DNA from: an uncultured Thermodesulfobacteriota bacterium
GTDB lineage: Bacteria > Desulfobacterota > Anaeroferrophillalia > Anaeroferrophillales > Tharpellaceae
Length of the DNA stretch: 45,984 bases
Assembly (NCBI GenBank): GCA_964623985.1
Contig: CAZUXG010000004.1
Coordinates: forward strand, 1 to 45,984
Direction: 5' to 3'
The first letter of the stretch is position 1. Every line of letters starts with the position of its first letter. Positions 1 through 45,984 of this stretch are shown piece by piece. Made by a program: the position numbers and the translations under genes. A model generated the notes under the pieces. The model was given only the letters and a program-made list of their open reading frames with translations. It was not told the DNA's origin and did no database searches.

Positions 1-2
1 GG

Positions 3-260
3 ATGCTGGCCGGTGCAACTCTGACTGGTGTCTTCATGGCTCTTTTTATGTCAAACGCTGGTGGCGCTTGGGATAATGCCAAAAAATATATCGAACAGGG
101 CCATTGTGGTGGTAAAGGTTCCGACGCTCATAAAGCTGCGGTTACCGGTGACACGGTTGGCGATCCTTTCAAGGATACTTCTGGTCCGGCCATGAACATC
201 CTGATCAAATTGATGTCCATCGTCTCTCTGGTTATTGCTCCTCTTTTACTGAAAATGTAA
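3..260 (+). CDS. hppA: Membrane-bound H+/Na+-translocating pyrophosphatase, C-terminal part (gene starts before the window)
   Basis: Motifs [14 protein letters not shown] and [18 protein letters not shown]. Confidence 0.95.
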
Positions 261-287
261 AAGAAGAGGGACTGTTTTTCTAAGTCT

Positions 288-319
288 AAGGCCAGCGCTC
301 ATAAGGCGCTGGCCTTTTT
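288..319 (+). terminator. Rho-independent terminator after hppA
   Basis: Stem aaggccagcgc / gcgctggcctt followed by a T tract. Confidence 0.85.
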
Positions 320-402
320 ACGTATTGACAAAGAGGGTGCTCTTTGGCTAGTTAGTTGCTCATGGGTTATAACTCAAAATAGTCAAAATATTTATCTACT
401 AA

Positions 403-457
403 GAAGATCCGAAGATCACAAAGAAAGGCTTTTTAACTTTGTGATCTTCGGATCTTC
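403..457. repeat. Perfect 21-bp inverted repeat (REP-like) upstream of yebC
   Basis: gaagatccgaagatcacaaag (403-423) and ctttgtgatcttcggatcttc (437-457), 13-nt spacer. Confidence 0.9.
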
Positions 458-547
458 GTGGTGCAAATTAAAAGTGCCTGTTCGGTTCTGGTTTATCCGC
501 TATGAGGGGGTTAATTTTTTGTTAAAAATAGGTTATGGAGTTTAGTT

Positions 548-1303
548 ATGTCGGGTCATAATAAGTGGAGTAGTATTAAACATAAAAAAGGTGCGGTCGA
601 TGCCAAGAGGGGCAAGATCTTTACTAAGATAATCAAGGAAATTATAGTTGCCGCCAGGGGCGGCGGGGGCGATTCTGATATGAATCCTCGTCTGCGCACG
701 GCAATAGCTACAGCTAAAGCTGCCAATATGCCGAAAGACAATATTGAGCGGGCCGTCAAGAAAGGCACCGGGGATCTCGATGGGGTTAGCTATGAAGAGT
801 ATTCCTATGAAGGTTATGGTCCTGGTGGCGCGGCAGTCATGCTTGATATATTGACCGACAACAAAAATCGAGCGGCCGCTGATGTGCGTCATATTTTTGC
901 TAAAGGTCATGGAAATTTAGGTGAAAATGGCTGTGTCTCTTGGATTTTTGAAACTAAAGGAGTGATTGTTTGCGAACGTGATAAGGTTGATGCGGAAAAT
1001 CTTTTTGAACTTGCTCTTGAGGCCGGGGCCGATGATATTATCGATGAAGTGGGTGAGGAGACCATCGAAATTCATACATCTACGGAAGCCTTTGAGGAAG
1101 TTCGTCAGTCTTTAGAGATTGAGGGCATTGAGATGATTTCTGCGGCAGTCGATAAAATTCCTTCAAATACAGTGAACCTTGAAGGTAAAGCCGCTGAGCA
1201 GATGCTCCGCTTGATGGATAATCTTGAAGATTGTGACGATATCCAAAAAATCTATTCCAATTTTGATATTGATGACGCTCTCCTGGAAGAGTTACAGGGT
1301 TAG
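548..1303 (+). CDS. yebC: YebC/PmpR family protein
   Basis: [15 protein letters not shown]-terminus, [13 protein letters not shown]; upstream of ruvCAB. Confidence 0.95.
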
Positions 1304-1792
1304 ATGTTGGTTTTAGGTGTAGATCCGGGTAGTTCGGTGACCGGTTTTGGTTTGGTTGAGAACCTTGCCGGCCAACTTAGTTATTGTCATGATGAGCAGT
1401 TAAAGTTGCCGGCCAAAGCCGACGTTGGGGAGAAACTCGCCTTGCTTTACGACCATACTACGGGGCTTCTGGCTAAGTTCAAACCCGATCAGTTGGCGGT
1501 TGAAGGAATATTTTACGGCACTAATGTGAAAAGTATGCTGGTTTTGGGTCAGGCGCGTGGAGCCGTGATGGTTGCCGGGGCGAAATTTAAACTCACTATC
1601 CATGAATATCCTCCGACATTGGTCAAACAGGCTGTGGTCGGGTATGGTCATGCAACTAAGGAACAGGTTCAACATATGGTAAAGTTGTTGTTGAAAATTC
1701 CGGCGCTTGCCGGTGAGCATGCAGCTGATGCTCTGGCGATTGCCATCTGCCACCACCATCAGTTTCGTCTACAGGGGTGGCAGAAATTATGA
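1304..1792 (+). CDS. ruvC: Holliday junction resolvase RuvC
   Basis: LGVDPGS, GQARG, VKQAVVGYGHATKEQV, ADALAIAICH. Confidence 0.95.
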   Translation: MLVLGVDPGSSVTGFGLVENLAGQLSYCHDEQLKLPAKADVGEKLALLYDHTTGLLAKFKPDQLAVEGIFYGTNVKSMLVLGQARGAVMVAGAKFKLTIHEYPPTLVKQAVVGYGHATKEQVQHMVKLLLKIPALAGEHAADALAIAICHHHQFRLQGWQKL

Positions 1793-2397
1793 TTGGTAGA
1801 ATTCGTGGGCCGCTGGTTTATAAAGATACCGATGAAGTTATGGTCGAGGCTGGTGGTGTAGGATATCGTTTGCAGGTTTCTACGACCACCGGGGATAAAC
1901 TTCCAGTCCTCAATGAAGAGGTTGTTTTATGGGTGACCACAAAACTCAGGGATGATGCAATTCAGTTGTACGGTTTTTTTGAACGCCGTGAACAAGTTAT
2001 GTTTCTGCGCCTTCTAAAGGTTAATGGAGTAGGGCCCAAGCTTGCCTTTGCGATTATTTCCGGAGCTGATCTGGACCGGCTTGAGAGGCAGCTCATTAAT
2101 CAGGAGGTCGAAGAACTTGCTAAATTGCCGGGGGTCGGGAAAAAGCTTTCGCGGCGTTTGGTGCTGGAACTGGGTGAGTTGCTGAAAAAGGAGCTTGGCG
2201 ATATCATTTTGTCTGATCTTGTCGGGCATTCTACCAGTGGAGATGGTGTAGCTCATGAGTTGATGGAGGCTTTGCAAGTTTTGGGTTATCGTAGTAGTGA
2301 GGTGGAGACGCTTACCGTAAAGGTGCTTCATGAGCATCCCGGATTAAAGGTTGAAAAGCTTTTGAAATTGGTTTTACAGGAGCTCCATCATGGTTGA
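1789..2397 (+). CDS. ruvA: Holliday junction branch migration protein RuvA
   Basis: MIGRIRG start overlapping the ruvC stop (ATGA); LYGF, VNGVGPK and LPGVGKK HhH motifs. Confidence 0.93.
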
Positions 2398-3376
2398 TGA
2401 ACGCTTGTTGGAAGCCTCTTTAACCTCGGCTGATGGCGTTATTGAAGAGGGGCTGAGACCACATCAGCTCATCAACTATGTTGGTCAGAAAAAAGCTGTG
2501 ACCAATCTCAAGGTTTTTATCGAGGCCGCCCGAGGTCGAAGTGAAGCTCTTGATCATCTGCTTCTCTATGGACCTCCGGGTTTGGGAAAAACGACTTTGT
2601 CCCGTATCGTTGCCGGGGAAATGGGAGCTCAGATACGGGGCACATCAGGGCCGGCGATTACCCGGTCTGGTGATCTTGCGGCAATCCTGACCAACCTGCA
2701 ACCTCATGACATTCTTTTTATCGATGAAATCCACCGCCTCAATCGGGTGGTTGAAGAGATTCTCTATCCTGCGCTTGAGGATTTCAAGATCGATATCATC
2801 ATCGGTCAAGGGCCGGCGGCCCGTTCCATATCACTCGATTTGCCCCCCTTTACCCTGGTCGGAGCAACCACGAGGGTTGGTTTGCTCTCTTCACCCTTAC
2901 GGGATCGTTTCGGCATTGTCATGCGGCTTGAATTTTATAAGATTGATGAGCTTGCCAGAATTGTTATACGTTCGGCCCGGATTTTAGAAATTGTGATTGA
3001 AGATGAAGGAGCTCTGGAAATCTCTCGTCGTTCCAGAGGAACCCCGAGAATCGCAAATAGACTTCTGAAACGGGTGCGTGACTTTGCCCAGGTTGATGGC
3101 CTTGAGGTTATCTCAAAGAGTACTGCGGCTTCTGCTCTTGATAGTCTTGAGATTGATGAACGTGGCTTTGACAATCTGGATCGCCTCTTTATGGATGCCA
3201 TTATTAATAAATTTAATGGTGGTCCGGTTGGGATCGAGACTCTGGCGGCAATGTTAAATGAAGAGTCAGACACTCTTGAAGATGTTTGTGAGCCCTTTCT
3301 TCTCCAGGCCGGTTTTCTGGCTCGGACTCCCCGAGGACGAGTGGTGACTCGTTTGGCCCGTGAATATTTTACGTAA
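2390..3376 (+). CDS. ruvB: Holliday junction branch migration helicase RuvB
   Basis: [35 protein letters not shown]. Confidence 0.97.
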
Positions 3377-3462
3377 AGTCGACAAAGTTTGTATTAATAC
3401 TTGACATCTATGTGTGGTTGTTGTTACTTTATGACCATTAAGAGTAAACTATAACACGCAGG

Positions 3463-4164
3463 GTGGTGATGGCGAGTTTGACTGATTTTGTTGTTCGGGA
3501 CTGGTTTGTTTATGTAGTCGGCCAGCAAAATGTTCAGAAAGGTTTATTGGCTTCATTTTTGGAGCGCGAATTCGGATTCCCTTGTCAGGTGGCTGAGAAT
3601 GGGATGGACCAGCCCTCGTTGACACTGGCTGGCGATCGCTCTCTGTTGTTGTTGCGGGACTGTTCTGATGATGAGGCAGAAACCATCTTCACCTATCTTG
3701 ATCTTTTCGGAGATCGTCTCTTGGCTGACGACAAATTTTACGTGGCTTTGATCAATCTGAATCCCGATCTTGATATTGAGGCCGAGCTCTTGCGTCGTGG
3801 AGTGCGCGGGGTTGTTAATGCCAATGCTGCTCCTAAACTGTTGGTTCGTTTTATCTTGGCTGTCGTTGCCGGGGAACTATGGTTTCCGCGGAACTTGGTC
3901 AGCCGTTGTATACTTGAAAGCCGTGGGCAGATTAATAATAAACATGAAAATCTTTTTTCAACTTCTTTACTGCCGGCGACCTTGACCGTCAGGGAGCGGG
4001 AAGTCTTGTTGGAGGTCGGTATCGGATCGACTAATGATCAGATCGCTGAACATCTCTGTATCAGTCAGCATACGGTAAAAAGTCATATCTATCGTATCTT
4101 TCGTAAAATCAATGTTCCCAACCGTCTCCAGGCGGCTCTATGGGCCTCTAAGTACCTAGTTTGA
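3463..4164 (+). CDS. LuxR-family regulator, CsgD/VpsT-like (degenerate receiver domain + HTH); start may be 3469
   Basis: C-terminal LTVREREVL...NDQIAEHLCISQHTVKSHIYRIFRKINVPNRLQAALWA; GELWFPR linker. Confidence 0.85.
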   Translation: MVMASLTDFVVRDWFVYVVGQQNVQKGLLASFLEREFGFPCQVAENGMDQPSLTLAGDRSLLLLRDCSDDEAETIFTYLDLFGDRLLADDKFYVALINLNPDLDIEAELLRRGVRGVVNANAAPKLLVRFILAVVAGELWFPRNLVSRCILESRGQINNKHENLFSTSLLPATLTVREREVLLEVGIGSTNDQIAEHLCISQHTVKSHIYRIFRKINVPNRLQAALWASKYLV

Positions 4165-4352
4165 AAACTTTTAAAAATAAAATAGTACTTTTTTAATACT
4201 TTTGACCGATTGATTTTTTTGTTGGATATAGTATAATATGCTGAAGGTAAGGTAGTAAAGTTTGTTATTAAGGATGTCTTATCTCCTAGATTAGGGTTAT
4301 GTTTTAGTGTAACAGTTAGGCGGGAAGCATTTAAAAGAAATATGGTGGAATT

Positions 4353-4673
4353 ATGGAAAGAAGAGTAGTGACCAGATATAATCTTCAGGTTCCGGCTCAA
4401 GTTGAAACAATGTTGAGTAGTGGTGATGTCCAGTTATATGAATGGAAAACCCGGGATGTTTCTTCCAGCGGAGCTTTTCTCGTGACAGACGACAGTCAGC
4501 CGTTAGAAAAAGGGACTGTTATCAAGGTCAATCTTTATCTCAACTCTTTTTCTGGGGATGGTTCATGGGTCGAGATGAATGGCCGAGTGGTACGCCTTGA
4601 GAATGAAGGTGTCGGGGTTTGTTTTGATGGTCAATATCAGTTTGTCAGCAATGTCCCTGATCTTAATATGTAG
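4353..4673 (+). CDS. Single-domain PilZ protein
   Basis: RxxxR (ERRVVTR) and DxSxxG (DVSSSG) motifs; C-terminal GRVVR...GVGVCF. Confidence 0.85.
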   Translation: MERRVVTRYNLQVPAQVETMLSSGDVQLYEWKTRDVSSSGAFLVTDDSQPLEKGTVIKVNLYLNSFSGDGSWVEMNGRVVRLENEGVGVCFDGQYQFVSNVPDLNM

Positions 4674-4689
4674 TCAAAAAATATTCAAA

Positions 4690-4761
4690 TAACGTTTTTA
4701 TCCAATTAAAAAACCAGGACGGAAAAGCTGTCCTGGTTTTTTTGATTGAATAAAAACGTTA
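4690..4761. terminator. Long (~31-bp arms) imperfect hairpin, probable terminator after the PilZ gene
   Basis: taacgtttttatccaattaaaaaaccaggac / gtcctggtttttttgattgaataaaaacgtta. Confidence 0.75.
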
Positions 4762-4912
4762 GAGAATGAGTGGTTTAGGTTATACTATTTTAGCCATGAA
4801 GATAGAGAATTTTTTTGGTGCTGTTTCGGCCGGGCCAACTTAGTAATTAAATTTAGTGGGGTTCTCAATATTTGTTAACTAGGGTGCTAGAAAAGTCTGG
4901 GGAAGAAGTGTT

Positions 4913-5920
4913 ATGAGTGTACTGGTAACCGGGGCTGCCGGTTTCATAGGTTTTCACGTCAGCCAAAGGTTGCTGGTTGAGGGGGTTAAGGTTGTTGGCT
5001 TGGACAACCTTAATGATTACTATGATGTCGGTTTGAAAAAAGCCCGTCTTAAAATTTTACTGAAAGAGAAAAATTTCTCTTTTGTTGCTCTCGATCTGGT
5101 TGATACGGATGGGATGCGGAAACTTTTTAAAGAGAGCTCCTTTAAGCAGGTTATCAATCTTGCTGCCCAGGCCGGAGTTCGTTACAGTATGGAAAATCCC
5201 AAGGCTTACGTCGACAGTAATCTTTCCGGTTTTCTTAATATCCTTGAAGGTTGCCGCCATAACCGGGTGGGACATTTGATCTATGCTTCATCGAGCTCAG
5301 TCTATGGTCTCAATACGCAGATGCCATTTTCTGTACATGATAATGTTGATCACCCGGTAAGTCTCTACGCGGCCAGTAAAAAGGCCAATGAACTGATGGC
5401 CCATGCCTATAGCCATCTTTATCAGTTGCCGGTTACGGGGTTACGTTTTTTTACGGTTTACGGCCCCTGGGGGCGGCCCGATATGGCTCTTTTTCTCTTT
5501 ACCCGGGCTATTTTGGCCGGTGAGCCGATAAAGGTTTTTAACCAAGGAGAAATGCAGCGTGATTTTACCTATATCGATGATATAGTAGAGGGGATTGTTC
5601 GTCTGGTCCCGCATCTTCCGGAAGCTAATAGCGATTGGAATGGAGCTTCACCTGATCCCGGTAGCAGTCCCGCCCCTTATCGTCTCTACAATATCGGTAA
5701 CCATAGTCCGGTCAAATTGCTTGATTTTATCGCTGTGCTTGAAAAATCGTTGGGCAGAAAAGCAAAAAAAGAGTTACTGCCAATGCAGCCCGGAGATGTG
5801 CCGGCGACCTATGCCGATGTTGCTGACCTCCAGGCGGCTGTTGATTTCAGCCCGGCTACGTCGTTAGAGAAAGGTGTAGAAGAGTTTGTTAGGTGGTATC
5901 GTGGTTATTATGGGTGCTGA
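4913..5920 (+). CDS. NAD-dependent epimerase, UDP-glucuronate 4-epimerase type
   Basis: VTGAAGFIG, LAAQAGVRYS, YASSSSVYG, YAASKK, RFFTVYGPWGRPDMA. Confidence 0.92.
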   Translation: MSVLVTGAAGFIGFHVSQRLLVEGVKVVGLDNLNDYYDVGLKKARLKILLKEKNFSFVALDLVDTDGMRKLFKESSFKQVINLAAQAGVRYSMENPKAYVDSNLSGFLNILEGCRHNRVGHLIYASSSSVYGLNTQMPFSVHDNVDHPVSLYAASKKANELMAHAYSHLYQLPVTGLRFFTVYGPWGRPDMALFLFTRAILAGEPIKVFNQGEMQRDFTYIDDIVEGIVRLVPHLPEANSDWNGASPDPGSSPAPYRLYNIGNHSPVKLLDFIAVLEKSLGRKAKKELLPMQPGDVPATYADVADLQAAVDFSPATSLEKGVEEFVRWYRGYYGC

Positions 5921-5942
5921 AAGAGTATCGTTGTTGCTAAAT

Positions 5943-5975
5943 AAAAAAGGGCGGTTTTTTAACCGCCCTTTTTTT
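5943..5975. terminator. Bidirectional Rho-independent terminator
   Basis: aaaaaagggcggtt-tttt-aaccgccctttttt between convergent transcription units. Confidence 0.9.
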
Positions 5976-5996
5976 GAGTTTTGTGCAAATTAAAAT

Positions 5997-6182
5997 TTAG
6001 GCCATGACTTTAAACCGGGTACCTGATTGTCCGGCATTGGTTGAGAGCCCTTCTCCAATTCGTAACTGAGTCGCAATTTCATTCTTTTGGATTGGAGTTT
6101 GATTTTTGGTAAGTGTGGTACTGTTGGTGGTCGTCGGCAGGTTCAATCTGAAATTTGCTGTTTGTGATATCTGAAAAAGCAA
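5997..6182 (-). CDS. Possible small hypothetical protein (61 aa, Thr/Asn/Gln-rich, ends GTRFKVMA)
   Basis: ORF fills the gap between lpxB and the terminator; TTG start with no clear RBS. Confidence 0.35.
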   Translation of the reverse strand: MLFQISQTANFRLNLPTTTNSTTLTKNQTPIQKNEIATQLRIGEGLSTNAGQSGTRFKVMA

Positions 6183-6266
6183 TTTGGAGTAAAATTAAAC
6201 AAATTTTCTAATTCAAAGTTATTACGCAGTCAAAGCAGGATGACCTAAACCAGCCAACGGCGATAA

Positions 6267-7397
6267 TTATTCATTTTTTCTCAGTACTTTTTCGATGGCT
6301 TTGGCGGCTCGTTCAGGTGCGCCGGCTTTTCCTAATTTCCCCTTGAGGGTTTTGAGCTCATGGCAGACCCTAAGGTAATTTTCAGGGTTGTCAAGCAGAG
6401 CCCTCATTTGGGCTGTGATTTTTTCCGGGAGTGCTTCATGCTGAATCAACTCCGGGACAATTTCTTTTTCAGCTATCAGGTTAACCAGACTAATGTGGGG
6501 AACTGAGATCAATCTTTTGCCAAGTTGATAGGAGAGCTGGTTAACTTTATAGATGACCACCATAGGGACTTCAGCCAATGCTGTTTCCAGAGTGGCCGTG
6601 CCTGAGGTGACGAGGGCAAAAGAGACTTTTTTCAAGGCCTTCGAGAGCGGTTGCCGAAGCAGGGTGACATGGTCGGCCAAGTTGGCTGGGAGCATCTCCT
6701 GAATGAATCCGGTTTTAATTGACGGAGCAACCGGAATAATGAAGCGAGTGTCTGGTTTTTCTCTTGTATAGAGGCAGGCTGCAGTCAGCATTATCGGCAG
6801 CAGGCGTTTTATTTCTCCGTTTCGACTTCCGGGGATCAGGGCAATATAGGGTCGTTCACTGTGGGGTTTGCAACGAAAATATTTGAATTCATCAAGCAGC
6901 GGGTGCCCAACATATTCGACAGCAATGTTGTTACAGCGATAAAACTCCTCTTCGAAGGGTAGGATAACCAGGATTTTTTCGACCAGTTTGTTAATGTTGG
7001 TAACTCGTTTTTGACGCCAGGCCCAGACCTGAGGGCTGATATAGTAGACAATTGGTATCTTGAGTTTGCGGGCATAGGGAGCGACCAAGTGGAGATTGAA
7101 ATCAGGGAAATCAATCAAAACCAGCAGGTCCGGTCGGCTTTCCCGAAGATGTTTCCTGATCGCCCTGCAGCCTGCTAGAATGTCAGGCAGGCTGCTTAAA
7201 ACTTCGGTTATACCGACGACGGCCAAGCGGGCTGATGGGAAAATTAGCTCAACCCCTTTTTCTCTCATCTTTTGGCTGCCGATGCCGGAAAGCCTGCACT
7301 GGGGCAGTCGCTGACGCAGGGCTGCCGCCAAGTTGGCGCCGTGGAAATCGCCGGAATCTTCACCGGCGACAATAACCAGATGGGGGGAGTCATTCAT
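6267..7397 (-). CDS. lpxB: Lipid-A-disaccharide synthase
   Basis: AGEDSGD, IDFPDFN, YYISPQVWAWR, PGSR, SGTATLE. Confidence 0.95.
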   Translation of the reverse strand: MNDSPHLVIVAGEDSGDFHGANLAAALRQRLPQCRLSGIGSQKMREKGVELIFPSARLAVVGITEVLSSLPDILAGCRAIRKHLRESRPDLLVLIDFPDFNLHLVAPYARKLKIPIVYYISPQVWAWRQKRVTNINKLVEKILVILPFEEEFYRCNNIAVEYVGHPLLDEFKYFRCKPHSERPYIALIPGSRNGEIKRLLPIMLTAACLYTREKPDTRFIIPVAPSIKTGFIQEMLPANLADHVTLLRQPLSKALKKVSFALVTSGTATLETALAEVPMVVIYKVNQLSYQLGKRLISVPHISLVNLIAEKEIVPELIQHEALPEKITAQMRALLDNPENYLRVCHELKTLKGKLGKAGAPERAAKAIEKVLRKNE

Positions 7398-7424
7398 AGT
7401 TTAAGTTCAAAGTTCAGAGTTAAA
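7398..7424. repeat. Degenerate heptamer tandem repeat (AGTTCAA)n directly upstream of the lpxB start
   Basis: agttta agttcaa agttcag agttaaa. Confidence 0.6.
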
Positions 7425-7433
7425 CTCACAACT

Positions 7434-8414
7434 TCAGACATCTTCCCAGGTGTATTGCTGCTTTTTAATGGTTTCTTTGATACGGATTGCGGTTGATAGA
7501 GCCAGAAGGCCTTCGTTGCCGCTGACGATCGGTTTTCGGCGGTGGCGGATGGCGTCGATAAAGTCCTCTATCTCAAGCCGCAAATTATCACTTTTGGGAT
7601 AGGTCAGCTCTTCGGTGGTGACTTTGGGCAATGGTTCAAGATAGCTGCCTTCCTGGCGGTGGCAGATAGTGGCAGAAAAATTGCCGAAGTCAAGAGAAAA
7701 GTAGCTATCCGGTTGGAAAATTCTTATTCGACGTTCCGGATTTAAGGAAACCCGGCTGGCGGTCAGATTGGCCACGGCGCCATTTTGAAAATGAATGCGT
7801 ACGTTGGCAATGTCGGTTTGCTTGGAGATAACCGGAACTCCGACGGCGTCGATACTGGTTATTGGACTCTGAATTATTTCATGAACCAGATCAATATCGT
7901 GGATCATCAAGTCGAGTATAACATCGATATCGATACTCCGGAAACTGAAAGGGGAGAGTCTGTGGACTTCAATAAAACGCGGATTAAGTAGATGATTTCG
8001 GGTTTCTGTAAAAGCTGGATTAAAACGTTCCAGGAGACCGACTTGAAGAATACATTTATACTCGTTTGCCAGTTCGATCAGAGTTTGGGCTTCATTTTCG
8101 GTCGTGGTTATCGGTTTTTCAATCAGGACATCAATGTTTTTTAGCAATGCTTTACGGGCCAGTTCAAAATGGGCCGAAGTCGGGGCGGCTATGGAGACCG
8201 CTTGACACTTCATAAGCAGATCGTTAAGATTTTGGAACGCCGGGACTGAAAGTTTATTGCCAACTTCCCGGGCTTGGTTGAGGTTCAGATCGTAGACCCC
8301 AACCAGTTCGACATTGTCAAGCAGGGCATACTTTTCGGCATGGAAAGCCCCGAGATGTCCGACTCCTATAACCCCCGTTTTGATGACCTTTAAGTTTTCT
8401 ACTTTCTTCGACAT
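7434..8414 (-). CDS. Gfo/Idh/MocA oxidoreductase, probably GnnA-like UDP-GlcNAc 3-dehydrogenase
   Basis: GVIGVGHLG, EKP, ERFNPA, DLMIHDID; lies between lpxA and lpxB. Confidence 0.85.
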   Translation of the reverse strand: MSKKVENLKVIKTGVIGVGHLGAFHAEKYALLDNVELVGVYDLNLNQAREVGNKLSVPAFQNLNDLLMKCQAVSIAAPTSAHFELARKALLKNIDVLIEKPITTTENEAQTLIELANEYKCILQVGLLERFNPAFTETRNHLLNPRFIEVHRLSPFSFRSIDIDVILDLMIHDIDLVHEIIQSPITSIDAVGVPVISKQTDIANVRIHFQNGAVANLTASRVSLNPERRIRIFQPDSYFSLDFGNFSATICHRQEGSYLEPLPKVTTEELTYPKSDNLRLEIEDFIDAIRHRRKPIVSGNEGLLALSTAIRIKETIKKQQYTWEDV

Positions 8415-9184
8415 ACGCCCCGTTTCGATTGTTTTATAAAGTTGATCATATGTGCGACCTCGGGAATATTCTCGACCTCATTTTCAACTTGTTCAATGGC
8501 TTTAGCCAGTGAGATCCCGGTTGTGCGGAAGAGAATGCGAAAGGCTTGGTTGATGGTTTTTATGGTCTTTTTACTGAAATTATGCCTTTTTAAACCTTCA
8601 CTGTTAAGGCCGTAGAGGCGGGTGTGGTTGCCGTTGGCCAAGACATAGGGTGGAATATCTTGGGAAACGCCGGAAGCGCCGCCGATAAAGGAGTAAGCTC
8701 CAATCCGGCAAAATTGATGAATGGCGCTCAAGCCTCCGATTATCGCATGATCCTCAACCTCGCTGTGTCCGCCAAAGGTGGCTCCGTTTGAGAGAATAAT
8801 ATGATCACCGAACTGACAGTCATGGGCGATATGGGAATAGGCCATGATAAAGTTCTGCGAACCGATGCGCGTTGAGCCGCCGCCGTGTTCGGTTCCGCGA
8901 CTGATGGTCGCATACTCTCGGATGACGGTATGGTTGCCGATGATAAGTTCCGACATGCCTTCCTGGTACTTGAGATCCTGCGGATCGGTGCCGACCAAGG
9001 CATAAGGGTAGACCCGGCATGATGAACCGATAACCGTTTTGCCTTTTATTGTGGCATGATGATCAATAATCGTTCCGTTTCCCAGGTGGACTTCACCTTC
9101 AATGACCGCATATGGCCCGATAGTGACATCGTCGGCGAAGGTTGTCTGATCCGAAAGTATGGCGGTTGGGTGAATTGTCGACAT
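8399..9184 (-). CDS. lpxA: Acyl-ACP:UDP-GlcNAc O-acyltransferase
   Basis: IHPTA start, hexapeptide repeats, PQDLKY, HIAHDC, HQFCRIG. Confidence 0.95.
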   Translation of the reverse strand: MSTIHPTAILSDQTTFADDVTIGPYAVIEGEVHLGNGTIIDHHATIKGKTVIGSSCRVYPYALVGTDPQDLKYQEGMSELIIGNHTVIREYATISRGTEHGGGSTRIGSQNFIMAYSHIAHDCQFGDHIILSNGATFGGHSEVEDHAIIGGLSAIHQFCRIGAYSFIGGASGVSQDIPPYVLANGNHTRLYGLNSEGLKRHNFSKKTIKTINQAFRILFRTTGISLAKAIEQVENEVENIPEVAHMINFIKQSKRGVCRRK

Positions 9185-9186
9185 TT

Positions 9187-9642
9187 TTAACCTTTTCCGA
9201 TACTGGCCATCATCTCTGCTTCACTGACCAGGGTTCCATCGACTTCAGCTCGGCCGTGGAATTTCCAGATATCACGGCGTTGGTTGATCAGTTTCAGGGT
9301 CATGATCAGGGTATCGCCCGGTAGTACTGGCTTACGGAAGCGGGCTTTGTCGATGCTCATGAAAAACATCTTGGTGTCCGGATCATCACTCGCTTTAATA
9401 TTCAAGGACTCCATTGCAAAAATCCCGCCGGTCTGAGCCATTGCCTCGATAATTAAAACCCCCGGCATGACCGGAAAAGAGGGAAAATGACCAGTGAAAA
9501 AAGGCTCGTTAACAGTGACATTTTTGCATCCCACGATATTGCTGCCTGGGGTTAGCTCAAGAATTTTATCAACCAGGAGAAAGGGATAGCGATGCGGTAG
9601 AAAGCGCATGATCTGCTGGATATTCATCAATGGTGACGCCAT
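9187..9642 (-). CDS. fabZ: 3-hydroxyacyl-ACP dehydratase
   Basis: LPHRYPFLLVD, NEPFFTGHFP, MPGVLIIEAMAQ; start placed at the ATG just after the skp stop. Confidence 0.95.
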   Translation of the reverse strand: MASPLMNIQQIMRFLPHRYPFLLVDKILELTPGSNIVGCKNVTVNEPFFTGHFPSFPVMPGVLIIEAMAQTGGIFAMESLNIKASDDPDTKMFFMSIDKARFRKPVLPGDTLIMTLKLINQRRDIWKFHGRAEVDGTLVSEAEMMASIGKG

Positions 9643-9650
9643 CTTGTTCC

Positions 9651-10193
9651 CTATTTTTTCTGGTTGTTTTCGACCCAACTATTATAGGCCTTGATCAATT
9701 CATTAGAGATATCTTGGGTATCATCCGCATAGATGATGCCGCTGCGTTTTTCTAAAATGAGTTGGTATTTACCGGATTTACCAAATTCCATGGTTACCGT
9801 TTCCAGCTCTTTTAACATCTTCTTGAGAAAGTCGTCTTGCAGCGCTTTCATATCTTTTTCTGAATCGGAAACGAAGATCTTGAAATCGCGAACCATCTTT
9901 TGGTAAGCAGTTTCTTTTTCCTGGCGTTTTTCGGGGCTCAGCATCATCCCCTGGCGTTCAAGTTCATCTTTCATTATTGAAAGTTGGGCCTGTTTTTTCT
10001 GTAATTCGGTCCGCAGCTCTTCCTGTTTAGCCTGCATTTTAACTTTGGCGACTTCTCCCTGGCTGGAAAGGGCCATGACTTTCTGGAGGTCGATATAACC
10101 GAACTTGAACCCCGGATCTGCGGCCTGAACTGATGCGAGGCTCATAATCAACATGCTCGTGGCGATAGCTGTAATTAAAAAATACTTTTTCAT
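9651..10193 (-). CDS. skp: OmpH/Skp periplasmic chaperone
   Basis: Signal peptide, FGYIDLQKV, coiled coil, DISNELIK; follows bamA. Confidence 0.9.
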   Translation of the reverse strand: MKKYFLITAIATSMLIMSLASVQAADPGFKFGYIDLQKVMALSSQGEVAKVKMQAKQEELRTELQKKQAQLSIMKDELERQGMMLSPEKRQEKETAYQKMVRDFKIFVSDSEKDMKALQDDFLKKMLKELETVTMEFGKSGKYQLILEKRSGIIYADDTQDISNELIKAYNSWVENNQKK

Positions 10194-10273
10194 TTTTTAC
10201 TCCCTAGTTAATAAGTTAATAGTTTACGGATAATAGTGCAAATCTTTCACTCAAACAGGCGTATATCATATTT

Positions 10274-12601
10274 CTAAAAGAAAGTGCCGATTGAAAAATC
10301 CCAGACGCTGCTTTTTTCATCATCTTCCGGAGCTAAGTTAAAGCCCCACTCAATTCGTAAGGGACCCATCGGCGATTTCCAGCGAATCCCAAAACCGACG
10401 CTGTGGCGCAGATCAAAACTCAAATTTTCATCGTCATCAAAAGCTTTTCCTGCATCATAGAAAATGACGCCTTTAATTCCCATGTTTTTAATCAGGGGAA
10501 AGATCCATTCAGCACTTAATATAAACTCCTTAGTGCCACCGATGACATCGCCGTTTTCATCTTCCGGCCCGGCTTCGCCAAAGTCAAAACCGCGTACCGT
10601 TTTAAGGTCGCCGACGTAGAAGCGTTCATAAAGGGGGAGCTCCTGACCACCGTAACCGTCGGCATAGCCCAAACGTCCCCAGAGATGAAAGGCGCTGCTC
10701 CATTTGAAAGGGTAGAATTTATGCCCTTCAAGGATGACCTTGTAGAAATCATTGTCAAAACCTAAGGGGCCACCGGCAAAAACCACCGTGCCTTTGACTC
10801 TATAACCCCGGGTCGGGAAGAGGTAGTTATCGCGTTTGTCACGGATTAGTGATAAGTAGACCTGACTGGTGGTTGCGATTCCCTCTTCATCCCAAATATA
10901 GCTGGAGGCGGTTGACGTGATGTCGAAAATTTCGACCTTTTCCCAGCGGTAACCAGCCGACCAGCTGGTGTATTCGTCGATCGGCTTGCCAACCGAAACC
11001 CGGATTCCCTGTTGTAATGTATAATAGGCGTCATATTCATACTCTTCATTATAGATATTGATACCGGAACTCATGTTTGTGTCGAGGAAGTAGGGATCGG
11101 TCACACCGATATTGTAGAACTGGCGCGTGCCCGAAAGTTCAACGTTGAAAGTTGCATCAAGACCTTTACCCAGCCAGTTTTTCTGGGAGATACTGGTGAT
11201 CGCGATAATGCTGTCGACTGTGCTGTAGCCGAGTCCGACACTGAAGGCCCCGGTCGAACCTTCGACAACCTTAACGTTGACATCAATGGTTTCGTCATCG
11301 TTCTGGATGGTCTGGATATCAGCTTCCGAGAAAAACTGGGTGTTATTGAGCCTTTCGCGGCTTCGTTTGAGGGCTGATCCACTGAAAAGATCGCCTTCCG
11401 AAAAACGAAGTTCTCGGCGGATGACCTTGTCACGGGTTTTGGTGTTGCCGTTGATATTGATGCGGCCGAAAAGAAATTTGATTCCCCTGTTGATATGGTA
11501 AGCGACATCAATCTCAAGTTTTTCGGGGTTTATACTGGTGTGCGGGTCTATGTCAACGTAGGCGTGACCGCGGTCGGCAAAAAAGGTTGAAAGGGTTTCA
11601 ATGTCAGCTTGGAGGTTGAGATTGCTGAAGGTTTTACCGCTTTTCCCCTTGAGAATTTTGAGTAAACTATTGGTCAGCTCCGGTTTACTGTCAGGATCGA
11701 CCACTTCAACTTTTCCCATAGTAAAGATCTCGCCTTCTTCAATATCGAAGTCGAGATAGATCCATTTACGGTTATCGTCAAGAGTGATTTTAGGTTTACT
11801 GATCCGGGCTTGGACGTAGCCTTTACTCAAATAGAATGATTTGAGTAGTTTAGCATCATTTTCAAGCTGATCTTTTTTGAGGATGCCGGCATCGGTGATC
11901 CAACTGAGAAAAAAACTGTAGGTTTTGGTCTGTATTTTACGCCGTAAAGACCAGGATCGGAAGTTGTCATTACCATGAAAACGAAGTTTCTTGACGTAAC
12001 ATTTAGGTCCTTCGTCGATGATGAAAATGACCCGGACATGGTTTTTGCCGACTCGCGCTGTTTTTGTTTTAATACGAACCGAATAGAAGCCTTTCTCGTG
12101 GTAGAAGGCCTTCATTTTCTCAAGACTCTCCTTGAGGCGACCTTCATTAAGAATGTTAAAGGTATGTAAGGTGATTTCTTTGAGAAGTTCCTTGCGTTTT
12201 AATTTTTTATTACCTTTAATTACAATTGTATTGATGGTTGGTTTTTCGACGACAATAACTGCTATTTCAACCCGCTCTCCGACAGCTGCAAGGTTGATCA
12301 TCAGGTTGTCAAAAAAGCCTAAGCCGTAAAGATCCTTGAGATCCTGATCCAGAGTAGTTGTTGAGAGTTGACCGCCGACTTTGGTGTTCATTTTGTCGGT
12401 TATCGTATCTTTGGTTACCTTTTGGTTGCCGAGAACCACAATTTCGACAATCTGCCGTCCGGAGAAGTCCTCTTCTGCGGCACTTGCTGGAGGTGGGCTG
12501 CAAAAAAACGGGAGAACCATTAGAGTCCACAGGAGGACTCCCATTAGCAAAAGGTGGCAACGGTTTTGTTGAATAATGAAATAGTTTTTAATTTTGATCA
12601 T
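10274..12601 (-). CDS. bamA: Outer membrane protein assembly factor BamA (start approximate)
   Basis: POTRA repeats (GNxK, GNTKTRDKVIRRE), VRGF, GIRWKSPMGPLR, C-terminal Phe. Confidence 0.93.
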   Translation of the reverse strand: MIKIKNYFIIQQNRCHLLLMGVLLWTLMVLPFFCSPPPASAAEEDFSGRQIVEIVVLGNQKVTKDTITDKMNTKVGGQLSTTTLDQDLKDLYGLGFFDNLMINLAAVGERVEIAVIVVEKPTINTIVIKGNKKLKRKELLKEITLHTFNILNEGRLKESLEKMKAFYHEKGFYSVRIKTKTARVGKNHVRVIFIIDEGPKCYVKKLRFHGNDNFRSWSLRRKIQTKTYSFFLSWITDAGILKKDQLENDAKLLKSFYLSKGYVQARISKPKITLDDNRKWIYLDFDIEEGEIFTMGKVEVVDPDSKPELTNSLLKILKGKSGKTFSNLNLQADIETLSTFFADRGHAYVDIDPHTSINPEKLEIDVAYHINRGIKFLFGRININGNTKTRDKVIRRELRFSEGDLFSGSALKRSRERLNNTQFFSEADIQTIQNDDETIDVNVKVVEGSTGAFSVGLGYSTVDSIIAITSISQKNWLGKGLDATFNVELSGTRQFYNIGVTDPYFLDTNMSSGINIYNEEYEYDAYYTLQQGIRVSVGKPIDEYTSWSAGYRWEKVEIFDITSTASSYIWDEEGIATTSQVYLSLIRDKRDNYLFPTRGYRVKGTVVFAGGPLGFDNDFYKVILEGHKFYPFKWSSAFHLWGRLGYADGYGGQELPLYERFYVGDLKTVRGFDFGEAGPEDENGDVIGGTKEFILSAEWIFPLIKNMGIKGVIFYDAGKAFDDDENLSFDLRHSVGFGIRWKSPMGPLRIEWGFNLAPEDDEKSSVWDFSIGTFF

Positions 12602-12663
12602 AAAATTAAAGGTGTTTATTTTAATAAAGTATAATTTTGAAAAAAATTCACTTTTAACGGATT

Positions 12664-13332
12664 TTATAATTCCAGAATTAGGCCGTTTTCTATTAAAATG
12701 GTGCGATCCATTTGGGCCGCCAGACGTTGACTGTGAGTGACCAGCAGCAGGGTAGTGTTGAACTCCCGGTTGCATTCCAGGAGAAGATCGACAATTTCGT
12801 CGCTGGTTCTGGCATCGAGGTTTCCGGTTGGCTCGTCGGCCAAGACCGCTTTGGGTTGCATAATCAAGGCGCGGGCCAAGGCAACCCGTTGCTGCTCACC
12901 TCCCGAGAGTTCCCCTGGTTTATGGCGCAGGCGTTCTCCAAGTCCAACCTTTTGCAGGAGCAGGGCCGCCATCTCTTTAGCCTCAGGCATGGGGATGCCC
13001 TTGATCAGGGCGGGTGTCATGACGTTTTCCAGGGCACTGAATTCAGGTAATAAGTGGTGGAACTGAAAGACAAACCCAAGGCTTGTATTGCGCCATTTTG
13101 CGAGTTCTTGTTCGGAGTGGGAAAATATATCTACTCCGGAAAAACTGACGCTCCCACTACTTGGTTTATCAAGTGAACCAATAATCTGGAGAAGCGTACT
13201 TTTGCCGGCTCCTGATTCTCCGCAGATCGCGATGCGCTCTCCGGTCTCAATTGTAAAGTCAATCCCTTTTAAAACGGTTATCTCCCGTTTGTCGAGAAAA
13301 AAACTTTTTTTCAGGGCAATCGCCTTAATCAT
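12664..13332 (-). CDS. lolD: Lipoprotein-releasing ABC transporter ATPase
   Basis: GESGAGKST, FVFQFHHLLPEFSALENV, LSGGEQQRVA, ADEPTGNLD; ATG overlaps the upstream stop. Confidence 0.92.
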   Translation of the reverse strand: MIKAIALKKSFFLDKREITVLKGIDFTIETGERIAICGESGAGKSTLLQIIGSLDKPSSGSVSFSGVDIFSHSEQELAKWRNTSLGFVFQFHHLLPEFSALENVMTPALIKGIPMPEAKEMAALLLQKVGLGERLRHKPGELSGGEQQRVALARALIMQPKAVLADEPTGNLDARTSDEIVDLLLECNREFNTTLLLVTHSQRLAAQMDRTILIENGLILEL

Positions 13333-14507
13333 CTCTTTCCCTTTAATCCTTGTCGAGGTTGGGTTGAGAGATAGTTGATTTTTTTCTTGATCAGGTCTTG
13401 TTTCCGGGCTCTGAAGGAATTCAGAATTCGGGGTAAAAACCCGGGGAAATGGGCTGCCAGTCGATCTACTTCCCGACGTTTCAAACAGGCTACCCAACCC
13501 GTCGAAAGAGCTTTGACCGTAGCGCTGGCGGCGGCACCGGTTAATAGGGAAAACTCACCAAAAAAATCACCGGCATTGAGGTTGGTGATAGGGATTTGAT
13601 TTTTTATATCAGAGTCTTGGCAGCTGACTTGGAGGTTGCCGTCAAGGATGACATAAAGGTTCTGATTCCGTTCCCCCTCTTTAAGAAGAAGCTCTTGAGC
13701 TGAAAACTGGCGGACCTGGAAAACCTCGGCAATTCTGGAAAGCCAAGGGCGGTCGCGGTGGTCTCCAGATATGAAAAGAGGTCTTAAAGTATACTCAATA
13801 AGCCGCTTGTGGGCTGCTGCAAAAACGGTTTCCAATAGGGGTGGCCGGGTTTCAAGGAACCGTCTGAACTCCTCTTTGGCAACGATTAGCAGTTTGCCGG
13901 ATTCTCGAGCGATAATGGTCGCCGTGGCATTACGATTGGGCAAAAGCATGGTAAGTTCACCGAAGAAGTTACCTTTGCCCAAGGTTGCAAGCTCCAGGGC
14001 TTGGCCACGGGTTTCCTGGTGTATAACCTGAAAGCGACCCTCAGCAATTAAGTAGAGATTATGGTTCGCTTGGTTTTGGGTGATGATCGTTTCGTTTTTT
14101 TCAATTTTTCTTGTCGGGAGAATTTTTTCAAGTTCGCCGATTTCGGAAAGGGTTATATTATCGACAGGGGAAGTTTTTTCTTGTCGAGTTTCACCTTCTA
14201 CCGGGGTGTACAGCTGCCGGGCTTCCGCCCCCAGTCCCTGATGGTGGTAAAGACTGCTCAAAAAAACCAGAGCCAGAGGGTTGTGGTTGTCGTTTTTTAA
14301 AATCAGTTTGTAGATTGCCGCAGCCTTACCGAGTTCGCCTTTTAAAACCATCTCTGTGGCTATTGTAAAGTAGGTTTCAATGCCTTCACTTAGCTTTCCT
14401 TCACGTAGCTGGGTCCGGGCCAGGATGATTTGTAAGTGCAGACTTTTCTGTCTGGTCTTCGGGCTGCTGAAAGTGGTTGAGTTATCTTTTCGAGGGCCGT
14501 TGAGCAT
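13329..14507 (-). CDS. Protein with N-terminal TPR-like helices and two cyclic-nucleotide-binding domains
   Basis: Two copies of LYxIxxG...LxxGxFFGE..LL...ATAT/ASAT; N-terminal AAAIYKLILK..PLALVFLSSLY. Confidence 0.85.
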   Translation of the reverse strand: MLNGPRKDNSTTFSSPKTRQKSLHLQIILARTQLREGKLSEGIETYFTIATEMVLKGELGKAAAIYKLILKNDNHNPLALVFLSSLYHHQGLGAEARQLYTPVEGETRQEKTSPVDNITLSEIGELEKILPTRKIEKNETIITQNQANHNLYLIAEGRFQVIHQETRGQALELATLGKGNFFGELTMLLPNRNATATIIARESGKLLIVAKEEFRRFLETRPPLLETVFAAAHKRLIEYTLRPLFISGDHRDRPWLSRIAEVFQVRQFSAQELLLKEGERNQNLYVILDGNLQVSCQDSDIKNQIPITNLNAGDFFGEFSLLTGAAASATVKALSTGWVACLKRREVDRLAAHFPGFLPRILNSFRARKQDLIKKKINYLSTQPRQGLKGKR

Positions 14508-14516
14508 CTTGATTCC

Positions 14517-15749
14517 CTATTCGTAGCGCAAGGCTTCGGCCGGCAACAGACGGGAAGCGCGAAAAGATGGGTAGAGCGTTGCGATAAAGCAAAGCAGCAG
14601 GGATAGGGTTGCGGTTGCCGCCAGATGGAAAAACTGCAAGTCTACTGGTAGAGAGGTTTCAAAGTAGTAGACATCACCCGGGAGGGTGATGAAGTCGTAT
14701 TTTTTTAATATCTCGCAGAGAATCAGAGCGCCGGCGAGGCCGAGAATGGTTCCCGCAAAACCGATAATCATTCCCTCCCAAACGAAGATCCGCATTATGC
14801 GGAAGGCGGAGAGCCCCATGGTTTTGAGAATGGCGATCTCTTTATGTTTTTCCATGACGACCATGATCAGGGTGGAGATTATGTTGAAGGCGGCAACCAT
14901 GATAATCAATGCCAGGATAATAAACATGGTAATTCGTTCGAGCTTAAGGGCGGCAAAAAGATTGTGATTCATGCTGATCCAGTCCCGGGCCCAGTAGGGA
15001 TAAGATAACTTCTGACGAATCTTTTCGGCTATAGATCCGGCCTCATAGAGTTTTTCGATTTCGACAGCTATACCTGAGACTTGATTGGGCAGGGCGAAAA
15101 ATTTTTGAGCGGCTTCCAAGGTGGTATAGGCCAGTGCGGAGTCGTATTGGTACATTCCTGAAGTATAGGTGCCAATAACCGTAAAACGCTGCATTCTGGG
15201 TACCAGCCCCAAGGGGGTTGGTGAGCCGCTTGGGGCGATCAGGCGGAGACTGGAGCCCGTTTTGACGCCTATGCTTTTGGCCAGTTCACTGCCCAGAATA
15301 ATTTCCGGAGAGCTGTCTGGAGCCGTGTTCCGGGAAGCGAAAAAGTGTCCGTCAACCAGCATTCCTTCAAGCTTCTTGCGCAAGGGGTCGTGATTCTGAT
15401 CAATGCCTCGAATGCCGGCTCCGCTAACCTGGCGGCCGTGGGTCAGCATCGCCTGGCTAAGAATAAAGGGCGCTGCCTCTTTGACTTCACTAAGCTGGTT
15501 GATGGTCTTGGTCAGCTTTTCGTAATCGCTGATGGCGCCGCCATATTTCATGACCATAATATGGGCCGTATTGCCGAGAATCTTTTTCTTCAGTTCTTTT
15601 TCAAAACCGCTCATGACCGCAATGACCACAACTAAAGCCATGACCCCAAGGGCGATACCAAGTATAGAGATCAGGGAGATCAGAGAGATAAAGACCTGTT
15701 TGCGTCGTGCCAGCAGGTGGCGTAGAGCAATGAAAAGTTCAAACCGCAA
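14517..15749 (-). CDS. lolE: Lipoprotein-releasing ABC transporter permease LolC/E
   Basis: FISLISLISILGIALGV, VMSGFE, VAAFNIISTL, EIAILKTMG, PAEALRYE. Confidence 0.92.
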   Translation of the reverse strand: MRFELFIALRHLLARRKQVFISLISLISILGIALGVMALVVVIAVMSGFEKELKKKILGNTAHIMVMKYGGAISDYEKLTKTINQLSEVKEAAPFILSQAMLTHGRQVSGAGIRGIDQNHDPLRKKLEGMLVDGHFFASRNTAPDSSPEIILGSELAKSIGVKTGSSLRLIAPSGSPTPLGLVPRMQRFTVIGTYTSGMYQYDSALAYTTLEAAQKFFALPNQVSGIAVEIEKLYEAGSIAEKIRQKLSYPYWARDWISMNHNLFAALKLERITMFIILALIIMVAAFNIISTLIMVVMEKHKEIAILKTMGLSAFRIMRIFVWEGMIIGFAGTILGLAGALILCEILKKYDFITLPGDVYYFETSLPVDLQFFHLAATATLSLLLCFIATLYPSFRASRLLPAEALRYE

Positions 15750-15760
15750 ATTGGCAGCCT

Positions 15761-17254
15761 CTACTGTTCCGGTTTAAGGAGTGGGAAGAGGATGACGTCG
15801 CGGATCGATGCGGCATCGGTAAAGAGCATCACCAGTCTGTCGATTCCGATGCCTTCGCCGGCAGTTGGTGGCAGACCGTATTCCAAGGCCCGCAGGTAAT
15901 CGGCATCGAACTGGTGGGCTTCCTGATCGCCGGCGTCTTTCTCTTTAAGTTGTTGTTCAAAACGCTCCCTTTGGTCTAAGGGGTCATTAAGTTCGGAAAA
16001 AGCGTTGGCCATCTCGCGCCCGGCGATAAAAAGCTCAAAACGGTCGGTCACCTCCGGATTAGAGTCATTTCTTCGTGAGAGAGGTGAGATAGCAACTGGA
16101 TAATCGGTAATAAAAGTAGGTTGGATAAGTTGAGCTTCGACTTTTTCATCAAACAGTTTCATTAGACATTTGGCATGACACTCCCGTTCCTGAGGGGTTA
16201 TTTCAAGGCCGAGTTCCTCGATTGTTTCCAGTATGGTTTCTCGGGTTTGGAGTCGTTTGGCACCGATTCCGGTATATTTTTCAATCGCTTCAATGACCGT
16301 CAAATGATCCCAGGGTGGAGTGAAGTTTATCTCTTGATCCTGATAAATGAGAGTGTCATGGTTGTTCAAAATCCGACAGATGGTGACGAAAAGTTCTTCG
16401 GTTATGCTCATCAGATCGAGGTAAGTAGCATAAGCTTGATAGAACTCGATCATGGTAAATTCAGGGTTATGTTTTATCGAGATACCTTCATTGCGGAAAT
16501 TGCGGTTGATTTCGAAAACTCTTTCAAAACCGCCGATCACCAATCTTTTGAGATATAATTCAGGTGCTATACGAAGGTTTAAGTCGAGGTTTAATGCATT
16601 ATGGTGAGTGGTAAAGGGACGGGCGGTAGCACCTCCGGCAACGGTCTGCATCATCGGCGTTTCAACCTCAAGGAAATCTTTTTCTTTAAAGAAGTTCCTG
16701 ATTATATCGATGATTTGCGTTCTTTTGATGAAGGTTTCTCGGACCTCCTGATTGACAATCAGGTCGACATATCGTTGCCGGTAGCGGGTTTCGATATCTT
16801 TTAAGCCGTGCCATTTCTCCGGCAGGGGGCGTAGAGCTTTGGTCAGGATCTGAATGTTGGCAACCTGAATTGTGACTTCGCCGGTTCGGGTTTTGAAAAT
16901 GGTTCCCCTGACACCAATCGTATCACCGATGTCAAAGAGCTTGAAAATTTTAAAATTTTCCTCGCCAATCAGATCTTTACGGATATAGGCCTGAACTTTA
17001 CCGCTGCGATCTTGCAGGTGGGCAAAAGCGGCTTTGCCGAAGAGTCGTAGAGAGACTATGCGACCGGCAACAGTCACTGGCGGGGCACTATCTTCAAGGG
17101 TCTTGGCTTCCAGAGTGCTGTATTCTTTAAGGATGGCTTCGGCAGTGGTTGAAGGCTTGAAATTATTGGCAAAAGGGTTGACACCTAATTCCTTGAGCTG
17201 TTCAAGTTTGTTGATGCGTTGTTGGCGTAAGCTGTTTTCGCTATCTTGGTTCAT
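15761..17254 (-). CDS. lysS: Lysyl-tRNA synthetase, class II
   Basis: PLPEKWHGL, RYRQRY, LRIAPELYLKRL, FRNEG, PPTAGEGIGIDRL. Confidence 0.97.
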   Translation of the reverse strand: MNQDSENSLRQQRINKLEQLKELGVNPFANNFKPSTTAEAILKEYSTLEAKTLEDSAPPVTVAGRIVSLRLFGKAAFAHLQDRSGKVQAYIRKDLIGEENFKIFKLFDIGDTIGVRGTIFKTRTGEVTIQVANIQILTKALRPLPEKWHGLKDIETRYRQRYVDLIVNQEVRETFIKRTQIIDIIRNFFKEKDFLEVETPMMQTVAGGATARPFTTHHNALNLDLNLRIAPELYLKRLVIGGFERVFEINRNFRNEGISIKHNPEFTMIEFYQAYATYLDLMSITEELFVTICRILNNHDTLIYQDQEINFTPPWDHLTVIEAIEKYTGIGAKRLQTRETILETIEELGLEITPQERECHAKCLMKLFDEKVEAQLIQPTFITDYPVAISPLSRRNDSNPEVTDRFELFIAGREMANAFSELNDPLDQRERFEQQLKEKDAGDQEAHQFDADYLRALEYGLPPTAGEGIGIDRLVMLFTDAASIRDVILFPLLKPEQ

Positions 17255-17283
17255 ATTTGATATATACCCGAAATTTATTGAAC

Positions 17284-17307
17284 AGTTCAAAGTTTGAAGT
17301 TCAAAGT
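17284..17307. repeat. Heptamer tandem repeat (AGTTCAA)n upstream of lysS
   Basis: agttcaa agtttga agttcaa agt. Confidence 0.6.
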
Positions 17308-17446
17308 GGCTGACTGATTATGGCCTTGTTCTTCTTGGTTGTTTGCGGTCACTGCAGGAACAATAATTTTGAATTAGAAAGCCTGTTTGGCTTTGCTGTG
17401 TTAAGCGGTGGGGAAATAAGTCGTCGACCCACAAAACCTGATTACA

Positions 17447-18211
17447 TTATTTACGGGGTTCGGTAAGGAGGCTCAGTTCTTTACTGGCGCGTTCCGCGAA
17501 ACTTCCGCTGGGCTGTAGTTTGATTACTTGTTTGAAAGCCTCTATCGCTTGGGGTGTTTTTTGCAATGCTTTTTCGATTTTTCCGATTTGCAACCAGACA
17601 CCTGGATGTCCAGGGGATATTTGCCGGGCTTTTTCCGCTTCTTTTGCAGCAAGCTCGAATTTACTTAAGCTGCAATAGAGTGAGCTGAGTTCGTAATGTG
17701 ATGGGAAATAGTCCGAGTTGATCTCTGTAGCCTTATGGTAGCAGCCCAGCGCTTGCTTATTTTTACCTTGCAGGCGGTAGAGATTTCCGAGATTGTGGTA
17801 TGCCTTTTCCGGAGTTTGGTAGAACCTGTTGTTGCAGGCTTCGATGAATTCCGTCTCGGCCTCCATGAAACGTTTTTGTTGCATAAAGATGCTGCCCAGA
17901 GTGTTGTGGGCTTCGGCATACTCGGGGTCGATGGCGAGGGCGGCATTAAGGGCTGAAGTTGCTTTTTCCGGTTTTTTTTCAATCAAAGCAACCATACCCT
18001 CAAGGTAGAGTGTTCGTTGGTCCGCGATCCCGGCCTCGTTTATTTTTTGCAAACCATTTTTTACCAAGCTGTAGTTCTGGGCTTCGAATGCAATCAACAG
18101 GTTTTCATAAAATTGATCAGCTAGCTGGCGTTGGTCGGGGGGTGAGGTGTGGCTACAGCCCAAGCAACAGAGTAGATAGGTGAGAAATACCAAGGCTCTT
18201 CTCACTCTCAT
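17447..18211 (-). CDS. TPR lipoprotein, PilF/PilW/Tgl-like type IV pilus secretin pilotin
   Basis: Lipobox LGC; TPRs including AEAHNTLG and YQTPEKAYHNLG. Confidence 0.75.
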   Translation of the reverse strand: MRVRRALVFLTYLLCCLGCSHTSPPDQRQLADQFYENLLIAFEAQNYSLVKNGLQKINEAGIADQRTLYLEGMVALIEKKPEKATSALNAALAIDPEYAEAHNTLGSIFMQQKRFMEAETEFIEACNNRFYQTPEKAYHNLGNLYRLQGKNKQALGCYHKATEINSDYFPSHYELSSLYCSLSKFELAAKEAEKARQISPGHPGVWLQIGKIEKALQKTPQAIEAFKQVIKLQPSGSFAERASKELSLLTEPRK

Positions 18212-18399
18212 CTGGTGGTTTCGATAAAAGCCTTTATATTTCATGATGATTTTCTGCATCAAATAAAAAAAAGATAAGCTCTCATATTTACTCTTGAGAG
18301 TTCGTTGAGGGCTGTTCCTGAATGGTGTTAAAAATTGTGACTGCACTTATTTATAGTGAGCTGCAGGCCTTTGTGGAACCGGTACTTTCCTGGTAAGTA

Positions 18400-19083
18400 T
18401 TATGATTTTACCTGGTTTTGCAAGCTTAATAAGCGCTCTTCAGCCCAGGGTTTAAAAAAAGAGTTCTGGAGCAACTGGATCATGTTTTCGTAGGTCGCTA
18501 CAGCTTTTTCCAGTTGCTCGCTTTTTTCATAGCTGAGGCCTAAAAGGATGTAGAGATCTTCGTTGATAAAGCTTCGTTCGGTCTGCATTCGTTCAAGAAT
18601 TGAAATGGTGTCAGCATACTTCTTCTGCTTAAAATAGATGGTAGCCAGCCCTAAACGTTGGAGATCTTTAAGGTACCGATCTGCAACCTTATCGTTGTTC
18701 TGGTAGAGCTCGGCGGCTTCGCTTAAATTACCGACTCGGTACTTTTGGTTGGCACTTAGGTAGCTGGCAACCGGTCTCGCAATTGTATTCTTGTATGATG
18801 TGAGGATCGTGTCCAGTTGTTGGTTGGTACCAGTATCCGGTTGGCTAGACTGATTTCCAAGATTATTCAGGGCTTGGTTTAGTAATTGTTGGGCCGTGTG
18901 ATTGCGATCATTGGTATACCAGTAGGCACCGATTGCTGTGGCGGCTACAGTGACTATGATTACTGCGACAATTGAAATCAGTCTCAGGTGTTTTTTAACA
19001 TAGTTAACAACTGAGTAGGTGGTTTTGATGAAGGCATCGGGTTCACGTAACTCACGGCGTACTGATATTTTTCCTTTGGACAT
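18400..19083 (-). CDS. YfgM-like membrane-anchored TPR protein
   Basis: RRELREPDAF N-terminus, one TM helix, C-terminal TPRs. Confidence 0.75.
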   Translation of the reverse strand: MSKGKISVRRELREPDAFIKTTYSVVNYVKKHLRLISIVAVIIVTVAATAIGAYWYTNDRNHTAQQLLNQALNNLGNQSSQPDTGTNQQLDTILTSYKNTIARPVASYLSANQKYRVGNLSEAAELYQNNDKVADRYLKDLQRLGLATIYFKQKKYADTISILERMQTERSFINEDLYILLGLSYEKSEQLEKAVATYENMIQLLQNSFFKPWAEERLLSLQNQVKS

Positions 19084-19328
19084 TTGCGTATTCTTCCTTA
19101 AAATTTCCGACGCGGTTTTTAAGCTTTAGAAAAGTTAAAGTAGGGTTCATTAAACCTTCTTCAATTATGAAAAAACTTTAATAAAGTCCTGAAAAAGCTG
19201 ATTTTTTTCAAAGCTTTGCTCCTTTAACACAGGAAGATAAATGAATCAATGAAAATCGCTTTGATTGACGGTTGCTTATTGGGGGCATGGAGTTTTATAA
19301 ACCGTTAGTCAAAAAAACTAAAGCCATT

Positions 19329-19369
19329 AAAAAAAGCCCAACATTTAATGTAAAATGTTGGGCTTTTTT
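19329..19369. terminator. Rho-independent terminator downstream of the 19451..19981 gene
   Basis: aaaaaagcccaacattt / aaatgttgggctttttt. Confidence 0.8.
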
Positions 19370-19450
19370 GAGTTGTCAAGATTTTGGTTATGGTTTTTTA
19401 AATACCCAGCTGGCAACGGCAATAATAATAAACCCAGCTTTTAACCGTAT

Positions 19451-19981
19451 TTACTGTTTATCTGTGTCGTTTTTGGGGGCCGGGGTGGTTTTTTTGCTTG
19501 TCACCCGGCGGCGTGGTGTCTTGGGTTTGGTTTTTAATTTTTCTTCTGTTTTAGTCTGGCCGACAACTTTTTTTTCAGCCTTTTCAGCTTCTTTCTTAAT
19601 TTTAGGAGTTTCAACCTTTACTTCATTTGTTTCTGGTACTGTTTCAGACGGGGGGTCAGTCGCTGGGCTTACGGTCTCATCCTGATCGGTGCAACAAAGC
19701 TCTTCCGACGGGTTCTCGGCTTTTATTTCGTTGATCTCATCAATCACCATCTCCTGTTCCTGATCAAGGTCTGCAATCGTAAGTAGAAGTTGGGATATTT
19801 CATCTTTTTCCCAGATATCTTCATCTTGTTGCAGGGCCTTGAAAATGTACACCCTTTCTCCGAGGTGGCGGAGTTGCTGTTTACGCCGATTGCTGATGGC
19901 CACGAGTTTCGCTTTGCGGCTTCCTAAACGGCACAGTTTCCCAATTTGGTAGTTGATATTTTTGAACACTGAATTGGCCAT
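19451..19981 (-). CDS. Hypothetical protein with N-terminal coiled coil and Lys/Thr/Glu-rich low-complexity tail
   Basis: Strong RBS aggagg upstream of ATG 19981; followed by a terminator. Confidence 0.8.
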   Translation of the reverse strand: MANSVFKNINYQIGKLCRLGSRKAKLVAISNRRKQQLRHLGERVYIFKALQQDEDIWEKDEISQLLLTIADLDQEQEMVIDEINEIKAENPSEELCCTDQDETVSPATDPPSETVPETNEVKVETPKIKKEAEKAEKKVVGQTKTEEKLKTKPKTPRRRVTSKKTTPAPKNDTDKQ

Positions 19982-20252
19982 GCCTTTCCTCCTAAAGTAT
20001 AATTTGCGAGTATAGCTAGTGAAAACGGTAATACTTGTCAAGGTTTTTTTTATTTTCGGGTTGTTTTTTATTTTTTTATGTGTAGAGTAAGCAGTTTCCA
20101 GTAAAATCCTGCAGGTTATGCAGGATACCCTTTCAAGTCATGCTTGTCAGCGTGCTCGGATAATAATGAGTTATAAAAAGTTTGACTTGTTACGAAGTAT
20201 AATTTCTTTGCTAGAAATTTCAATAGAGAAGTAAATACGAGGGTTTCAAATA

Positions 20253-21026
20253 GTGAATAGTGAATCATGGATTGTCATCCCGGCCCGTTATCAGGCGCGG
20301 CGTTTCCCGGGTAAACCTCTGGCCTTGCTCCATGGCCGGCCGATGATTGCCTGGGTGCTTGAGGCCTGTTTGGCGGCCCGGCAGGCCCGGGAAGTGGTGG
20401 TGGCAACCGATGATCAACGGATTGTCGATGTGGTGCATGCCTGCGGTGGACATGTCGAGATGACCGCCGACTATCATAAGAGTGGCACCGAAAGGCTGGC
20501 TGAGATTGCTGGGCGCTATCCTGAGGTGAAGTGGTTTGTCAATGTTCAGGGCGATGAGCCGGGAATCGATCCCCGGTTGATTGATCGTGTTATCACGTTG
20601 CTGGCGGAGAGGGACAATCCTGATCTGATAGTCTCGGCGGCTACCTCTTTAAGAAACCCGGATGATTATAGGTCGCCTCATGTTGTAAAAGTAGTAGTTG
20701 ATCTTAAGAGCAAGGCTCTCTATTTTTCTCGTTCTCCGATCCCCTTTTATCAGGATGAAAGTCTCGGTATTCAGGCCCTTAAAGATGGTTATTCGGGAGT
20801 CTGGCAGCATCTTGGAATATACGGTTATAGTGGTAGTTTCTTACGTAATTTAAGTGGTCAGCAGTCTGGAGTTTTAGCGGCGGCTGAGAATCTGGAGCAG
20901 TTGAACTGGGTTGAAAACGGCTACCCAATTGAAATTCTAGAATGTAATTCCCCCTGGTCAGGTATTGATACGCCAGAAGAGTTGGAGCGTTTTTCCTCTA
21001 AATGGTCCGGAACTATTGGCGGATAA
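20253..21026 (+). CDS. kdsB: 3-deoxy-manno-octulosonate cytidylyltransferase
   Basis: IPARYQARRFPGKPL, VATDD, SGTER, NVQGDEP, ALYFSRSPIP, LEQL. Confidence 0.95.
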   Translation: MNSESWIVIPARYQARRFPGKPLALLHGRPMIAWVLEACLAARQAREVVVATDDQRIVDVVHACGGHVEMTADYHKSGTERLAEIAGRYPEVKWFVNVQGDEPGIDPRLIDRVITLLAERDNPDLIVSAATSLRNPDDYRSPHVVKVVVDLKSKALYFSRSPIPFYQDESLGIQALKDGYSGVWQHLGIYGYSGSFLRNLSGQQSGVLAAAENLEQLNWVENGYPIEILECNSPWSGIDTPEELERFSSKWSGTIGG

Positions 21027-21043
21027 ACTGAAAAGAGATTTAG

Positions 21044-21328
21044 ATGAGTGACTGGATTGAAATTGAAACGGATAGCAAACATATCAAGCGGGAGCGCGAA
21101 AAAGCTCGTCAATTACGTAACAGCCAGTATTGGCAGCGACTTTTAAACAATGGTATATGCCATTACTGTGGGCGGTGTTTCTTACCTCATGAGTTGACGA
21201 TGGATCATGTCGTTCCCCTCTCCCGGGGGGGGCGCAGTGTGAAGGGTAATATTGTTCCTTGTTGTAAGGAATGTAATAATAAGAAGAAATACAAAACCCC
21301 TGTGGAGATGATTTTGGAGGATTTATAA
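21044..21328 (+). CDS. Small HNH endonuclease family protein
   Basis: CHYC...TMDHVVPLSRGG...NIVPCCKECNNKK. Confidence 0.9.
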   Translation: MSDWIEIETDSKHIKREREKARQLRNSQYWQRLLNNGICHYCGRCFLPHELTMDHVVPLSRGGRSVKGNIVPCCKECNNKKKYKTPVEMILEDL

Positions 21329-21747
21329 TGGGGCATGTAGTTAATAAAGCTGATATTGAGGTTGCGGTGGGCACGGAACCGTTCACGGTGGCCGAAATAT
21401 ATTCTAAATTTATTGAAAAGGAGAGCGTTGCCACCGGTACCGTAGTTATGCATCATGGGAGCGTCAAATATCCGGGCAAAGTCCTGTCCGATTTTCGCGT
21501 AGTCAGCCTTGACGCGCTGGTTGACGATGTTTGTGAAGGTTTGCGAACCATAGCCGTTGATGCGGCTTGGCATTTTATTTTGCATCGTATTATTATCCTG
21601 CATCGTTTGGGATTGGTTGAACGAGGGGGTGATGTTCTGCTCGTTATCTGTTCAGCTGCGACCCGTCGTGATGCTTTTGATGCCTGCTCATGGATTGTCG
21701 ATGAGATAAAAAAAGAGCAGCTCATAACCCTGCGTGAGCTGCCTTAG
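21328..21747 (+). CDS. MoaE-like protein (divergent molybdopterin synthase large-subunit fold)
   Basis: HRLGLVERGGDVLLVICSAATRRDAFDACSWIVDEIK; lacks the terminal PxWKKE motif. Confidence 0.75.
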   Translation: MGHVVNKADIEVAVGTEPFTVAEIYSKFIEKESVATGTVVMHHGSVKYPGKVLSDFRVVSLDALVDDVCEGLRTIAVDAAWHFILHRIIILHRLGLVERGGDVLLVICSAATRRDAFDACSWIVDEIKKEQLITLRELP

Positions 21748-21789
21748 GAGACTATTTGAGAGAACTTGCTACTCTCGGACAGTCTCTTA
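21745..21789. repeat. Imperfect hairpin starting at the moaE-like stop codon
   Basis: taggagactatttgagag / ctctcggacagtctctta (with G:T pairs). Confidence 0.5.
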
Positions 21790-21919
21790 GTACCCTTTAG
21801 CGTTGAAATTTAACTTAAAACGGTCATAATCTAGATCAAGTTAAGATGTTTTAAAAAGCCAAGATTCTTTGTTTAGTCCGGCTCTGCTGGGGGGCTAAGC
21901 AAGAGTTATTAGGCCCCGT

Positions 21920-22351
21920 TCAAAAAGCCCCAAGTTGGCATGGTGATATCTTGATTTCGAGGGCTTCGCAGGCAGCTGTAATTTCGGTTTTTTTCAGGTT
22001 TAAGTGAGCGGCTATTTCCCAGGCCTTATGGCATGGTAGGCGATGGTCCTTTAGCCCATCTGCTAAGGCTTTGCAGAGCACTGGGTCAGGGGTCGTCGCG
22101 GCTTCTATTTTCTTCTCTTTGCGGCCTTGTCCAAAAAGTCCGAGCTGGCATCCGGTCAGGCGGAGTTCAAGAAGATCTGCTGCGCGACCGATTTCGGTTG
22201 GCGAAAAACCGGTTTCCTGGGCCAGTAGATGAGCCTTGATGCAGCTCAAGTGACCGTTATCAGCAGCGCTGATTAATTTTTGTCTTAAAGTCTCGGGGAT
22301 CTGAGAGTCGCTGTGTTTGGCGGCATAGTGGCCAGTGTTAAGGTGGGTCAT
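21920..22351 (-). CDS. Hypothetical protein with two tandem Cys-containing repeats ending CQLGxF
   Basis: LSCIKAHLLA...LRLTGCQLGLFG and LPCHKAWEIA...IKISPCQLGAF; ATG at 22351 overlaps the upstream TAA. Confidence 0.8.
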   Translation of the reverse strand: MTHLNTGHYAAKHSDSQIPETLRQKLISAADNGHLSCIKAHLLAQETGFSPTEIGRAADLLELRLTGCQLGLFGQGRKEKKIEAATTPDPVLCKALADGLKDHRLPCHKAWEIAAHLNLKKTEITAACEALEIKISPCQLGAF

Positions 22352-22542
22352 TAGTCGGTTTTCCTCGTTTCTGTTTGCTTTGCCTTCTTGAAGTTTCCTG
22401 ACGTTTGGTGCTTCTTTTTTTCCGGGCCGGCCACCTGGCAGGCGGGTTTCATTCAGGTCGAGATGCCCATTTTGGGCAGGATATGCGCCTGTAGCAGATA
22501 CCAAGCAACGAAGATTCCCAGAATTATCAGTATCTCTTTCAT
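22351..22542 (-). CDS. Candidate small membrane selenoprotein, 63 aa, Sec at codon 30 (not in the ORF track)
   Basis: MKEILIILGIFVAWYLLQAHILPKMGIST-[TGA 22455-22453]-MKPACQVAGPEKKKHQTSGNFKKAKQTETRKTD-TAA; RBS aagg; SECIS-like hairpin; TAATG coupling to the next gene. Confidence 0.7.
22426..22443 (-). promoter_or_regulatory. Putative bacterial SECIS element
   Basis: mRNA GCCUGCC-AGGU-GGCCGGC (6 GC pairs, one U/C mismatch); loop starts 16 nt after UGA with G at loop position 2. Confidence 0.6.
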
Positions 22543-22623
22543 GATTTATGCCTTTTTGGTTTTGAAAATAGTTTTCTTGGTATTTTTCAACAGCTTATTT
22601 AGAAGATAGGCTTTTTCGTTATT

Positions 22624-23208
22624 TTAATCAACCTTGTAGACGTTGATTTTTTTTCTGCCCCATTCCAGGGCCCGGTTGTGAGAGTCAAAAAAGAGATCAA
22701 GTCTTTTTTCTCCTTTGATAGCCGAACCACGATCCTCAACTACACCATAGCCGTATCCCGGAATATAGAAACGGGTACCGAAGGGGTGATAATTGGTATC
22801 TGCCGCCAGGGTTCCGTCGCGGGAGGCCCATAGCCAGGGAAAGAAGAGGCACCAGGGCTGGTGTAAAAGTTTGGGATTGGGTTCTCTGGGTACGGTACCA
22901 CTGGCAGTTAGCCCGCTATACTCCTGACCCCGATTTTCCCCGGTTGTGATAGTGCGGTTCCAGAAGTCAAGCTTGAGGAATTTCCAGCTGCCCCTTTCCC
23001 AGCCACAGCATTGCCCGCAACCGCAATAGGCCGTGGTTTCCATCCGCAGCGCCTTGCGGTGGCCGCCACAGCCGTAGAGGGTGAGCGTGGTCAGGGCGAC
23101 GAGAATGATTAATGGAAGATATTTATGTATGGTGGAGCTGTATAAATGGAAGATTGATAGTGGTTCTTTTTTAATCTCTCTTGTGATGGTGTCGGTTTCG
23201 GAATGCAT
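22624..23208 (-). CDS. 3D-domain (MltA-like) protein, probable lipoprotein
   Basis: TTAYCGCGQCCGW, LAAD...PFGT.FYIPGYG.GVVEDRGSAIKG..RLDLF...ALEWGRK; LYGC lipobox-like motif. Confidence 0.85.
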   Translation of the reverse strand: MHSETDTITREIKKEPLSIFHLYSSTIHKYLPLIILVALTTLTLYGCGGHRKALRMETTAYCGCGQCCGWERGSWKFLKLDFWNRTITTGENRGQEYSGLTASGTVPREPNPKLLHQPWCLFFPWLWASRDGTLAADTNYHPFGTRFYIPGYGYGVVEDRGSAIKGEKRLDLFFDSHNRALEWGRKKINVYKVD

Positions 23209-23453
23209 GAGTTTGACTCCGTGAAAATAAGCTTGAAATAGTTATTTATCCTACCTTTTTTACTTGTCATTGCAGATAGTTACAGGTATGATTAAGACTT
23301 TGCTAAGAAGTCAAAAACTAAATTGTAAAGGTGCCCGGGTCTCTAAGGTGTAGTCTGAGCGTTTTGGCGATAAGAAAAGTTTTTTTATGTGTTCAACATG
23401 ATTGTTTCAACCAAATAGAGGGATATACGGTTGTCTGTCAAGGAGACAATAAT

Positions 23454-24272
23454 ATGAATTTTATTGAAAAACTGGAACGCGCCCAGAAAAAAAACAGCTC
23501 GTTACTTTGTGTCGGTCTGGATCCGTCATTGGATCGTTTGCCTGAGTCATGTCGTGTGCAGTCTCAGCCTTTTTTGGTTTTTAATCGGGCCTTAATCGAT
23601 GCAACCTCCGACCTTGTCTGTGCCTATAAACCGCAAATTGCCCACTATGCGGCTTGCGGGGCGGAAGCGGAACTTTTGGCAACAATTAGCTATATTCATG
23701 ATAATTATGCTGACATTCCGGTGATTCTTGATGCCAAGCGGGGCGATATCGGGAGTACGGCAGAAAAATATGCTCTGGAAGCTTTTGAACGTTATCAGGC
23801 CGATGCGGTTACTGTCAATCCCTATCTTGGCGGTGATTCACTTGAACCTTTTCTGAAATATGAGGAGAAGGGGGTGGTCATCCTCTGTCGCACTTCAAAT
23901 CCTGGTAGTGGTGAGTTGCAGGGACTTGAAGTTGACGGCGAGCCAGTCTATCTAAAACTTGCCGGGTTGGCAGCGGCTTCTTGGAATAAAAACCGCAATA
24001 TTTTGTTGGTTGTCGGAGCAACTTGGCCGGCTGAACTCGCCCGGGTGCGTGAGGTTGTTGGAGAGATGCCTTTGCTGGTGCCCGGAGTTGGGGTTCAGGG
24101 TGGCAATCTGGCCGCCGTATTACGAGCCGGTCTCGATAGTCGTGGGGCCGGACTGGTGATTAATTCATCGCGGGGTATTATCTATGCCGGGCAGGGGGAA
24201 GGCTATGTTGAAGCGGCTCGGCAGGCGGCGTTAGAACTCCGGGACGCGATTAACAGCCATCGCCAGATATAA
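23454..24272 (+). CDS. pyrF: Orotidine-5'-phosphate decarboxylase (subfamily 2)
   Basis: LCVGLDP, DAKRGDIGST, RTSNPGS, VVGAT, LVPGVG, NSSRGI; RBS aggag before ATG 23454. Confidence 0.95.
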   Translation: MNFIEKLERAQKKNSSLLCVGLDPSLDRLPESCRVQSQPFLVFNRALIDATSDLVCAYKPQIAHYAACGAEAELLATISYIHDNYADIPVILDAKRGDIGSTAEKYALEAFERYQADAVTVNPYLGGDSLEPFLKYEEKGVVILCRTSNPGSGELQGLEVDGEPVYLKLAGLAAASWNKNRNILLVVGATWPAELARVREVVGEMPLLVPGVGVQGGNLAAVLRAGLDSRGAGLVINSSRGIIYAGQGEGYVEAARQAALELRDAINSHRQI

Positions 24273-24326
24273 TTTTACATAGAGAAATTTTTTCTTGACA
24301 AAGGGTCTTTAATTCGTTAAATATGA

Positions 24327-24353
24327 TAAAAAAGATTAGGTTAATCTTTTTTA
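24327..24353. terminator. AT-rich hairpin between convergent pyrF and ispH
   Basis: taaaaaagatta-ggt-taatctttttta. Confidence 0.5.
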
Positions 24354-24423
24354 CTGAGTCTTTCAGAAACCTTGACAATGTTCTGCCGGCGGCGGTAATC
24401 AATAAAGTCTATTGTCCCGAATG

Positions 24424-25293
24424 TCAGGATAAATTTTGCAGGCTCTTTAAGACCTCATCGATTAGCCATTTCGGGGTCGAGGCTCCAGCACTGATGCCGA
24501 TAGTTTGTTTGTCAATAAACCATTCGCTCTGCAAATCTTCAGCTGTTTCAATGTGGTAAGAGGCTCTTTGTCTCTCCTTGCAGAGTTCGTGTAGGCGGTT
24601 GGTGTTGGCACTATTGCGGCCTCCTATAATAATCATGCAATCGCAGCTTTTCGCCAGCTCAAGGGCTTCACTTTGTCGGTCGCTGGTGGCCGTGCAGATG
24701 GTGTTGAAACAGCGCAGTTCACCTTTGATGGCCAATAGAGATAGGGCAATCTCGTTATAGAGTTGTTGTGACTGGGTAGTTTGCGCCAGAAGGGCGATGC
24801 GGGAAGGCTTGGGTTTTGTGAAGAATCCGGCTGGGATATCAGCCGGTTTGGAGATCACCAAAGTGCGTTGCGGGTCTCCGTAGCTGATCAGACCGGCAAC
24901 CTCTGGATGGTCAGGTTCCCCGAAAATTAAAACCTGGTAACCGGCTTCACTCATTTCCGCGACAATCTTCTGGGCTCGCCGGACAAACGGGCAGGTGGCG
25001 TCAGTTACGGTTAAGTCGGGATGTTGTTCGAGTTTTTGGGTGAGTTGTCTAGTGATGCCATGTGATCTGATTATGACGACTCCTTGCTCAAGTTCGCTGA
25101 TTCGGTCGACCTGCTTGACGCCCATTTTGTTAAGTCGATTAACCACCTGGGGATTGTGAATGATCGGGCCTAAAGTGTGGATTTGTTGCTGGGGATATTT
25201 TTCCGGAGCTTCGTTTGCAAGGTTGACTGCCCGTTTGACGCCGAAACAGAATCCTGCGGTTTTGGCAACTTTAACTTGTAACTTTTTATTCAT
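24424..25293 (-). CDS. ispH: 4-hydroxy-3-methylbut-2-enyl diphosphate reductase
   Basis: AGFCFGVKRA, IIHN, RSHG, DATCPFV, TICTAT, SANT, AGASTP; start at ATG 25293 overlapping the cmk end. Confidence 0.95.
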   Translation of the reverse strand: MNKKLQVKVAKTAGFCFGVKRAVNLANEAPEKYPQQQIHTLGPIIHNPQVVNRLNKMGVKQVDRISELEQGVVIIRSHGITRQLTQKLEQHPDLTVTDATCPFVRRAQKIVAEMSEAGYQVLIFGEPDHPEVAGLISYGDPQRTLVISKPADIPAGFFTKPKPSRIALLAQTTQSQQLYNEIALSLLAIKGELRCFNTICTATSDRQSEALELAKSCDCMIIIGGRNSANTNRLHELCKERQRASYHIETAEDLQSEWFIDKQTIGISAGASTPKWLIDEVLKSLQNLS

Positions 25294-25969
25294 TAAACCG
25301 GGTCCTATAGAGATCGATAATTCGTTGGCTGACATCTTCGATATTAAGCTCTGTGGTGTCAATAAAAATGGCGTCTTCAGCCTGACGCAGTGGAGCTTGG
25401 GGACGGGAACTGTCAGCCTCGTCGCGCCGGACGATAGCTTCAGTGACACTTTTCAGATCAACTTCGGCATTTTGTTTTTGATCCTCAAGGCGACGTTTTG
25501 CCCGGGTGCTAAGGTCGGCATCAAGGTAAATCTTAAGATCTGCATGGGGAAATATAACGGTTCCGGCATCACGGCCGTCAATAATGGCGTGGTTGTTTTG
25601 GGCTGCAGCTCTTTGGAGTGGGAGCAGTGCATTTCTGACACAAGAGAGGCTGGAGACGGTTGACGCGAGATGATCAATCTCAGGGCTGCGGATGGCGGTG
25701 GTAACCTCCTGCTCATTACAGAAGACCAGATTGTTTTCACCCGCTGCCTGAAAACGGATTCTGATATTTTGGAGAAGTGGTGATAGGGCGTTCTCGCAAG
25801 TTATATCGAGGTTCGCTTCCCGGGCCGCCCAGGCGACACACCGGTACATGGCACCGGTATCGATGTAGCTTAAGTTTAGGCGGGCGGCAACTGTTTTGCT
25901 GATCGTACTCTTGCCGGCCCCTGAAGGTCCGTCAACGGTGATGATAAAGTTTTTACTTGGTTTTTGCAT
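25286..25969 (-). CDS. cmk: Cytidylate kinase
   Basis: DGPSGAGKST, DTGAMYR, DGRDAGTVIFP. Confidence 0.95.
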   Translation of the reverse strand: MQKPSKNFIITVDGPSGAGKSTISKTVAARLNLSYIDTGAMYRCVAWAAREANLDITCENALSPLLQNIRIRFQAAGENNLVFCNEQEVTTAIRSPEIDHLASTVSSLSCVRNALLPLQRAAAQNNHAIIDGRDAGTVIFPHADLKIYLDADLSTRAKRRLEDQKQNAEVDLKSVTEAIVRRDEADSSRPQAPLRQAEDAIFIDTTELNIEDVSQRIIDLYRTRFNE

Positions 25970-26016
25970 ATTGACTTTAATGTTTCCGTACTTGTTCTCC
26001 CAGTGTAAGACCAGAG

Positions 26017-26096
26017 AAATAAGGTGTACGTAAGTACGTCGCAGTGACGAAGGTTGCAGGGCATTGAAGAAGGTGGAGTTTTTACTGTGCCATCAA
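26017..26096. repeat. Degenerate REP/MITE-like element abutting the efp stop codon
   Basis: Internal gtac..gtac hairpin; end ttttactgtgccat matches ttttactttgtcat of the 40389..40484 element at 12/14 positions. Confidence 0.5.
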
Positions 26097-26653
26097 GATT
26101 TGACCCGTTCCATATATTCCCCGGTGCGAGTATCGATCTTCAGGCGGTCGCCGGGGTTGATAAAGAGCGGAACGTTGATGCGGGCGCCGGTTTCGACGGT
26201 GACCGGTTTGGTTACGCTGCTCGCGGTGTCACCTTTAAGACCGGGTTCGGCCTCGGTTACTTCGAGGGTGACAAAGGTCGGTAGATCCAGATTAACGACC
26301 CGGCCTTTGTAGAATAGAACCGTGACAATGCTGTTTTCCTGGAGGAAATTCTTGGCGTTGCCGACAAGATCAGCGGTTAATGCGGTTTGTTCATAGGTGT
26401 CGTTGTCCATGAAGTGGAAGTCACCGTCAGTATAGAGGTATTGCATCTCTTTTTCTTCAATATCCGGTTTGCCGACTTTTTCACCGGAGCGAAAGGTCCG
26501 TTCGACGACATTACCGTTTAGCAGGTTTTTCAGTTTGGTCCGGACAAAGGCACCGCCCTTGCCCGGTTTTACATGTTGGAACTCAACAATGATGAAAGGT
26601 TCATCATTGATTTCAATTCGTAAGCCGCGGCGAAAATCGGGGGTTGAATACAT
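26093..26653 (-). CDS. efp: Elongation factor P
   Basis: HVKPGKGGAFVRTK, FMDNDTYEQ, KGDTA, VPLFIN, DTRTGEY. Confidence 0.97.
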   Translation of the reverse strand: MYSTPDFRRGLRIEINDEPFIIVEFQHVKPGKGGAFVRTKLKNLLNGNVVERTFRSGEKVGKPDIEEKEMQYLYTDGDFHFMDNDTYEQTALTADLVGNAKNFLQENSIVTVLFYKGRVVNLDLPTFVTLEVTEAEPGLKGDTASSVTKPVTVETGARINVPLFINPGDRLKIDTRTGEYMERVKS

Positions 26654-26710
26654 AGCTTTTTCCTTCTTTTTTAGGAGAGTTTTTTATCGGTGGAGAGTCA
26701 TCTCTACCGT

Positions 26711-27826
26711 TTAAGCGATAATCATCTTTGCCAGACTTTTATCGATGGTCGTAAGTTTTTCAGCTCCCTTGTCGTTGAGATATATCATATCTTCAATCCG
26801 GATACCCCAGCGATTTGGGAAGTAACATCCCGGTTCAATCGTAAAAACCATGCCTGGTTCCAAGCGTTTGTCCGGGGATTGTTGTGAGATTGAGGGTGCT
26901 TCATGGATCTCCAAACCAACGCCGTGTCCGGTTCCGTGACTGAACCATTTATCAAGTTTAGCTTCAGCCAGCACTTCTCTGACCTGGTGGTCAAGTTCTC
27001 GGGCCGATATGCCGGTTGCTAAGGCCTTAAGGCCCCGGTCTTGGGCCTTGTAAAGAGCCCTGTAGACCCGTTGAACTTCCTGGTTGGGTTCTTCGAGAAA
27101 GAAGGTGCAGGTTTGGTCGCTGTGATAGCCCTGGTAACAGGCACCGAAATCTATGGTGACGATATCTCCGGGATTGATGAAACGCTCTGAAGCGACACCG
27201 TGTGGCAGGGCGGAGCGTGGTCCGCTGGCGATAATCAGGGGGAATGCCGCCTTTTCGCCTCCGGCGCGGCGTATCTGGTATTCCATCTCGGTTGCCAGAT
27301 CGCGTTCCCTGATGCCGGGGTGCAGTTGCGGAAGGATTTTTTGCAGGGCTTCTTCTGCGATTGCAACGGCTTTGCGTAAGAGTTTGAGCTCCTCGTTATC
27401 TTTATGCTGGCGTGGCCTTGAGAGAATAGAGGCGGCCGCGACCGGTTCTTTGCCGTTCAGATTCTGACGTAGCTTGAGCCAGATTCCGGCGCTTAATTTA
27501 CCTTCATCAATGCCCAGTTTTTTTATTTTAAGGTTCTCTTTCAGATGCTGACAAAGATTATTTAAAGAAGTGATACGGATCAGCTCAAATGAGCTTGAAA
27601 TCTCGGCTGCGGCCTGGGTTGTATAGCGGCCATCGGTAAAGAATATGTTATGGTCAGCGGTCAGCAGAAGATAGGCGCTATCTCCGCTGTAGCCCGTATA
27701 GTAGTTGAGGTTGGCTGGGTGATTAATGAGAAAGGCGTCGCATTTCGCCTCATCAAGCAGAGTGCGAAGTTTCTCAATTCTTTGTAAGTATAGATTAGCA
27801 TGGTCGGGCTCGAGGTAGTTTTTCAA
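26711..27826 (-). CDS. Xaa-Pro aminopeptidase (M24 family)
   Basis: TDGRY, ALPHG, DFGA..GYHSDQT, HGTGHGVGLEIHE, TIEPG, GIRIED. Confidence 0.92.
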   Translation of the reverse strand: MKNYLEPDHANLYLQRIEKLRTLLDEAKCDAFLINHPANLNYYTGYSGDSAYLLLTADHNIFFTDGRYTTQAAAEISSSFELIRITSLNNLCQHLKENLKIKKLGIDEGKLSAGIWLKLRQNLNGKEPVAAASILSRPRQHKDNEELKLLRKAVAIAEEALQKILPQLHPGIRERDLATEMEYQIRRAGGEKAAFPLIIASGPRSALPHGVASERFINPGDIVTIDFGACYQGYHSDQTCTFFLEEPNQEVQRVYRALYKAQDRGLKALATGISARELDHQVREVLAEAKLDKWFSHGTGHGVGLEIHEAPSISQQSPDKRLEPGMVFTIEPGCYFPNRWGIRIEDMIYLNDKGAEKLTTIDKSLAKMIIA

Positions 27827-27835
27827 GGTTATGGT

Positions 27836-28285
27836 TTACTCCTTAGTCGCAGGGTTAATCAATAACTTAAACGCTTCAAGGGCTAGCAGGTAAGAGGTAG
27901 CGCCAAAACCGCTGATGCTGCCCTGGCAAACAGCTGCCGTTAGTGACTTTTGACGAAATTCATCTCGGGCGCTGATATTGCTCAGATGGACCTCTATAAC
28001 CGGAAGTTCGATGGCCGCAATTGCGTCGCGAATTGCGACGCTGGTATGGGTGAAAGCCGCCGGATTGATGATGATCCCGGAAAAACCCTCTGGCCCGGCA
28101 TTCTGCAGCCAGTCGATAATTTCACCTTCATGGTTACTCTGGCAGCAGGTCGTTGTTAGCTCGAGCGCTGCTCCCCTAAGGTCAATTTCACGGTTTATCA
28201 TAGCCAGGCTTTTTGGCCCGTAGACTTCCGGTTCACGCTGGCCCAAGAGGTTGAGGTTGGGGCCATGGATAGTCAGAATCTTCAT
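27836..28285 (-). CDS. aroQ: Type II 3-dehydroquinate dehydratase
   Basis: HGPNLNLLGQREPEVYG, QSNHEG, INPAAFTHTS, EVHLSN; start at ATG 28285. Confidence 0.95.
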   Translation of the reverse strand: MKILTIHGPNLNLLGQREPEVYGPKSLAMINREIDLRGAALELTTTCCQSNHEGEIIDWLQNAGPEGFSGIIINPAAFTHTSVAIRDAIAAIELPVIEVHLSNISARDEFRQKSLTAAVCQGSISGFGATSYLLALEAFKLLINPATKE

Positions 28286-28590
28286 GAACTCCTCTGCTTG
28301 CGAATGATTGGCGGTTGTTTTTTTACGACCTTCAAAAGGTTTTTGAGGCGGGCAATCCGTTGTTGGGTGCGAAGCGTCTTTCTGGTCGTTTCCGGGTTGG
28401 CTTGAGGTCTGAAATATTCCTTGATCTGGGAGATTTCTTTCTGGTAGAATTTGGCTTTTTCCGGGTTCTGCCGGCTGAGTTTCTGGTAGATGTCGATGGC
28501 TTCCCGCCAATGCCTTTGATCGAGAAGTAATTTAGCCATGGTCTCAGTCAGAATCGGCGGGCTTGAGCCATCGTTGCTGGAATTGTCCAT
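28282..28590 (-). CDS. Small TPR-like hypothetical protein upstream of aroQ
   Basis: TETMAKLLLDQRHWREAIDIYQKL TPR-like motif; ATGA overlap with aroQ. Confidence 0.7.
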   Translation of the reverse strand: MDNSSNDGSSPPILTETMAKLLLDQRHWREAIDIYQKLSRQNPEKAKFYQKEISQIKEYFRPQANPETTRKTLRTQQRIARLKNLLKVVKKQPPIIRKQRSS

Positions 28591-28772
28591 GGTTTGTATG
28601 AGTCTTGTTTTTATGGGGTTAAAATGGTAACTGCCGCGATGCTGGATAACGGCTCTCTCTGATAGTGTAAAAATCGTTTTAAGTCAAGAGTGATGGAGTT
28701 TGAGAATATTGAATTGAAACGAAGCTGGCAACCTTTATCGACAGGCTTTTTTAAAAAAAGTAGGGAGGATTT

Positions 28773-28850
28773 ATGAGGGCCGTAGTGCAGCGGGTGAAGT
28801 CGGTTTCTGTCAGAGTTGGTCAGGATTGTCGAAAGATTTTTCTTGATTAA
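28773..28850 (+). pseudogene. dtd: N-terminal remnant of D-aminoacyl-tRNA deacylase (25 codons)
   Basis: RBS gggagga + MRAVVQRVKSVSVRVG, matching the Dtd N-terminal MRAVxQRV motif, then TAA. Confidence 0.75.
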
Positions 28851-28885
28851 GAGATAATGAATATTTAGAAATTAGTCAAATAGAT

Positions 28886-28903
28886 AATAATTCGCGAATT
28901 ATT
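28886..28903. promoter_or_regulatory. Perfect 18-bp palindrome upstream of the CODH gene (candidate operator)
   Basis: aataattcgcgaattatt is its own reverse complement. Confidence 0.45.
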
Positions 28904-28987
28904 TGCGGATTGCCGAAAATTTTTCGTCATTTTTAGGGGCGACTTTTAGCCGGTACCTCAAAAGTACATCCTCGTTATTGCTCAAGG

Positions 28988-29015
28988 CGTAGTGGGTAGT
29001 GGGTAGCCGGTAGGG
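28988..29015. repeat. Four degenerate heptamers (GGTAGNN) in the CODH leader
   Basis: cgtagtg ggtagtg ggtagcc ggtaggg. Confidence 0.55.
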
Positions 29016-29160
29016 TTTTTATACATCTGGATGCCCACTGTGGTTGTGGTACATAACTTGCTTTTGATTACCCGCGTGTTTTCAGTTTCGGATTGGCAAT
29101 AAACGCCGAACGAACTTTTATAATGCCACTAAAAAACACTATCAAGGAGGTAGTAAACCA

Positions 29161-31131
29161 ATGGCAAAATCGAAAGAGTTAAACATTCAGGAAGCAACAA
29201 TTTGTGCCAGTACTAGGCAGATGTTGGAAAAAGCCACAAAAGACGGCGTTCAGATCTCTTTTCACAGAGCCAATGATATGGGCGTCTGTCCCATCGGAGC
29301 GGTTTCCGCTTGTTGTAAAAATTGTTCCATGGGCCCCTGTCGTTTGAGTCCCAAAGATCCTTATGCTAAGGTTGGTGTCTGTGGTGCGACGATCGATACC
29401 ATCGGGGCTCGTAACTTCGCCCGTATGGTTGTCGCCGGGGCCTCCGCCCATACCGATCATGGCATGGGTATGCTTGATTGCTTCAAGGAAGTTGTTCATG
29501 GTAAGATCGACGGATTTCGGATTAAAGATGAAGTGAAACTTAAGGAAGTGTGTGGTTATCTCGATATTCCGACCACGGTTGAAGTTGATGGTGAAGTCAA
29601 AGATCGCGAGATTCTGGAGTTAGGGATTGAGCTGGCTGGAGAGCTCGAAAGAACCTACACCCAGGTCGAAGGTGAGATTCCTTTTATGAAACGGGTTCCG
29701 GAAAAGACCTTGGAACGCTGGCGTGAACTAGGTATTGTGCCGCGTGGCTCGATGCGTGAGATCATGGAGATGATGCATCGTACACATATCGGGGTTGACC
29801 AGGAATATGTTAATATCAGTCGCCAGTTTCAGCGGGTTGCCCTCTCCGATGGTTGGGGTGGTTCGATGGTTGCAACTGAACTTTCCGATATCCTTTTCGG
29901 CACCCCGAAACCGATTGCCGGTATTGTTGATATGGGTTGCCTCGATGAGAAAAAGGTTAACATAGTTATTAATGGTCATGAACCGATCCTGTTCGAAGCC
30001 ATGATTGATTCCGTCAATGATCCTAAATTGATTGAAAAAGCCAAAGCCACCGGGGCCGAAGGTTTGAACTTGGTCGGGATGTGTTGTTCCGGGGCCGAGG
30101 TTCTGATGCGTCACGGGGTTCCCCATGCCGGTAACTTCATGTCGACGGAAGCCGTGCTTGTAACCGGTGCCGTTGATGCCATGGCGGTTGACGTTCAGTG
30201 TATCAAACAGGGTTTAAGCCCGGTTTCCCAATGTTACGGGACTCCGTTGTTTACTACCAACTATCGGGCGCACATCGAAGGGGCCAGACATATCCAGCTC
30301 GACGAGATCCATCCGCGTGTGTGTGTTGACGAGATTGTTGAAGAGGCGATTAAGCGTTTCAAAAATCGTACTAAACCGATTGAGATTCCGCAGAACCGTC
30401 ATATCGGTATCCACGGTTTCGGTCATGAGAGTATTCTCTCTACCCTGGGCGGAACCTATCGTCCCTCCTATCGTCCTTTGAATGATGCGATTATCAGTGG
30501 CCGTATCCGGGGTATTGCTGGCGTCGTCGGTTGTACTAACCCGCGGGTCAAACATGACTGGGTACATACTGAAGTTGTTAAAGAGTTGATTAAAAATGAC
30601 GTTATTGTGCTGATGACAGGTTGTGCTACTATTTCAGCTGCTAAAGCTGGTCTTTTGACCCCTGAAGCAGCCAAATTTGCGGGTCCGGGGCTGGCCGAGA
30701 TTTGTGAGACGGTTGGTATCCCGCCGGTCTTGAGTCTGGGGTCCTGTGTTGATAATAGTCGTATTCTGGTTGCCGCTACCGGAGTTCTTAACGAGGGTGG
30801 TCTGGGTGAACGGCTTTCCGATTTGCCGGCCGCCGGTTCCGCTCCCGAATGGATGAGTGAGAAAGCGATCTCCATCGGTCAGTACTTTGTTTCCTCTGGA
30901 GTCTACACTGTCTTTGGTGTTGCCTTCCCGGCTACCGAGGGTAGCAAGTTTAAAGAACATCTCTTCAAAGGTCTCGAAGAAGAGGTTGGTGGAATGTGGG
31001 ATCTCGCAATTGATCCTTACGATCATGCCGCCAAGATGATTGCTCATATCGACAAAAAACGTGAAGCCTTAGGCATCAACGTCAAACAGGAGCGCAAACT
31101 CTTCGACATGGCTGATCGTCGCGAACTGTAG
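29161..31131 (+). CDS. cooS: Anaerobic NiFe carbon monoxide dehydrogenase catalytic subunit
   Basis: CPIG...ACCKNCSMGPC...GVCGA (D/B clusters), AHTDH, NGHEP, GMCC, DVQC, VGCTN, TGCA, GSCVDN (C cluster), SEKA; RBS aaggagg. Confidence 0.96.
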   Translation: MAKSKELNIQEATICASTRQMLEKATKDGVQISFHRANDMGVCPIGAVSACCKNCSMGPCRLSPKDPYAKVGVCGATIDTIGARNFARMVVAGASAHTDHGMGMLDCFKEVVHGKIDGFRIKDEVKLKEVCGYLDIPTTVEVDGEVKDREILELGIELAGELERTYTQVEGEIPFMKRVPEKTLERWRELGIVPRGSMREIMEMMHRTHIGVDQEYVNISRQFQRVALSDGWGGSMVATELSDILFGTPKPIAGIVDMGCLDEKKVNIVINGHEPILFEAMIDSVNDPKLIEKAKATGAEGLNLVGMCCSGAEVLMRHGVPHAGNFMSTEAVLVTGAVDAMAVDVQCIKQGLSPVSQCYGTPLFTTNYRAHIEGARHIQLDEIHPRVCVDEIVEEAIKRFKNRTKPIEIPQNRHIGIHGFGHESILSTLGGTYRPSYRPLNDAIISGRIRGIAGVVGCTNPRVKHDWVHTEVVKELIKNDVIVLMTGCATISAAKAGLLTPEAAKFAGPGLAEICETVGIPPVLSLGSCVDNSRILVAATGVLNEGGLGERLSDLPAAGSAPEWMSEKAISIGQYFVSSGVYTVFGVAFPATEGSKFKEHLFKGLEEEVGGMWDLAIDPYDHAAKMIAHIDKKREALGINVKQERKLFDMADRREL

Positions 31132-31164
31132 ATCGATTTCTAGAAAATAGAGAAGGTCAAAGTG

Positions 31165-31199
31165 AAAACCCCGGTTCTTTATTGAACCGGGGTTTTTTT
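31165..31199 (+). terminator. Rho-independent terminator after cooS
   Basis: aaaaccccggttc / gaaccggggtttttttg. Confidence 0.88.
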
Positions 31200-31203
31200 G
31201 TAC

Positions 31204-31232
31204 TTGACAATACGAGGTGGAGTTTCTACAAG
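31204..31232 (+). promoter_or_regulatory. Putative sigma70 promoter of the proS operon
   Basis: TTGACA-17 nt-TACAAG. Confidence 0.5.
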
Positions 31233-31286
31233 GCTTAAGCGGTTGCCGCTTTCGTTATACAGACAATATTTTTTGAAAGGAATACT

Positions 31287-33008
31287 ATGCGTTTTTCCGT
31301 GATGCACCTGCCCACCCTGAAAGAGGAGCCGGCTGAAGCCGAGGTTATCAGCCACCGTCTGATGCTCAGGGCCGGGATGATTCGCCGTCTGGCCGCCGGC
31401 ATCTACTCTTATCTGCCGCTGGGCTTGCTGGCCCTGCGTAATGTGGAAGAGATTATTCGCCAGGAGATGAACCGGGCTGGGGCCCAAGAACTTCTCCTAC
31501 CGGCCGTGCAACCGGCCGAACTCTGGCAGGAGAGCGGGCGCTGGGACTTTTATGGTAATGAACTTTTAAGAATCAGGGATCGCCATCAGCGGGATTTTTG
31601 TTTTGGTCCGACCCATGAAGAGGTGATTACCGATCTGATCCGTCATGAGGTTCGTTCTTATCGTCAGTTACCCCTCAATCTTTATCAGATCCAGACTAAA
31701 TTCAGGGACGAAATAAGACCCCGTTTCGGGCTTATGCGGGGTCGTGAATTTATTATGAAAGATGCTTACAGCTTTGATGTTGATGATGCTGCCGCAGGCT
31801 TAAGTTATCAGGTTATGCGCGATGCCTATACCCGGATCTTTTCCCGTTGTGGGCTTAATTTTCGCGATGTTGAGGCCGATTCAGGGGCGATTGGTGGTAG
31901 CTTTTCTCATGAATTTGTTGTCCTTGCCGACTCTGGTGAAGATGCGGTTGCCAGTTGTCAATCCTGTGATTATGCCGCTAATGTTGAAAAAGCTGAGAGC
32001 CAGTTTATTGCTGTTAAGGCAGCTTCTTCTGATCTCGCCGCGTCCCTACCGCTTGAGGTTGCGACTCCGGATTGTGAATCTATTGAGGCGGTTGCCGCCT
32101 TCTTCGGGGTCACTCCCGATGCGATTGTAAAAAGTATGATTTTTGAGAGTGATCTTGGTTTCTGCATGGTCGTCGTGCCGGGTGACCGTGAGGTCAATGA
32201 GCTCAAGGTAAAAACCGCTCTCGGGGCGGAATGGCTTGAGATTCCGGCAGCGACTCGGGTTACTGATGAGCTGGGTCTGCCGGTCGGTTATCTGGGGCCC
32301 CTTAATGTCAGTATCCCTCTGCTCGTCGATCGCCAAGTGCCGCAACTTGATGAGGTCATCTGTGGGGCCAATCGGGCCGGTTTTCATCTTAAAGGGGTTT
32401 GCTGGGGGCGCGATTTCAGTAGCCGGCAGATTGCCGATTTGGTTCAGGTCAGGGCCGGTGATTGTTGCCCGCTTTGTGGTTCTTCGCTACAGATCGACCG
32501 GGGTATAGAGGTTGGTCATATCTTTAAGTTAGGAACCAAATACAGCGAAAAACTTAAAGCCACATTTCTTGACCAGGAGGGCCAGGAAAAATTTCTGGTG
32601 ATGGGGTGTTACGGTATCGGGGTTGGCCGGACCGTGGCGGCCGCTATTGAACAGAATTATGATGAGAACGGTATCTGTTTTCCTTATGCGATCGCTCCTT
32701 TCAAGGTGGCGCTCTTAAATCTTGACCTCAAGTCGGAAGAAGTTACGGCTTATTGCGAAAGTCTTTATCGGGAGTTGCAGAGTCGGGGGATTTCGGTTAT
32801 TTATGATGATCGTAATGAACGACCCGGAGTAAAATTTAAGGATGCTGATTTGATCGGTGTTCCCCTGCGTCTGACCTTGGGGCGTAAAGGTTACAATCGC
32901 GGAGTTCTGGAAGCCCGGTGTCGGAAAGGGTCCATAAATGAAGAGTTACCTCTTGATGATCGGGCCCCTTTATGGTCTCTTCTTGCAGAACTGGCGGCGG
33001 ATGATTAG
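31287..33008 (+). CDS. proS: Prolyl-tRNA synthetase (bacterial type with INS editing domain)
   Basis: PTLKEEP, GPTHEE, KFRDEIRPRFGLMRGREF, GIEVGHIFKLGTKYS, MGCYGIG. Confidence 0.97.
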   Translation: MRFSVMHLPTLKEEPAEAEVISHRLMLRAGMIRRLAAGIYSYLPLGLLALRNVEEIIRQEMNRAGAQELLLPAVQPAELWQESGRWDFYGNELLRIRDRHQRDFCFGPTHEEVITDLIRHEVRSYRQLPLNLYQIQTKFRDEIRPRFGLMRGREFIMKDAYSFDVDDAAAGLSYQVMRDAYTRIFSRCGLNFRDVEADSGAIGGSFSHEFVVLADSGEDAVASCQSCDYAANVEKAESQFIAVKAASSDLAASLPLEVATPDCESIEAVAAFFGVTPDAIVKSMIFESDLGFCMVVVPGDREVNELKVKTALGAEWLEIPAATRVTDELGLPVGYLGPLNVSIPLLVDRQVPQLDEVICGANRAGFHLKGVCWGRDFSSRQIADLVQVRAGDCCPLCGSSLQIDRGIEVGHIFKLGTKYSEKLKATFLDQEGQEKFLVMGCYGIGVGRTVAAAIEQNYDENGICFPYAIAPFKVALLNLDLKSEEVTAYCESLYRELQSRGISVIYDDRNERPGVKFKDADLIGVPLRLTLGRKGYNRGVLEARCRKGSINEELPLDDRAPLWSLLAELAADD

Positions 33009-33669
33009 CGTATCCCATCTCAATAAGAGTTACAGTCATCCTGACATGATCTTGAAAGATGTCTCTTTTGAGGTTAAAAAGGGAGAATTTGTCTATCTTT
33101 CAGGTCCCAGCGGGGCCGGGAAAACAACCCTGTTCCGCTTGCTATTTGCCGACCTTAAACCCGACAGTGGTCAGATTGAGGTTGATGGTTTCGACCTGAT
33201 GCGGGCCCAACCGTCTCGTATCGCCCGCTTACGGCGGCGCATGGGGATCGTCTTTCAAGACTACAAACTGATTCCCAATTATACTGTTTTCGACAATGTG
33301 GCATTAGCCTTGGAAATTGCCGGTACGCCGCGCCGGCTGATTCAAAAAACCGTCTGGCAGGTGCTTAAAGTGGTTGGTGTCGAGCGTCAGCTTGATCGTC
33401 TGCCACCCCAATTATCCGGTGGCGAGCAACAGCGGGTCGCGATTGCCCGGGCCCTGGTTAATGATCCTCAGCTCATCCTGGCAGATGAGCCGACCGGCAA
33501 TCTCGATTATGAGATTGCCAACGAAATAATGAACATTTTCAACTATATAAATTCTCAAGGCGCAACCGTCGTCATGGTCACCCACAACCGAGCTCTGTTG
33601 CAGCGTTTTAAACGTAAAGTTTTTTATCTTGACCAGGGTATCCTGCAGGCCTATGTCTGGCCCGATTGA
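33001..33669 (+). CDS. ftsE: Cell division ATP-binding protein FtsE
   Basis: GPSGAGKTT, RRRMGIVFQDYKL, LSGGEQQRVAIARA; upstream of ftsX. Confidence 0.93.
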   Translation: MISVSHLNKSYSHPDMILKDVSFEVKKGEFVYLSGPSGAGKTTLFRLLFADLKPDSGQIEVDGFDLMRAQPSRIARLRRRMGIVFQDYKLIPNYTVFDNVALALEIAGTPRRLIQKTVWQVLKVVGVERQLDRLPPQLSGGEQQRVAIARALVNDPQLILADEPTGNLDYEIANEIMNIFNYINSQGATVVMVTHNRALLQRFKRKVFYLDQGILQAYVWPD

Positions 33670-33863
33670 GGCTGTCAAAACTGGCATCTCTGCGGCGCGT
33701 TGGCGACGCGGAGTTTATGCTCTAGGGTTTTAGGCCGGCGCTGAAATCCGTTTGCCGTTTTATATCTGTACCTGTTTTGCTGTATCAATGCCTGGCTAAT
33801 TACATGTAATATTTTAACCGGACACCACTGTTTCCAACTACATTTGCTTAAACTTTATTTTTT

Positions 33864-34769
33864 ATGTCCAGAACCCGAGACTATCTCTACCCGCTATTTA
33901 AACTGACCGGCAATAATATTCGCCGTCATCCGGTTATTAATCTGATCTCAATCTCGATTATTTCGATAGCCATGTTGTTGTTGGCTCTCTATTTTCTGGG
34001 TTACAGTAATGCGGCCCGGATTGTCTCTGCCTGGCGAGCTGATTTGCGGATTGCCGTTTATCTGGTTGATGGTATTGATGTTGAGAGGATGTCGGTACTG
34101 GAAAATTATTGTCGTGAACTTGATGAAGTCATTCGTTTCGATTATGTCTCCAAAGAGCAGGCCCTGGAAAATTTCAAAGTGACTTTGGGAGAAGACTCCA
34201 GTTTTCTTTCGGGTTTGCCAGAAAACCCTTTGCCGGCCTCACTTGAACTTTTTCTCGATTCCGAAGTTACTGATGTCGATGATGTTGAGCGTCTCGCCCG
34301 GCAGCTCCAAAGACAGGTTGGAGTCGATGAAGTCGCCTATGGCAGCCGTTGGCTGCGACAACTTTTTTCGCTTCTCAAGACGGTTAAATACTTTGGCTTT
34401 CTTTTTGCCGCTTTTTTATCAGCAGTAACCGTCTTCATTGTTGCCAGTACGATTCGACTTTCGCTTTATGCCCGCAGTGAAACTATCAGGGTGCTACACT
34501 TGGTCGGGGCCACCCGCAGCTTTATAGCACTGCCTCATCTTTTTGAGGGGGTTTTCCAGGGGGTTGTGGCTTCCTCTCTGGCTTTGGGGTTTGCCTTTGC
34601 CGGTTTTCGACATTTTAAGGCCTGGCTTCAGACGCAGGCTCCACAGTGGTCGATAGCCCCGCAACTCAAGTTTTTTACGGTACTTCCCCTGCTCCTCTTT
34701 TTGTTCTTGGGCACCATTCTTGGGATTGCCGGATTCCTTCTCTCTAGCCGTTGGATTCGTCGTGATTAG
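33864..34769 (+). CDS. ftsX: Cell division permease FtsX
   Basis: YVSKEQAL, NPLPAS, TIRLSLYAR, LVGAT..FI..P..FEG; four TM segments. Confidence 0.9.
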   Translation: MSRTRDYLYPLFKLTGNNIRRHPVINLISISIISIAMLLLALYFLGYSNAARIVSAWRADLRIAVYLVDGIDVERMSVLENYCRELDEVIRFDYVSKEQALENFKVTLGEDSSFLSGLPENPLPASLELFLDSEVTDVDDVERLARQLQRQVGVDEVAYGSRWLRQLFSLLKTVKYFGFLFAAFLSAVTVFIVASTIRLSLYARSETIRVLHLVGATRSFIALPHLFEGVFQGVVASSLALGFAFAGFRHFKAWLQTQAPQWSIAPQLKFFTVLPLLLFLFLGTILGIAGFLLSSRWIRRD

Positions 34770-34775
34770 TCAGTT

Positions 34776-35945
34776 TTGAAGATGAAAAGCTTCTGTTTAG
34801 TATTGTTACTGCTTTTTTTGGGGTGGTCGGCGGACTCGCCAATTGCGGGTCGCAGTTTGGCCCAAGAGAGTGGGGCTCAGAATGTTGGAAGCGATCTGCG
34901 TACGCTTAATGAACAGATTACTAAGGCGCGAAAACAGGAAGAGAGGGCTCGGCTACGGCAGGGTTCCGTCCTTCAAGAGATTGATGATCTCAATCGCTGG
35001 CGCACAGCCCTCAAGGGGGAGCTTGGGGTTTTGCTCAAAGAGGAGCAAGAGGCCGGATTGCTGGTGGTGGAACAGGCGGCCGAGGCGACCCGTCTTGCAG
35101 AGTCTCTCGAACAGCTTCTGCAAAAATTTAGTCAGCGTCTTAAAATTCGTTACTGTCAACCGCCCGGTAGATGGCTCGATTTTCTCGATGGTGATGCCGA
35201 TTTTACAGAGAAGTTTAATGCTTTGATCTATGGCCGGAGGGTGCTGGCCGCCGACCGGCAGTTGCAGAAGGCCTGCGTCGATCTGCTTGAGGAGGTTCGT
35301 AACCGTTACCAGGAACTCCATAGACGCCGTCTATTTCTTGCTAAACTTGAGCAGCAACAAGTCGACAAGATGGCGGAATTGGAAGAAAATATTGCCAAAA
35401 AAAATGAGTTGCTGTATAAAATCAAGCATCAGGTCAAGGTTCATGAGGAACTTGTTGTCGAGCTTGAAGAAGTTGCAGCAAGGTTGAAAAAAATGACCCT
35501 CAGAACCGGGTTGCCGGAAACCAACTTTGCATCTCTTAAAGGTCGCTTGTCGATGCCGGTAGAGGGGGTTGTAATCAGCTTTTTCGGGCTTGAAAAAAAC
35601 TCTCGATTTGCGACCGTTACCAGTAATAAGGGGATTGAGATTGAAGCGTGTATCGGAGATCCGGTCAAAGTTGTTCATGATGGTCAGGTAGTTTTTGCCT
35701 CCTGGATGAAAGGTTATGGCAACTTGCTGGTAGTTGACCATGGCGGGGGTTACTATTCCATCTATGCTCATCTTGAAGATTTTGCCTGTCGAATTAATGA
35801 CCGCCTGCGGGCGTTTGATATTGTCGGCCGGGTTGGTCAGGGGGTACTTTCCGATGCCCCCTCTCTTTATTTTGAGATTCGCAAGGGTGGCATTCCCGAG
35901 GATCCGTTGATCTGGGTTTCACAGTTGCAAAGAAGATCGGGGTGA
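34776..35945 (+). CDS. envC: Murein hydrolase activator EnvC (coiled coil + degenerate M23 domain); start may be 34782
   Basis: NKGIEI and SLYFEIR replace the Zn-ligand motifs HxxxD and HxH; follows ftsEX. Confidence 0.85.
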   Translation: MKMKSFCLVLLLLFLGWSADSPIAGRSLAQESGAQNVGSDLRTLNEQITKARKQEERARLRQGSVLQEIDDLNRWRTALKGELGVLLKEEQEAGLLVVEQAAEATRLAESLEQLLQKFSQRLKIRYCQPPGRWLDFLDGDADFTEKFNALIYGRRVLAADRQLQKACVDLLEEVRNRYQELHRRRLFLAKLEQQQVDKMAELEENIAKKNELLYKIKHQVKVHEELVVELEEVAARLKKMTLRTGLPETNFASLKGRLSMPVEGVVISFFGLEKNSRFATVTSNKGIEIEACIGDPVKVVHDGQVVFASWMKGYGNLLVVDHGGGYYSIYAHLEDFACRINDRLRAFDIVGRVGQGVLSDAPSLYFEIRKGGIPEDPLIWVSQLQRRSG

Positions 35946-36046
35946 TGGAAAAATTTTCTGAAAAGAGCGAGTCCCGTAAGGTCGTCGAGAGCGTGGATGA
36001 TGTCCCTGTTTCAAGTTCTTATCTGTCAATCTTTTGGAGGTTTCTG

Positions 36047-37465
36047 ATGTTTGTTGAAAGAAATAAAGGTAAATCGATAGTTTTGGGCGTGATCATTGCG
36101 GTTGCGGCCTTTCTGGTGATTCACCTCGGGGTTTTATCGGGTGATTCCCGGGCTCGCGAAGAGGCGCAGGGCGGAGATAGCAAAAGTCCTTATGAATATA
36201 TAAAGCTCTATACTGATACCATGAGTTTGGTGCAGAAGAATTATGTTGAAGAGGTTGAAGTCAAGAAACTGGTATATGGGTCGATTAAGGGTATGCTCTC
36301 TGATCTTGATCCGCATTCGAGTTTCATGCCGCCGGATATGTTTAAGGAGATGCAGGTAGAGACAACTGGGTCTTTCGGTGGTCTCGGAATCGAAATTACG
36401 GTTCGTGACGGGGTTTTGACAGTGGTCTCACCGATTGAAGATACGCCGGCCTTCAGGGCCGGGGTTGAAGCCGGTGACCGGATTATCAAGATTAATGGTG
36501 AACTGAGCAAAGATATGACCCTGATGGAAGCGGTCAAGAAGATGCGCGGTCCCAAAGATACTGAAATTACAATCTCAATTATGCGGCAGGGGCTCAGTTC
36601 ACTGCTTGATATTACTATTATCCGTGATATTATCAAGGTAGTGAGTGTTAAAAGTAAAATGTTGTCCGACGAGATTGCCTATATCCGCTTGACTCAGTTT
36701 CAAGCTCGAACCTATACTGACCTTAATCGCAAAATGAAAGAGCTGAAAAAAGAGCATCCTATTTCCGGTCTGGTTCTTGATATGCGGAATAATCCCGGTG
36801 GGCTGCTGCAGCAAGCGGTCAAGGTTTCGGATTATTTTTTGAAGTCCGGTCTGATTGTTTATACCGACGGTCGGATTAGTAAACAGAATATGCGTTATCA
36901 GGCCTATGATGATGGGACTGAGGGTGACTATCCGATTGTGATTCTGGTCAATGGTGGCAGTGCCAGTGCTTCGGAAATTGTGGCCGGGGCCCTGCAGGAT
37001 CATAAGCGAGCTCTGGTGATGGGGACCCCGAGTTTTGGCAAGGGCTCGGTGCAGACCATTATCCCGCTGGAAGATGGTTCGGCTGTGCGTTTAACAACCT
37101 CACTCTATTATACTCCGAGCGGTCGTTCGATACAGGCTAAAGGGATCGAACCCGATGTTCTGGTCGAAGCGGGTACGGTGGTTCACCAGGATCAGAAAAA
37201 AGGAGTCATACATCACCTCAAGGAGAAGGATCTCAAAGGTCATTTTGAGAACGGCAACGGTCCTTCCGAAGGATCCAAAGACCCGCAAAAACTTAAACAG
37301 CAACCGGCTGACGGGAAAGAGCAGAGCGAAGGAAAAAACAAAGCTGATGCAGGCCTGGACAAGGCAAAAGATATGCAGGACAAGTGGCGTGATGATGTCC
37401 AGATTTTGCGGGCTGTGGAGTTGCTCCAGGGTTGGCAGGTCTTTAAACAGCTTGGCGCGCAGTAG
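36047..37465 (+). CDS. ctpA: Carboxyl-terminal processing protease (S41)
   Basis: LDPHS, GGLGIEI PDZ, DMRNNPGGLL, SASASEIVAGALQD, GKGSVQ; RBS ggagg before ATG 36047. Confidence 0.93.
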   Translation: MFVERNKGKSIVLGVIIAVAAFLVIHLGVLSGDSRAREEAQGGDSKSPYEYIKLYTDTMSLVQKNYVEEVEVKKLVYGSIKGMLSDLDPHSSFMPPDMFKEMQVETTGSFGGLGIEITVRDGVLTVVSPIEDTPAFRAGVEAGDRIIKINGELSKDMTLMEAVKKMRGPKDTEITISIMRQGLSSLLDITIIRDIIKVVSVKSKMLSDEIAYIRLTQFQARTYTDLNRKMKELKKEHPISGLVLDMRNNPGGLLQQAVKVSDYFLKSGLIVYTDGRISKQNMRYQAYDDGTEGDYPIVILVNGGSASASEIVAGALQDHKRALVMGTPSFGKGSVQTIIPLEDGSAVRLTTSLYYTPSGRSIQAKGIEPDVLVEAGTVVHQDQKKGVIHHLKEKDLKGHFENGNGPSEGSKDPQKLKQQPADGKEQSEGKNKADAGLDKAKDMQDKWRDDVQILRAVELLQGWQVFKQLGAQ

Positions 37466-37477
37466 TCGACGGTTGTA

Positions 37478-38692
37478 ATGACAAAAGAAGAGCGCAGACT
37501 AGCGGCCTTAAGGCGGCGATTGTTGATTGTTGTCGGTTGTTTGGGAGGGGTTGCGTTTTTCTTTTTTCTAGGTTTTCTGATAGTCAGCCGGCCGGCTTTG
37601 CAGTCGATTGAGTCCCGTCGCCAACCGCTATCCGGCTCGGATTCTGTCGTTCGACAATCGTGGTCCCGGGAAGCTTTGGCTGAAGTTTTGAAGCGGCTGG
37701 AAAAAAAACTGGCTATTTCTCAGCCGGCGGAAGTTATCGATCAACACTGGGAGGTGATGCACAACGGAGCGCATGAATGGCTACGGGTGCGGCTTCAAGG
37801 GGAGTATCAAGATCTTGAAAGCCTGGCTCAGGTTTTGGAGGTCTTCAGGGAACTTCTGCTTCGGGATTTTAATCTTCGGGCTCTGATTCATCTTGATAAA
37901 AGTAGTGGAACTCTTAATTTTCTTATCCTGGCCGGGGAAGAAGTTGTGGTGGTTGGCAGTTTTACCCCTGTGGGTGAGGGGCGGATTATCGGGCCTGAGT
38001 TTGTCCGGCCGCAACTGGCAATTGTTATCGACGATCTTGGTCACAGTCTGGAAAGCGCCGCCGAATTTGCAGCTTTACCGCTACCCTTGACTTTTGCGGT
38101 ATTTCCGATGTTGGAAAATTCGCTTAAGGTGGCGGCTTGCTTTGCTGATTATCATCGGGACATCATACTTCACGCCCCGATGGAGCCGCGTGGTTATCCG
38201 TCGATAAATCCTGGGCCGGGGGCTTTGCTTAGTGCCATGGGGGATGAAGAGTTAAGTGCCGTTTTTGTCGAGGATCTGCAATTTTTGCCGGGGATCATCG
38301 GGGTCAACAACCATATGGGTTCACGTTTGACTGCGGATCCCCAAAAGATGGCTCAGCTTATGAATATTCTTAAAGGTCGCAACCTTTTCTTTCTCGATAG
38401 TCGTACGATTGCTGGCAGTGTTGCTTATAAGAGAGCTGTTGAGGCCGGTATCCCGGCGTTGCAACGGGATATTTTTCTTGATAATGTGCAGGATGTCGAG
38501 CATATCGTTGAACAATTTAGGGCTCTTATCGAAGTTGCCAGGGTAAAAGGCCGCGCCATTGGTATTGGTCATCCCTATCCTGAGACGCTGACAGCCCTCG
38601 GTTTTTTACCGGAGATGGCAAGCCAGGCCGGGGTTGAAGTCGTTGCTTTACGAGAATTTGTCAGCCGGCAGTCTCAACAAGTTGAACAGTAA
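37478..38692 (+). CDS. Divergent polysaccharide deacetylase family protein (YibQ-like)
   Basis: IVIDDLG, LHAPMEP, NNHMGS, FLDSRT, RDIFLDN, AIGIGHPYP; N-terminal TM. Confidence 0.9.
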   Translation: MTKEERRLAALRRRLLIVVGCLGGVAFFFFLGFLIVSRPALQSIESRRQPLSGSDSVVRQSWSREALAEVLKRLEKKLAISQPAEVIDQHWEVMHNGAHEWLRVRLQGEYQDLESLAQVLEVFRELLLRDFNLRALIHLDKSSGTLNFLILAGEEVVVVGSFTPVGEGRIIGPEFVRPQLAIVIDDLGHSLESAAEFAALPLPLTFAVFPMLENSLKVAACFADYHRDIILHAPMEPRGYPSINPGPGALLSAMGDEELSAVFVEDLQFLPGIIGVNNHMGSRLTADPQKMAQLMNILKGRNLFFLDSRTIAGSVAYKRAVEAGIPALQRDIFLDNVQDVEHIVEQFRALIEVARVKGRAIGIGHPYPETLTALGFLPEMASQAGVEVVALREFVSRQSQQVEQ

Positions 38693-38706
38693 CGGAGTTG
38701 GTCTAG

Positions 38707-40389
38707 ATGATTGAAGGGATGGTGTTCGCTTTTCTCGGCGGCCTCGGGCTTTTTCTTTATGGCATGAAAATCATGTCGGAGGGTTTGCAGAAAGCGGCCG
38801 GAAATCGCTTGCGGCAGGTTCTTGAGAAATTGACAACCAATCGGATTGCCGCTTTTCTGGTTGGCACCTCGGTGACCGCGATTGTTCAGAGCAGCAGTGC
38901 GACGACGGTGATGGTCATCGGTTTCGTCAATGCCGGTTTGATGAACCTGATGCAGGCCATCGGTGTGATCTTAGGAGCCAATATCGGGACTACGATAACT
39001 GGCCAGATGATCGCCTTCAAGGTGCATCATTATGCTCTGCCGGCGATCGGCATCGGGGTGGCTCTGAAATTTTTTACGTGGAACCGACGCTGGCAATATT
39101 TCGGCGAAATTCTGCTCGGTTTCGGGATGCTTTTTTACGGTCTTGACGTCTTGAAAGATGGTCTTGCAGTGCTCAAGACCCAGCCTTTTTTTCAGGATGC
39201 TTTTATCTCCTTCAGCCATAACCATATCATAGCGGTACTGGCTGGGGCCCTGCTGACCATTGTTTTGCAAAGCAGCAGTGCCACGGTCGCGATCACCATG
39301 ACCCTGGCGGCCAGTGGCGCCCTGACTTTTGAAGGCGGTCTGGGCTTGATCCTGGGGGAAAATATCGGTACTACGATCACCGCTCTCCTGGCCAGTATCG
39401 GAACTAATGTTTCGGCCAAACGGGCGGCCCGGGCCCATATGGTGATTAATGTCTTAGGGGTAATCTATGTGCTGTTGCTTTTCCCGCTTTTTGCCAGATT
39501 GGTCGATAATTTCACTCCGGGCGATCCCGAAATGGTGCTGGCCGGTGCCCAGCAGGCAACCGAATATGCGATGGCTGTAGGGGATAAACCATTTATTGCT
39601 CGCCATCTTGCTAATGCCCATACTTTTTTTAATATTTTTAACTGTCTGCTTTTTCTGCCCTTGGTCGGCATTATTGCGAAAGTTTGTATCTGGATGGTGC
39701 CCGCTGGTGATGAAGAGGAGAGTACTTACCACTTGCGCTACCTCGATAACCGGGTACTGGATACACCGGCCCTGGCTTTGGCTCAGGCCCACCAGGAGAC
39801 AACCCGGATGGCGGGTCTTTGTCTACGAATGTTCGATCAGACCATGGAGTGTTTTGAGACCTTTTCGCAGAAACTGGTTGAAAAGGTTTATCGTAAAGAA
39901 AATACCGTCGATATGTTGCAGAAGGAGATCACCGATTTTCTGGTTAATGTGACCCAGTTGTCAACGACTCCGGAGATTTCCCGCGAGGTCAGCGCAACTA
40001 TGTACATTGTTAACAATCTGGAGCGACTTGGAGATCATTGTGAAAACCTGATTCGACTGGTCGAACGGAAACATGATCAGAAGATTGAGTTCAGTGCCGA
40101 AGCCCTGAAAGAGATTGCTAATATTCGGGGGAAGGCCAGAGAGTTTTTAGAGTTGATGGTAAGTGGTCTGGAAAAGGGCAAGTATGAGAGGTTCATGATT
40201 TTAGCAAAAGCTTTCGAAGGGAGTATCAACTCTTTAGAAGATCGTTACCGTAACCGGCATATTGAGCGTTTGAGTGAAGACCGTTGTTCTGTGGTGCAGG
40301 GCCTGATTTTTATCGATATTCTAACCAATTTTGAAAAAATTGGCGACCACTGTTTTAATATATGTGAAGTCGTAGCCGGAGAAAAATAA
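38707..40389 (+). CDS. Na+/phosphate cotransporter family protein with C-terminal PhoU domains
   Basis: Two QSSSAT motifs, GANIGTT/GENIGTT, LERLGDH and FEKIGDH. Confidence 0.92.
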   Translation: MIEGMVFAFLGGLGLFLYGMKIMSEGLQKAAGNRLRQVLEKLTTNRIAAFLVGTSVTAIVQSSSATTVMVIGFVNAGLMNLMQAIGVILGANIGTTITGQMIAFKVHHYALPAIGIGVALKFFTWNRRWQYFGEILLGFGMLFYGLDVLKDGLAVLKTQPFFQDAFISFSHNHIIAVLAGALLTIVLQSSSATVAITMTLAASGALTFEGGLGLILGENIGTTITALLASIGTNVSAKRAARAHMVINVLGVIYVLLLFPLFARLVDNFTPGDPEMVLAGAQQATEYAMAVGDKPFIARHLANAHTFFNIFNCLLFLPLVGIIAKVCIWMVPAGDEEESTYHLRYLDNRVLDTPALALAQAHQETTRMAGLCLRMFDQTMECFETFSQKLVEKVYRKENTVDMLQKEITDFLVNVTQLSTTPEISREVSATMYIVNNLERLGDHCENLIRLVERKHDQKIEFSAEALKEIANIRGKAREFLELMVSGLEKGKYERFMILAKAFEGSINSLEDRYRNRHIERLSEDRCSVVQGLIFIDILTNFEKIGDHCFNICEVVAGEK

Positions 40390-40484
40390 TGACTTCGTAA
40401 AATGTCGACTGCGCCCTGAGCGCTAGCGAGGAAGTGCCTTTGGTGGGGTAGGTGGCCTCGCAGATGAACATTTTACTTTGTCAT
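40389..40484. repeat. REP/MITE-like element with terminal inverted repeats, starting at the Na/Pi gene stop
   Basis: atgacttcgtaaaatgt ... acattttactttgtcat termini; internal gcgagg/cctcgc stem. Confidence 0.65.
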
Positions 40485-40546
40485 ATCCAAGTATCGGGTA
40501 GTTATTGATTAATTAGGCCCATCGTTGGTTGAGGATGAAAAAAAGT

Positions 40547-42945
<2,399 letters not shown>

Positions 42946-42952
42946 AAAATTA

Positions 42953-44506
42953 ATGCAAGAGCATGATATTCACGAGGAGAAGATCCTCATTCTCGATTTT
43001 GGTTCTCAATACACTCAGCTAATTGCCCGGCGTATTCGTGAGCATAAGGTCTATTGTGAGATTCATCCCTACAATCTCTCTTTAGAGCGTATTCATGCCT
43101 TTCGACCGCGGGGCGTTATTCTCTCCGGTGGTCCGTCCAGCACCTATGGCAGTAGCGCGCTCCATGTCGATAAAGGGGTGTTCAAATTGAATATTCCAAT
43201 CCTCGGAATCTGTTATGGAATGCAGGAGATTGCCGAACAGCTCGGGGGTGCGGTTGGTCATTCTGAACAACGTGAATTCGGGATGGCCAGTCTGACCTTG
43301 TTAAGGAATGATCCTTTGTGGGAGGATTTAAATTTCCCCGAGCAGGTCTGGATGAGCCATGGTGACAAGGTTATTGCTCTGCCGGAGGGTTTTTCTGCTA
43401 TCGGTGAAACCGAGAATGCTTCGATTGCAGCTTTTGCAAATCCCCAAAGAAAAGTTTGGGGGTTACAGTTTCATCCCGAGGTTGTCCACACAACGCCGGG
43501 CCAGCAGATTTTGAAGAACTTTCTGTTCTCCATTTGTGATTGTCACGGTTGGTGGAACATGCATTCTTTTATAGAGACTACGATTGCTGATATCCGGGCC
43601 CAAGTCGGTTCCGGTAAGGTTATCTTAGGGTTGAGCGGCGGGGTTGACTCCTCGGTTGCCGCTCTGCTTCTGCATAAGGCCCTAGGTGACCATCTGACCT
43701 GTATCTTTGTCAATAACGGGGTCTTGCGTCATCAGGAAGCCGAAGCTGTGCAGGAGATGTTTAGTCGTCATTTTAATCTTAATTTGCGCTATGTTGATGC
43801 GAGTCAGAGTTTTCTTGCTCTATTGAACGGGGTTACCGATCCGGAAAAGAAACGTAAAATTATCGGTAATGAATTTATCCGGGTCTTTGAAGATGAAGCC
43901 CATGTGCTTGAAGGGGTTGATTTTCTGGCCCAAGGGACTCTCTATCCTGATGTTATTGAAAGTGTTTCATTTAAGGGGCCTTCAGCGGTGATCAAGAGTC
44001 ATCATAATGTCGGCGGTCTGCCCGAGCATATGAAGCTCGAGTTGGTTGAGCCTTTGCGAGAGCTTTTCAAAGATGAGGTGCGAGAAGTCGGTCGTGAACT
44101 TGGCCTGCCTTCAGAGGTGGTTGACCGCCAACCGTTTCCGGGGCCGGGTTTGGCTATTCGGGTGATTGGTGAAATTACTGAAGTGCGTCTCCATATCCTG
44201 CGCCAGGCCGATGCCATTTTCATTGAAGAGATTCGTAAAGCCGGTCTTTATAATAAAATCTGGCAAGCCTTTGCTGTGCTAATCCCGGTAAAAACCGTCG
44301 GGGTCATGGGTGATGAACGTACCTATGAAAAGGTTATCGCCTTAAGGGCGGTTAACAGTATGGATGGTATGACTGCCGACTGGGTACGTATGCCTTATGA
44401 TCTTTTGGGGCGCATCGCGAACCGGATTATCAATGAAGTAAGAGGGGTCAATCGAGTGGTTTACGACATCTCATCCAAACCACCGGGTACGATTGAGTGG
44501 GAGTAG
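42953..44506 (+). CDS. guaA: GMP synthase (glutamine-hydrolysing)
   Basis: [50 protein letters not shown]. Confidence 0.97.
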
Positions 44507-44517
44507 AGGGAATTTCG

Positions 44518-44841
44518 ATGGGGCAAGCTGGTTATATTCTGATCTCCGGGGAAACGGGAACCGGTAAAGAGCTGGTGGCCGGGGCTATTCACTACAGTAG
44601 TCCTAGAGCTGCGAAAGGTTTTATTAAGGTAAACTGTGCCGCATTGCATGATAATCTACTTGAGAGTGAGCTTTTTGGCCATGAAAAAGGGGCTTATACC
44701 GGGGTTATCCGTCAACGTATCGGGCGCTTTGAACAGGCTGATCGAGGCACTCTCTTTTTTGATGAAATTGGTGATATGAGCCTTGGTACCCAGGCCAAGC
44801 AGCTCGGCCTGGCTAATTCCCGCTGGCTTAAAAACAAGTGA
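44518..44841 (+). pseudogene. Truncated sigma54-dependent activator AAA+ domain fragment
   Basis: [37 protein letters not shown]; similarity stops after QAK; no sensor domain, arginine fingers or HTH. Confidence 0.75.
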
Positions 44842-45899
44842 ACGAGAGCACAAAGATAAATCTGAAAGGGTTGACTCGTCAAGAGTTGGTCAGGCATCTT
44901 GCCGGGATAGGTAAGGAGCGTTACCGGGCTGATCAGATTATCCGTTGGCTCTATCTTCAGCGAATTACAGATATTGAGCTGATGAGTAATCTCTCTCGTA
45001 GTTGTCGAGAGCGGCTCGAAGCCTTTGCTTATATCGGTCAGATCGCGTGTCTGCGGGAGCAGGTTGCGCAGGATGGTACCCGAAAATATCTTTTTCAGCT
45101 CAATGACGGTCATACCATTGAAACCGTTTTAATTGGTGATAAGGGCCGTTTGACCCTCTGTCTGTCAACCCAGGTTGGCTGTCGCATGGGTTGCAGTTTT
45201 TGTCTTACTGGTCATTCCGGTTTTGAAAGACAGCTTAGTGCGGCTGAAATTGTTGATCAGGTGATCCAGATTGCCGAAATCATTGATGCCGGGGGTTCGG
45301 CTCGGGGAGCGATTACAAATATTGTTCTGATGGGAATGGGGGAACCGCTTGATAATCTGGAAGAGGTGATCAAAGCCTTGGAAATCATGAAGTATGCTGA
45401 TGGTTTGCAATTTTCCAGTCGCCGGATAACCCTTTCAACCTGTGGTCTGGCACCACAAATTATCGAGCTTGGTCAACGGCTTGAGGTTTCTCTGGCGATT
45501 TCACTTAATGCGGCATATGATACTTTGCGTAGCCAGTTGATGCCGATCAACCGGCGTTATAATCTAACCGCGCTGATGGACGCCTGTCGTAGTTACCCAC
45601 ATACCAATCAGCGTCGCATCACCTTCGAATATATTCTTTTTGCGGGCCTCAATGACTCCTTAGATGATGCCCGTCGTCTCGTCGAACTTATAGGTTCGTT
45701 ACCCGCCAAAATCAACCTTATTCCTTTCAATGAGCACCCTGAACTGTCGTTCAAAAAGCCCCAACAAAAACAGATTACCGATTTTATGGAGTACCTGCAA
45801 CGCCATCATCTTACCGTTATGACCCGGCGCAGCAAAGGCGCCGATATCAGTGCCGCCTGTGGTCAGTTACGGGAAGCGGCTGGCGGGAAATCTCAGTAA
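44838..45899 (+). CDS. rlmN: 23S rRNA m2A2503 / tRNA methyltransferase RlmN
   Basis: [13 protein letters not shown] radical SAM motif, MGMGEP, ISLNA, NLIPFN, AACGQL. Confidence 0.95.
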
Positions 45900-45984
45900 C
45901 GGCTGTTTTCTTAATGCTTTTGAAGCTTCCAAGTAACCTGTAGCTAATCAGCTAATAGTCAGTCGATGAAAGCAAATTCCAGGG

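Follow-up and report, generated by a model that had tools for sequence, protein, structure and literature searches.

With respect to decoding, the closest described systems to the locus reported here are the SelB/SECIS genes of the Escherichia coli fdhF type, in which a UGA is accompanied by a hairpin within about 10 nt, a small apical loop with G or GU, and Sec/Cys homologue pairs. With respect to protein architecture, the eukaryotic selenoprotein S combines a single-pass anchor with a following cytosolic tail whose Sec is paired to a nearby Cys, and a Sec188-Cys174 selenosulfide has been proposed for it (PMC3628699). The tail of selenoprotein S is disordered, and selenoprotein K is a similar membrane selenoprotein. 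The nearest Sec-motif spacings listed for bacteria are those of TsoA (LULAxC, NF045695) and TsoB (UxxxxU, NF045694) (PMC13188914 Table 1). Proteins of the DUF2892 family (PF11127) are small, reside in the membrane and have a Gly-x-x-Thr-Cys-type motif at their end; they occur beside rhodanese, ArsR and TauE genes. For the gene neighbourhood, the relevant systems are the BigR/cst-type operons, which contain Blh or CstB, TauE and a sulfide:quinone reductase (SQR).

Here we analysed a window of 45,984 nucleotides (the whole stretch of DNA under study), whose minus strand at 22542..22351 very likely encodes one real, membrane-anchored Sec protein of 63 residues that gene finders have missed. The 29 codons before the TGA read MKEILIILGIFVAWYLLQAHILPKMGIST and the 33 codons after it read MKPACQVAGPEKKKHQTSGNFKKAKQTETRKTD. 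The last A of the TAA is also the first base of the ATG of the next gene (22351-22349), which produces the overlap TAATG. In orthologues, GGAG or AGGAG stands at the same place as the AAGG of the window. The plain ORF list under translation table 11 holds only the fragments 22453..22542 (29 aa) and 22351..22452 (33 aa), so the gene appears there as two pieces. The preliminary description of the locus had given the coordinates, the ATG, the RBS aagg, the in-frame TGA, the TAA and the TAATG overlap, all of which held exactly to the base; its statements that the gene is missing from the ORF track and that one hydrophobic helix precedes the TGA held as well. Scanning of the window with Rfam at gathering thresholds identified no family anywhere, and a promoter/terminator scan of 21700-23400 gave nothing beyond shuffle expectation, with no terminator found between the two minus-strand genes. 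A search of sequencing runs for the locus returned no RNA run and four DNA runs, one of which alone contained more than half of the words.

Table 1 Coordinates of the features of the selenoprotein locus in the window.
Feature	Position	Strand	Details and basis
Complete selenoprotein ORF	22351..22542	-	63 codons with UGA as Sec at codon 30, plus TAA stop; sequence and translation
Start codon ATG	22542-22540	-	Opens 29 codons before the TGA
In-frame UGA, read as Sec (U30)	22455-22453	-	TGA kept across orthologues, Cys in other relatives
Stop TAA	22353-22351	-	End of the read-through frame
Shine-Dalgarno-like AAGG	22554-22551	-	9-12 nt upstream of the ATG
Cys35 codon UGC, Sec partner in U-x4-C	22438..22440	-	Cys at U+5 in 41/45 distinct loci
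Single hydrophobic (transmembrane) helix, codons 4-22	22477..22533	-	Kyte-Doolittle and AlphaFold2
Tail, codons 40-63, Lys-rich, weakly conserved, predicted disordered	22354..22425	-	Composition and pLDDT
SECIS-like hairpin	22426..22443	-	Stem 22443-22437 with 22432-22426, loop AGGU 22436-33
Next gene, 143 aa, two repeats, four invariant Cys, CQLGxF motif	21920..22351	-	ATG overlaps the selenoprotein TAA

The conservation of the TGA and of the sequence beyond it supports the selenoprotein reading. A homologue is present in 19/19 other genomes of the bacterial family to which the window belongs, and the profile of the read-through peptide matched 185 of the 401 sampled genomes of the phylum (150/340 high-quality genomes; 120/254 genera). 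This profile carried Cys at the Sec column, yet the matches listed for the phylum (150 of the 185 match-bearing genomes) hold an in-frame TGA in 150/150 cases. In 30 loci examined closely, the start codon is ATG, or GTG in one case, and follows a good RBS; counted from it, U falls at codon 29-31. Each of these loci has a single in-frame TGA. In all 45 distinct loci, the frame runs on without a stop for 14 codons or more past the TGA; the partner Cys is shifted to U+6 in one of them and absent in three, and the residues between U and Cys+5 vary while the Cys itself is conserved.

A word-index protein search with the read-through peptide gave no match; an exhaustive profile search, run against 1.84 billion proteins, returned 1236 matches at E<=1e-3. 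Among 152 classed database relatives, the Sec column is occupied by Cys in 75, of which 69 also have Cys at +5; 40 end exactly at this column, and 28 show Trp there, which represents a miscalled TGA. A further 80 genome loci were fetched by a profile of the Cys form; they are mostly from Planctomycetota and come from related genomes, so that they are not independent samples. At the Sec column these loci have Cys (49), TGA (30) or Tyr (1). Across 59 Cys forms, neither C30 nor C35 varies, and true Cys homologues (C-x4-C) are plentiful in metagenomes and Planctomycetota. The family, with the motif LP[KR]xG[IV]xT-U/C-x4-C and lengths of about 47-75 residues, also occurs in Planctomycetota, Myxococcota-labelled and other MAGs. 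Collectively, the TGA at codon 30 is very likely decoded as Sec in a genuine selenoprotein gene, with the incorporation of selenium inferred rather than shown by experiment.

The hairpin downstream of the UGA had been described correctly in its sequence, its loop and its 16-nt spacing between UGA and loop, but six of its seven stem positions pair (one U.C mismatch) and its stability does not stand out from shuffled sequence (z = -0.03). The case for the hairpin rests on comparative data, because the single sequence is no more stable than its shuffles. Two hairpin classes were identified in the family, with compensatory changes in each. In class A, whose alignment comprises 28 sequences, 83% of the cells are paired and four of the seven pairs have changed on both sides; pair 18-25 is CG in 21 sequences, UA in 7 and unpaired in none. 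The observed covariation score was reached by 0/500 shuffles, and controls with slid partners pair far less, except for the -3 slide in class A (73.5% vs 83.2%). An uninterrupted stem of at least 6 bp at the right place is present in 24/29 TGA forms vs 6/49 Cys forms of the same collection. This position-specific count replaced a comparison of minimum free energies between Sec and Cys forms, which was not significant (p = 0.11). The bacterial SECIS criterion, a G-containing apical loop 16-37 nt past the UGA together with covariation, is thus met across the family, and the window copy alone is not significant. We consider it very likely, on these comparative sequence data, that the hairpin with its G-containing loop serves SelB decoding; it is largely absent from Cys forms.

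Compared with the fdhF-type genes, the locus has the UGA, the hairpin, the loop and the Sec/Cys homologue pairs in common, and its loop starts inside the quoted range. By analogy, the loop may also resemble that of fdhF with its unpaired U. The selD of the same genome bears a similar element, a hairpin after its UGA with an 8-bp stem and a loop from nt 25. In contrast to the fdhF type, the stem of the window is short (7 positions, one of them mismatched) and lies entirely within codons 34-39, and two or three hairpin classes at differing offsets serve one protein family. As a separate observation, the stem and the residues that follow the Cys vary together: one hairpin class has Ala/Thr there, the other Arg/Gln.

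The machinery for Sec is complete in the genome of the window, with selA (589.3 bits), selB (390.8 bits), selD (358.4 bits, itself containing one in-frame TGA) and tRNA-Sec (69.7 bits) all above their curated cut-offs. Across the phylum, selA was found in 370/401 sampled genomes, so the co-occurrence of the gene with the Sec machinery is uninformative. Twelve match-bearing genomes have no selA match; 11/12 have selB above the cut-off (tables compared by eye), and one, 85% complete, has neither selA nor selB above it. The preliminary description had proposed a 63-aa selenoprotein, to be checked by a search for selA, selB, selC (tRNA-Sec) and selD, by homologues with TGA or Cys at position 30 and conservation beyond it, and by a SECIS search. 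All four genes are present, such homologues were found, and the hairpin proved conserved, covarying and enriched in TGA over Cys forms; the half-remembered Cys peptides of the type LPxxGxxTCMxxxC do exist. Each computational test that it proposed therefore supports the reading. This support is wholly computational, and selenium incorporation has not been shown experimentally.

The protein is likely anchored in the membrane with its motif on the cytoplasmic side, as predicted from its sequence. The Kyte-Doolittle maximum for windows of 19 residues falls on residues 4-22 (mean 2.25), and AlphaFold2 predicts a helix at 2-21 (block pLDDT 83-89) with the remainder disordered and a pLDDT <50 for residues 45-61. 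Within the helix, one polar residue (Q/N18) is conserved and a Trp is invariant or nearly so. Residues 24-44 include five K/R vs one D/E, and the tails across 45 loci contain 17.9% Lys and are net positive in 33/45. By the positive-inside rule, the tail and hence the Sec-x4-Cys pair would face the cytoplasm at the membrane.

We find that the protein belongs to a previously unnamed and widespread family of small membrane selenoproteins, which is likely new, although OS_HP2 of the Olavius paper is not ruled out. No Pfam-A or NCBIfam release 20 family matched the window protein at E<=1, and ten relatives (two of them TGA forms called with Trp) gave only chance-level Pfam/NCBIfam matches (E >= 0.027, well short of the cut-offs). 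Every named relative in the databases is called "hypothetical", a cluster look-up of the ten relatives yielded no names or accessions, and the family is absent from the 119 selenoprotein families of a 2026 review (PMC13188914 Table 1). Identity with the Olavius/deep-Sep candidates (the DG, DW and DF hypothetical proteins) could be excluded only through NCBIfam models where these exist. The missing NCBIfam match at E<=1 also sets the protein apart from TsoA and TsoB.

Two candidate identities were rejected. The MerT-type mercuric transport selenoprotein (PF02411) fails because its Pfam model is unmatched. The YgaP-like_TM/DUF2892 family (PF11127) was unmatched at E<=1 by Sec or Cys forms; it shares the type of neighbourhood, and two nearest-neighbour ORFs of Cys-form loci are themselves PF11127, but the present family has one predicted helix instead of two and a Cys spacing of U/C-x4-C. 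Compared with selenoproteins S and K, which are proteins of the eukaryotic ER with about 90-190 residues, Sec near the C-terminus and a SECIS in the 3'-UTR, the likeness lies in a possible working mode and not in family membership, and homology is not expected.

In the phylum of the window, no sulfur-pathway genes adjoin the selenoprotein gene. The 143-aa gene follows the selenoprotein gene in 18/19 loci of the same bacterial family, with a one-base overlap between stop and start in 8/19, and its status as a conserved neighbour is limited to this family. Its product has no Pfam or NCBIfam match and no PDB match in a fold search at E<=0.001; it has 42 homologues, and all named ones are "hypothetical". 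The neighbours in the window are a 3D-domain protein and this uncharacterised Cys protein. Among 87 flanking ORFs of 26 phylum loci, no Pfam family recurs more than three times, and 20 phylum regions of +-8 kb contain no match to the persulfide dioxygenase-rhodanese fusion (PDO-rhodanese), TauE, SQR or ArsR. In the genome of the window, a type III SQR query found nothing; a homologue of PDO-rhodanese lies on contig C2 (255.7 bits), and TauE genes are also present, both away from the selenoprotein locus.

The loci fetched with the Cys profile suggest a possible function. In 19/80 of them, the gene immediately upstream, in the same orientation, encodes a metallo-beta-lactamase/rhodanese fusion of the persulfide dioxygenase type, and TauE lies directly downstream in 13/80; the fusion is upstream in all 13, three of which are TGA forms. 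The gene thus sits between PDO-rhodanese and TauE on one strand in 13/80 of these loci, and neither in the window nor in the 20 phylum regions. A type III SQR relative follows in 11/80, thioredoxin is found in 17/80 and ArsR in 8/80, and 43/80 have no sulfur-pathway marker. The flanks of the Planctomycetota Sec and Cys members (ArsR, PDO-rhodanese, TauE and the type III SQR relative) resemble the BigR/cst-type operons, and the same enzyme-plus-TauE set in the BigR operon accounts for H2S detoxification to sulfite (PMC5823870). The relevant passages on those operons mention no such small protein (PMC5823870), and the gene of the window lies outside any operon of this kind. Because the Planctomycetota members sit between PDO-rhodanese and TauE, often with SQR, thioredoxin and ArsR, a membrane-tethered selenol/thiol site for sulfane sulfur is suggested. 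A role in sulfane-sulfur or sulfite handling, inferred from gene neighbourhood, is in our judgement somewhat less likely than not.

The following working model is proposed. The UGA at codon 30 would be decoded as Sec by SelB under the direction of the hairpin located 9-27 nt further on. The product would consist of an N-terminal helix with the conserved Trp and a polar Gln/Asn, the U/C-x4-C motif and a hydrophilic tail that is disordered. Together, the selenolate and the thiol paired with it may form a membrane-tethered reactive pair that accepts and hands on sulfane sulfur (persulfide/polysulfide), may cycle via a selenosulfide, and may cooperate with the rhodanese/persulfide dioxygenase, thioredoxin and TauE-type exporters. 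As a whole, a Sec protein of an unnamed family decoded by SelB and hairpin is very likely the best explanation of the data, with the proposed sulfur mechanism remaining inferred. The "redox- or metal-type" role given to U-x4-C in the preliminary description likewise remains an inference.

Among the alternatives, a genuine selenoprotein whose U-x4-C is a site for soft metals or metalloids (Hg, Cu, Cd, As, Se, Te), passing ions on to systems for efflux or detoxification at the inner face of the membrane instead of carrying sulfane sulfur, is unlikely. Pairs of selenolate and thiolate are well-established ligands of soft metals. Metal handling is the role of several known bacterial selenoproteins (PMC13188914 Table 1), and the 80 Cys-profile loci include HlyD/CusB-type adaptors (19), RND pumps (12), ArsR (8) and SAM methyltransferases (13). 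At one Sec-form locus, the gene immediately upstream encodes a CDF cation-efflux protein, and one of the 20 phylum regions of +-8 kb holds Trx, HlyD and RND around the gene. Against this reading, the tight and consistent flanks are PDO-rhodanese upstream, TauE downstream and SQR next; RND/HlyD, where they occur together with PDO-rhodanese/TauE, usually lie further downstream in the same clusters. Moreover, ArsR-family regulators of such operons sense persulfides (PMC5823870), and no MerT, MerP or HMA domain is among the top 25 Pfam families of the nearest-neighbour tally.

It is also unlikely that the selenoprotein has no chemistry of its own and serves a membrane transporter (TauE-type) or respiratory complex as a small subunit with an accessory or regulatory role, with U/C as a redox switch. 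Many bacterial single-helix proteins of 30-60 residues are subunits of transporters or oxidases. The TauE genes directly downstream in the 13/80 loci support this possibility, as do the loop with three conserved Cys in those TauE proteins and the Q/N18 and near-invariant Trp of the helix, which are typical of helix-helix contacts. In contrast, no transporter adjoins the gene in the 20 phylum regions of +-8 kb except at the one RND locus, and there is no direct evidence of binding; a complex prediction of one TauE with the adjacent Cys-form peptide scored 0.00, which is uninformative on binding either way.

Finally, it is very unlikely that UGA30 is an ordinary stop that ends a 29-residue membrane peptide, followed by a separate tiny ORF from the adjacent AUG or by untranslated RNA in which the hairpin serves another purpose such as attenuation or stability: gene callers do end 40/152 classed relatives exactly here, an ATG directly follows the TGA in 35/45 loci, the window hairpin alone is not significant and some termination at UGA30 is expected under selenium shortage, but the Cys forms are continuous ORFs through this position with the same Met after the Cys, which makes that Met a residue and not a start, 10/45 TGA forms lack the ATG (five of them have GCT, TTC, CAA, GTT or ATC there), the Cys at +5 is conserved amid variable residues, the hairpin is tied to the TGA forms, and an ordinary stop codon would vary between TAA, TAG and TGA instead of being TGA in every listed match. 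The alternative of "two tiny ORFs", raised in the preliminary description as a refutation, fails because of the continuous Cys forms with Met in place and the TGA forms without a following ATG.

The reading of the locus as a selenoprotein gene explains why it has escaped notice: annotation pipelines and selenoprotein catalogues depend on known families and on limits of ORF length, and the UGA splits 63 codons into 29 + 33. Public protein sets hold the family only as truncated 29-mers or with Trp for Sec. With matches in 185/401 sampled genomes, it would rank among the commoner selenoproteins of this large phylum of anaerobes, and it provides a compact natural system for SECIS evolution within a coding region. 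The operon link in Planctomycetota (SQR, PDO-rhodanese, TauE) gives a concrete function hypothesis for small Cys-motif membrane proteins and offers a reason for sulfide-dwelling organisms to pay for Sec at position 30. A bolder reading, which is possible, is that this unrecognised family of very small membrane selenoproteins acts as a selenol/thiol relay for sulfane sulfur in sulfide oxidation/detoxification. If so, it would fill a step that has no membrane carrier in the relevant passages of the operon literature, it would be a functional analogue of the eukaryotic selenoproteins S and K, and the selenoproteome counts for these organisms would each be one too low.

The preliminary description had read minus strand 22542-22351 as a 63-residue selenoprotein gene with one in-frame UGA, and the bases and translation it gave were confirmed exactly. 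An AAGG lies upstream of the ATG, the hydrophobic stretch occupies residues 4-22 of the 29 codons preceding the TGA, and a plain ORF listing splits the gene into fragments of 29 and 33 codons. The hairpin claimed downstream of the UGA is also present, but it carries one mismatch and its stability by itself is unremarkable, being no greater than that of shuffled sequence (z = -0.03). For this reason the case rests entirely on comparison, which shows that the gene is real, that its UGA serves as sense within a Sec/Cys family, and that an RNA hairpin is coupled to the UGA.

Features of the candidate selenoprotein gene and its immediate surroundings in the window
Feature	Position	Strand	Remarks
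Candidate ORF	22542-22351	minus	ATG, 29 codons, TGA, 33 codons, TAA
In-frame TGA	22455-22453	minus	from sequence and translation
TAA stop	22353-22351	minus	final base doubles as the A that opens the next gene's start codon
Hairpin	stem 22443-22437 with 22432-22426	minus	loop AGGU; one U.C mismatch
143-residue protein gene	21920-22351	minus	directly downstream of the candidate
ORF	21328-21747	plus	flanks the other side of the 143-residue protein gene; by eye, taken to be a MoaE-type molybdopterin synthase subunit
ORF	20253-21026	plus	flanks the other side of the 143-residue protein gene; by eye, taken to be a KdsB-type CMP-KDO synthetase

With the peptide as query and Sec written as Cys, homologues were found in 19/19 further genomes of the window's family and across many additional families of the phylum, and every significant match carries a single in-frame TGA. 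In 30 loci the start is ATG (GTG in one) behind a good ribosome-binding site, and U falls at codon 29-31. The profile built from these 30 loci matches 185 of the 401 genomes drawn evenly from the phylum, corresponding to 150/340 high-quality genomes and 120/254 genera. The TGA is present in all 150 matches examined from this search. No Cys form occurs among these 150 matches from the phylum; the profile has Cys at the Sec column, so that Cys forms would score at least equally. Among 45 distinct loci (47 motif matches minus two false ones), 41 have the partner Cys at U+5, one has it at U+6 and three lack it, and the residues between U and Cys are variable (MKPA, MRPA, MKDA, MSEA, AAPS, LKDS, FKNS). 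The frame past the TGA stays open for at least 14 codons in 45/45 loci, and the medians in the two other frames are 0 and 13 codons. The check for homologues with a retained TGA and conservation beyond it was thereby passed.

Searched exhaustively with the profile, 1.84 billion representative proteins yielded 1236 matches at E<=1e-3, of which 33 reach E<=1e-10. The best 150 together with four cluster members, less two without a motif match, gave 152 classed proteins. Cys occupies the Sec column in 75 of these, 69 of which also have Cys at +5; 40 end exactly at the column; 28 have Trp there, 25 of them with Cys at +5; and nine have other residues, a few being Gly, Arg or Ser. The Trp is very likely a TGA called under a Trp-reading code. 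Public protein sets (P0002-P0151) carry the family corrupted in two ways, either as a 29-residue truncation at the TGA or as a full-length call with Trp for Sec. Furthermore, a profile of 17 Cys forms located 192 confirmed places in the species-genome collection, and the best 80 comprise 49 Cys forms (locus L123 among them), 30 TGA forms and one Tyr form. Their labels are mostly Planctomycetota, with others from metagenome-assembled genomes of Myxococcales/Polyangia, Syntrophobacterales, Geopsychrobacter, Deltaproteobacteria and Gemmatimonadaceae. Around the site, the Sec and Cys versions are sometimes near-identical, which is the classic signature of a selenoprotein family. The Cys homologues that the preliminary description mentioned do exist, as these two collections (75/152 and 49/80) demonstrate. 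Its own refuting alternative, two tiny ORFs split at a true TGA stop, failed: in this family the Met that follows the site is conserved and belongs to an uninterrupted protein, and 10/45 TGA forms have no ATG after the TGA. The Tyr form, at a planctomycete-type locus (L083), keeps the remaining motif (MSGAC) intact and could be a decayed or functionally altered member.

The loci sort into hairpin classes, described here with nucleotides numbered from the U of UGA. Class A (28 sequences, including the window's family and others) pairs nt 13-19 with 24-30 around an AGGU or AGUU loop; 83% of cells are paired, 4/7 pairs are altered on both sides, and pair 18-25 is C-G in 21 sequences, U-A in seven and unpaired in none. 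Its covariation score was reached by 0/500 shuffles, and in the slid control a 3' partner moved by -3 still pairs 73.5% of cells. Class B (13 sequences) pairs nt 19-25 with 31-37 around an AGGAU loop, with 83.5% of cells paired and 6/7 pairs altered on both sides; no shuffle reached its covariation score, and slid partners pair just 22-40% of cells. The compensatory changes alter the protein, from Ala to Thr in class A and from Arg to Gln in class B, and therefore the residues following Cys35 are probably dictated largely by the RNA. In Sec forms of other phyla the hairpin is arranged in a third way, immediately past the Cys codon. An uninterrupted stem of >=6 bp around a 3-7 nt loop beginning 19-31 nt from the UGA occurs in 24/29 TGA forms versus 6/49 Cys forms of one collection, and a second criterion (>=5 bp with G in the first two loop positions) gives 25/29 versus 6/49. 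The strict count is 22/45 loci in the window's phylum, where the class A mismatch interrupts the stem. Collectively, the hairpin is conserved, covarying and linked to the TGA form by comparison, although the window's copy alone is not significant.

The genome carrying the window (1.89 Mb, 111 contigs, 93% complete) contains selA, selB, selD and tRNA-Sec, each over its curated cut-off, so the check for Sec genes was passed and the organism, judged by its genome, is able to make selenoproteins. Its selD (contig C20, 7816-8748) is a selenoprotein gene itself, carrying a single in-frame TGA (context SGUAAK). An 8-bp hairpin begins 13 nt past that UGA codon with its loop from nt 25, a geometry near that of the candidate (loop from nt 20). 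Since selA is found in 370/401 genomes of the phylum, co-occurrence with the Sec machinery tests nothing. Comparison of the tables by eye gave 12 candidate-bearing genomes without a selA match; selB is over its cut-off in 11 of them, the sole exception (G412) being 85% complete. In each of four genomes (G034, G144, G161 and G374), two separate selB-like matches exceed the curated cut-off (those in G034 score 384.5 and 315.3 bits), and SelB may be duplicated or specialised there.

Hydropathy of the candidate peaks at residues 4-22 (best 19-residue window, mean 2.25), and in the AlphaFold2 prediction from a 30-row alignment a single helix spans 2-21 (pLDDT 83-89), with nothing confident beyond it. 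W14, L17, L22, P23, G26, T29 and U30 are invariant or nearly so in the 30-locus alignment, and most members have Gln or Asn at position 18. Residues 24-44 contain five K/R against one D/E, the N-terminus has K2 and E3, and the tail past U is net positive in 33/45 loci. From this charge distribution, the positive-inside rule probably places the tail and the U-x4-C pair on the cytoplasmic side. We infer SelB-dependent insertion of Sec into a protein with one membrane helix and a cytoplasmic U-x4-C pair as the likely picture from sequence alone.

In the window's own family the candidate lies between a 3D-domain protein gene (PF06725) and the 143-codon gene, a synteny kept in 18-19/19 loci. The candidate's stop and the downstream start overlap by one base in 8/19 loci, and in nine others no more than 24 nt separate the start from the first base of the stop. 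Two tandem repeats, each bracketed by invariant Cys (C37/C68 and C107/C138) and ending CQLG-x-F, are found in the 143-residue protein. It has no Pfam or NCBIfam match, its 42 relatives are "hypothetical" wherever named, and its AlphaFold2 model (mean pLDDT 71) retrieved no PDB fold at E<=0.001; it is possibly a lineage-specific partner of the selenoprotein. The wider neighbourhood holds what we take, by eye, to be housekeeping genes (LysRS, EF-P, IspH, Cmk, AroQ). Elsewhere in the phylum, outside the family, the neighbourhood is unconserved, with 87 flanking ORFs from 26 loci falling into 105 Pfam families, each in <=3 ORFs.

A sulfur-operon context appears in the 80 mostly Planctomycetota loci, which come from related genomes and are hence not independent samples. 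In 19/80 the gene immediately upstream, with the same orientation, encodes a metallo-beta-lactamase/rhodanese fusion of the persulfide dioxygenase type (PDO-rhodanese; ~490 residues, Pfam), which NCBIfam matches weakly to Blh, a bifunctional sulfur transferase/dioxygenase. TauE/SafE lies immediately downstream in 13/80, all 13 with the upstream fusion and three being TGA forms (L081, L089, L101). A type III sulfide:quinone reductase (SQR) relative is found two genes downstream in 11/80, so that a known Sec-using enzyme family and the new Sec/Cys family share operons; the relative at L085 (6155-7363) scores 251.7 bits, below cut-off, on the NCBI 'selenoprotein subtype' model. Other markers are thioredoxin (17), ArsR (8), HlyD adaptor (19), RND pump (12) and methyltransferase (13), and 37/80 loci have at least one sulfur-pathway marker. 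The typical order is ArsR, PDO-rhodanese, small protein, TauE, SQR, methyltransferase, HlyD and RND. Among 150/155 nearest-neighbour ORFs, the Pfam tally was Rhodanese 19, Lactamase_B 18, Thioredoxin 13 and TauE 12. This enzyme set is the one described for the BigR operon as an H2S-to-sulfite detoxification route (PMC5823870). The adjacent TauE proteins (L077, 3464-4288, and orthologues; alignment A9) have a loop in the context DGPxCQRD with C140 and C154 invariant and C128 nearly so, conceivably a thiol partner for the small protein. PDO-rhodanese, TauE, SQR and ArsR queries found no match in 20 regions of +-8 kb, each taken from a different family of the window's phylum; one region has thioredoxin, HlyD and RND around the gene and another a methyltransferase. 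A PDO-rhodanese homologue on contig C2 and TauE genes on C11 and C36 are present in the window's genome, none of them linked to the window, and an SQR query against this genome found nothing.

These operons, from distant relatives ~35-45% identical over helix and motif, are the basis of our functional inference. The selenolate would attack sulfane sulfur produced at or in the membrane; Cys35 would resolve the selenolate-sulfur adduct, or make a selenosulfide that thioredoxin reduces; the sulfur would be handed to the rhodanese/persulfide dioxygenase, and the sulfite product would exit through TauE. We hold this sulfur-relay role only tentatively and lean against it, because the window's phylum has no conserved gene context. 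Two rival functions appear unlikely: that U-x4-C is a soft-metal site feeding efflux systems, or that the protein serves a transporter as an accessory subunit with a redox switch.

The window's protein has no match in Pfam or NCBIfam, and ten relatives scanned against both gave chance-level matches alone, far under cut-offs. The Cys forms have 543 database relatives; at least 120 of these lack any Pfam domain, and "hypothetical protein" is the sole name among them. Table 1 of the May 2026 prokaryotic selenoproteome review (PMC13188914) contains 119 families or subfamilies, each with a domain identifier, and a small single-helix U-x4-C protein is absent from all of them. The nearest motifs there are those of TsoA (LULAxC) and TsoB (UxxxxU), each with an NCBIfam model, and neither model matches the candidate. 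With figures and supplements excluded, no such protein is described in the text of the Olavius symbiont paper (PMC1976440, whose "OS_HP2" is not excluded as a match), deep-Sep (PMC12013277), BSepDB (PMC13326102) or the Haft and Gwadz preprint. No description of the family was found in the literature searched, and one elsewhere is not ruled out.

In conclusion, the overall selenoprotein call of the preliminary description was right, and we infer that this is very likely a new selenoprotein family whose kind is established, with SECIS decoding and a Sec/Cys motif of the redox type. Wholly absent from the annotations and family libraries checked, the family stands out through its high prevalence, very small size, membrane anchor and unusual U-x4-C spacing.
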